A DNA stretch of 64,000 bases, taken from contig OZ024745.1 of the NCBI GenBank assembly GCA_964016885.1, forward strand, positions 76,012,001-76,076,000, written 5' to 3'. Shown here in pieces: positions 1 to 64,000 of the stretch (the stretch's first letter is position 1; every line of letters starts with the position of its first letter). The stretch is from Eledone cirrhosa (Eukaryota). The notes under the pieces are model-generated. The model saw only the letters and a program-made list of their open reading frames with translations. It was not told the origin of the DNA and ran no database searches. The translations under genes and the position numbers were made by a program.

Positions 1-190
1 CCCCACTGATCCTGTTGAAAACAGAACTCTCTTCTGTTGCCTGTGTCATAAACCATGTAGATCTACAGCTGGCCTACAAAGTCATCTACAAAGTCATGGA
101 CGCGGATGGGATGACAATGAAGAATCAATAAGAGATGGCAATCGTCTGTGAAGATGCTGCAATCCTCATGTACGTATGTATGTATGCATG
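1..190 (+). mobile_element. 3' end of an RTE-clade LINE (C-terminal C2H2 finger, 3' UTR and (ATGT)n tail)
   Basis: Translates to CCLCHKPCRSTAGLQSHLQSH, like the RTE/BovB C-terminal finger. Followed by a short UTR and an ATGT-repeat tail. Confidence 0.55.
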
Positions 191-1527
191 TAAAACACTC
201 AAAGTGGATAGAACTTGTGGAGCAGAAGACACCCACATACCAGGCTCTGCCCAACTGTTTTCTTTCTGTGCTTGTTGCCATCAAGATCTACAATGTCCTC
301 AGTCTCCAGACTGCCATTTTCCTCTATAAAATTGTGATCTTCTTTTTCCTCTCTTTTTGTTTATTATTTAATTTTTTTTAAATACTTTCATTATTGTATA
401 CTTCTGTTCTTTAATTTATTCCCCCCGCCCCCCACAACAAACATGTTATATATACTGTATACTACTCCAGTTATTGTTTAGCTCCAGGTCAACCCTGATA
501 GAGCAGATCTATGATAATGAGCATTCTAACCATGACAATTTCTTCTTTATTTATGGGCGTGAGATGGGCATATGGGACTTCATTATCTAATGTGTGTCCT
601 CTGAGGGAATTTTGGCTAGCATTTCTATCAAGGAGAACAACCATATAAAAACTCTTCTTAATTCTCTAATGGGTTAAAACTTAGATTCTATACAGGTAAA
701 GCTTCGATAATCCCCTGAGAACTTTATGAAAGATAAAGCCAACATTAATTGACAAAAGCAAACAGTTAACTTCATAAGCTGTTGTCATTAATTTCTGATG
801 TGTAAAGTAAATATGGATGAATGTGACACATTTATTGGCATTTTGTTGAATGACTGTATTAAAGATTAAGAACCTGGAAGAAATAATGCCTCATTTTTTT
901 TGAAAATGGTATTACTTGTTAGTTGTAGCCATAAATCTATATTTGAAATTTGTGTTCATTCTGATCATTATCTCTTGCAGAAATAATGATCAGAATGAAT
1001 CAAGATGGCTTACTTAATAATTTTTAATTTAGGCACAAGACCAACAATTTGGGGTGAGAAGAAGTTGATTTAATCAACTTTATTACCCTCTTCCCATTCT
1101 TGTGACACATTCTCCGCCTCCAACTTAGTCACTTCGGTCACAAACCCTGGTACTGTGGCCCACCATGCAGAGGAAAGGAAGACAAACAACATCACCACGT
1201 CCTAGGCCTAGAGTCCATCACCCTCCCTCTTCCTCCTCTGATTCTTCTGTGACCCTAGAGCCCTTGCCCTTCCCTTCATTTTCCATTTTTAAATATCTGT
1301 AGTATTGTTGTTACTTGAAATAGATTTGTTTATGATTTTTTTGATTTTTATTAATAAAACATAGTTACGTACTTGATTGATACTATATTTTATTGACCTC
1401 CAGAAGGGTAAAAGGTAAAGTTGAGCTGGGTAGGATATAAACTCAGCACATAAAGAACCATAACTAAATGCTATGAGGTATTTTCTCTAATACTCTAAGG
1501 ATTCTATCAATACACCACAATTCTATT

Positions 1528-2790
1528 CTAGGGCGGGTAAAATTCCCGAGATCCATGGACGAGTTCTCTCCAGCGGTCTCTGTCCTTCATTATCGCTGCC
1601 ATGTCCTGCATCTCCAACAGACCAGTGTCTGTCCTTAGGGCATCAACATACATTAACCTTGGTCTTCCTCTTCCAGTGTGTCCATGTAGGGGCTCCCACA
1701 GGAGCACTGAGTGCAATGTCAACTCTGGTGAGCATGTCCAGCTAACCTCAGTCTCCTCTGTGTCACTTTTGAGCTGACTTTTGGGAGGCTCCCATACAGC
1801 CCTGAATTTTTTATCCTCAGTGTATACTGATTAATGTTCAGAGCCATCCTCAGCATTCTCGTGTAGCACCCATCCACCATCTGAGTGAGTTTCTTGGTCA
1901 GTGTCCAAGTCTCAGACCCATACAGAAGCACAGACTCCACTACAGAAATGAAGAGGCGGATTTTCAGGTCTTTACGAAGGTCCAACTTCCACACCGATCT
2001 CAAGCTGTGGCACACCGCCCAGGCTTTGCTCTTCCTCTCAACCACATCATCTTCCGTATTCCCAATCTTTGCTCCCAAATACAGGAAGTCCTCAACCAAT
2101 TCTAGTGGCTTCCCACCTACATTAGTGATCCCCTCTGGCTTCTCAACATTCTCTACCAGATATTTTGTTTTAGTCTCATTCATTCTCAGCCCCACACTCA
2201 TCGACACAGTCTCAACCTCCTGCATCAAATCCTCTGCCTCCTTCACTGTATTTGTCATAAAAACTATGTCGTTGGCAAATTCAGCATCCAATATCTTTTT
2301 CGCCTTAACTCTCCTGCTCTGAGCCGGTGCTACAGTAAAGCCAGAGTTCTGGTGTTTCTCCAGTGCAAGGTGCATACAATAGTCCACTACGATGATAAAA
2401 AGGTAGGGAGCCAATGTATCTCCCTGCAGCACTCCAGCCAGTATCTCCAAGAACTCTGTCATCCCATCAGGTGTAATGACTTGGGCTTTGGTGTTGGTGT
2501 AGAGCAGTGATATCAGGTCCACTATCTTCTTGGGGATTCCATAAGCCTGTAAGATCTTCATCAGGCAGTGATGGTCCACAGAATCAAAGGCCTTCCTAAA
2601 GTCAATGAAAACCATGACCGCAGGAAGGCACGTTGCTCTAGCTCCCTCTAATATCAGCATCAGGATGTGACTGGTGATTGATCTTCCCTTTCTGAAGCCA
2701 TTCTGGTTGTCCCTGAGCTTCTTCTCCATCTCAGGTTGGATCCTGTTAAGAATCATCCTGTTGAGGGTCTTTGCCACAAGTGACACCACA
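1528..2790 (-). mobile_element. 5'-truncated RTE/RTEX non-LTR retrotransposon, RT domain to 3' end, degenerate
   Basis: ORFs 1719-2801 and 1528-1722 contain QNGFR, FIDFRKAFDSV, GVLQGDTLAPYLF, a YADD box decayed to FAND, FLYLG, LLYGSETW, RRLRLAGH and RGRP. Frameshift near 1720. Confidence 0.9.
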
Positions 2791-3555
2791 ATATAAACCA
2801 TTAATAGTGTCTAGTTTCAAACACTTCAACTACAGGCATCTACTTACGTTGCTTTTTTAACAAAATGCTTTAACAACTCTTCCTCTATGAGAGTTTTATA
2901 TGGACGTAGGAACTGGATCAAATACAGGAAATTCTACTAACTAGTTTCTCTCATCCATACCATCAACATTTCAAAAGGATTCAAACCATAATTAATAGCC
3001 ATATTATGCAATAACTTGGCTATCACTCTCTTTTCTATAGGTCATGTAAAGCTATAGCATTAGAAATATATTATTTTTACTGTTTAGACAGGAAAGGAAT
3101 GGTTCTTTTTAGGGGCTCCAAAACTGGTGGGAAGGAAGATAGGGTGCATCCTCAAATTGGAGGCGTTACCCAAATTAGATCCAAGGGATAGGTGATGGTG
3201 TTAAATCAAATGACAGATTAAGCCTACCAGTTTTATTATCATCCTCACTACATATTAATCTTTTTCTCATTAACCCTTTCATTATCATATTTCTAAGGAA
3301 AGGTACTTTGAAAAATTGCTGATAATTTGAAGAGATTTAGTAACTAGTAATTTTATAACTAAATTTTTTATTATTAAGCTGGTGTGTGGAACATAACTTA
3401 ACAAATGTTCTTATATAAAATGATGATGGAAGAATTTTAGATAAATATAAACACTTGAAAACAAAGTCTTGTATCATAGGACTGGGGGCTGTAAAGGCCC
3501 CGCAGCTTTAGATAATTTCAATAAAATTAAAATCTCTTTGACTCAGAAATAATTG

Positions 3556-3673
3556 CTTCTTCTTCTTCTTCTTCTTCTTCTTCTTCTTCTTCTTCTTCTT
3601 CTTCTTCTTCTTCTTCTTCTTCTTCTTCTTCTTCTTCTTCTCCTCCTCCTCCTCCTCCTCCTCCTCCTCCTCC
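3556..3673. repeat. (CTT)n/(CTC)n microsatellite, probably the tail of the adjacent minus-strand LINE fragment
   Basis: Directly visible; accounts for the poly-Leu ORF. Confidence 0.95.
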
Positions 3674-4068
3674 TTTACCCACTTATTCCTGAGAGGATCA
3701 TGATTAGAGAGTCCTCAAATACTCCTTCCAGCGGGTCCTGTCAGAAGCAACCATCTCCAACTGATCTGATTGGATCCCCAAGCGAGTCCATCCAAGTTCA
3801 TGGATGTTATCCAACCATCTTGCCCAGGGTCTGCCCCTGGGTCTCCTACTAGTTGGTTTTACCCATAAAATCTGTCCAGCTATTCTTTCCTGAGACATTC
3901 TAACCACATGCCTATAATATTGGAGCTGTGATCTCTAAATTTCGTGAAGTAGTGGTACTACATGGAGAGACTCTCTGATCTCCAAGCTATGCATTCTATC
4001 AAGTAACGTTACTCCAAAGACCCTTAGGAGGAACCCCATTTCGGTTGCTTGCATCGCAATCGTATTCT
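3674..4068 (-). mobile_element. RTE-like LINE 3' fragment
   Basis: GHVVRM...RRPRGRPWARWLD...DRTRW motifs typical of the RTE ORF C-terminus, ending in an (AGG)/(AAG) tail. Confidence 0.75.
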
Positions 4069-4939
4069 AATTTAAACATAAGGATAGCTATTTTATGGAA
4101 AGGGTATGGTCAGTTATATTGATTCCAGTACTTGACTGGTACTCTATTTCATTGACTCTAGAAGGATGAACGGCAAAGTTACATTAGTGAGATTTCAAGC
4201 CAGAATGTAGAGGGCTATAACAAAATACTGCTATGTATTTCATTCACCACACTAACAATTCTTTCAATGCATTGCCCTAGACACAGTAATAATAAATAAT
4301 TAGAATTCAGAAGAGTGAATTTAGGAGTGTAAATGTTTTAATTTACTCAGATGTTTATATTTGTATACACTTCATAAAAGACATTGCCATTGACGTGATT
4401 AGGAAGCTCTTATTGTCTTTAACTCTTTTGATTCTGACTTGCCTAAACTAGTTCTGGCTCTATAAGGTAAAAATCACCCATTTTAAATTTAAATTTTCCT
4501 ACATAATTTGATATAAGAAACTTTAAGTTGTGTGACAGATACCATTTTCACAATGAAATAATAATTTTAGTAAATCCCTCCAAATTCTTTATTAATTAAT
4601 TAAAAAACAGTGTTTCATTAGAAATATTGGGATGAAAGTGAGGAGTTGGAAATTTGATGGTTTCTCTCTCTACCTATGGTTTTTATAATTCCAAATTGCA
4701 AAATAGATCTCAAATTTAATGCAATATAACCTTTTAGTTTGAAACCAGATGAACTAGTAGATTCATCAATTTATAAACAGCAATATTGAAGCATTGCCAT
4801 CAGCAATTGTCCAACTATAATTTTATTTTGTGTTGCCAAGTTACCTAATTTTCTGCTAGAACTAGGATGAACATATTTACTATAGTTCAATCTGCCAGCA
4901 TTTATTTACATCAAGCAATATGAATTCCACCTATATTAA

Positions 4940-5330
4940 ATAGATTTACATCCCATTTTTTTGGGGTTATTTAAAGTTCGTTTGTGCTGCATTTTTATAA
5001 TGATGTTCTGAATTTCCAATTTTTGCTGCTTAGATTCTTTGTGAGTTTGATTTGTTAACTCTGGTAACCCATCACTACTCAGGATACAGCCAGCATTGCA
5101 TTGGAAAAGTACTTTGGTCATAGTATTCGAATATTAAGTTCAGAATATGTGGTATGTCAATCACGGCACCAAAATTCCACATACATTGTTTTAAACAATT
5201 ATTGAAATATTTTCCTATGTGGTGCAACTAATTGTTAATTGGGAGGAAGCATTTTTAGTTTAATATTTGGATTTGAAAGTACTTCTAATGGTGTCACAGA
5301 ATGACACAATTAGTAGAACTTTGATACAAC
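4940..5330 (-). pseudogene. Highly degenerate pogo/Tigger-like DDE transposase relic
   Basis: Across frameshifts it reads KVLLIV...EVLSNPNIKLKMLPPN and later TMTKVLFQCNAG. These resemble the pogo motifs KVLLILDN / IKVxFLPPN / TIxNCFxKAG. Confidence 0.4.
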
Positions 5331-5834
5331 CTAATTTGGGGGTTGTTGCCACACTAAAAAAAGTTGTTTGTACATCTACTTTTCATTGTTTTACAGTCAC
5401 ATGCCTTTCCTGACACCAACACTTTTAGTTGCTTCTAGGGATATATGATGAACATATTCTGTACATTTGCCTCTTTGCAATATACATAGAAACTATCATT
5501 ATGCTTTTTAAAGATTTATATAACAGTACTTTAAAGATTCAAAATTGCTGATTTTCTTTTTTTTTTGTTTGCTTGCCAATTAAGGCTTGTAAACATCCAA
5601 ACAAGTCCATCCAGTTTTTTAAAACTCCTTTGAGTATTTGTGGAAGCAGTAAAATTTCTTCTAGTTAATGGTTAAAAAAGACATTGTGATTTTAAAAAAA
5701 CAACACTTTTTCTTGTTTCTTTTTAAATATTAAATATACTTAAGAAAAAAGAAAAGCAACCAAACAATAAAAGACCATAGAGAGAAGCCAAGAAAATTGT
5801 CGAATAAAGTTTGAAAATTGTTATCAATTTACTA

Positions 5835-6990
5835 GAGTCATGGGCAAACAGTGACCTATGAGCTGCATGTAACCCTTTTGGCTTTCTGAATGGTACACAA
5901 AATTTCAAAACTGCCTTGAACTTTTTAGTAGTGTGGCCCACCTTATGATGAGCCACATCCTATGTGGCCCACCTTATGATGAGCCACATCCTATGAAGCC
6001 CACCTTATGATGAGCCACATCCTATGTGGCCCACCTTATGATGAGCCACATCCTATGTGGCCCACCTTATGATGAGCCACATCCTATGTGGCCCACCTTA
6101 TGATGAGCCACATCCTATGTGGCCCACCTTATGATGAGCCACATCCTATGTGGCCCACCTTATGATGAGCCACATCCTATGTGGCCCACCTTATGATGAG
6201 CCACATCCTATGTGGCCCACCTTATGATGAGCCACATCCTATGAAGCCCACCTTATGATGAGCCACATCCTATGTGGCCCACCTTATGATGAGCCACATC
6301 CTATGTGGCCCACCTTATGATGAGCCACATCCTATGTGGCCCACCTTATGATGAGCCACATCCTATGTGGCCCACCTTATGATGAGCCACATCCTATGTG
6401 GCCCACCTTATGATGAGCCACATCCTATGTGGCCCACCTTATGATGAGCCACATCCTATGTGGCTCACCTTATGATGAGCCACATCCTATGAAGCCCACC
6501 TTATGATGAGCCACATCCTATGTGGCCCACCTTATGATGAGCCACATCCTATGTGGCCCACCTTATGATGAGCCACATCCTATGTGGCCCACCTTATGAT
6601 GAGCCACATCCTATGTGGCCCACCTTATGATGAGCCACATCCTATGTGGCTCACCTTATGATGAGCCACATCCTATGAAGCCCACCTTATGATGAGCCAC
6701 ATCCTATGTGGCCCACCTTATGATGAGCCACATCCTATGTGGCCCACCTTATGATGAGCCACATCCTATGTGGCCCACCTTATGATGAGCCACATCCTAT
6801 GTGGCTCACCTTATGATGAGCCACATCCTATGAAGCCCACCTTATGATGAGCCATATCCTATGTGGCCCACCTTATGATGAGCCACATCCTATGTGGCCC
6901 ACCTTATGATGAGCCACATCCTATGTGGCCCACCTTATGATGAGCCACATCCTATGTAGCCTACTGCTTAAAAAAGGTTGCCCATGCCTA
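5835..6990. mobile_element. Non-autonomous hAT element (MITE) with an internal minisatellite
   Basis: Imperfect TIRs GAGTCATGGGCAAAC ... GGTTGCCCATGCCTA. Candidate 8-bp TSD ATTTACTA (5827-5834) / GTCTACTA (6991-6998), 6/8 match. Confidence 0.7.
5933..6955. repeat. 31-bp minisatellite, 33 copies (GTGGCCCACCTTATGATGAGCCACATCCTAT)
   Basis: Head-to-tail units with no spacers. Recurrent variant units begin GAAGCCC or GTGGCTC. Confidence 0.97.
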
Positions 6991-8357
6991 GTCTACTATG
7001 TGGAAGAAAGCAAGCAGTGAATAAATTAGTATAAATTCCTTTGTTCAATAACACAAGGAAATTTCAATCTACTACGATTACTGAAAATCTAAAGCATTAG
7101 CTGATGGGAAAACAGTGGAAGTACCATTTTATCTCTGCAGTTTGATGAAACCACAAACATTAAGAGTGGGGCATAACTTAATATTTGTGATTTCCAAGAG
7201 CAAAATTTGGGGAAAATTGTCTAGCATTATCTCCTTTGCTTGAGAGTCAGAGGACAAACTAGAAGTGAATATATTTTTTCTAAGCATAACAATTTCATGG
7301 AAAATTAAATTTCATCTGCAGTCAAATATATTGTAGAATAAATAAGTATTGCAGCCATGATAGGAAAACATAAAAGAGCCACCACTTGAATAGAAGAAAA
7401 ATTCCAGAATCGCACTCTTTTACTTTGTTTTTTTTCCACATTAGGAAAACTGACTGCCAAAGAACTGAACACTTGTAATGACCTGTAAAATGAACTAGAA
7501 GAATTGTTGTAAGATGTAGCAAATATTGTCACTGCTATCTGCTTAGAAGCACAAAGATTTTGAATGTTTTCTGAGCTATGCAAGGATGTTTGCAGATGAC
7601 ATGATTCAATGCCTGCATTTTGATGTTTAATAGAATAAGTATTGTTACTGAAAAACTACCTATTTTTTTTTTTTATGAGTAAGGTTAGGGATTAGGTTAA
7701 AATATTTCACTGATGAATTTTTGTGGAACAAACTGTTTACTTTCATTTTTGAATACTTAAATTGTCCCAAGTTGTCACTTCAAGGTAAAAGAAATGGCAT
7801 TTTCAATGTCTTTATGACAATAGAATACACAGAAATGAAGGTCACTATATGGCATAGTAATGTTCACAAAGATGATTTTTCAATTTTCTGACATTTAGAA
7901 AGTTTTCTCAAAGTGAGGGAAAGGGAAAACAATCTGCATTGAAGAAAACACTTAAGGTCATTCTTTTTTACCATATGTAGTTTATGTCTAGAAATTGTCA
8001 AACATTTTCCTCTTAAGCATTTTAAGATGAAAATTGAAGTGTGGGTAGTTAATCTATTTATCACCAGCTACACCAGTAGATCAGAATTTGGGATTTGGGG
8101 AAATGACAAAAGTGTTTAGGGACTTTCATTAATAAATCAATTTTTGAGATGTATTTCTACAAAGGAGTCTATTAGGTTGGATTAATTGCTTTCCCAGAAT
8201 ACAAAACAATTGCTTTGATGGCTTTTCCATCACTAATAATGGTTTCTAACAGGTACAAGGCCAGTAATTTTTTGGGAGGGGTAAGTCAGTTAAACTGACC
8301 CCAGTACTGGACTTGTTCTTTATTTCATTGATCCTGGAAGGATGAAAAGCAAAGTTA

Positions 8358-8935
8358 CTACCGAGGAGCTTTGCCAGTTTGAGATAAACTCTACAGGCAT
8401 GGAAGTGCCGTCAGCCGAGCCTGTCCGAGATGTGTGCATGGCAATGAAACTGTCCTGCATGTAATTGTCCAGTCTGAACATTGCTGACTTATGGGCTTAT
8501 GTTGAACACCTGCTGTCACATGTAGGACATATCAGGTTATCAACCGTGTCCATTGTGAAGATTGTCCCACCGTCTTCTTTTAGTCAAGAAGGGCAGGCTG
8601 TTTTTATCTGTCTTGTGGCCATGGCAAAACAGGTTGTATGGTGGATATGCTTGAAAGGTTTGAAGACGAGCACTTTCCTCTTTAGTGAAGCCCTGATTAT
8701 CTTCTTCAGGTTTCACTTGAAGAGGAAAATCAGGGTGGAAAAGGAAGTACTGCTTTCAAAGCAATTTGTTGAAAAGTGGGTGAGCAAAAAGTGAGCACGG
8801 CTCGAGTGAATGGGCCCACTCTGAGTGTGAGCCTGTAGATTGGAGGTGTATAACTTGGACAGGGCACTCATGGTTTTATTGTTTTTTTTACACGAGTGAC
8901 CTTCAAACGTCTCCTGCATATTGAGGAACCTCCTT
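8358..8935 (+). mobile_element. 3' fragment of a Tx1/L1-type LINE ORF2 (zinc-knuckle region)
   Basis: GALPV..DKLYRHG...ACPRC..GNETVLHVIVQ...LWAYVE...AKQVVWW, matching the CPxC..ETxxH..C..W motif. Confidence 0.65.
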
Positions 8936-8949
8936 TGTTTTAATTTTAT

Positions 8950-9470
8950 TATCTTCCCTTTTTTAACATTGTTATAATTTGTTTACATGCAGTCCAGCTG
9001 AGAATGGATGCACTATATCTGACCACTGCAATTGCCCAGATATTGATTGCAGTGACCATATTTCTCGCATTCAAGTTGGATTTTAAAATCATTTTTACTC
9101 TTTTTAAATATATCCCTCTAACCTTTTCTTTCATTTCTGTGTGCAAAATATCATCTAGTTCTGAGATACCCAAATATTTATAGCTACTGTCTTCTGGTTC
9201 TTCCATCGTTTCTCCTAATGCCAGTCATAATCCACTACAGGCTGCTTTCTTCCCTCTTTTCATGTTGAGTACAGAGCATTTGGAAATCCCAAATTCCATA
9301 CCGATGTTACTGCTATATATCTGGATTGTTTTAACCAATAAGTCTATTTGGTTTTCAGACTTCCCAAACAGTTTCAGATCATCCATAAATAGAATATGGT
9401 TTATAAATAGCTCCTGCTTTCCAAATTGGTACCCCATTTTTATTTTTCTGAGTGTGAGTGTTATGAGTCC
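8950..9470 (-). mobile_element. R4/Dong-clade non-LTR retrotransposon RT fragment
   Basis: INHILFMDDLKLF, IGMEFGISKC, YKYLGI.E.D.I.H..MKEK, ILKSNLNARN..TAIN.WA. Confidence 0.8.
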
Positions 9471-9579
9471 TCTTGGAAGATACCTCTTTTAATTTATACT
9501 TTTCCCAGAAAGATGTTGCTTGAATATAACTTGGTTTATTATTATTAATATTATTATTATTCATAATGCTTTTGTTCTG

Positions 9580-9900
9580 GCAGATGTTATACCTACACTA
9601 TACCAACAGAGCGAGCCATAGCCAATGGCCAAAGGACCCTTGGGTCATTCCTTCTCCTTCAACTTTCCAACACCCTTCTTAGAATTCTTACTGCTCCCAG
9701 CTGTTTTCTGCAACCAACCTGTCCTGATGGTAATTCCTAGCTTCTCAAGCCATGTATCCAACCTTTTATTAACTGTTCCCAGTGCTCTAACCACAATTGG
9801 TACCACTTCTACGTGTTTGATTCTCCACAGTTTCCTGATTTCTCTCTTCAGCACCTGGTATTTCTCAACTTTTTCACTTTCTTTCTCATTCAGTCTTACG
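9580..9900 (-). mobile_element. R4/Dong-clade element C-terminus (restriction-like endonuclease end) and 3' UTR
   Basis: EKVEKYQVLKREIRKLW...VVPIVV.ALG...LQKTA; flanked by (TAA)n tracts. Confidence 0.75.
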
Positions 9901-9964
9901 GTGAAACAATATACACAATACATGCCTTATTATTACTATTATTATAAATAACTGAAACAATTAT

Positions 9965-10720
9965 GACTGGGGTAATTGCTGGCCTTGTGCCAAAAGTAGA
10001 AACATTATTATTATTATTTTTATTATTATTATTGGTGGTATCAGAATCATTGGCAGTATCAGTAGAACGTCGGACACCATGATTCACGGCATAGAGCTAC
10101 GGCCCTTTATGTTTTGAATTCAAATCCCGCCTAGGTTAGCTTTGCCTTTCATCCTTACGAGGTCAATAAAATAAAGCACTAGTCAATAAAGCACTGAGGT
10201 CAATTTAATCGATTTTCCTCCTCCCCTCAAATTTCTGGCCTTGTGCCTATAGTAGAAATCATTATTATTATTATTATTATTATTACGTCCCTTTACGATC
10301 TGAGTTCAAATCCCGCCGAGGTTAACTTTGCCTTTCATCCTTACGGGGTCGATAAAATAAAGTACCAGTAATGCACTGGGTAATTGCTGGCCTTGTGCCT
10401 AAAGTAGAAGTCATTATTATTATTGTTATTATTGTCATTTGACAGAATCATTAAAGTGTCAGACAAACTGCTTTGCAATATTTATTTCCAACTCATTATG
10501 TTTGGAGTTAAAACCCACTAATATTGACTTTTCCTCTCCTACTTCCAATGATGATAAAATCCTGTGCAAATGAACTTGGCCTTTCATCCTTCTTCAGTAA
10601 AAAAAAAAATGATGTACCAATCAAATATTGGGCTCGATGTGCTCCGATCATGCCCACCCTCTCCAAATAAATAAATAAAACTTTCTGGCCTTGTGCCTAA
10701 ATTCAAAATCATTAATATTA
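9965..10720 (+). mobile_element. Cluster of about 4 full or partial copies of SINE family 2 (Meta-like core, (ATT)n tail)
   Basis: Repeated GAGTTCAAATCCCGCC B-box, CTTTGCCTTTCATCCTTACGGGGTCGATAAAATAAAGTACCAG core and GGCCTTGTGCCTAAAGTAGAA-(ATT)n end. Confidence 0.8.
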
Positions 10721-12859
10721 CTGTTGCTGATGCAGGGATTGCTGCTGTTATCTGAAATAAACTGTTTCTGTTGCTATCACTACCATATTATACATGAAAG
10801 TATACATATATACTGCCCATACTAACTCTTTCATTTCTACTCTCTTTCATTTTATCATTTCTCTCTCTTTTTCTCCCCCTCCCTCTCTCTCTCTCTATAT
10901 ATATATCATATTATCTCTCTCTCTATATATATTATATATATTATATTATATTATAGAAATATATATCCCCCTCACTTTTTCTTGCTCTCTCACTCGCTCT
11001 TTCTCATATCTTCTCAATGTCTACATCTTGTTCTCTCTGTTTTTTCTTTCTCTATCTCCCTCTCTCTCTCTCACCACACTTGCTCTTTCTTACATCTATC
11101 ATGCTTCCCCTTCTGTCTCTTCATTTACTTTCTTCTTGCTCTTCTTTTACTTCTTTTTCTTTCTTTCTTTCCACACATATCATCCTTCTCCTTTTCTCTT
11201 TTACTATCAAATTTCATATATTTTTTTCTCTCCCTCCCTCTGCTTCTATAGTGAGTGCCAAGTACACATGTACACAACTATATACATGTATTTGTGTGAT
11301 CCATACCAATTAACACAGCCGTTAACGTTAACGCTGACTCTCTCCTTTATTTTTTTTATTCTCCTTTCCTCTCACATTCTTACAACATATTTTCCCTGTC
11401 TTTCTTCATTCCTCATTCCCCTCTAGCTCTCCCCCCTCTCTTTCTCTTCCCCATCTTCTCTCTCTCTCACCCCCTCGCTCTTTTTCTCTCACTCATTATT
11501 TTTCTTTCTTCCTATGGTGTTTAAAATAATATGCTAGCATCATAATTGTATTATTGTAGTACAGGAACAAACAAAATAAAAATAAGAATGTTTTCTTGCT
11601 AAAGAAAGAAAGAAAGAGACTTGTATGATGTGTCTTGTATGATATTCTGATATTTTATTACCGCGTCATAAGTACTTATTTGTTAGAGGATTTGTGAGTT
11701 GTCCCTGGATTGACTGAAGGATTGTTGCATTCATAGATTCATTGACAGATGGTTGGGTGGTGGTCTGTTGTGTGAAATGGATGGCCTTTTAGTTACATGG
11801 AGAGAGAGAGAGTGAGAGAGAGAGAGAGAAGGTAAGGGAGATAAAGAGAGACTGATAGTTTGGTTGATGAATAGAAGACAGATAGAAAGAATAATTACTA
11901 TCTAGATTGAGGAATGACCTGCTGTATTATTGTATAGATGAATGGATTCATAGATGATTCAATGAATGGATAAATTTATACCCGATTAGTTATAATTAAT
12001 AATGTCTGGTTAGCCTGAAGAATTGATAGATAGCTGTATGGAGAAATAGTTTGATGGATGGATTGATAAATATATTTATTAGTGATAGGTATATATATAT
12101 ATTCTACTGCCAATCCAATATCTCTATAACCCCTAGACAATCGGGGCATATGTAATTGGTCTAACCTCTACGGTAAATATGCATATGTAGTAACTCTTTG
12201 CCAGATGTGTGTTTTTTACAGTAACTAAACCATTGTTGTTAGGTTTTTTTTTGCTTCAGCTTTATCTGGTAATAACCCTGCTTTGCTTGTGTATGGCTTG
12301 TATTTATGTGGTACCTATCTATATACTTGTTGAACACCCCTGGGCCACGTAATTCAATTACCTACTAGTATACCTTGTTTATGTATACTATGGTGAAGAT
12401 TAAAACCACCTCTTAGTATTTATATAGCTATAAGTTATGGAGATCTTATTCACTTGTTATATATAGGGACCAGCGCTTAGCTTCCTCTGGCTTTTTATGT
12501 GCTTAAAACCTTTTCTTTTTTCTTTTTTTTTCTTTCTTTTTCCTTTTTTCTTTTTAAATTTTTAAATCTTTTTTATTTATTTTTTATCTCTTTATATTAC
12601 CTTCCTTTTACTTTTTTATTATATGTTTTAACCATTGTTTATACTTTTTGCTTTTGTGTGCCATCACTTGCATCTGCATCTTGTGAAAAATCTGCCTGTA
12701 CCCTAGCATTTAACTGGAGTGCTTAATAACAACCCCAATATGTACTCTCTCCTTATTCGCCATCTCCGATCTCCCTATTTTTACCCTCTATTGTATTCCA
12801 ATGTTTGCGTGACTAAGCTTGGTAGAGCTTATACTCAGCACTGTGTTTGTGTTTATTAA

Positions 12860-12904
12860 GCTCTGATGATTCCTGCCCAATGGTATGGATGAAACATTGT
12901 CAGC
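12860..12904 (+). ncRNA. Type-I hammerhead ribozyme motif (Penelope pLTR-like)
   Basis: GCU-CUGAUGA-[UUCC UGCC CAAU GGUA UGGA U]-GAAAC-AUU-GUC^AGC. Short stem I GCU/AGC, followed by AATAAA and (TA)n. Confidence 0.6.
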
Positions 12905-13978
12905 AAATAAAAACTGTTTGAGTATGTAAGCATTCTTTGATTTCTTTTACATATATATATATATATAGGGTGGGCCAAAAGTCACTTCTTACCTATTTTT
13001 ATTAATAAAACAATTAACTCAAAAACAATTTTTTCTGTCTTCAAATAAAATTTCATAATTGGATTTTGTTTTTATTCAACTTTAATCTGAAAGAAAAAAA
13101 AAACAAATATTTTAATAAAAAATGTAAAATACGTGGCACACTGGTGCATACCTTCCTAGGTACTCAGAGTTTCTCGAAGCGAGTTGATTTCATATTGAGG
13201 GCTCTTTTTTTAGTGATTACAACCTCACATTCTGGCAATTTCAAAAGGTTGTAGCCAATCATATTGGTTCTAGTATTTATTTCAATCTCGGACTTATTCT
13301 AAAGGTCTCTATGTATTGAATAACTATACCTTTGATATTTATGGAATGTAAATCAGATGGAGCGATATATAGATATTTGGAGTGATGAATGAATACAGAA
13401 AATTATAATAACTATAAATTCTTTCATTGGTTTTAGCCACGGGAGTGTTTCCATACCTTCATAGCCAATAATATTGATTCCAGAACTTATTTTAGTCTGG
13501 TACTTATTTTAATGATCTCTATTTATTAAATAACTAAAGCTTTGACATTAAAGAACACACCCTTGATTTTCACATATAAACTGTAAAATGGTCATGTTGG
13601 TGACACAACAAAAACCACCCAGTCCACACTGTAAAGTGGTTGTGTAGGTGTCACGACAAAAAGCGCCCAACCCACACTGTAACATGGTCTTGGTGACACA
13701 ACAAAAATCACTTAGTCCACACTGTAAAGTGCTTGTATATATATCATCATCATCATCACCATTTTTCATCCATTCTTCCACGCAAGCATGGGTTAGATGG
13801 GTTGTCCTGTTGTGGGCAATGTCAGGTCAGGTGACCATGTCTTGTTCATACGGGAACTGATTTTTTTTTACTGTGGTGCCTACATGACCACTTTACAGTG
13901 GGAGGGGGTGGGGGAATTCTGTCTATATGCTTCAGCTTGTACTCGTGGGAAGTCAGACCTTCTGTATTATTGCGTAAC

Positions 13979-13979
<1 letters not shown>

Positions 13980-14048
<69 letters not shown>

Positions 14049-14097
14049 CTATATATATATAAATATATACACAAGGTTTTCCCCTCAAATATATATG

Positions 14098-14128
<31 letters not shown>

Positions 14129-14178
14129 ACTATATATATATAAATATATACACAAGGTTTTCCCCTCAAATATATATG

Positions 14179-14212
<34 letters not shown>

Positions 14213-14292
14213 CTATATATATATAAATATATACACAAGGTTTTCCCCTCAAATATATATGTATTATATATATATATATATATATATATATT
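13980..14292. repeat. (TA)n microsatellite with a ~55-bp segment triplicated at ~82-bp spacing
   Basis: ACACAAGGTTTTCCCCTCAAATATATATGTATTA occurs three times between TA tracts. Confidence 0.9.
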
Positions 14293-14374
14293 TCATTTAA
14301 TGTATGCTAGTGTGGAAAATGGACATTAAACGATAATGATGATGATGTTGATGATATGTATATTTATATATATA

Positions 14375-15213
14375 GTTCAGAGAGCTTATACCGCTGTTGG
14401 CCACAAAAGGTTTCTCTCTAAAAATGAAAGGCAGATTGTATGATGCTTGTATATGAACAGCAATGTTATATGGCAGTAAGACATGGGCAGAGGACCTATG
14501 CAGATTGGAAAGGAACGAAGAGTGCATGCTCTGTTGGATGTGTAATAGTAATATACATGAACAGCAAAGCATAAATGAACTAAGTGAGAAATTAGGAATA
14601 AAAAGGGTCAGATGCTGTTTACTTGAGAGGAGATTACGTTGGTATAGTCACGTGATGCGCATGAAAGACGACAGCTGTATAAAAAAGTGCAGGGCGATCA
14701 AAATTGATGGCAGCTACAGAGTAGGTAGGCCCAGAAAAACCTGGGATGACATGATAACATCTGACCTTTCACACTTACACCTCTTTAAGATAATGTCACT
14801 GGATCGAGACCTTTGTTGCTATGCAGTAATATAGAAGACCTGCCTTCCCTTACGTATAAAGTTAAACCTACAGTCAGTAGGCACTTCTTAACCAAATATA
14901 CACCCCAACCCACTACCCCTACTCCATCCTCCCACTTCCACCCACACCACCCTTTCTCTGTAAAGTTATGTTGGTACTACAACATCCAGTCCAAACTAAA
15001 GAGGTTGTGTAGATGTCATGACAAAAAGCTCCCAGTCCACACTGTAAATGTGGTTGGTGTTAGGAAGGGCATCCAGCTGTAGAAAACCTGCCAGATACAG
15101 TCCTATTCGAGCGATACACGGTCATCCGATCAATCTTGCCTCAAGTGGGACAATTCCCGTCTAACTCATGCTAGCGTGGAAGATAGACATTAAACAATGA
15201 TGATGATGATGAT
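14375..15213 (+). mobile_element. RTE family A, 5'-truncated 3' fragment
   Basis: ORF 14463-14834 (LERRLRWY, GRPRKTW), then the same 3' UTR as 18853-19340 and a (GAT)n tail. Confidence 0.85.
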
Positions 15214-16626
15214 ATATATATACAGTGAGTCTAATGTTATGATGTGTGATTGTGTGGTGGCATTGATTCCATTGTGTCTGTAGGTAAAGAAAGATTGATG
15301 TGCTTGTGCATGTGTGACCAGAGATTGCAGTAGTGCAAGTAGGTGAGTAACCGTGTTCCTTAAGATGAAGATGATGTGATGGTTCTATGGGTAAGTGATT
15401 TACCCTTATCACATAGGTAATGAAATATATAAGCCACAATAACACAAAGCTGCTATGTTAATACTTTACTAAATATTACTTTCATCAAAGTTGAATAAGA
15501 TGTGCTCTGTATGTATGAATATATAGACTGAAAAGATGCATTGGACTAACCATTGTTAAAATCGAATGGGAGTATAGCTGCCTCAGTCCGCTGGCTGAGA
15601 GGGCCAAAGTTAATGTCTGTTGACATTGTTCTGGTTGCTGGAAAAAACTGCTGGACTGATTATTTTGACAACCAAGGGCAGACTGTTTTATGAGGATAGT
15701 GTTATCTCCTGACAATCTGCAGGTGACCTCTAGAAAGCTATTCCTCTAGACAATCTGGTGACACTACTCATAAACTAAGGAACCAAATATCTATGGGGCC
15801 AAAAGTACAGTGTGTGTAGTCACAATGACCTATCTAGCCAACCTGGGAACAAAAGTTCAAGTCAGTCTAATTGCATTCACTACACACACACACACGCATA
15901 TGTATATATACAAGGTTTCTCCCTCTAATTTATCAGTATCAACGTCAATTTCAAATTTGTAATTGTCAACTTGAATTTGATTATCATCAACTTACATTTC
16001 CTCATTCCTGTAAGATAGAGCAATTTTTTTTCATCATGAAGAGTGAAGCATTGACATCAGGGGTTACTTGTCATAGTATTGTAAAGGAATGTAAAAATGT
16101 GACAGTTTTGCAACGGATTAGAAGTTTCATATGAAGAAATTGTTGCAACCTTCATTACTGTAAATATACACACATGTAAAACTACATTCAAGGACAAAAG
16201 TTAATAACATCAGTTTAACATATTCATTATCCACATTTCTTAACTTTCTGAAAAAGTTCCTAAAAAACCTGACACATTCTTTAGTAAACAAATTTATCTT
16301 GGTTTCGATAACTTATCTTTCTATATTAAATACATATGATCAAAGCCAAGCTGACTTTATTTACCAAAATCGATTGTGATAGCTTTTTTTAAAAGGAATA
16401 TGTTAAAGGATTTAAAAAACGGGAATAATGAATAAAAGGTTAAATTGATGTTATTCATTTTTGTTTTTTGGGGTTGTGTTACTTTTTTAATCTTTTATCT
16501 GTTCCAGCTGACTAGATGAGGCCATGTTAGAACACTGCCATTGTATACAGCACTAGAGAGATTGTTGTGTCTTTGACACAGCCGAAAAGTCCTCCTGACA
16601 CTTGGCTTGACAAGCTTTCTGACCAT

Positions 16627-16818
16627 CATTTGGATTGGCAGTATCGGTAGAGGGTCGGACGCCATGCTTTCCAGCATAGTTACGTCCCTTTACGATCTGA
16701 GTTCAAATCCCGCCGAGGTTGACTTTGCCTTTCATCCTTACGGAGTCGATAAAATAAAGTACCAGTAATGCACTGGGTAATTGCTGGCCTTGTGCCTAAA
16801 GTAGAAACAATTATTATT
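16627..16818 (+). mobile_element. SINE family 2 copy
   Basis: Same head, core and (ATT)n tail as the 10-kb cluster and 60435-60632. Confidence 0.85.
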
Positions 16819-18188
16819 TTTACATCCATATTTCCATGTATATCTAGTTTTACATGAATGGATGCAGGATATGACAATTTCTTTATACAAAACTTGTAGT
16901 TCTTTGCAAAATGTTAAAATGTTTACATTATTTTACAATTCTGTGGCAAGTAATCACTGATATAAATACCTCACTCTTTATAATAAAAAAAGAAATTTGC
17001 TCCATTCAACAGTAATGATGAAATTAAAGTTGATGATGGTGAAATTGAGTCTGACAATAAAGAAATTGTAGATAACGCTGATGAACCTAAGATTGGCTTT
17101 GACAAGATTGATGTTGATATTGATGAATTTGAGGGGGGAACTCTGTACATACAAGGTTCAGCTAAAAAGTTCATAGGCTGACCAAGATGGAATGTGACCA
17201 AATGAGGTTTATTTTCCAACATAGTCATGCTTGCAGTTCACATACTTCTCCCATTGGTGTTGCATCTTGCTTACATAAGTTCCCAAACTGTACAGAGTCC
17301 ATTTTACCATGGCACCAGCACTGAAAATGTTGTGTCTTTAACAGAGCTGATGAGTCCTTCTGACAAATTTTCTATATATCACTACCATCATCATCATTTT
17401 TACATCCATTTTTTCATGCTTGCATGGGTTAAACAAATCCTCTCCAGTGCTACATTCCTCTTAACTCTTTCTTTGTCATTTCCTTTGTGGGGTTCAGTAT
17501 CTTGTGATCAACTTTCACCATTCCTCCTTAGATCTTCCTAGGCTTATCTCTACCACATCTACCTTTCACTTAGGCTCCCGGCACTTCTTCACCTAACAAT
17601 CATCATCCATATGTCGTACATATCCATACCAATGCATTCCATTTTAATACATGGTAGTTAGGTGTACTCCTTCATAAACACAAGTTACATAGATCTAACA
17701 TTGTTAGAGCTTGTAAATATATCCTGTACTACCAAATTATTAGGTGTTATAGGACATGCATACAAACCCTAATAATGGAAAACACTGTCCTGACCAGATG
17801 AGACTTAAGTATTTTTGAAGGTATAAGATTAATCAGCATGTCTTAAAGCATACATTACCTCTATGTTTGCATATTGACGGCTCATTCTTTCATAATATAA
17901 AATATTACACCCAATAAACGATATATACATATATGTGTGTGTGTATGAATGTAGTAATATCTGTAGGTGTGAAAAGGAAAAAGGAAACAGTACTCAATCA
18001 GGAAGAGAGCAGAAATATTATATTATATTATTTATGTTCATACATGAAACAAATGCGCTAACACAAGGTTTTAAGGCCCAAATTCGACCATACCTCCAGA
18101 ATACAAGAGTTATCAAATTAGTGGCCTTTCTTCAGGCATTTATATGAATTTATAAGATCTTACAAACTCGTATGAACATAAATAAATG

Positions 18189-18238
<50 letters not shown>

Positions 18239-18395
18239 TTGTTATACTTTGGGAGGGTCATGTTACCAATAAGAAACACACGCACGTACCAGTTGCTTTC
18301 ACTCCAATTTATTATAAATTAAATTATAAATTTAAGAAATTTATAAATTTCCTGTTGGCTGGTTGGTTCCACAACCGGACGGATGTTCATATATT

Positions 18396-18438
18396 GTCAA
18401 AGTTCTTTCGTCATACATTCTGTGACCTCATCAGTGAC
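18396..18438 (-). ncRNA. Minimal type-I hammerhead motif (F1 left arm)
   Basis: Reverse complement of 18591-18633, with one G-to-A change in stem II. Confidence 0.55.
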
Positions 18439-18590
18439 CGGAGATTCTTTTCTTTGTTTTGTGCCTCTCCTTTGTTCTGTCCTACGCCATCTTGTTTTTG
18501 TGTGTGTTCACAAAACAAACAAAACAAAAAAAAACAAGATGGCGTAGGACAGAACAAAGGAGAGGCACAAAACAAAGAAAAGAATCCCTG

Positions 18591-18633
18591 GTCACTGATG
18601 AGGTCACAGAATGTGTGACGAAAGAACTTTGAC
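18591..18633 (+). ncRNA. Minimal type-I hammerhead motif (F1 right arm)
   Basis: GUCA-CUGAUGA-G-[GUCACA GAAUG UGUGAC]-GAAAG-AA-CUU^UGAC. Stem I GUCA/UGAC; very short stem III as in Penelope-associated hammerheads. Confidence 0.6.
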
Positions 18634-18852
18634 AATATATGAACAACCGTCCGGTTGTGGAACCAACCAGCCAACAGGAAATTTATAAATTTCTTAAATT
18701 TATAATTTAATTTATAATAAATTGGAGTGAAAGCAACTGGTGCGTGTGTTTCTTATTGGCAACATGACCCTCCAAAGTATAACAATATTGGTTTCAACAC
18801 ACATTTTCAGATAAAGAATCTTGCTAAACAAATTCATAAACAAAATATATAT

Positions 18853-21800
18853 CATCATCATCATCATCATCGTTTAACGTCCCTGTTCCACGCTTGCATG
18901 GGTTTGGACGGGCGTTTTCCCACTTGAGGCAAGAGTGGTTGTCTTGCTCGCATAGGACTATCTGGCGGGTTTTCTACAGCTGGATGCCCTTCCTAACACC
19001 AACCACATTTACAGTGTGGGGCTGGGAGGTTTTTACCGTGTTGCCTACACGGCCACATTACAGCGTAGACTGTCTGGCGTGTTTTCTACAGCTGGATGCC
19101 CTTCCTAACACCAACCACATTTACAGTGTGGGACTGGGAGGTTTTTACCGTGTTGCCTACACGGTCACATTACAGCGTGGACTGTGTGTTTTTTTGTCGT
19201 GACACCTACACGATCTTGTTTGTTTCGGCCTGGATGTTGTGGCACCAACATAACTTTGCATTGAAGGGGGCGGTGTGGATGGGGTGGGACGGGGGTGTAT
19301 TTTGTTAGAGATGCCTACTGACTAGTAGGTTTTACTTTGTATTTAGGTAAGGCGGGTCTTCTCTGTTACTGAGTATCGCCAAAGGTCTCGGTCCAGTGAC
19401 ATTGTCTTGGAGAGGTGTAAGTGTGTGAGGTCGGAATTTATCAGCTCGTCCCAGGTTTTCCTGGGTCTGCCTACTCCGTGGCTACCATCTATCTTTATTG
19501 CCCTGGTCTCACTGCCATGCAACATTGCTGTTCGTATGCAGGCATCATACAACCTGCCTTTCATTTTTAGGGAGAACCCTTTAGCGGCTAATAGTGGTAT
19601 AAGCTCTCTGAACTTTTTCCATCCAGTTCTGACTCTAGCTACTGTACTTTCAGAGCACCCTCCCCCACTACTGATTTTGTCACCCAGGTAACGGAAGCTG
19701 TCCACTATTTCTATAGAACCCTCTGCACAATTGAAAGAGTTAGTATTTTGTGGGCACTTGCTGCTACTTATTGCACCAGAGCACCGGCCACATGTAAAAT
19801 CTGTGTTCTTAGTTAGCTTACCTGTGATCCCTCTACATCTTTTATGCACCCATACTTTGCATTTGGGACATAAAATGGAGTTTCTACCTACGCCTTTCCT
19901 ACACACTGAGCATGGCCATTTCCCGGAGGTGACCGGCGCCCTATTTTCTTTCCTACAAACTAGAACTTTAGTCTTAGCCAGGTTAATTTTAAGGCCTTTT
20001 GATTCTAGGCCGTGCTTCCATGTTTGGAATTTCTTCTCTAGCTCGGCCATTGATTCAGCTATGAGCGTTAGATCATCTGCGTATAGGAGTTCCCATGGGC
20101 AGCCGGTCTTGAACTCCTCTGTTATAGCCTGAAGGGCAATAATAAATAGTAGGGGGCTAAGAACAGAGCCCTGATGGACACCAACTTTTACGCTAAACTC
20201 TTCACTATATTCGTTGTTATTTCTAACCTTGCTGACTGTTTCTTTATACATGGCTTGTATGGCTCTCACAAGCCTTTCGTCAACACCTAGTTTTCTAAGA
20301 GCCCACCAGATAATGGAACGGGGGACTCTGTCGAAGGCTTTCTCCAAGTCGACAAAAGCTAAGTATAGGGGTTTACTTTTAGCTAGGTACTTCTCCTGTA
20401 GTTGTCGTACAATGAAAAGAGCGTCTGTGGTACTTTTGCCTGACACAAACCCGAACTGCATTTCATCTAGATCAATTCTCTCTCTGATTAGTTGCGCTAT
20501 TACTTTTTCCGTGACCTTCATGACCTGGTCGATTAATTTAATGCCTCTATAGTTACTCCTATCTAGGGCGTCTCCTTTACCCTTGTAACAGTTAACGATG
20601 ATGCTGCTACGCCAGTCCTTCGGAACAACCCCATTCTGTATGACTTGGTTTACTATCCGGGTGACCATGGTGTGTCCCACCGTACCGGAGGCTTTTAGCA
20701 TCTCAGCAACTATTTCCGAAGGCCCAGCCGCCTTACCCGTCTTCATATCTTTGATTGCCTTACTTATTATACTACCTTTGACTAACACTGCTGGTCCCTC
20801 TATTGGATCGATGTGGGGGAGACTGTCTTTCTCCCATTTATTCTCCTCATTTAGTAGCCTTTCGTAGTGACACTTCCAAGCTACCTTCTTATCAGCGTCA
20901 GTGATGGCAAGTACGCCATCATCGTTAAGTACACACTTCTCCCCGACAATATCACGGTTTTCCTTGACACACTGCCTAGCAATCCTGAACACCTCACGTT
21001 TTTGGTCCTCGCGTTGTAGAACATGCTTGAACTTTCTTTCCTCTGCTTCCCTTCTTGCGAAGTACACTTGTCTCCTAGCTTCCCTCCTGGCCACTTGATA
21101 GTCTTCTCTACTTCCCCCATCCCGCCATGCTTTCCAAGCCTGCTTTTTGGCCTTGATTGACCCCTCCACCTTACTGTTCCACCACCATGTTACTCTCCTC
21201 CTGCCTACAGGCCTGCTCCAGCCACAAACTTCATCTGCCGCCATCAGCAGGTTTGCTTTCAGGAATTCCCACTGTTCCTCTATCTTGTACGACTCTAATT
21301 GCTCTTCCTTACTGTCGAAAGCATCAAGTAATATGCTTTGAAATTTATTTCTGGCTGTGGGATCCTTTAGCTTCCATATTTTTCTCCTAAGGATAGTCCT
21401 CTTCTGCTGTCTAGTACGTCTCGTCCTGACTATGAGGTCGCTAATTATCAGTCTATGTTGGGAGGTGCATTCTTCATGGGGGAGGGATTTAGTGTTTACA
21501 ACAGACACTCTGTCACGTCTTCTGGTAAGGATATAATCTACCTGGCTGGTATGTTCTCCTGATCTGTAGGTGATCAAGTGATTGTCTCGTTTTTTGAAGT
21601 TAGTGTTACAGATAGTTAGGTTGTTCGCATCACAGAATTCCAGGATTCTGGAGCCTTCCTCGTTTCTAGTACCAAACCCATAGCCTCCGTGGATTCCGTC
21701 ATAGCCGTCACAATGTTGTCCAATGTGACCATTTAGGTCGCTAGCAATAATTATATAGTCACTGTCGGTTATTTGGGAGGTGGTGAGCATCAGTGTCTCA

Positions 21801-22147
21801 TAGAATCTGTCTTTTATAGCGCCAGGCAGTCCGGATTGGGGCGCGTATGCAGATATTACTGTCACAGTAGTTCTGTTTAGAACAAGTCTTATTTTAATTA
21901 TTCTGTCATTCACTCTATTTACGTCTATTATTTTATCCACCCATTTTTCTGCTAACATGATTCCTTCCCCACCTATCCCATTGTCATTCCCCACCCAGAA
22001 AAGCTTTTAGCAACGTTTTTTACCCACAATGAATCTAGCAGACCCGCCCCTCCACCTGGTCTCTTGGATACAGCAAACATCAACCTCCTTACATTCAAGC
22101 ATTTCTACAACCTCGTTAGAGCGGCCTTTTAAGGTGCCTATGTTAGT
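18853..22147 (-). mobile_element. RTE family A LINE, nearly complete (APE endonuclease and RT), 5'-truncated
   Basis: Begins at NIGTLKG..EVVEML. 883-aa ORF, long 3' UTR and (GAT)n tail. Confidence 0.95.
19343..21994 (-). pseudogene. RTE ORF: APE endonuclease, reverse transcriptase and Cys-rich PHD-like insert; defective
   Basis: AYAPQ, DLNGH, QVDYIL, QHRL, NYRGI, QFGF, FVDLEKAFD, GVHQGS, LYADD, FRYLG. A stop upstream near 22007, and an in-frame deletion of about 65 aa after HGSET relative to the 41897 copy. Confidence 0.93.
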
Positions 22148-22209
22148 GTGTGAGTGTTTGTGTGTGCGTCATGTCAATGTTTTGTTTTTTTGTTTTGTTT
22201 TTTTTAATG

Positions 22210-25200
22210 ACCATGCTGAAAAATGGAGGGGTAGAGAGGGCCCTTGAGTCTAGTAAGACATCCTCTCTAGTGCTGGTGGCACAAATAAAAGCACCCAGTC
22301 CATGCTGTAAAGTGGCGCTGGTGTTAGGAAGGGCATCCAACCAGTGTATCAATGCCAAAACGCTTATCAGCACAGCAACAAATAGGAACAACAACAAAAT
22401 ATGAAGACGTCGCATCTCAGAGTTGCAACACTTAATGTTGGCACTCTCAGAGGTAGATCTGCTGAAATAGCGGAGATGCTGGAGAGAAGGCAGGTGGATG
22501 TGTGCTGCGTGCAAGAGGTGAGATGGAGAGGTGCCTCTGCGAGACTAGTCGTAGGCAAGCGTCTTAGCTATAAGCTATTCTGGGTAGGTAAGGATGATGG
22601 GCTAGGGGGAGTAGGCATTTTCCTGGCTGTGAAATGGATCAATAAGACAATAGAGGTAGTTCGAGTTAGTAATCGAATAATTAAGCTTAGATTAGTTGTA
22701 GGTAGGAGACTACTGACAATCATCTCGGTCTATGCTCCCCAAGCAGGCCTAGGCAAAGATGAGAAAGACTGCTTTTATGAGCAACTTTTGCAAACAACCG
22801 CAATGACAGAGGACGGAGACATCGTTATGCTAGCAGGAGACTTCAATGGTCATGTTGGACAGCTCCAGGATGGTTACACTGGGGTACATGGTGGGCACGG
22901 TTACGGTTCAAGAAATGAAGAAGGAGTGAGACTTCTTGAATTTTGTGATGCGAGTACATTGACTATTTGCAACACAAACTTCCAGAAACCTGCCAATCAC
23001 CTAATAACCTACAAATCTGGTGAGCACATAAGCCAGATTGACTTCTTGCTAGTTAGGCAGCGGGACAGGCAGATAGTGTCTAATACCAAGGCATACCCTG
23101 GGGAAGAATGTACCCCACAGCATAGGTTAGTTGTTAGTGATATCTCAGTAAGCAAGAGATGAAATGAGACATATAGGAAGGTGTGGAGAAGAAAGGTCTG
23201 GAAGCTAAAAGACCTTTCACTAAAATACAAATTTAGGAAAGCCTTTCAAGATGTATATGACGAAAAAGAAGACGATTTAGAGACGTATGACATAGATAAT
23301 AACTGGAATTTCTTACGTGATAACTTGCTGCAGGCTACTGATGAAACCTGTGGCTGGAGCAGAGCTCCAACCAGACAGAGAGTGACCTGGTGGTGGAACA
23401 GCACAGTAGATAAGGCTATTAGAGACAAAAGACTAGCATGGAAGGCTTGGAAAAAGGGTGGGAGTAGGGAAGAATATACAGCCACTAAGAGAGAAGCTAG
23501 ACGTCAGGTGTACTTAGCACGCAGGGAGGCAGAGAGTAGGAGGTTTGCCAATGTTCTGCGACGAGAAGATCAGAGGCGTGCGGTGTTCCACATTGCAAGG
23601 CAGGATGTTGTTGGAGATAAATGTGTCCGGGATGATGCCGGTGTATTTAGTGTCACGAATGATCAGAAAAAGGAGGCCTGGAAATGTCATTATGAGAGAC
23701 TGATGAATGTGGAGAACGAATGGGAGAGAGAGAAATTACCCTCAGTAGATCCGACAGAGGGACCAGCTATTGAGAATGACGAATATAGGGTCCAAGAGGC
23801 GATTAGGGAAATGAAAAATGGTAAGGCGGCCGGACCATCGGGAATAGTTGCTGAGATGCTGAGGGCATCAGAGGACGTAGGCACTAAACTGGTTGCACGC
23901 ATCATCAATCAGGCTATATATGGTGGTGTCATACCCAAAGACTGGTGCAGCAGTATTCTCATAAATTGCTACAAAGGTAAAGGGGATGCTTTGGAGAGGA
24001 GCAATTATAGGGGTATAAAACTGATAGATCAGGTTATGAAAGTGGCAGAAAGGATTTTAGCACAACTAATTAGAGAAAGGGTCAAACTAGATGAGATGCA
24101 GTTTGGTTTTGTGCCTGGGAAGAGTACAACAGATGCCCTCTTCTTGGTGAGACAAATGCAAGAGAGGTTCTTAGAGAAGAATAAGCCACTATACTTAGCC
24201 TTTGTTGACCTAGAGAAGGCCTTTGATAGGGTACCCCGATCTGTCATCTGGTGGTCCCTAAGGAAGCTAGGTGTTGAGGAATGGCTTGTGAGGACAGTGC
24301 AAACTTTGTACAGAGGTACTCTCAGTAAAGTCAGGGTAGGAATGGAGTTTAGTGAGGAATTCCAGATACAAGTAGGAGTACATCAGGGTTCGGTCCTCAG
24401 CCCGCTCTTGTTCATTATAGTCCTCTAAGCCATAACAGAGGAGTTTAAGTCTGGCTGTCCATGGGAACTTCTCTATGCTGACGATCTGGTTCTTATAGCA
24501 GAATCAGTAGAGGAGCTGGAGAATAAATTCTGGCTATGGAAACAGCAGTTGGAAGCAAGAGGACTGAGAGTGAATCTAGCTAAGACAAAAGTGTTGATGA
24601 GTAGAAAAGAGGACAAAACCCTGATTCCGTCAGGGAAATGGCCATGTTCGATATGCAGAAAAGGAACTGGCATAAATTCTATAAAATGCACACAATGCAG
24701 ATCCTGGGTACACAAGAGATGTAGCGGGATAGCAGGCAAACTAACAGGTAGGGAGAAATATGTATGCAGTAGATGTACAGGGAAATTAGACAGTAGAAGT
24801 CGCACTGATAGACACATTTTTCAAATGCAAGAGGGCGCTATAGAAGTGGTGGATAGCTTCCGGTACCTAGGAGATCAGATTAGCATGGGAGGAGGGTGTT
24901 CCGAGGCCATAGTATCTAGAATAAGGACGGGTTGGAAGAAGTTTAGGGAGCTGCTTCCTCTGTTGACGAAGAAGGGTTTCTCCCTGCGTACGAAAGGCCG
25001 GTTGTATGATGCCTGTGTGAGGAGCGCGATGCTGCATGGTAGTGAGACATGGGCAGCAACTGCAGAGGATATGCGATGGCTGGAGAGAAATGAGGCAAGC
25101 ATGCTCCGTTGGATGTGCAGTGTAAATGTGCGTGAACGACCCAGCATAAATGTGTTGAGAGAGAAACTGTGTCTGAGAGGGATAGAATGTAGTGTACGGG

Positions 25201-25468
25201 AGAGGAGACTGAGGTGGTATGGACATGTGATGCGCATGGAGGATGACCGATGGGTGAAGAAGTGCCAGGAAATGCCAGTTGAAGAAAGATGTGGTAGAGG
25301 TAGACCACGAAAAACATGGGCGGAGGTAGTGAGAACAGACCTCAGATCGTTGAAGCTCACGGTGGAGATGTCGAAGGACCGTGACGAGTGGAGAGATGCT
25401 GTGCTGAATAGGACCCGTCCCACCCTTGCAAGCAGGGAAAAGCAGACGTAAAATGATGATGATGATGA
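22210..25468 (+). mobile_element. Full-length RTE family B LINE
   Basis: 5' UTR with the GGTGTTAGGAAGGGCATCC motif, a single ORF, a short 3' end and a (GAT)n tail. Confidence 0.95.
22401..25451 (+). pseudogene. RTE ORF (APE and RT), one reading frame of ~1016 codons with two premature stops
   Basis: ORFs 22401, 23181 and 24549 share one frame. Stops at 23160-62 (TGA) and 24426-28 (TAA). TLNVGTL, VQEVRW, GDFNGH, LYADD and FRYLG are intact. Confidence 0.95.
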
Positions 25469-25867
25469 TACACACATACCTAGGGATTGAATTCATGACC
25501 AGTAAAAAGATCAACACACTTAATACTCAATGATTATATTGACTATACAACATCATTTAATGTTTGATCTCCTTGCTAATAAGAGTTGGACATATATGTA
25601 TATCCATTTATAGTTGGAATGGATTGATTACTAAGAGAGATATTTAAATTAGGTTGACAGATGCATGACTAAAGCTATTCTGAAAGTTATATAAGTAGAT
25701 TGGTAGTTATGTAAATAAACAATTTCTTTGATAACCATATTCAGTGAAAAAATAAATTAAAAATAACTCTCAAATTGGTAATGCTGATGATGAGATGATA
25801 AGGAATAGACGGAGGATGCAGTGGAGGAAGAGGAGAATTAGATAAAATAGTTCATGTACATACATAT

Positions 25868-26145
25868 AAGACTGTCTGTCTTAAGGCAGAAGGCTCGTCA
25901 GGCCAGTGCTTATCCTGATTTCATGGCATGAAGTAACTGAGAGTACAAAACTCCCCTCTGGACAGGACGCCAGTCCATCGCAGGATTAAACCCCCAGCTA
26001 TTGCTGGTACTCATTTTCAGCTGAGTATACTGGAGCAACGTGAAATGAAGTGTCTTGCTCAAGAACACAAAATGCAACCCAGCCCAGGAATGAGACCCAC
26101 AACATTATGATCGGCCAACTCTTACCACTAGACCATGCACCCCCT
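25868..26145 (-). mobile_element. tRNA-derived SINE with a family-1-type core and a V-domain-like tail
   Basis: CTTGAGCAAGACACTTCATTTCACGTTGCTCCAG core, then CCTGCGATGGACTGGCGTCCTGTCCAG. Confidence 0.65.
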
Positions 26146-28813
26146 AACATACATATAAGACTAGATAAATTTGTCCAACTAATATGTACACTTGTCTTGG
26201 CAAGCAACCACATGGGTTGCTAAGTAGGGAAGGATGTATGTATATATGTATGTACAAACATATGTATATTTCTTGGGGTAAACACAGTTGTGTGTTGAGA
26301 GTGCTGTTGTAGCCCATCTCCGAATGCAGGAGTTGATGTCTCATCAGGTAGTGAAACAACTATGTCACCAGAGCTACTTGGGGCCACCCATCAATCAATG
26401 TGGAAAAAATCCTGCACAACAGCATATAAGCATACTTATGTACACTTACTTTGAGAAGCAACCACATGGGTTGCTAAATAGGCATATGTTCACAGGACTT
26501 TCATAAACATAGAAGTGTTTGCTTGAGACACATCAACTCACTCACATAATTGTGTTAACGTCAGAAGATGTCACACTGGTGCTAGTTGCTGTTGTAATGA
26601 TTGCATAACAGCTCTACACTGGTGTCACTAAAATACGTATAATCCAATAAATATTATTATGTAACATTTGTCTTATTGTTTATTTCATATATATATAAAT
26701 AAATAAAGTTAGACAATACAAACAATATCTGATCTTCAACCATCCACTCTGAGCACGTATGGCCAAGGATATCACAAATATCAAAGGGAATTCAAGTTTT
26801 TGGTATTTAGGATGGTAACTATTAATGCTTAGAATATACCCCAACCACTGAGAAAATTATCACAGAGGGTGTTCAGAATTATTGATTTTAATCAAGTACA
26901 AATCAAGTGTTGGAGCCTATAAGGAAATCCACGGTTATTGTCAATTTCATTCTGGCAACTCCTACTATGTCACTAATATCAAGATGTATTGGTCCTTGCC
27001 ATTTCTCAGACAACATTGGATGTGTGGAGAGGAGAGACCCACTACATGGCCAACTGCTGATCTTCCATTCAACCTTGACCAGGTCTGAAAAGTATACTCC
27101 AGTGTCTTCTCACTGTGCTCTTCCAACACAGACTGAAACAATACTTTCTAGGTGCAGATGCATGGTTTCACAAGACATCTACATTGATATATACAAAAAT
27201 ACCTTGACCATTGTGTCTTTGCATATATATGTGGTTGGTAGCTTACCATCAAAATTTGAATACTGCATTTATGAATTCAATTTACAGTATGTACACCATT
27301 TTAAAGCAGTCCAAAGAAAATGGAAGGATGAAAATGAAACTGGGAGAAACTAAAAAAAAAAAATTCTGTATGGTTTGACAGGTTTAAAGATAACTTAGAA
27401 TCTATAACATTACTGTTGTCAGAGAAATGCAAGTGCAAATGATAGGGCAGCAACCAAATATCCTGTTCAATTAAAAAAAAAAAATGCTGAAACTGATGGT
27501 TGTTTAGAATTCCTGAAGATAGCACATGAAAACTAATGCTTATAATCATTATACTTTTATGTCCACTCTTCCATGATGAGTCTTTTCCAGCACAGCTTCC
27601 CTTCACCTATTCTTTGTCATTTCCTTTTTAGAAGCAGGGCTACTGACCTCTCAAGATTGGCTGAGAGGTCTGTGTCAAGCTTATATATGAGGAGAAGATG
27701 CCGTATTTTTTTACACAAACTGAAGGGTCCTGCTAAGCCTTGTTTGGCAAGCTTTCTATAGCTGGATGCCCTTCTTGAAACTGATAGTTATATTGATAAA
27801 CAAGTTTTAGTTCTTGACAAACCAGTATTGGTTTGGAAATGAATGCTTAATAAAAATTACTTGGCAAAGAGAAAATAATTGCAACCTGAAATTACAGGAC
27901 CATAGCCAAATCACTAAGCTTTGTTTATATATGGAAATGTCCAGAATAGATCACAAGAATGTCAGAAAATTTCTTGAATCACATAATGTTAACTTCAGTA
28001 ATAAAAACTTAGAGCAGCAGTGTGCATATTTTGAAGCTGGTTGCCAAGACAGAAACATGAATAAAATACATCTTCATTTAGAGAACTCAATTCTATATTT
28101 ATAATTTCTGAAGATAGCACAAGAAAACGAATGCTTATAATCATCATCCTTTTATACCCACTGTTCAATGAGTTGGATAAGTCTTTTCCAGCACAGCTTC
28201 CCTCATCTATTCTTATCCTTTGTCATTTCCTCTGCCAGATTTAGCATTTTGCTTTTACCACCTCTGCTACGGTCTTTCTTGGCCATCTTCTACTGCAGCT
28301 TTTTTCCACTCGGAACTACTAGCACTTCTTTATCCAACATATGTATCACATATCCATACCAGCACAGTCTTCTTTTATACCCAGTTTTTCTCTCAGACTA
28401 CCCATTCATGCATATTAACATCAAACATCCAAATGTAAAGAGAACTATTATTTGGGAAGGACAAGGTGATAATGCACTCAACTGGTATGGTGTCATGCTC
28501 AAAGAGAAGAAAGAACAATTTAAAGAAACATCCCTTAACCGTTTAGCATTTAAACCGGCCGTATCCGGCTAGATTTCTCTCACCTTTTCTATTCAAACAG
28601 CTGTAACTGGCTGCTCATACTGATGTTAAGGTATTGTTCTCAAAATAAATAATATCGAAATCTCAGATTCCATATTATGTGAGATAATTATGTGTGATAA
28701 AGCCTTTACCATGAAAATACAATAATAAATATAAAGTAATGTGAATGCTAAGGGTTAAATTGTATTTACAAAAATAATAAAATGTAGTTTACTTGAAGCA
28801 TTGTATATAATAT

Positions 28814-28938
28814 ATAATGTGGAAAGTGATATATGGCTAAGCAATGCAGAATGGATGGTAAGATGATGGTAATTTTTGTTACCTTCATCTTACCACCCCT
28901 TTTACATTGTTTAGCCTTATATCAGTTTCCACATTATA
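28814..28938. repeat. Imperfect ~58-bp-arm palindrome
   Basis: TATAATGTGGAAAGTGATATA...GGTAA / TTACC...TATATCAGTTTCCACATTATA. Confidence 0.75.
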
Positions 28939-29819
28939 TCTAAAAAATAATAAAAACACTGATTTTTTTTTGTTTTTGCATATGCTGATGCAAATCTATA
29001 AATTTCTCCAAACATGAAACTATGTCTAATTTTTCATTCTTTACTTTATTTATATCAAACTTCATGTGTTTTATCCGCAGGCTATTCTGAAAAATGAGAA
29101 ATATTTTCTTTCAAATGTTAGGCACCATTCGGCAATGATATTTATATATTTGAATACTGTAGTTTGAAATACTGTGAGGTTCAAACAAAATTTGTTGTAA
29201 TCAGATTAAACCTGTATATGTACACACACATGCATGCACATACACACACACACTCCATCATCATCATCACCATTTAATGTTTACTTTCCCTGCTTGCAAA
29301 GGTTGGACAGGTTTATATAGACCAAGTCAGTACTGAAGTGGGGCTACTTACCTCTCAAGATAGGCTGAAGGATCTGTACCCTACTTATGTATGGTCATAT
29401 CGAGTACAGAGGAGAAGATGTGTCTTTTGACACTAACTGAAGAGTACTCATAAGCTTTGTTTAGATGCCCTTCCTAACACCAACCACTTTATAGCATGTA
29501 CTGGGTGCTTTTATTGTATAGATCACCAGCACTAGGGAGGTTGTTGCATCTTTGTCACAACTAAAGGGTCCTCTCAATCCCTTTAGGCATAGTTTCTACA
29601 GTAGGGTGCTCTTCCTGTCATCAACCACACACACACACACACATATATGTATATATATATATATCCTCATTATCACCATTATCATAATTTAACATCCACA
29701 TTCCTTGTTAGCAAAGGCTTGATGGATGCTAGCAGGGACAGAAGACGTTAAATGATGATTATGATGATGATATATATGTAGCAAAATATATATAGGAAAA
29801 ATAATTATAAAAATATGAT

Positions 29820-30630
29820 AAAGATGCACCTAATATATTTTATGTATACATGTAAATTCAAGGGACTCAACAAAATGAAATTAGTTCATATAAGATAGAT
29901 TATGGTTCTTTTTCTTTTTTAATATAGGTGCACATGGCTTAGTGGTTAGAGCATTGGCCTTGCAATCGAAAGGTTGTGAGTTCAATTCTCAGACTGGGTG
30001 ATGTGTTGTTTCCTTGAGCAAGACACTTCATTTCACATTGCTCCAGTTTACTCAGCTGTAGAAATGAGATGATAGGGACTGGGGTCCCTATCATTCCACT
30101 GCAAAATGGTCGTTGAGGTGCCACGGTAAAAAAGCACCCACACTCACTGTAAATGAGGTTGGTGTAGGAAGGGCATCCAGCTGTAGAAATCAAGCCAGCA
30201 TCAGTTTCCGTCTCACCCTTGCAAGCAGGGAAAAAGCGGACGTAAAATGAAATGATGATGATGTGTTTGCAGAAATAGTCATGATTATCCATTTAGTTTT
30301 TGTACTAACCTGTTTTGCTATGAGTGGCTTTTCAAACTTTCATTTTAGTTTGTGCTGGTATTGATTATATTTTATGTATGTTGCTGTATGTTATATCTTT
30401 AAAGCAACACATATAAAATTCATGCAACTCCAGCACAAACTAAAATGAAACTTTGAAAAGCTACTCATAGTAAAACCAGTTAGTACAATAACTAATTAGA
30501 TAATCATGGTTATTTCTGCGAACCCACCTATATTAAAAAAAAAAAAAAATTTATTTTGTATAAACTAATTTCTTTTCATTGCATACTGTCAATTTGCATG
30601 TATTTATAAAAACATTAGGTGTATTTTCAA
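29820..30630. repeat. Old fold-back element (~230-bp arms) whose left arm is split by a SINE
   Basis: 30263-30385 pairs with 30404-30525 and 29820-29930 pairs with 30525-30630. Confidence 0.7.
29927..30263 (+). mobile_element. SINE family 1 (tRNA head, CORE-like body, RTE-derived tail)
   Basis: A box TGGCTTAGTGG, B box GAGTTCAATTCT, CCTTGAGCAAGACACTT core. Tail matches the 3' end of RTE-B, then (GAT)n. Confidence 0.9.
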
Positions 30631-30692
30631 ATCTTTATTAATATGATTCATACAGAATTCTTTAATTTTCTAATGATTTGATTACTTCACTA

Positions 30693-30767
<75 letters not shown>

Positions 30768-31017
30768 TTAGTTCACCATACCTTTATATATATATATAAT
30801 AGGATTGAAGAAAGTAGAAGGAAAGACAAAGTGAGGAGAGACAAGGAGTGAGAGAGTGAGACAGTTAATTATGAAATGACAACTAGTAGGCAAAACTGAT
30901 ATCAAAATATATTCATAGCATTATATACAAATTATGATTTCAACAAAGATTGTCAATTTCTAAGCCTTGTAACTGCATGTTTATATCTGAGTACATAGTT
31001 GAATGTGAATAAATCTT

Positions 31018-31057
<40 letters not shown>

Positions 31058-31292
31058 TTAGATATATACAGATTAGAGCAAACATCACAGACGCTCTATC
31101 TCAAAATTATTTTTGAAAAGCATTAGAAATGCGCAACCAGTAAAACTTAAAACCAAAACTGAATACTAACCAATACTATTACTAATTCTCACTTATTCCT
31201 AATTAAACTATTTTTCACTGTGAACAATTTGTCAGCATTTTCTTTTCCGTTTACCAATATATCATAACTTGTGTGTTACACCTTTATTCTTT

Positions 31293-31341
<49 letters not shown>

Positions 31342-31399
31342 AAAATAAGAAAAACAGTAGAAAATGCTAACGGGATTTTCTCATAGAAAACATTTATAT

Positions 31400-32230
31400 A
31401 AAAAAAGCAATTCATCGTACCGGTTTCAGCCAAAAGTTGTTTCAGTTTCTTCATGGAAATATGATTAAAAGTGTAAAATAAAGTTAATGTGCATATTAAT
31501 AAGAAGAGCGTATAAGAGAATATAGTTTACATACATATAAAAGAGTTCACATTTTTGTTTATCTCTTTCTCTCTCTCCACCTTGGTGGTTTGGAATAGAA
31601 GTTCGTTTGTTCCCTGTTATTGTCTGACAATAAATGCATCCTAGGGTGCAAGCCTGTGTGTGTTTGTGCACCCATTAAATCACACTGGAAGAGAGTGTAG
31701 TGTCCCAAGTAGAGCAGTTCTCATACTAGGGCTGCTATACCTTAATATGCTTATGTACTTTTGGGCGTACATTATGTACTAGCTAATTCGCTGCTTGTTA
31801 TGCAGTCTCTCCGGGCCACTCAGTGGGCCTGTGCATACAGGGTGGGATGTTAAGTGTAAATCATGAGAGTTGGAGGGTTGCATAATTGAAATTGTGTTAT
31901 TGTAGGGGGACCAAAAGTTATGAGGTAGCATAGCTGGTAAGGTGGATAAAAGGAAATAGCTTATTCTTTGGCATGTATATATATATAGAGAGAAGTCCAT
32001 TTGATTTACAAGTGGTCCTGGTTTAGGTTATCCGATGTTAACCTTTTGTTGGCTTGCTTGAGTGGTCTAACCCCAGGAGAGGTTATATGAGTCATTATGG
32101 TTATGGAAGAAAGAATATATGTATTGTTAGTTAGAGGCTATGCTGGTTAGTAGAATTTAAATGTTCTTACGATTTTGTGGTTGAAGGAATTGGCTATTGC
32201 TCCTATGTATTTTATCTTCTGTAATTACCA
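31400..32230 (-). mobile_element. Very degenerate Penelope-like element 3' region
   Basis: Cys/Tyr motifs reminiscent of the GIY-YIG region, followed by a decayed hammerhead-like string (UGAAGA...GAAACCGGUA) at ~31415-31458. Confidence 0.35.
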
Positions 32231-32671
32231 TGACAATTTACTTTATTGTTATTATTGTTGTTATTATTATTATTGTAAAAAGTATGTTAAAATATGTTTC
32301 ATCTGTTAATTGGTTACAGCAGGGGCTGTTAAAAAGGATGTTTTTAAAAGATATATGGCAGTGCTTATAATTTTTTAACTTTATCATACGAAGATTTGAA
32401 AATGTTTAGAAGATAATTCGTTAGTTACAGATGTCCTGCAAGTGTAAAATAAGATTGAATTAATGCATTCAAAAATGTTTTTCACAGAGATATATATTCT
32501 TCAAAGCAAATTTACACATTTACCTATTATTTTTCTAATCAGGTTTTAAAGAAAACATTGTATTATAGGTTTGATGAATTTCAAATATTTTCACAGGCTG
32601 TCATTTCAAAGAGCCTTATTAACCCATACTCTAGCCCCATTTAAATGCCTGTAGAAATGTATAAATAAATA

Positions 32672-32836
32672 ATAATTGTTTCTACTTTTGACACAAGGCC
32701 AGCAATTATCCCAGTGCATTGCTGGTACTTTATTTTATCGAAACCTTGGCGGGATTGAACTCAGACTGCAAAGGGCCGTAACTCTATGCTGCAAAGTGTA
32801 GCGTCCAAACCTCTACCTCTACCGCCAATCCATCGC
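32672..32836 (-). mobile_element. SINE family 2 copy with an internal deletion
   Basis: Reverse complement of the family 2 head and tail. Confidence 0.8.
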
Positions 32837-32891
32837 TATACTATAAATATTTAATAATAATACTAATCCTTGGACTTATTGAATTTTGAAA

Positions 32892-32922
<31 letters not shown>

Positions 32923-32927
32923 TATAG

Positions 32928-32996
<69 letters not shown>

Positions 32997-33205
32997 TTAA
33001 AAGAATAGAGGTGTAACACACGAGTTATGATATATTGGTAAACGGAAAAGAAAATGCTGACAAATTGTTCCCAGTGAAAAATAGTTTAATTAGGAATAAG
33101 TAAAAATTAGTAATAGTATTGGTTAGTATTCAGTTTTGGTTTTAAGTTTTACCGGTTGCGCATTTATAATGCTTTTCAAAAATAATTTTGAGATAGAGCG
33201 CCCGT

Positions 33206-33298
<93 letters not shown>

Positions 33299-33310
33299 TG
33301 TATGTATATT

Positions 33311-33922
33311 TCAGGTCACCAGTTGTTGGTGCTACTGGTAACATGTATCCCAGTACAACCTGTCTCATGGTCGGGTCGTTGGTGACTAAACTGGAGACCC
33401 CACCAAAGTTTCTTGGTGAGAAGGGTGACTTTGGACATCCTGCAGGACTAAAAACAAAACCTGTCAAAGGGCAAAGGAGCTCTTAAGAGTCAATGGCCAT
33501 CCAAAATCACCGGGAGAGATGACTCCTTAGCCTTTGTCAAGGCAGAATTCTAGGAGAAGGAAAACGCTGATATAACACCTGCAACCCTGATGGTATCCAA
33601 TGATGTTGACTTGTTCTTCTTTTTGGTAAATATCATCTTGGTTAAGAGAGTGGGACTGGCTTTGTGCAGTGCCTTTGCTCACTATAAAAGCTTCACGGCA
33701 CAGGCATTGCTTTATATCTGGAGATCTCTCTGCACTTGTCGTCACATGGTACCATGGGCCCAGCACTATGTGTCAATAATTGTCACAAGTGTAGTGTTTG
33801 TACCAGAGTTTTCAAGTCGCTGGCTGGACTAAAAAGTCACACTCGTTCAGCGCATCGGTAGGGGTTCTCCTACATGGATATAAAGTAATGGCCGTACTCG
33901 AAAACGAGTTGGCAGCCACCAT
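33311..33922 (+). mobile_element. ~610-bp bipartite non-autonomous RTE derivative (5' UTR fused to 3' end), copy 1
   Basis: RTE 5'-UTR motif GGCCATCC...CTAGGAGAAGGAAAAC. 3' part encodes HKCSVCTRVFKSLAGLKSHTRSAHR* followed by a stem-loop. Confidence 0.8.
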
Positions 33923-33928
33923 GTATAT

Positions 33929-33959
<31 letters not shown>

Positions 33960-33968
33960 CATATATAT

Positions 33969-34566
33969 ATGGTGGCTACCAACTCGTTTTCGAGTACGGC
34001 CACTACTTTATATCCATGTAGGAGAACCGCTACCGATGCGCTGAACGAGTGTGACTTTTTAGTCCAGCCAGCGACTTGAAAACTCTGGTACAAACACTAC
34101 ACTTGTGACAATTATTGACATATAGTTCTGGGCCCATGGTACCATGTGATGACAAGTGCAGAGAGACCTCCAGATATAAAACAATGCCTGTGCCGTGAAG
34201 CTTTTATAGTGAACAAAGCCAGTCCCACTCTCTTAACCAAGATGATATTTACCAAAAAGAAGAACAAGTCAACATCATTGGATACCATCAGGGTTGCAGG
34301 TGTTATATCAAAGTTTTCCTTCTCCTAGAATTCTGCCTTGACAAAGGCTAAGGGGTCATCTCTCCCGGTGATTTTGGATGGCCATTGACTCTTAAGAGCT
34401 CCTTTGCCCTTTGACAGGTTTTGTTTTTAGTCCTGCAGGATGTCCAAAGTCACCCTCCTCACCAAGAAACCTTTTGTGGGGTTGCCAGTTTAGTCGCCAA
34501 CAACCCGACCATGAGACAGGTTGTACTGGGATACATGTTACCAGTAGCACCAACTGGTGACCTGAC
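33969..34566 (-). mobile_element. Bipartite RTE derivative, copy 2
   Basis: Reverse complement of copy 1 with small deletions. Confidence 0.8.
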
Positions 34567-34582
34567 ATACATACATACATAC

Positions 34583-35192
34583 ATGGTGGCTGCCAACTCG
34601 TTTTCGAGTACGGCCACTACTCTATATCCATGTAGGAGAACCCCTACCTATGCGCTGAATGAGTGTGACTTTTTAGTCCAGCCAGCGACTTGAAAACTCT
34701 GGTACAAACACTATACTTGTGACAATTATTGACACATAGTGCTGGGCCCATGGTACCATGTGACGACAAGTGCAGAGAGATCTCCCGATACAAAGCAATG
34801 CCTGTACCGTGAAGCTTTTATAGTGAGCAAAGGCTCTGCACAAAGCCAGTCCCACTCTCTTAACCAAGATGATATTTACCAAAAAGAAGAACAAGTCAAC
34901 ATCATTGGATACCATCAGAGTTGCAGGTGTTATATCAGTGTTTTCCTTCTCCTAGAAATCTGCCTTGACAAAGGCTAAGGGGTCAGCTCTCCCGGTGATT
35001 TTGGATGGCCATTGACTCTTAAGAGCTCCTTTGTCCTTTGACAGGTTTTGTTTTTAGTCCTGCAGGATGTCCAAAGTCACCCTCCTCACCAAGGAAACCT
35101 TGGTGGGGGTTGCCAGTTTAGTCGCGAACGACCCGACCAGGAGACAGGTTGTACTGGGATACATGTTACCAGTAGCACCAACTGGTGACCTG

Positions 35193-35194
<2 letters not shown>
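34583..35194 (-). mobile_element. Bipartite RTE derivative, copy 3
   Basis: Tandem with copy 2, separated by (ACAT)n. Confidence 0.8.
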
Positions 35195-35254
<60 letters not shown>

Positions 35255-35730
35255 CAAAATTCAATAAGTCCAAGGATTAGTATTATTATTATTTATTTAT
35301 AGTATAGCGGTGGATTGGCGGTAGATGTTTTTCGAGCAATTTCTAATGAAAGAAGATACTGCCGGTGATTTTAAGAAATTTTGAAAATAATTTGAAGGGA
35401 TTTATTTATATAACTAACTATTACATTATTAAATTGTTGTTGAAAACGAAATTCAACAAAGATTCTTACATAAAATTATGATGGAAGGGTTTTAGATAAT
35501 AAATTTAAACAGAAAGACATAGTTTTATATCATAGAACCAGAGACAGTTTCATGTGCAATAGTATCAAAAATATTAAACACTACCCAAGTTTCAATTCCT
35601 AAAGAATGCATCTTTCATTAATTTTACAAAATTATTTACAACCTTTGCACCGAATGATGGCAAGAAAAGATAGGTATATGTATAAAGTTGCGAAGATTTT
35701 ATTTGTTTTCTATTTCCACACTAATGCTAC

Positions 35731-35784
<54 letters not shown>

Positions 35785-35823
35785 TCATATATCATTTAAG
35801 AAACACAGTATTTTGTGCACATA

Positions 35824-36668
35824 CAGGGTGTGGATGATATTTGTTCGCATTTTCAACTGCTAATTTTATGCAAATTTTTTTTACTTCCGTTGTCATTCTT
35901 GTCTTCATAAAAACAGTGACTATATTTCCATTATTTATTTTCAGAATAATTGATTATGAATAATTTTGAACCTCCAAATTTGTGGAAGAGACAGAGTTCT
36001 TCTCGGCATCCGCGCCGGGAGGACAAATAAGGAATTTTCAAACTTTCTCAGCGTCAGCAGGAGAATGGTGGAAAAAGTCAGAAAGGAATTGGAAGATTCA
36101 GGATTCGACTACGAAGCAACATCAGAGAGGAAAACACATGATCGACGATCTGACACCTTCAGAATGCCCGAGTTCGTCGCTGAATTTCAGGATATCATCA
36201 ACAATGAACCTAGCAAGTCGATGCATGCCATTGCAAGGGAGAAAGGCATGGATGAAAAGCTCATTAGGCTGGTGGTACATGAAGACATTCGTTACATTTC
36301 ATACAAGATGAAGAAAGGACAATTTCTGTCAAATGCAATGCAAGAAAAACGACTGAAGCACCCAAAGAAGCTGATCAACAAGTTGAAACACCCACTGGAG
36401 CCAGACATGCTGTGGTTTTTCTCCGACGAGAAAAACTTCTGCCAAGACCAGAAGATCAACTCCCAGAACAACAGGTGGCTCGCTGTCTCATCCAAAGATG
36501 TGCCCAGAGTCATGCAGACAAAGCTTCCAGCGACAACATTGGTCTTAGGTGTCGTCAGCAGTCAAGGTGACGTCATGTCACCTCACCTCTTCCGTGAGGG
36601 CCTCAAGCTGAACACCGATGGCTACATCTGCCTTCTGAGCAAGGTAGTAAAGCCCTGGATCGACCAGT
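35824..36668 (+). mobile_element. Tc1/mariner (maT/DD37D-like) transposon, 5' half, truncated
   Basis: TA|CAGGGTG terminus. ATG at 35956 with an early frameshift, then an HTH region and WFFSDEKNF...NSQNNRW...VLGVVSSQG...VKPWI. Ends before the second catalytic Asp. Confidence 0.85.
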
Positions 36669-36677
36669 ATATAACAC

Positions 36678-36871
36678 AAATAATTGTTTCTACTTTTGGC
36701 ACAAGGCCAGCAATTACCCAGTACATTACTGCTACTTTATTTTATCGACCCCGTAAGGATGAAAGGCAAAGTTGACCTCGGCGGGATTTGAACTCAGATT
36801 GGAAAGGGCCGTAACTCTATGTGTCAAAGCATGATGTCAAAACCTCTACCTCTACTGCCAATCCACCACCC
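36678..36871 (-). mobile_element. SINE family 2 copy
   Basis: Full head, core and tail. TATATAACACAAATAAT occurs on both sides, a probable TSD. Confidence 0.85.
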
Positions 36872-36909
36872 TTATATAACACAAATAATGTTCAGGAAAA
36901 ATACATACT

Positions 36910-37720
36910 TTAAGTGTTTGACAGTGTACCCTGATCTATTATTTGGTGGTCCTTAATGAAATTAGGTGTAGAAGAATGGTTGGTGATATCAGTGCAAGCA
37001 ATGTACAGAGGAACTGTCAGCAAAGTGAGAGTAGGAAATGAGTTTAGTGAGGAATTCAAGGTACAAGTAGGAGTTCATCAAGATTCAGTTCTTAGCCCAC
37101 TACTATTCATTATAGTCCGCCAGGCTATAACAAAGGAGTTTAAGACTGGCTGTCCATGATCTCGTCCTTTTAGTCAAATCCATTAAAAACCTAGAAAATA
37201 AGTTCCGACTATGGAAACAAAATTTAGAATCAAAAGAACTAAGAGTAAACTTAACCAAAACTAAAGTGCTAGTGAGTAAGAGAGAAGATAGGACATTGAT
37301 TCCTTCAGGGAAGTGACCCTGTTCAATACCCGGAGTAGGCATAAATGAAGCTCTGTTGGGTGTGCAATGTAAGTGTCAGGGAGAGATGCAGAGCTTGGAC
37401 AAGTTGAAGGAGAAGCTGGGTCTAAAAGGATTCTGAGGTGGTGTGCAGGAGAGAAGACTGCATTGGTTTGGACATGTGATGTGCATGGACAATGATTGTT
37501 GGGTGAAAAAATGCCATAGAATGCCAGTGGAACGATGTCAAGATAGAGGTACCAAGAAAGACCTGGGCAGAGGTTGTGAGAGCTGATCTCAAATCACTGA
37601 TACTCACAGAGGCGATGCAAAATGATCACGGCATGTGGAGAGAGACTATGCTGAAAAAGACCCGTCCAGCCCATGCAAGCATGGAAAAGTGGACATAAAA
37701 ATGATGATGATGATAATGAT
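36910..37720 (+). mobile_element. Degenerate RTE (family B-like) 3' fragment
   Basis: LGVEEWLV..VQAMY..GVHQ.SVLSPLLF, then the C-terminus and a (GAT)n tail. Confidence 0.85.
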
Positions 37721-37827
37721 ATATATAATATATATATATATGTAGGAGGTGAGTTTTATTGTAGTACAATAAAGCAATGCAGATATCGGATAAGTAGCAC
37801 TCTACAGTTTGTAGGACTGGAGTATAA

Positions 37828-38119
37828 ATAATATAAGATCAAAAGATGGTTAAAAGAGTTCCATGTATTTTATTATGCGCATTTCAAAAACAAATATCAT
37901 CATGAGATGACATTTGCGTTTTCCCAATATCACACATCAATCTTAAATTACTTTTCATATGTTGATTTAAAACTGCACTATTCACAAGTGTTTTTTCATA
38001 TCATGTCTCTCTATTTTATCTGACGAAAACGCAAATGTCATCTCATGATGATATTTGTTTTTGTAATGTGCATAATAAAATACATGGAACTCTTTTAACC
38101 ATCTTTTGATCTTATATTA
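37828..38119. repeat. Fold-back with ~95-bp arms ending in (TA)n
   Basis: 37828-37922 pairs with 38025-38119. A related copy lies at 61441-61570. Confidence 0.8.
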
Positions 38120-38687
38120 TATATATATATATATATATATCACATGAAAATAATAGGTAAATGTGTAAATTTGATTTGAAGAATATATATCTCTGTGAAA
38201 AACATTTTTTAATGCATTAATTCAATCTGATATTATACTCTGCTCTGTAAGAGCATCGAGTGCTCAAACAGCCTACTGCTTACGGACGCTTTAAGCATCC
38301 CACACCAATTATATATATATATATTGACAGTCAATCGACTTTCGTCAAATCGGACTGGGGAAACAATGTTTCCATTGGTCTTTCCAATTGCTAATACTAT
38401 CTATTGGTCGCAACACCAGATAGAAGAAGCAACGTGAAATAAAGTGACTATATATATTTGACAATAGCTTTGACAATATATAAACAACCAATCCGGTTAT
38501 GAAACCAGCTAACCAGCCAGCCGGAAATTTATAATAAATTGAAGTGAAAACCAACATGTTTTTATTGGCAGCATGATTCTCCGAAAGTATAACAATATAT
38601 ATATATATATATATATATTATGAAGAGAGAAGAAACATTTAGATATAATTAGTAATAAAATGTATCATACCTAAACTGCTCCTAGAT

Positions 38688-38777
38688 TCCTCGACTACGT
38701 AGTTTCGTGGCATAAACAAAAACAATACATCATAAAGATATAGAGTCCTTGCGAGGTCTGCCGACTTATCAAGAGGA
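38688..38777 (-). ncRNA. Type-I hammerhead ribozyme with a U3-A8 core variant and GUC cleavage triplet
   Basis: UCCUC-UUGAUAA-[GU(C)GGCA...UGCCAC]-GAAAC-UACGUA-GUC^GAGGA. Confidence 0.75.
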
Positions 38778-39715
38778 TACCTCATTTTACTAGTCTCAAG
38801 AACACGTCTACACGACGTGAGAAAGAATCCCAAAAGGCGGAGGGGGAGATAGTCACGCGATATAACGGTCGAGAAACAGAGCTAAGCCTCTCATAACCCC
38901 GAAGAAAATACCACGGAGGCGGAGGGGGTATTTATATCGAAGCCGTAGAAGAGGTGGTGAAGGAGGCGAGAAGTATGAGTAATGGAAGCTTTCCAGCAGT
39001 CCCCACACCTCAAAGATTGCTCGACCAGAGGGAGTTATTAACAATATATTTAGAAACACACAGATACATGCGGACACACACATATACATGAATGCATCCG
39101 CACCCAACCGTGAGTTAAGGGTGCCAACTTCACCGATGTTGCTCAATGAATGACTGGGACAGACCAATCCGGTTGAACTAGACTGAACCAGTATCAGAGT
39201 TAAAAATACATTATGAAGAGAGAAGAAACATTTAGATATAATTAGTAATAAAATGTATCAAATGTTTCTTCTCTCTTCATAATGTATTTTTAACTCTGAT
39301 ACTGGTTCAGTCTAGTTCAACCGGATTGGTCTGTCCCAGTCATTCATTGAGCAACATCGGTGAAGTTGGCACCCTTAACTCACGGTTGGGTGCGGATGCA
39401 TTCATGTATATGTGTGTGTCCGCATGTATCTGTGTGTTTCTAAATATATTGTTAATAACTCCCTCTGGTCGAGCAATCTTTGAGGTGTGGGGACTGCTGG
39501 AAAGCTTCCATTACTCATACTTCTCGCCCCCTTCACCACCTCTTCTACGGCTTCGATATAAATACCCCCTCCGCCTCCGTGGTATTTTCTTCGGGGTTAT
39601 AAGAGGCTTAGCTCTGTTTCTCGACCGTTATATCGCGTGACTATCTCCCCCTCCGCCTTTTGGGATTCTTTCTCACGTCGTGTAGACGTGTTCTTGAGAC
39701 TAGTAAAATGAGGTA

Positions 39716-39805
39716 TCCTCTTGATAAGTCGGCAGACCTCGCAAGGACTCTATATCTTTATGATGTATTGTTTTTGTTTATGCCACGAAACTACGTAGTT
39801 GAGGA
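39716..39805 (+). ncRNA. Type-I hammerhead ribozyme with a U3-A8 core variant and GUU cleavage triplet
   Basis: Stem I UCCUC/GAGGA; core UUGAUAA and GAAA; stem II with a ~46-nt loop; palindromic stem III ACUACGUAGU. Confidence 0.72.
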
Positions 39806-40033
39806 ATCTAGGAGCAGTTTAGGTATGATACATTTTATTACTAATTATATCTAAATGTTTCTTCTCTCTTCATAATGTATTTTTAACTCTGATACTGGTT
39901 CAGTCTAGTTCAACCGGATTGGTCTGTCCCAGTCATTCATTGAGCAACATCGGTGAAGTTGGCACCCTTAACTCACGGTTGGGTGCGGATGCATTCATGT
40001 ATATGTGTGTGTCCGCATGTATCTGTGTGTTTC

Positions 40034-40075
<42 letters not shown>

Positions 40076-40539
40076 GTAGAAATATCCGAGACTTCCAGTA
40101 GACAACTGATGAGGACCCCCCCTCCTGTTCTTGCTTTCTTCGTATTCTCACTGCATTTTAAGATATCTTAAATAGCAACTACACAGCCATTTCTATTCTC
40201 TCTCTTTCTCTCTCTATATATAAGGAAAATGATAAAAAAAGGGTTTGAAAGTACACCTGGTATATAAAGGATCTTTATAACATGTACAAAAATTGATGTT
40301 TAGCAAAGCCTGCTTTCTCCATATTGGCTTATCAAAACATTTGTTATTAGGTTAAATTGCTTTTTTCTTGTTAAAACTTCTGCACGCTGATTCTCAACCA
40401 CATTGGTTTGGATTGCTTCTGTCCTTGTTAGTAAGGGATAAAACTGATTTTTTCATTGTTACTTGTGTGTAGAAAAATTATAAACCGTGACAAGGGGCGT
40501 AACTCTACCTTCCTTTAGTGTTGAAAAATTATCTTGTCA

Positions 40540-41090
40540 GTGTGTTCAATCTTGGTTTGAATTTTCTGATAAATATTTTCTCTTTATTAATTCAACCTTT
40601 TTCTGTGATTTCATAACTACATTGGTACAATGGAAAAACGTTTTATCTTTGCATTCTTCTATATGTTTGCTTAGAAGGATCTTTCTAGAATACGGGATTC
40701 TGATTTGCAGCCTGTGGACTGTCATTCTTTGTCGAAGTGTCAGCCCCTAAAAAATTTTTGTGGCAACCATGGCAGGTTATGACATAAATTAACTTTTCCG
40801 ATTTGAATGAGAAGTGATTTCTAATATTGAAGATTGATCTTACTTTTTAAGTGAAAATCATGGCCTTCCCATTTGTAATTGCATGACTACGGAATCAAAG
40901 CTATTCAATACTGGCTAAATGCATTCTCTCTTGAGCTACCAGACCATATTAACAGAAACTTCATCATAGAAAGTATTGAATTCACCCTAAAAAACAATTA
41001 CTTTTTTGATGACTAACAACCCTAAAACATTCTCAATGGGACACAGATTTTAAAAATGAAAACTATTTTTCTCTAGGATGCACTGTTTTC
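40540..41090 (-). mobile_element. Penelope-like element GIY-YIG endonuclease relic (Cys-containing type)
   Basis: With frameshifts: LIYVITCHGCHK, TLRQRMTVHR.QI, LSKHIEEC, FIRKFKPRLN. Confidence 0.7.
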
Positions 41091-41170
41091 AAGCCTTTGA
41101 GAGACATACACATATACACACAAACATTCTCATTTATAGTATATATATATACTATATATAGATATACTAA

Positions 41171-41503
41171 TGGAGGCACATGGCTTAGTGGTTAAAGCAT
41201 TGGCCTTGAAATCGAAAGGTTGTGAGTTCAATTCTCAGACCGGGTGATGTGTTGTTTCCTTGAGCAAGACACTTTATTTCACATTACTCCAGTTTACTCA
41301 GCTGTAGAAATGAGATGATAGGGGCTGGGGTCCATATCATTCCACTGCAAAGTGGTCGTGGAGGTGCCACGGCAAAAAAGCACCCAGCACTCACTGTAAA
41401 TGAGGTTGGTGTTAGGAAGGGCATCCAGCTGTAGAAATCAAGCCAGCATCAGTTCCCGTCCCACCCTTGCAAGCAGGAAAAAAGCGGACGTAAAATGAAA
41501 TGA
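41171..41503 (+). mobile_element. SINE family 1 copy
   Basis: Near-identical to 29927-30263. Confidence 0.9.
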
Positions 41504-41520
41504 ATACATATATATATATA

Positions 41521-42845
41521 CATCATCATCGTTTAATATCTATCTTCCACGCTAGCATGGGTTTAGACGGGAATTGTCCCACTTGAGGCAAGATTGGTTG
41601 TCTTGCTCATATAGGACTGTCTGGCAGGTTTTCTATGGCTGGATGCCCTTGCTAACACCAACCATGTTTACAGTGTGGACTGGGAGGTTTATACTGTGTT
41701 ACCTACACGGCCACATTACAGCATGGACTGTGTGTTTTTTTTTGTCGTGACACCTACACAACCTCATTTATTTAGGACTGGATGTTGTGGTACCAACATA
41801 ACTTTACAGAGAAAGGGGTGGTGTAGATGGGGGTAGTGGGATGGGGGTGTATATTTGGTTAAGAGGTGCCTACTGACTGTAGGTTTCGCTTTGTACTTAG
41901 GCAAGGCGGGTCCTCTGTATTACTGCGTATCGCCAAAGATCTTTGTCCAGTGACATTGTCTTGGGGAGGTGTAAGTGTGTAAGGTTGGCATTTATCAAAT
42001 CGTCCCAGGTTTTTCTGGGTCTGCCTACTCCGTAGCTTCCATCAATTTTGATCACCCTGTACTTTTTTATACAGCTGTCGTCTTTCATGTGCATCACATG
42101 ACCATACCAACGTAGTCTTCTCTCGAGTAAACAGCATCTGATCCCTCTTATTCCTAATATCTCACTTAGTTCATTTATGCTTTGCCGTTCACGTATATTA
42201 TTATTACACATCCAGCGGAGCATGCACTCTTCGTTCCTCTCCAGTCTGTGCAGATCCTCTGCACACAATGCCCATGTCTCACTGCCATGTAACATTGCTG
42301 TTCGTATGCAGGCATCATACAGTCAGCCTTTCATTTTTAGAGAGAACCCTTTAGCAGCTAATAGTGGTATAAGCTCTCCGAACTTTTTCCATCCTGTTCT
42401 GACTCTGGCTACTGTACTTTCAGAGCACCCTCCACCACTGCTGATTTTGTCACCCAGGTAACGAAAGGTGTCCACTATTTCTATAGAACCATCTGGGCAA
42501 TGGAAGGAGCTAGTATCCTGTGGGCACTTGCTACTTATTGCACCTGAGCACCGCCCACATATAAAATCTATGTTCTTAGTTAGCTTACCTGTGATCCCAC
42601 TACATCTTATATGCACCCATACTCTGCATTTGGGACATAAAATGGAGTTTCTGCCTACTCCTTTCCTACACTCTGAGCATGGCCATTTCCCAGAGGGGAC
42701 CAGTGCCCTATTTTCCTTCCTACATACTAGAACTTTAGTCTTAGACAAGTTAACTTTAAGGCCTTTTGATTCTAGGCCATGCTTCCAAGTTTGGAATTTC
42801 TTCTCTAGTTCAGCGTTAGATCATCTGCATATAGAAGTTCCCATA
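41521..42845 (-). mobile_element. RTE family A 3' fragment
   Basis: ORFs 42323-42748 and 41897-42295, then the family-A 3' UTR. Confidence 0.9.
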
Positions 42846-42907
42846 TATATATATATGTATATATATATATTATAAAAAAGAAAATTTTGCTCTACATGGC
42901 TGAATAC

Positions 42908-43116
42908 AATAAATGTAATCTGAGTTTTTTGAATATTAATAATAAAATTCGATTCGTTTGCAATTATGCAACTGCAGTTCAGTTCGCATGCCAACACAAG
43001 AGCAAGAATGAAGGGTTCATTCTACTGACATGGCTATAAAATTGAGGCTTGTTTGCATAATTGCAAATGAATCGAATGTTATTATTAATATTCGAAAAAC
43101 TCAGATTACATTTATT
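42908..43116. repeat. Fold-back with ~65-bp arms, between (TA)n tracts
   Basis: AATAAATGTAATCTGAGTTTTT...TTGCAATTATGCAA / TTGCATAATTGCAAA...AAAAACTCAGATTACATTTATT. Confidence 0.8.
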
Positions 43117-43231
43117 ATATATATATTTATATGTATATATATGTTGGTGTTAGGAAGGGCATCCAGCTGTAGAAATCAAGCCAAAATCAGTTCCCGTCCC
43201 ACCCTTGCAAGCAGGGAAAAGCGGACAAAAA

Positions 43232-43271
<40 letters not shown>

Positions 43272-43274
<3 letters not shown>

Positions 43275-43784
43275 CTCTCGAATGAAACAGTTCTTATCCT
43301 GTAGAAGCCATTTCTATATTAAATATCTATACTCTACTATGTATCTTACTTACTATGTACCTTACTTACTGTGGTTACCCCCCCCCCAATTGATCCCGAG
43401 ATAAACATATATATATATATATATATGTTTATCCCGGGTTCAATAATATTTAATATATCTTTGTTTTTGTTGTTGTTCTTTTATCTGTCCAATATTTTGG
43501 AACCTAAAAGTCCCTTCATCAGGGTTTCAGGAACTTTCAGTAGCTAATGTTCCAATTTCTTCTCTTTGGGATAAACATTTTGATTTTGATTTAAATTTTT
43601 CTAAGTGGTTTTCAAGCATTTTTTAATGGTTATTTTGTATATATATATATGTGTGTGTGTGTGAGTCCCAGGTTCAATCCGGGGGTAACCACAGTAAATA
43701 AGGTACTCAATACATAGTAGAGTATATGCAAACTTTAATATAGAAATGGCTTCTACAGGACTAGAACTGTTTCATTCGAAGGAA
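43272..43784. repeat. ~125-bp imperfect inverted pair (43272-43400 / 43666-43784)
   Basis: GAATGAAACAGTTCT...CTGTGGTTACCCCC versus its reverse complement. Confidence 0.75.
43489..43524 (-). ncRNA. Degenerate minimal hammerhead motif
   Basis: CC-CUGAUGA-A-GGGAC UUUUA GGUUCC-aAAAUAUU^GG; G12 is mutated. Confidence 0.4.
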
Positions 43785-43911
43785 ATAATCAGGAAAGTCA
43801 ACTGTCATTGTGGTATTTATATGTTTTCTGGTGGTTGGGGAAGGTGGTGATTAGGGATTTTACCAAAGAACAGGGATTCTTTGAAAAAACTATTTTTAGA
43901 AATATACTGAA

Positions 43912-44257
43912 ATCATCATCATCATCATTTCATTTTACGTCCGTTTTTTCCCTGCTTGCAAGGGTGGGACGGGAACTGATTCTGGATTGATTTCTACAGC
44001 TGGATGCCCTTCCTAACACCAACCTCATTTACAGTGAGTGCTGGGTGCTTTTTTGCCGTGGCACCTCCACGACCACTTTGCAGTGGAATGATAGGGACCC
44101 CAGTCCCTATCATCTCATTTCTACAGCTGAGTAAACTGCAGCAATGTGAAATAAAGTGTCTTGCTCAAGGAAACAACACATCACCCGGTCTGAGAATTGA
44201 ACTCACAACCTTTCGATTGCAAGGCCAATCCCCTAACCACTAAGCCATGTGCCTCCA
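43912..44257 (-). mobile_element. SINE family 1 copy
   Basis: Reverse complement of family 1. Confidence 0.9.
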
Positions 44258-44830
44258 TATATAAAAAGCATTCACACTTAAGTACCTATACACTCACACT
44301 TTTTTAAGGTTCATTTATTTTAAGTAAACAAAGGGATTTCATTAAGTGGCTATATTGTCATGCTTTGGCTAAAGAAATTTTGGTATCCAATGGGTTATTG
44401 ACACCTGTCAAATATTGCTTTTAGAAAACAGGAAGACAAAAAACAAGATGGTGTAGGACAGAACAAAGGAGAGACACAAAATAACAAATCAGTTAATGGA
44501 AGGTTGTACCAGAAGACATCCTCTTGTGATGGGCGAAATATATGCAATAGGGTAATATACAAACTTACCCAAAAGTACCAAGAAACTATAAAACTGCTAT
44601 TTTAATTTATGCTAGATTTCCTCCAGCATTTTCATTTTAGTTATTTTATAACCCTGTATATAAATATTTTACATACACACACACACACACATATATCATA
44701 ATACACCTGGTTGTGGTGGGGCTGATAACGTTGTTAGAACTCAATGTATCCTTGGAAGGATAGTTGTAGCGAGGTTCGGCAGTGTCACCAGTAGTTTTCC
44801 AGGTTACAGAGTCATTTACATATATGTATT

Positions 44831-44982
44831 TGTGCATATAACAATAAAAAAACAGAAGTCAGAAGTAGGTAGATAGGTAGTTTATTGTTTTACGATCGTT
44901 TCAGACCCTCTGAAACGACCGTAAAACAATTACCTAATTATCTACCTACGCACTACTTCTGTTTTTTTTTTGTTCTATGCAC
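44831..44982. repeat. Short fold-back centred next to a hammerhead 3' half
   Basis: ATTGTTTTACGATCGTTTCAG-ACCCT-CTGAAACGACCGTAAAACAAT. Confidence 0.75.
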
Positions 44983-45858
44983 ACACACACACACACACAC
45001 ATATATATGCATAACTTATAAGTATAGTATTCATTTACAACTAATACACGACATAGTCGCTGATGCATACATGCATGTACGTATGATTATATGTATGAAG
45101 GCTTCTGAACACCTGTGTATTTTATATAACTCTTTGCCTATGTGCAGCAGGTGATATTGTATGTATGCATATACGTATGTCTGTGTGTATAATTGAGTAT
45201 ATATATTAATATTTAAAGGTTGAAATAAAGAAATATGTTTAAAAATAATTTCATTCAGTTCTATAGACAGCGAGATATATTTGCCTACACACATACGCAC
45301 ACAATTGTAAATATACCGATGTAGAAACAAATACTCCCAAAGTTGTATATATACACACATACACGCACACATATACATACAGATTATATATATATATATA
45401 CATACATATATATATACATATATATATACATACATATATATATATATATGTGTGTGTTGGGGTAAAAAAATACACGCACACACACACGTGTTTGCATGTA
45501 TATGTTTTACCCACACACACATATATATGTATAAAATTTTAGTTTTTAAACAGAGTAAATCAAATCCAAACGCCCAACCAAGCCAAGCAACTAAACAAGT
45601 GTCAACAACCACAACTATAACCACATACACCATTACGAATACCTATGAATGTTTACTCTTCCTTTTCCCCCATTAATATTACCGACGACACCATCAACAC
45701 TTAAGAAGCTCCACTATGCTTTTCTTTGTCTTCTTTCTTCCTTAATGTTATTGATTATCTCTGTCACTGTTAAGAAAGAGAGAGAGAAAGAATGAAATAA
45801 AGAGAGAGAGAGGGAAAGAAAGAAAGAGAGAAAGAGAGAGAGAGAGAGGAAGAGAGAG

Positions 45859-45889
<31 letters not shown>

Positions 45890-47255
45890 GAAAGAAAAGA
45901 AAAAAAATACGTGTTTTGTATATGAACTGAATAAACTTGCGCGGCACCACATTAACAAGCTGCCATCTGTTCAACAGCTCCACAGAGATGGAATGGTGCT
46001 TCCGCACTATTTGCTCTCATAAAAATATCTCTTCCATAACACTTGGATTTTGCGTAATGGAAGACTGTTGTGAGGAAGAAACAGAAAAAAAAGATAATAA
46101 AAAGTAACAAACAAATGAAAAGAGAGTAAATTAGAGAAGTATCAGAAGAATATTAACAGCAATAACAATTATATATTTAAAAAAAAAGTAATAACTGGTA
46201 TACACTATCTGGTTTTTGTTTTTGACTCTTTCTATCACGCAGTTCCCTATTTCACCCTCTTTCTCTGTCTGTAGGTCTATCTATCTATCTATTTATCTTC
46301 TATCTAACTATCTATCTATCTGTCTGTCTGTCTATCTGCCTGCCTGTCTGTCTGTACGCCTGTTTGTCCATGTAACCAACTATTTAACTATCAATATTTC
46401 TATCTTCTTAAATACCTATTTATTTATTTTATTTTATATTTTTTTTAAAGATTGAGTGCTAAGCTGGTGTTTTATTTTGGATTTTTTTTAAAGTGAAAAT
46501 CGTCTTGATATAACTTCGGAATTGTTTACCTTTGAATAATATTGAGAACAAAAAAAGAAAGAAAAGAAAAGATGAGAGTATGACAGACAGTTAACTGATA
46601 AACTTCCAACAAATCTAGTAGTGATTCCATAAAACAAAACAAACGCTCACCTCCAGCCACACACACACACACACATGTTAAATAACTGATGTGCTATCGA
46701 TTAAATAAATTTTAGAAAAATATTTTTTATATTTTCTTTTAATATTTTAACTTGAAATTCTAATAGCTTTAAAGACTTTTATTAAAACATTGTTTGATTT
46801 CATTTAAAAATTATAAAAACACACACAAAAAGCCCCCCCCCCCCCCAAAAAAAAAACAGGCAAGGTTAATTGAGGTACTTATGAAGATAGTAATTAGTGT
46901 TCAAAATAATTGTTTTTTGTTTATATTGAAACAAACTTCCCCTGCAGGGTAATAAATAATTTTGTTGTATTTTCTACTGTAAAATAAGAAGTAAGCTCTC
47001 TGCAAATCAAATCCACCACTTGCTATATATTCTATCAAGCTAAATACGTTTCTCTGTCGCTTTCATCATTAATTCTTCCCACTAAATAGTATCTAATTTG
47101 TTTTCGCGAAGGAGGGGCCTTGCATCAAATTATAGAAAGAAATATAATCTACTTCATAGAAATAAACAATGTTCTATTACATTTGATTCATTCATTAAAA
47201 AAAAAAAGTTATTGAGTTATAGAATGTAATCAATTTTTCTACTCATTACACACAC

Positions 47256-47299
<44 letters not shown>

Positions 47300-47667
47300 A
47301 ATATATATATGTATATATATCATGTTTGCTCCAAGTGGAACCACTTCAGTAACTAGGAATAGTTTTGGCTGTCAAATTGATCAATTTTCATCTTCTTAAA
47401 AGTTAAAATCTTTTTTTTGTCAGTGTAAAAAGTCTCTGTTGGTTTTCATGAGAGAAGTTATCACCTTTACCCTTTTACACGTCTGCCTGTCTCTCGCTCT
47501 ATAAATTTATATATACATACACCCACACATATATATATATATTATATATATATATACACACACACATACCCCTCCCCATATATATATATATATTTATGTC
47601 TTTTTATTTACTTGGGCTACCTTTTATTTTCTGTATCTGTCCTTTGTGATACTGTCTCTATTTTTGT

Positions 47668-47703
47668 ACTCCTGCAGAAGGGCTAAAGCCCGACACGTCG
47701 AAC
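47668..47703 (+). ncRNA. Decayed minimal hammerhead motif
   Basis: ACUC-CUGcAGA-A-GGGC UAAA GCCC-GAcACGUC^GA; two core mutations. Confidence 0.4.
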
Positions 47704-47775
47704 TTTCTTTCTCATTTTCCATACAAAGCGTGAAACTAATAATACTTTTTGTACCTCTATTTTGTCGTTTCCTTG

Positions 47776-47852
<77 letters not shown>

Positions 47853-48338
47853 CACATACATATAAACATTCTTTCTCATGCATGCACTGACACATACACA
47901 CATTTATGAATTTATGAACAAAAAAAAAAATGAAGAAAAATCATTGAATAACTATTTTTCTGATATCTTATTCGAATATTATGAAAATAAATAAGATAGC
48001 TGTATATGTAGTGAGACAAGTTTACAACATTACAAAACAAGTATACTTCTAAACAATGAGAGAAATTGCTACTAATATGAATATGCCAATGCTGGTGCCG
48101 GTGCCAGCACCAAGGAAATACAAATGCCGATGAACGGATTACAGTTAGATTTGATTTCAATTACACAACCTCGTGCTTATGGTGATGAGTAACAAGAACA
48201 GAATGGGCCTGACGCAGTGGATAAAACAACCAGATATGGAGGGAATTGTTTCATAGCTTACAAGACGAGAACAACAATTAATTGACTGTTGTTATTATTT
48301 TTTTTTTAAACGGCAAACATTTGAGGACAAAATCTGGT

Positions 48339-48421
48339 ATGAAGTCCTCTATCCAAGGAAGAGTGTACAACTTTTTAGAAAGACCAACCGGATGGAGGTG
48401 TTTTATTTATCACTTCACTGT
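48339..48421 (+). CDS. KCNQ1: KCNQ1-type (Kv7.1-like) voltage-gated potassium channel, exon encoding the pre-S1 helix and start of S1
   Basis: [28 protein letters not shown] matches KCNQ1 [24 protein letters not shown]. Phase-2 GTAAGT donor at 48422, at the same position as vertebrate KCNQ1 intron 1. The 5' boundary is uncertain. Confidence 0.9.
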
Positions 48422-48548
48422 GTAAGTAATTGCAATATTTACATTTCTATCTAATTTGTTGTTGTTGTTGTTGTTGTTGGTCTTCTTCTTCTTCTTCTTC
48501 TTCTTGTGTTCAACTATTGAAGGTAAAGTTTGTTAGTTTCTTATCAAA

Positions 48549-48870
48549 CTACACCATCTTATTTTTGTGCGTTGTGTAGCACACAGCACACAAAAACAAG
48601 ATGGTGTAGGACAGAACAAATGAGAGACACAAAATAAAAACCCAGTCATTAAGGAGGTCACAGAATGTGTGACGAAAGAGCTTTGACAATAAATAAACAA
48701 CCATCCGGTTATCGAACCAACCAGCCGGAAATTTATAATAAATTGAAGTGAAAACCAACAGGTGCATGTGATTTTATTGGCAGCATAACCCTCCCAAAGT
48801 ATAACAATATCTGTTGCAACACACATTTTCAGATAAGAAATCTTACAAAGCAATTTCAAAAACGAAGTAT
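48549..48870 (+). mobile_element. Older copy of family F1 with a short 5' fold-back; hammerhead core decayed
   Basis: Aligns with 18530-18850. CTACACCATCTTATTTTTGTG / CACAAAAACAAGATGGTGTAG inversion at the 5' end. Confidence 0.75.
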
Positions 48871-49272
48871 TTATATATATATATATCATCATCATCATCA
48901 TCATTACCGTTTTATGTCCATTTTCCATGCTAGCATGGGTTAGACGAATTTTCCTGTTGTAGGCAATGCTAGGTCAGGTGACCATGTCTTGCTCATACAG
49001 AACTGATTTTGGCTTGGTTTCTACAGCTGAATGCCCTTCCTAACGCAAACCTTATTTACAGTGAGTACTGGGTGCTTTTTGTTGTGTCATCTACATGACC
49101 ACTTTACAGTGTGGACTGGGTGCTTTTTGTTTTGCACCTACACGATCACTTTGCAGTAGGAGGGTGGGGTGGGTGTCATACTGCGTATGTGCTTCAGCTT
49201 TGGCCTGTGCTTGTGGGAAGTCTGGTCTCTCATCACTCTTTACTTTCTATTTATCTTCTATTTCTAACTCTA

Positions 49273-49308
49273 TCTTCTGATGAAGGACTAGTGTCCGAAA
49301 CATTAAGA
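49273..49308 (+). ncRNA. Minimal type-I hammerhead motif (Penelope pLTR-like)
   Basis: UCUU-CUGAUGA-A-GGAC UAGU GUCC-GAAACAUU^AAGA. Confidence 0.6.
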
Positions 49309-49411
49309 CACTCCTCCTGCTATTTCAAGAGTTAAATTAATATATTTCTTTCATGTACTGTGCCATTTGTTTTGTTATTTCTGTTTACCTTTTACACACA
49401 CACACACATAT

Positions 49412-50160
49412 ATATTGTCAACTGCTACAAGGATAAAGGAGATGCACTAGATAGAGGAAACTATAGAGGCATCAAGCTGATGGACCAGGTCATGAAAGTA
49501 ACAGCTGATGAGAGACCGGCTAAATCTAGACGAGATGCAATTTGGATTTGTACCAGGCAAAAAACACCACTGATTCTCTCTTCCTGGTGAGGCAGTTACA
49601 GGAAAAGTACCTTGCTAAAAGTAAGCCGTTCTACCTGGCATTTGTCGATCTGGAAAAACCTTTCGACAAAGTGCCCTGCATAATAATCTGGTGGGCTCTT
49701 AGAAAACTAGGAGTAGATGAGTGGCTTATGAAGGCTGTACAAGCCATGTATAATGGCGCTGTCAGCAAAGTGAGGATTAACAATGACTATAGCAAGGAAT
49801 TGAGTGTGCAGGTTGGCGTCCACCAGGGCTCTGTTATTAGCCCTCTCCTGTTTATTATTGCAAGCAGGGAATGGCGGACGTAAAATGATGATGATGATGC
49901 AGGCTATAACAGAGGAGTTTAAGACCGACTGCCTGTGGGAACTCCTGTATATGGATGATCTCAGACTCATAGTGGAATCTATGGTGGAACTGGAGAAGAA
50001 ATTCCAAACATGGAAGCAGGGCCTAGAAAAAAGGGGTCTTAAAGTCGATGGAAGCCATGGAGTGGGGAGTCTCAGGAAGACTTGGGACGAGGTGATAAAA
50101 GCTGACCTTGCCCAATTGCACCTCTCAAAGACAGAGACACAGGCCTGGGATGAAGCATAT
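49412..50160 (+). mobile_element. Degenerate RTE RT fragments with internal deletions and an inserted RTE tail
   Basis: NYRGIKL, FVDLEK.FD, GVHQGS, ELLYMDD. Confidence 0.85.
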
Positions 50161-50295
50161 ATATAATACTAGACCACCCGTGACCCGTTGGGTCATGTTC
50201 ACTTAATAATATTTTTTTTTAAATATAAAAAAAAAATCATGTTCCCTTAAAAATAATTTTTAAATAATTAAAATATACACAGACATGTATATAAT

Positions 50296-51400
50296 ACTAG
50301 CAGTGTATCCTGGTGTTGCACGGGTAAGAACATTGGTAATAGCACCACCAATGAGAAACGTTTATTTGTGAGTGCCTCACGAAAATATACCGACAGGAAA
50401 CTTGTTTTATTTTAAGAAAATTAAGAAGTTGAAAGTACAGTTTAGCTGTCTACGTGCATTGTTCATAGAAATATTGTTGAGCCCCTTCTTTTCATACTCC
50501 TCTGTGTTGGCCTCTTGGAGTAAATGTGAAAGAGAAAGTCACAGGTTAAGTTGGCAGAAGGTTCCAGTTTCATAGCAGTAAGGCGTAGGCTACTTACCTC
50601 AAAAGTTCATTCGCACTCTTTCCACTAAGTTACTCTTTCTCTCTATCCCTCTCGGTGCAGTCCCTTGCGAATTTCTCGTGTAGGCCTGGTGTAGATTTGC
50701 ACCCGATTCATCTACCCTATGCACATGTCCGCTTTGTACGGCTTTTAGAGGAAGGAGTGACCAGCAGTACATTGTTTGGTATTATTACGAAAAAGTGTAG
50801 CAGAGAATCCCGCGTGAAGTAACAGCTCGGGAAGAAACTGCTTCTCTCGAAGATTCATTCTCCATCGTTCTTGTAACGCTCTGTTTAGTTGGTATTTGTT
50901 GGTCTACAGTTAGATGAATGGTGCACAAAGGGTTAATGTTTATTGGCAAGAAGTGGCAACCGGGCTAGCTTGCCTTGCTTATATTATATATCAAAATAAC
51001 AGATTAAAGTTTAAGCAAAGAATCACTGCTTTCACCCTTAACAGGATCTTTTGAAACTAAAAAAATCAATCTGTGAACGCAGAAGTAAATATTTCTAAAA
51101 ACGTTGCAACCGAAGGAAAACAGGAAGACGATACTTTGGTTCGTGAAGACGTTCCCTGGCAATGAACGAAAAATAGCGAACATATACGTCATTAATGTTT
51201 GTCATAATGTCGAAATGCAGACATATTATAAGGGCGCGACGGAGATTGATAACCAGCGCCTAACACCCCTTTAACAACAGAAAATTGAAAAATAAAAGCT
51301 GCAGTTAATATCTTTAGACCGCAAGGAATATATAAATTCAAGTTTGAAGTCAATCGGTGTAGAAATGTGGATTTGTATAGACTTTGCAAAAATATATACA
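50296..51400 (+). mobile_element. Possible non-autonomous Helitron/Helentron-type element
   Basis: 5' TACTAGCAGTGTATCCTGGTGTTGCACGGG and 3' CAAGTTTGAAGTCAATCGG resemble the ends of HINE/DINE-like elements. No coding evidence. Confidence 0.35.
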
Positions 51401-51557
51401 TATATATACGATATTAAATAAATACTTGTTGAGTGCTTTTATATCAGTTATAAATATTTACTCGTTGTAACCCAACAATTTAAATAAAACTTTACATATA
51501 TATATATGTGTGTATATATATATGTGGGTGTCTGTGATCTATATACACTGGTCATAG

Positions 51558-51590
<33 letters not shown>

Positions 51591-52186
51591 CACAACAACA
51601 CCACCACCAGCTCTCTCTTCCATTCTCCTTCTCTGTCTCCTCTCCCTCTTTCTGTCTCTCTTTCAATCTACTCTCTCACAACCACAGTCTCTTTCTCTCT
51701 ATCCTTCTCTCTCTCTATTTATAAGAAAACCCCATATCTCGGGAACCTGTGCTTTGATTTACGTGAAACTTGTTTTATTCCATTTGTATTCCCATTTCAG
51801 GGGCAACTTCCTTTCAAAGTATTTTCCCATTATGCGCCCTTTTGGCTGTATTACATTACAGACAAGCAAGCAAGCAATCACACACTTTTAGATATATATA
51901 GATATATAATATGTTGTTTTAACGTCTGCTTTCCCTGCTCAGAAGGGTTGAATGGGTATACATAGACCAAGTCAGTACTTAAGTCCCAGATAAGTCAGAG
52001 ACCTGTCATCTTGCATATGTACAGTCTCATGTTTTACTGAGTGCACAGGATATGTTATCATGTTTTTAACACAACTGAGGGTCCTCCCAACTCTTTGTTT
52101 GGAAAGCTTTGTATGGGTGGATGTCCTTCCTATCACTAACCACTTTACAGCGTGTACTGGGTGCATTTATTGTGTAGATTACCAAC

Positions 52187-52324
52187 ACAGGAGGCTGGAC
52201 TGGTGTAAATCCTTGAAAGGTTTATTATACTATGATCATTTCAATGACCGGGATGGAACCTGGTCAATGAAATGATCATAGTATAATAAACCTTTCAAGG
52301 ATTTACACCAGTCCAACCTCCTGT
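52187..52324. repeat. Near-perfect 138-bp fold-back centred next to a hammerhead 3' half
   Basis: Arms are reverse complements. GAAATGATCATA at 52269-52280, followed by AATAAA. Confidence 0.85.
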
Positions 52325-52330
52325 TATTTC

Positions 52331-52367
<37 letters not shown>

Positions 52368-52796
52368 AACGATCGACTTTCGTCAAATCGGACCGAGGGA
52401 ACAATGTTTTCGTTGGTCTTTCCAATTTCTAATACTATCTATCGGTCGCAACTCCAGGTAGAAGGAGCAACGTGAAATAAAGTGTCTTGCTCAAGGACAT
52501 AACGCATCGCCTGGTCCAGGAATCGATATATATGTATATATATATACATACAAATTTATATGTGTATATGTGTATTTATACAAATATATATATGTATGTG
52601 TGTGTGTATTTTCATTAATCTTTCTCTCCCCTCTCTTTCTCCTGTCACCATCGTTTAACGTCTATCTTCCACGCTAGTATGTGTTAGATGGGTTTGTACC
52701 ATTTAGAGTTTAGAGGGAAGTTGGGTTGGGTGACCGTGTCTCGCTCATATACGACTGTTCCTGGCTGTTTTTCTAATTGCTGGATGCCCTTTCTAA

Positions 52797-53016
<220 letters not shown>

Positions 53017-53144
53017 ATGAATGTATATATAGTGTATTTTGCAATACACTGTATGCTTAATTAATAGCATTTTGAAGACCTTACGCTATTGTTTTAAAGT
53101 AGTCACTATGTCACTTACTTCTTTTTTCAGCAAACAAAGGGAGA

Positions 53145-53192
53145 TAAGCTGACAGATCTCTGTTTCGTACTTTTAGTACTCCTCAGAGCTTA
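53145..53192 (-). ncRNA. Canonical type-I hammerhead ribozyme
   Basis: UAAGCU-CUGAGGA-GUAC UAAAA GUAC-GAAACAGA GA UCUGUC^AGCUUA. Confidence 0.88.
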
Positions 53193-53520
53193 CAACTCCC
53201 TTTGCCTGCTGAAAATTATGAATGTTGGATTCTTATAGAATTCCAGTAATAATCAGGAACTTTAAAATTAAAAGAAGTAAGTGACATAGTTACTACTTTA
53301 AAACAATAGCGTAAGGTCTTCAAAATGCTTTTAATTAAGCATACAGTGTATTGCAAAATACACTATATATACATTCATATAAATATCGCTATTTCAGAGC
53401 ACCAATTCTAATTTTCAACTTTTGCTGGATCGGCAACCGCTCTGTATAATCAGTTCCTGATTATTACTGGAATTCTATAAGAATCCAACATTCATAATTT
53501 TCAGCAGGCAAAGAGAGTAG

Positions 53521-53568
53521 TAAGCTCTGAGGAGTACCAAAAGTACGAAACAGAGATCTGTCAGCTTA
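53521..53568 (+). ncRNA. Canonical type-I hammerhead ribozyme
   Basis: UAAGCU-CUGAGGA-GUAC CAAAA GUAC-GAAACAGA GA UCUGUC^AGCUUA. Stem I extends beyond an internal loop. Confidence 0.88.
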
Positions 53569-53789
53569 TCTCCCTTCGTTTGCTAAAAAAAGAAGTAAGT
53601 GACATAGTCACTACTTTAAAACAATAGCGTAAGGTCTTCAAAATGCTTTTAATTAAGCATCACCCCTTCCATTTGCACAGAATGAAGCATACATCTACTA
53701 TGTGCCACTTTCCCCTCCATCACCCCTTTCATACACCTCCCACGTTGTAACACCCCGCCCCTAGATCTACCACCCCAATCTGCATGCTT

Positions 53790-54250
53790 CCCCCAGTCCA
53801 CACTGTAAAGTGGTCGTTTTGGTGCAACGGGAAAAAGCACCCACCCCACACTGTAAAGTGGTTATGTAAGCATCATGACAAAACGCCCCGAGCCTACACT
53901 GTAAAGTGGTCGTGTAGGTGTCATGACAAAAAGTGCCCAGCCCACACTGTAAAGTGATTATGTAGGTGTCATGACAAAAATCACCCAGCGCACAATGTAA
54001 AGTGGTCGTGTATGTATCATGACAAAAAGCACCCAGCCCATTCTGTAAAGTGGTTGTGTAGTTGACATGAAAAATGTACCCAGTACACACTGTAAATGTT
54101 GTTGGCATCCAGCCATAGAAACCAAACCAAAATCAGTTCTGTATAAGTAAGACATGGTCACCTGATTTGGCTTGTATCACAATGGGACAACTCATCTAAC
54201 CCATGCTAGCTTGGAAAATGGACATTAAACAGATGATGATGTTGATGATG
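53790..54250 (+). mobile_element. Non-autonomous RTE derivative with about 6 tandem ~48-bp monomers and an RTE 3' tail
   Basis: Repeated CACACTGTAAAGTGGTCGTGTAGGTGTCATGACAAAAAGCACCC, then CCCATGCTAGC..GGAAAATGGACATTAAA-(GAT)n. Relatives at 13600-13960 and 48890-49240. Confidence 0.75.
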
Positions 54251-54370
54251 ACTGATATATATGTCTACTTACATACATATATATTACCATAAATAGTGAC
54301 AGAATTTATAGAAAAAATAATTTTTTAATTCACTAATTCCTTGATTATAAAATTCTATGTAAAGATGCGT

Positions 54371-57300
54371 GATTGTACACCTTGACCTCTTTCCTTTTGT
54401 CATTCAGGCCATTGCCATATTTTATCATTGTAAATCTTGACCTCTTTCCTCTTGTCATTCAGGCCATTGCCATATTTTATGATTGTCAACCTTGACCTCT
54501 TTCCTCATGTCATTCAGGCCATTGCCATATTTTATCATTGTAAACCTTGACCTCTTTCCTCTTGTCATTCAGGCCATTGCCATATTTTATCATTGTAAAC
54601 CTTGACCTCTTTCCTCTTGTCATTCAGGCCATTGCCATATTTTATGATTGTAAACCTTGACCTCTTTCCTCATGTCATTCAGGCCATTGCCATATTTTAT
54701 CATTGTAAACCTTGACCTCTTTCCTCTTGTCATTCAGGTCATTGCCATATTTTATCATTGTAAACCTTGATCTCTTTCCTCTTGTCATTCAGGCCATTGC
54801 CATATTTTATGATTGTAAACCTTGACCTCTTTCCTCTTGTCTTTCAGGCCATTGCCATATTTTATCATTGTAAACCTTGACCTCTTTCCTCTTGTCATTC
54901 AGGCCATTGCCATATTTTATCATTGTAAACCTTGACCTCTTTCCTCTTGTCATTCAGGCCATTGCCATATTTTATGATTGTAAACCTTGACCTCTTTCCT
55001 CTTGTCATTCAGGCCATTGCTATATTTTATCATTGTAAACCTTGACCTCTTTCCTCTTGTCATTCAGGCCATTGCCATATTTTATCATTGTAAACCTTGA
55101 CCTCTTTCCTCTTGTCATTCAAGCCATTGCCATATTTTATCATTGTAAACCTTGACCTCTTTCCTCTTGTCATTCAGGCCATTGCCATATTTTATGATTG
55201 TAAACCTTGACCTCTTTCCTCTTGTCATTCAGGCCATTGCCATATTTTATCATTGTAAACCTTGACCTCTTTCCTCTTGTCATTCAGGCCATTGCTATAT
55301 TTTATCATTGTAAACCTTGACCTCTTTCCTCTTGTCATTCAGGCCATTGCTATATTTTATCATTGTAAACCTTGACCTCTTTCCTCTTGTCATTCAGGCC
55401 ATTGCCATATTTTATCATTGTAAACCTTGATTTCTTTCCTCTTGTCATTCAGGCCATTGTCATATTTTATGATTGTAAACCTTGACCTCTTTCCTCTTGT
55501 CATTCAGGCCATTGCCATATTTTATGATTGTAAACCTTGATCTCTTTCCTCTTGTCATTCAGGCCATTGCCATATTTTATCATTGTAAACCTTGACCTCT
55601 TTCCTCTTGTCATTCAGGCCATTGCCATATTTTATGATTGTAAACCTTGACCTCTTTCCTCTTGTCATTCAGGCCATTGCCATATTTTATGATTGTAAAC
55701 CTTGACCTCTTTCCTCTTGTCATTCAGGCCAATGCTATATTTTATCATTGTAAACCTTGACCTCTTTCCTCTTGTCATTCAGGCCATTGCTATATTTTAT
55801 CATTGTAAACCTTGACCTCTTTTCTCTTGTCATTCAGGCCATTGCCATATTTTATCATTGTAAACCTTGATCTCTTTCCTCTTGTCATTCAGGCCATTGT
55901 CATATTTTATGATTGTAAACCTTGACCTCTTTCCTCTTGTCATTCAGGCCATTGCCATATTTTATGATTGTAAACCTTGATCTCTTTCCTCTTGTCATTC
56001 AGGCCATTGCCATATTTTATCATTGTAAACCTTGACCTCTTTCCTCTTGTCATTCAGGCCATTGCCATATTTTATCATTGTAAACCTTGACCTCTTTCCT
56101 CTTGTCATTCAGGCCATTGCCATATTTTATGATTGTAAACCTTGACCTCTTTCCTCTTGTCATTCAGGCCATTGCCGTATTTTATCACTGTAAACCTTGA
56201 CCTCTTTCCTCTTGTCATTCAGGCCATTGCCATATTTTATGATTGTAAACCTTGATCTCTTTCCTCTTGTCATTCAGGCCATTGCCATATTTTATCATTG
56301 TAAACCTTGACCTCTTTCCTCTTGTCATTGAGGCCATTGCCATATTTTATTATTGTAAACCTTGACCTCTTTCCTCTTGTCATTCAGGCCATTGTCATAT
56401 TTTATCATTGTACACATTGACCTCTTTCCTCTTGTCATTCAGGCCATTGCCATATTTTATGATTGTAAACCTTGATCTCTTTCCTCTTGTCATTCAGGCC
56501 ATTGCCATATTTTATCATTGTAAACCTTGACCTCTTTCCTCTTGTCATTCAGGCCATTGCCATATTTTATCATTGTAAACCTTGACCTCTTTCCTCTTGT
56601 CATTCAGGCCATTGCCATATTTTATTATTGTAAACCTTGACCTCTTTCCTCTTGTCATTAAGGCCATTGCCATATTTTATCATTGTACACCTTGACCTCT
56701 TTCCTCTTGTCATTCAGGCCATTGCCATATTTTATGATTGTAAACCTTGACCTCTTTCCTCTTGTCATTCAGGCCATTGCCATATTTTATCATTGTAAAC
56801 CTTGACCTCTTTCCTCTTGTCATTCAGGCCATTGCCATATTTTATCATTGTAAACCTTGACCTCTTTCCTCTTGTCATTCAGGCCATTGCCATATTTTAT
56901 TATTGTAAACCTTGACCTCTTTCCTCTTGTCATTAAGGCCATTGCCATATTTTATCATTGTAAACCTTGACCTCTTTCCTCTTGTCATTCAGGCCATTGC
57001 CATATTTTATCATTGTAAACCTTGATCTCTTTCCTCTTGTCATTCAGGCCATTGCCATATTTTATGATTGTAAACCTTGACCTCTTTCCTCTTGTCATTC
57101 AGGCCATTGCCGTATTTTATCATTGTAAACCTTGACCTCTTTCCTCTTGTCATTCAGGCCATTGCCATATTTTATGATTGTAAACCTTGACCTCTTTCCT
57201 CTTGTCATTCAGGCCATTGCCATATTTTATTATTGTAAACCTTGACCTCTTTCCTCTTGTCATTCAGGCCATTGCCATATTTTATCATTGTACACCTTGA

Positions 57301-59375
57301 CCTCTTTCCTCTTGTCATTCAGGCCATTGCCATATTTTATTATTGTAAACCTTGACCTCTTTCCTCTTGTCATTCAGGCCATTGCCATATTTTATCATTG
57401 TAAACCTTGACCTCTTTCCTCTTGTCATTCAGGCCATTGCCATATTTTATTATTGTAAACCTTGACCTCTTTCCTCTTGTCATTCAGGCCATTGCCATAT
57501 TTTATGATTGTAAACCTTGATCTCTTTCCTCTTGTCATTCAGGCCATTGCCATATTTTATCATTGTAAACCTTGACTCCTTTCCTCTTGTCATTCAGGCC
57601 ATTGCCATATTTTATCATTGTAAACCTTGACCTCTTTCCTCTTGTCATTCAGGCCATTGCCATATTTTATCATTGTAAACCTTGACCTCTTTCCTCTTGT
57701 CATTCAGGCCATTGCCATATTTTATCATTGTAAACCTTGACCTCTTTCCTCTTGTCATTCAGGCCATTGCCATATTTTATTATTGTAAACCTTGACCTCT
57801 TTCCTCTTGTCATTAAGGCCATTGCCATATTTTATGATTGTAAACCTTGATCTCTCTCCTCATGTCATTCAGGCCATTGCCATATTTTATCATTGTAAAC
57901 CTTGACCTCTTTCGTCTTGTCATTCAGGCCATTGCCATATTTTATGATTGTAAACCTTGATCTCTTTCCTCTTGTCATTCAGGCCATTGCCATATTTTAT
58001 CATTGTAAACCTTGACCCTTTTCCTCTTGTCATTCAGGCCATTGCCATATTTTATCATTGTAAACCTTGACCTCTTTCCTCATGTCATTCAGGCCATTGC
58101 CATATTTTATGATTGTAAACCTTGACCTCTTTCCTCTTGTCATTCAGGCCATTGCCATATTTTATCATTGTAAACCTTGACCTCTTTCCTCTTGTCATTC
58201 AGGCCATTGCCATATTTTATCATTGTAAACCTTGACCTCTTTCCTCTTGTCATTCAGGCCATTGCCATATTTTATCATTGTACACCTTGACCTCTTTCCT
58301 CTTGTCATTCAGGCCATTGCCATATTTTATGATTGTAAACCTTGACCTCTTTCCTCTTGTCATTCAGGCCATTGCCATATTTTATCATTGTACACCTTGA
58401 CCTCTTTCCTCTTGTCATTCAGGTCATTGCCATATTTTATCATTGTAAACCTTGACCTCTTTCCTCTTGTCATTCAGGCCATTGCCATATTTTATTATTG
58501 TAAACCTTGATCTCTTTCCTCTTGTCATTCAGGCCATTGCCATATTTTATCATTGTAAACCTTGACCTCTTTCCTCTTGTCATTCAGGCCATTGCCATAT
58601 TTTATCATTGTAAACCGTGACCTCTTTCCTCTTGTCATTCAGGCCATTACCATATTTTATCATTGTAAACCTTGACCTCTTTCCTCTTGTCATTCAGGCC
58701 ATTGCCGTATTTTATCTTTGTAAACCTTGACCTCTTTCCTCTTGTCATTCAGGCCATTGTCATATTTTATCATTGTACACCTTGACCCCTTTCCTCTTGT
58801 CATTCAGGCCATTGCCATATTTTATCATTGTAAACCTTGATCTCTTTCCTCTTGTCATTCAGGCCATTGCCATATTTTATCATTGTAAACCTTGACCCCT
58901 TTCCTCTTGTCATTCAGGCCATTGCCATATTTTATCATTGTAAACCTTGACCTCTTTCCTCTTGTCATACAGGCCATTGCCATATTTTATCATTGTAAAC
59001 CTTGACCTCTTTCCTCTTGTCATTCAGGCCATTGCCATATTTTATGATTGTAAACCTTGACCTCTTTCCTCTTGTCATTCAGGCCATTGCCATATTTTAT
59101 CATTGTAAACCTTGACCTCTTTCCTCTTGTCATTCAGGCCATTGCCATATTTTATCATTGTACACCTTGATCTCTTTCCTCTTGTCATTCAGGCCATTGC
59201 CATATTTTATGATTGTAAACCTTGACCTCTTTCCTCTTGTCATTCAGGCCATTGCCATATTTTATCATTGTACACCTTGATCTCTTTCCTCTTGTCATTC
59301 AGGCCATTGCCATATTTTATGATTGTAAACCTTGATCTCTTTCCTCTTGTCATTCAGGCCATTGCCATATTTTAT
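54371..59375. repeat. 55-bp satellite, about 91 copies (CATTGTAAACCTTGACCTCTTTCCTCTTGTCATTCAGGCCATTGCCATATTTTAT)
   Basis: Uninterrupted head-to-tail array with only substitution variants seen. Confidence 0.98.
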
Positions 59376-60434
59376 TTTACATTCATTTAAACCAATTACA
59401 ACATTTTTCTCATATATATATATTCTTTCATCAATATCAAACTACCTCAGGCATACTTGGACCCTGTACTGCCGAGCGCCTCTGCAAGAATGGAAAATCA
59501 GCAGACCGTCTGGGGTGGTTGTTGCAGCGGGTGTTGCTGGACATTGTCTGCGAGAATGCTTTTGCGGTCTTGTCCATGGGGCGCAGCAGTGTTGGAATTG
59601 CGCCCTAGGCTTAGATCTCATTACCCCCTCCCCTTCCCATTCTTCTGTGACCCTAGAGCCCTTGCCTTTTCATTCCTCTTCCATTTTCATAACCACAAAA
59701 GACACTTGCATTTTAAAAACATTTTATGAGGGACTAAATCGTGTTGATGTTGTTCAGTCTAAGTCTCAATCTATATATCTTTGGACTGCTGTCGAGATTC
59801 ATGTTTTTTGTTCTTGTCTGAATATAGATATATTGGTGAATATACATAAATAGGTAGCTAGAGATAGACAGATATGTAAACAGATAAATAAACAGATAGG
59901 TTAATAGATAAAGTGGTAGATAGACAGATTTGTAGGTAGATAGATAAACATTTAGGCCCAGAGTCATCACCTTCTCCCCATCCCCTTCCTTTTTTTCTGT
60001 GGCCCAAGAGTCCTTGCTTTTCCCCTCCTTTTCCTCTCATTTATGGCTTTTATAGTCATTACCTCTACTTTCCCACATAGCCATATCTATTCTATACTCC
60101 TTTGTAATGTTATTTATACAATTGTAAATAAAGCTTAAATAGGTAGATGGATAGATAGACAGACAAACAGACAGATAGATAGACACACGGATAGAGAAAT
60201 AGATAGACAACCAGACAGGCAGATACCTAGACAATCAGTTATATAGATTGATGGTAGGTAGAGAGACAGTTGGCTCATTAGCTAGCTAGATAGATAGAGG
60301 TTGTTTCTATTGCCTGAAGGTAAGATAGATGCATAGGTAGCTAGCTATAGGTAACTGCTGTTCTATTACCGGCTAAATCAGTGTGACAAATCGGTTGTCA
60401 CCTGGTCAAGCTTTTATTATTATTATAGGTTTTA

Positions 60435-60632
60435 GGGCGGTGGATTGGCAGTATTGGTAGAGGGTCGGATGCCATGCTTTGATGTATAGAGTTACGGTCC
60501 TTGCCATTCTGAGTTCAAATCCCGCCGAGGATAACTTTGCCTTTCATCCTTACAGGGTCGATAAAATAAAGTACCAGTAATGCACTGGGTATTTGCTGGC
60601 CTTGTGCCTAACGTAGAACCAATTATTATTAT
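60435..60632 (+). mobile_element. SINE family 2, full-length copy
   Basis: GGCGGTGGATTGGCAG head, B box, core and (ATT)n tail. Confidence 0.85.
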
Positions 60633-60637
60633 AGGTT

Positions 60638-60982
60638 TCATCATCATCATCATCATTTCATTTTACGTCCACTTTTCCCTGCTTGCAAGAGTGGGACGGG
60701 AACTGATTCTGGCTTGATTTCTACAGCTGGATGCCCTTCCTAACACCAACCTCATTTACAGTGAGTGCTGGGTGCTTTTTTGCCGTGGCACCTCCACGAC
60801 CACTTTGCAGTGGAATGATAGGGACCTCAGTCCTATCATCTCATTTCTACAGCTGAGTAAACTGGAGCAATGTGAAATAAAGTGTCTTGCTCAAGGAAAC
60901 AACATATCACCCGGTCTGAGAATTGAACTCACAACCTTTCGATTGCAAGCCCAATGCTCTAACTACTAAGCCAGGTGCCTCC
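60638..60982 (-). mobile_element. SINE family 1 copy
   Basis: Reverse complement of family 1. Confidence 0.9.
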
Positions 60983-61352
60983 GATATATATATATATATA
61001 TATCAGGGGCGAAGGGTGCGTGCAATGCAACGCATGCAGTGCATGTGTTAGAGAATCTTGAGTTGATGATCAATTGTGTCGGTTGAAACAAGCAGAATTT
61101 TGGCTGCTTGCTAAATCGTAGACACATAAAAAGATAACACACACACTAGATAACACTACATGCGGTTTTGACCGAGAGGGTCATTTTGAGGGAATTGGGG
61201 GGGGGGGGGGTAAGGCTGCACAGCCTCACTTTCCGCCATGGCGATTGGACTGCATGCCCTGCATTCCAGGTTATCCTTCGCCACTGATAACCTTCTCCGC
61301 TGTGACCAGCGGTGCCGATTGGCGCCCAACAGACTGGTCGGTCAAGATCAAG

Positions 61353-61387
<35 letters not shown>

Positions 61388-61395
61388 ACACACAC

Positions 61396-61443
<48 letters not shown>

Positions 61444-61660
61444 GGAGGTAAGTTTTATTGTAGCACTATAAAGCAATGCAAATATCGGATAAGTAGCACT
61501 CAACAGTTTTTGAAATGCACATAATAAAATACATGGAACTTTTTTAACCATCTTTTAATTTCTTCTTATATATATATATATGTATACATACATATATATA
61601 TATACATTTATATACATATATATATACATACATTTATATACATATATATATACATACATT

Positions 61661-61693
<33 letters not shown>

Positions 61694-61734
61694 ATACATT
61701 TATATACATATATATACATACATTTATATACATA

Positions 61735-61955
61735 GCACCTGGCTTAGTAGTTAGAGCATTGGGCTTGCAATCGAAAGGTTGTGAGTTCAATTCTCAGACC
61801 GGGTGATGTGTTGTTTCCTTGAGCAAGACACTTTATTTCACATTGCTCCAGTTTACTCAGCTGTAGAAATGAGATGATAGGACTGAGGTCCCTATCATTC
61901 CACTGCAAAGTGGTCGTGGAGGTGCCACGGCAAAAAAGCACCCAGCACTCACTGT
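61735..61955 (+). mobile_element. SINE family 1, 3'-truncated copy
   Basis: Head and body only. Confidence 0.88.
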
Positions 61956-62510
61956 TAATTCCTTTAATTCCTTAATTCTATCGTATTCTCAAAACAAAAC
62001 AAAATCCTTCCCTTCTGCTTCTTATAAATTCCTTTAAATATATTATGCTACTTCGAAAACTCAAAAATCCCGCTTCTACACCCAGACCCCCTCCCTCTAC
62101 TTCACGAGGGCCTGCGGTCAGCCACCCCAATACCTACATCCATCTCTCTCTCTCTCTCTCTCTCCCCCTCCCCCTCTCTCTCTCTTAGCTACATATATAT
62201 ATATATAAGATAAAAACTCCCCTTCAAGTTTACTCACTTTCGCCAATTCATTTGCTGTCCCTACTATCATGTAATCGTAACGTACACATTTTTCTATCTA
62301 CTCCACGCTTCAATTTCGTACCTAGTCCAAACATCTAATCTTGCAAAATCCGAAATGTAGCGAACGTTTTCCTAGAGCAAATCTGTATTTTTTGTTATTT
62401 ATGTTAAATACGGGAGTTTTTGTCGTATTGAACAGAACAAATCTTGTATTTTTGTTTTTTGTTAATCGCTTGTTAAACAATCCTAACCTTCCAGCTAGCT
62501 ACCCAACACC

Positions 62511-62748
62511 CCACCCCTCCCTCCCGCCCGCCACCACACACCCCTCCCTCCCGCCCGCCACCACACACCCCTCCCTCCCGCCCGCCACCACACACCCCTC
62601 CCTCCCTCCCGCCACCACACACCCCTCCCTCCCTCCCGCCACCACACCCCTCCCTCCCGCCACCACACACCCCTCCCTCCCGCCACCACACACCCCTCCC
62701 TCCCGCCCGCCACCACACATCCCTCCCGCCCGCCACCACACACCCCTC
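62511..62748. repeat. C-rich ~27-bp minisatellite, about 9 units (CCACCACACACCCCTCCCTCCCGCCCG)
   Basis: Directly visible; the minus strand has four G-runs per unit. Confidence 0.9.
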
Positions 62749-62829
62749 CAGCACCATTGTTATTACGCGGACCAATCATAAGCCAGAGGCCTATACTATC
62801 GCTTGCCCGGTTGCCTTTCGATATATGAT

Positions 62830-64000
62830 GGATGGATGGATGGACTGCGGAATCCTGGAGAGTGGAAGGGAGAGAAAAATCTGGACGCTCAACGAAAATG
62901 CGAAAGTTAAAGACAAATTCACCTCGTGGACGAGAATGCGAGCACTCCTCTTTGTTTCGACCGCGGACGGCTAACATAACCCCATCTCCCCCCACCCCCA
63001 CCGCCCCCACCCTCCAAACGCAATCCAAAACTTCAGAGTTGGTACCATAAATGTAGGCACCCTAAAGGGTCACGCTAACGAGGTTGTAGAAATGCTTGAA
63101 CGTAAGGAGGTCAATGTTTGTTGTATTCAAGAGACCAGGTGGAGGGGTGGGTCTGCTAGATTCATTGAGGGTAAAAAACGATGTTATAAGCTTTTCTGGG
63201 TGGGAAACGACGATGGGCTGGGTTGAGTAGGAATCATGGTAGCAGAAAAGTGGGCAGATAAGATAATAGACGTAAATAGAGTGAACGACAGAATAATTAA
63301 AATACGACTTGTCCTCAATAGAACTACGGTGACAGTAATATCTGCGTACGCACCCCAATCCGGACTGCCCGGCACTATAAAAGACAGATTCTATGAGACA
63401 CTGATGCTCACTACCTCCCAAATATCCGACAGTGACTATATAATTATTGCAGGCGACCTAAATGGTCACGTTGGACAACATTGTGACGGCTACGACGAAA
63501 TCCATGGAGGCTATGGGTTTGGTACTAGAAATGAGGAAGGCTCCAGAATCCTGGAATTCTGTGACGCAAATAACCTAACTATCTGTAACACTAACTTCAA
63601 AAAACGTGACAATCACCTGATCACCTATAAATCCGGGGAACACACAAGCCAGGTAGATTATATCCTTACCAGAAGACGTGACAGAGTGTCTGTTGTAAAC
63701 ACTAAATCCCTCCCCCATGAAGAATGCACCTCCCAACATAGACTGATAATTAGCGACCTCATAGTCAGGACGAGACGTACTCGACAGCAGAAAAGGACTA
63801 TCCTCAGGAGAAAAATATGGAAGCTAAATGACCCCACAGCCAGAAATAAATTTCAAAGCATATTGATGCTTTCGACAGTAAGGAAGAGCATTTAGAGTCG
63901 GACAATATAGAGGGACAGTGGGAATTTCTGAAAGCAAACCTGCTGATGGCGACAGACGAAGTCTGTGGCTGGAGCAGGCCTGTAGGCAGGAGGAGAGTAA
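62830..64000 (+). mobile_element. RTE family A LINE, 5' part (APE domain), running off the window
   Basis: FRVGTINVGTLKG..CIQETRW, a stop at 63224-26, then ORF 63236-63895 nearly identical to the 19343-21994 protein. Frameshift near 63865. Confidence 0.93.

Follow-up and report, generated by a model that had tools for sequence, protein, structure and literature searches.

The retrozyme units studied in invertebrates are 170–400 nt long (PMC7229834), and a 2026 preprint (bioRxiv 10.64898/2026.07.22.740005), which connects non-LTR retrozymes to pLTRs, gives family consensus lengths of 51–972 bp. Non-LTR retrozymes have been proposed to multiply as tandem cDNA made by Penelope-like elements on circular templates (PMC7229834). 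As far as the available portions of these two sources go, the case for Penelope mobilisation of animal retrozymes via circles rests mostly on co-occurrence and on pLTR similarity, and the term "inverted" is absent from the available portion of PMC7229834.

Penelope-like elements (PLEs) are themselves described as forming inverted copies, often with a 30–40-bp tail at one end only (PMC8557442; PMC2377424), and the building of their tandem and inverted insertions is termed undefined in the accessible part of PMC8557442. In an element from the anole, the tail has an internal start for reverse transcription on each side, with cleavage and extension of both strands and a predicted dimer (PMC11167929). 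The Neptune and Nematis clades are defined by a reverse transcriptase (RT), a CX2-5CXXC linker and, at the C-terminus, a GIY-YIG endonuclease (PMC8557442); Naiads, in the descriptions available, are without canonical hammerheads (PMC8557442, PMC11167929, PMC2377424). A covariation in the hammerhead core, U3·A8 replacing C3·G8, is described in Schistosoma elements (PMC4209133).

We analysed a window of 64,000 nucleotides from Eledone cirrhosa (contig OZ024745.1). At window positions 38617–40042 there are two divergent arms of one 593-nt cycle, flanked on both sides by (TA)n, which masks any target-site duplication; in non-LTR retrozymes such duplications, where they occur, exceed 4 bp. The features are collected in Table 1, where unit position 1 is window position 39801, the first base past the predicted hammerhead cut. 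Followed in the direction of the hammerhead strand, the left arm runs from 39260 to 38617 (minus) and the right arm from 39260 to 40042 (plus), and the two overlap by a single base, A39260. Both arms are longer than one unit (644 and 783 nt), as a first-pass annotation of the window had reported, and the period of 593 is exact across the 190-nt overlap within the right arm. The three substitutions that the annotation had seen between the arms were located at 38964/39529, 38892/39601 and 38693/39800, and there are no others. The third is the base preceding the predicted hammerhead cut: the left arm has GTC, as does the family (147 insertions), and the right arm (39800) has GTT, which is private to this locus.

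The longest stop-free frame of the unit has 134 codons, without a start at its head. No PLE protein matched 38617–40042 in tblastn, and a single frame carrying both RT and GIY-YIG endonuclease is absent from the unit and its arrays. The 593-nt element is not an autonomous Penelope-like element and, as had been anticipated, it is not fused to a PLE reading frame.

Table 1. Positions of the features of the 593-nt insertion and its target in the 64,000-nt window.
Feature	Position	Strand	Remarks
(TA)n target, left side	38595..38616	.	sequence
Priming site A, unit 76–80	38613..38640	-	CATAAT after a pyrimidine tract, running into (AT)n
Arm A, 644 nt, 1.09 units	38617..39260	-	starts at unit position 26, ends at priming site A
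Type I hammerhead motif, U3·A8 core	38688..38777	-	GUC cut predicted between 38693 and 38692
Inversion joint	39234..39260	.	26-nt unpaired loop
Arm B, 783 nt, 1.32 units	39260..40042	+	starts at unit position 53, ends at priming site B
One complete 593-nt monomer cycle	39260..39852	+	
Type I hammerhead motif, U3·A8 core	39716..39805	+	private GUU at predicted cut 39800/39801
"Tail", ~162 nt from site A to site B	39881..40042	+	only at this insertion end
Priming site B, unit 242–247	40016..40047	+	TTTCTAAATATAT, running into (AT)n
(TA)n target, right side	40043..40071	.	

The left flank (38463–38596) is the end of another repeat family, intact copies of which (L180, L193, L206) carry a CTGAAGA hammerhead-like motif; the 593-nt insertion therefore lies within an older element's (TA)n tail. 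At 40544–41004, separated from the insertion by (TA)n and about 470 nt, are decayed Penelope-like fragments, namely an endonuclease region that contains stops (minus strand, 40831–40544) and a piece of RT (plus strand, 40882–41004). A second hammerhead repeat at 53009–53660 has a canonical CTGAGGA core at 53523 (+) and 53190 (-), a period of about 318 nt and two divergent arms beside (TA)n; a relative of it in L146 is a 310-nt tandem. The window also contains an inverted repeat at 37823–38125 (arms of 101 nt with 97% complementarity, stopping at a run of (TA)n), tRNA-like heads at 29933, 41181, 60908 and 61737, the last two mutually inverted, which are likely to belong to a SINE family, and minisatellites at 54372–59375 (55 nt x 91) and 5932–6961 (31 nt x 33).

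Each arm at this locus has one complete hammerhead motif, TCCTC-TTGATAA-GT(C)GGC...GCCAC-GAAA-CTACGTAG-TY^GAGGA, at 39716–39805 (+) and 38777–38688 (-). The core has the rare U3·A8 in place of C3·G8, stem II is long, and helix III is palindromic. The single hammerhead per monomer claimed in the first-pass annotation was found, together with its three named hairpins (GCACCC/GGGTGC, AAATACC/GGTATTT and CACGTC/GACGTG) and the duplicated CCCCCTCCGCCT, which lies at 39565 and 39647. Rfam, at gathering and E-value thresholds, gave no hammerhead at the locus, only hairpin-driven miRNA models below the cut-off.

Folded as a circle, the monomer reaches -175.6 kcal/mol (z -5.3 against 40 shuffles) and the opposite strand -126.3; the hammerhead region folded by itself is unremarkable (z -1.4). 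The hammerhead core is conserved over about 147 insertions. Variants common to at least five insertions occur at none of 41 hammerhead core positions and at 75 of 552 other positions (P=0.003). Shared substitutions outside gap-prone stretches break predicted pairs in 12 of 68 cases against 23.3 expected, a count based on the fold of one haplotype and on confidently predicted pairs. Unit positions 112–118, 240–250 and 550–555 were excluded from this pair count and from the counts of rare variants by copy given below, because the mixed sites there are artefacts of gap placement. The conserved core and the spared pairs point to apparent selection on RNA structure.

A search of the 3.0-Gb genome with one unit returned 1869 candidates, and 40 of them were scored. 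The copies have two endpoints, at which they run into (AT)n: site A and site B, about 80 and 242 nt past the hammerhead cut. Exact junctions number at least 567 at site A and at least 967 at site B genome-wide, with 0 for the controls, and they substantiate the proposal of a retrozyme-like multi-copy family. The nearest copies differ by about 0.6%. The family is a young repeat, with roughly a thousand genomic copies, inserted in (TA)n. It includes tandem head-to-tail units with at least two complete hammerheads, and arms of up to about five units. One two-armed insertion is present four times with the same joint and flanks (L006, L007, L008 and L026, on contig C5 at 12.4–13.0 Mb), as segmental duplicates.

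Part of what the first-pass annotation expected of these copies needs revision. It had predicted that BLAST of the monomer would recover copies starting at permuted positions, as free circular permutation would give. Copies are indeed many, and the 5' ends of arms scatter around the cycle; the permuted starts are confined to 5' ends, however, since the 3' ends are fixed at two sites, one per arm. Its AT-rich microhomology at the 3' ends stands in so far as these ends merge into (AT)n, but such microhomology alone fails to select the sites: (A/G)T runs resembling them at unit positions 197, 217 and 556 are not among the tabulated 3' ends. Nor is the length of the monomer, which it had thought unusual, exceptional within the range of consensus lengths given above. 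An apparent fixed 5' end 50 nt ahead of the query start was rejected as an artefact of BLAST splitting tandem hits.

The two ends are used in a strict combination. We sampled insertions anchored on 3' ends only, taking the loci of 70 of the 98 site-A positions on contig C1 and of 64 of the first 100 site-B positions; two further A sites came from the one-unit search, and four B sites fell in A-anchored loci. After removal of two duplicates, and with six loci re-read over wider stretches, this gave 132 insertions. Two divergent arms are present in 85 of them, and the remaining 47 have a single arm (25 A, 22 B). Among the two-armed insertions 80 are A+B, none is A+A, none is B+B, and 5 have another end; the 80 comprise 79 direct readings and one insertion that first ran off its stretch and proved to be A+B on wider reading. 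The exact-match coordinates alone give the same picture, all 11 close pairs being divergent A+B (P about 2e-4). A set from the one-unit search (24 distinct of 30 loci), which is biased toward long copies, has 8 A+B, 3 other and 13 single. The A+B pairing supports the earlier suggestion that both ends of a (TA)n break served to prime the two arms, and the use of fixed 3' ends, one per arm, is the "tail at one end" signature of Penelope (PMC8557442, PMC11167929).

We next consider whether the two arms belong together. An assembly artefact or single-copy palindrome is an explanation to which we give almost no credence. No contig spans the whole stretch, and no read or contig crossing the inversion joint was found among four contig sets of unknown kind; yet three substitutions separate the arms, there are more than 1500 exact end junctions, and dozens of two-armed loci have differing joints. 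Judging from the arm substitutions and these loci, the locus is not an assembly palindrome. (One of the contigs, X5 contig 20, of 621 nt and from a run labelled as another organism, is a variant of ~590 nt that returns on itself by 589; a circle and a collapsed tandem would account for this equally well, and the contig was left out of the argument. X6 contains pieces too.) It is also very improbable that the arms were separate insertions, were copied from two RNA molecules, or arose by DNA fold-back of the first arm. Separate insertions would be A+A or B+B about half of the time, against 0 of 80 observed. In the 44 insertions with enough overlap, partner arms diverge by 0.0073, against 0.021–0.026 from the arms of other insertions; an arm's own partner is within the closest tenth in 37 of the 44, and private variants are common to partner arms in 13 insertions. 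In 4 of the 44 the partner lies beyond the median, no closer than other copies, as a separate origin would allow. The joints at which both 5' ends lie within 30 nt of each other (7 of 84) might be taken for fold-back, but fold-back copying of one arm predicts matching 5' positions, and 8.6 such joints are expected by chance; it was rejected. A separate origin of the arms is already contradicted at most loci. The joints themselves carry extra bases in 30 of 93 cases; of the other 63, 36 have microhomology of at least 2 nt (15% expected) and 21 of at least 3 nt (5% expected).

The form of the shared template can be judged from the arms that pass through more than one unit. The 84 of 209 arms that are longer than 593 nt support the earlier proposal of rolling past one unit; the longest measures 2907 nt, the longest insertion is about 5.4 kb, and the stopping rate is steady at about 0.4 per 300 nt and does not jump at one unit length. 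The unit junction is free of scars, with 0 inserted bases and no raised error in about 313 passes. Among rare variants at positions held in at least three copies, 19 are in all copies, 8 in some and 49 in one. The 19 span 11 insertions, among them L130 and L135, with rare variants in all 7–8 copies (in L135, in 8 of 8 over both arms). The haplotypes shared by partners and the all-copy variants together suggest that both arms usually come from one template, and the all-copy variants with the scar-free junction suggest that a one-unit template was copied repeatedly at some step. An RT that copied cleaved linear monomers, jumping from a monomer's 5' end to its own 3' end or to that of another, would agree with the slight excess of 5' ends at the cut site (4 of 215 arms, 1.3 expected), which is a weak sign of linear cleaved templates, and with L043, where an arm ending there carries a short duplicated stretch. 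We regard this as improbable, given the clean junction, the continuation of about 98% of passes through the cut site and the mixing of subfamily-diagnostic sites at only 8 of 1129; jumps between different monomer molecules are largely excluded. More serious, though still unlikely, is the same protein with the same two-site priming on a template that was mostly a linear uncleaved multimeric transcript of a tandem copy, with circles rare or an occasional reset of the lineage. The anole element uses mainly unprocessed RNA in vitro (PMC11167929) and the axolotl has linear dimers and trimers (PMC7229834), as far as these sources are available, and a coding element described below appears to copy uncut RNA, its arms passing the cut to about -72. 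The 8 some-copy variants, from six insertions (L003, L004, L100, L131, L132 and L134), are also of the kind expected, and these six look multimer-templated; in L132, two variants are common to in-register units of both arms, and the subset variants of L132, L003, L131 and L134 fit multimeric templates or later exchange between arms. However, 5' truncation of such a template could only shrink arrays, yet arms reach about 2.9 kb; the variants in all 7–8 copies of L130 and L135 require a one-unit bottleneck; and the 593-nt family has no fixed 5' limit. The patterns favour a single monomer circle that was copied from both DNA ends. Counting against this reading are the some-copy variants, the four distant partners and the cut-site ends. 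The all-copy variants could also stem from a linear transcript of an unsampled source array that was rolled one generation before, and gene conversion could homogenise units after insertion.

The genome also contains candidates for the protein. There are 10,596 GIY-YIG candidates, of which 150 were scored and 38 loci read. L191 and seven others, 94–99% alike near the endonuclease, form a family with a unit of 4979 nt (in L191) and a 938-aa frame holding an RT, a CX4CXXC linker and, at the C-terminus, a GIY-YIG; the RT domain match (E 2e-6) is below Pfam's cut-off. By this domain layout the family fits a Neptune/Nematis-type Penelope-like element, and the layout agrees with both clades. It has a U3·A8 hammerhead, and L191 ends in (TA)n at +82, following a pyrimidine tract, and at +150, following TTTCTAATATAT, which is close to the TTTCTAAATATAT of the monomer. 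The exact junctions at these ends number 2964 and 4169. The family has 34 divergent neighbours within the first 70 Mb of C1, of which 33 are A'+B' and one is B'+B'; this count left out 12 non-divergent neighbours, and no pair spacing falls between 357 and 1446 nt. In the short copies (L210–L228, which are 19 of 23 short pairs and were chosen for shortness), no arm extends beyond -73, and 23 of the 38 end between -61 and -73. We read this fixed limit as probably the mark of a linear RNA that was left uncut, begins at a fixed point and was primed close to its 5' end; the 593-nt family, unlike these short arms, has no such limit. To an annotator these short two-armed ends of a coding element would resemble MITEs.

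In BLAST, the monomer showed no extended homology to the L191 unit and, among the matches listed, only simple-repeat matches to the 38 GIY-YIG loci. The monomer and L191 share only the hammerhead core type and short end motifs. A second coding family (L171, L172, L174, L176, L178, L182 and L207) has a TTGATAA (U3·A8) hammerhead-like motif, 3' ends in (TA)n and similar end motifs. With no extended homology to L191 and a second such family present, the partner is not pinned down: Neptune/Nematis is the likely type of the partner, not a proven family.

Taking these observations together, we think it likely, with some reserve, that the element is a retrozyme whose predicted monomer RNA circle is reverse-transcribed from both ends of the break by a Penelope-like protein of Neptune/Nematis type; we infer the circle from patterns in the DNA. 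Tandem copies would be transcribed, and the hammerheads would cut the RNA, probably as dimers formed through the palindromic helix III, after which the cut monomer would be ligated into a circle. A dimeric RT/GIY-YIG protein would bind the circle and cut both strands of (TA)n. Judging from the end pairing and the shared haplotypes, one DNA 3' end would then prime at site A and the other at site B of one RNA. Each RT would displace the cDNA of the other, rolling until it falls off, and the cDNA ends would join through 0–4 nt of microhomology or a few added bases; survival of one arm alone would leave a single-armed copy. The stronger proposition is that the double priming is obligately asymmetric, a dimeric Penelope-type RT holding one circle at two fixed starts with both polymerases rolling, in hundreds of independent events; here we find the arguments for and against evenly balanced.

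A literature search, with supplements, Repbase and Dfam outside its scope, found no strict count of start-site pairing and no such retrozyme anatomy; the 593-nt family may already be catalogued in Repbase or Dfam. The strict pairing count and the evidence for a single template seem new, each ingredient having a precedent. One two-site pairing rule holds in this genome both for a non-coding RNA of 593 nt and for a coding element of 5 kb, and the variant patterns of the small element point to rolling and to one template per insertion. The family is a large natural record of Penelope-type integration, and its compact substrate, two mapped start sites and candidate enzymes make it suited to an in vitro test. 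If true, double priming would bring the partial tandems of Penelope-like elements, their inverted copies and their one-sided tail under one mechanism, and the family would be direct genomic evidence that a Neptune-type protein mobilises an animal ribozyme circle. Genome engineers would also take an interest in a telomerase-related RT able to write multimers of an RNA circle into (TA)n.

In LINE-1 twin priming, both ends of the target break prime on one RNA to give an inversion with a microhomology joint; the position of the second site varies, and the arms derive from separate stretches of a linear RNA. The 593-nt element resembles this in the priming of two break ends on one RNA, in the inversion and in the microhomology at the joint, and differs in having both sites fixed and an overlap of whole units between its arms. 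With the minimal hammerheads of Schistosoma Cercyon (PMC4209133, in its available portion) it shares the core covariation, the palindromic helix III and dual motifs on opposite strands, which in Cercyon lie 100–700 bp apart; Cercyon motifs are mostly single, however, and are taken as truncated PLEs, whereas here there is a tandem non-coding unit under apparent structural selection.

The EN+ Penelope-like clades (Neptune/Nematis, Penelope/Poseidon and Naiad) are similar, in the descriptions available, in their partial tandems, an inverted 5'-truncated copy, the tail at one end, a preference for (TA)n and a hammerhead upstream of two internal RT starts. Unlike them, the present element has no coding frame, a unit of 593 nt and a tail of about 162 nt rather than 30–40, and its arms cross many units without a 5' limit. 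As judged from its sequence, the element has all the features of non-LTR retrozymes that a sequence can reveal. Like those of Metazoa (PMC7229834; bioRxiv 10.64898/2026.07.22.740005), to the extent that these sources describe them, it consists of non-coding tandem units with one type I hammerhead each, has a G+C content below 50% and a highly self-paired predicted circle, and co-occurs with Penelope-like elements. It departs from the studied invertebrate retrozymes in the length of its unit (~590 nt), and from metazoan retrozymes generally, as described in the available part of PMC7229834, in its U3·A8 core with a long stem II and in that about two thirds of the sampled copies are divergent arms in (TA)n with paired fixed 3' ends.
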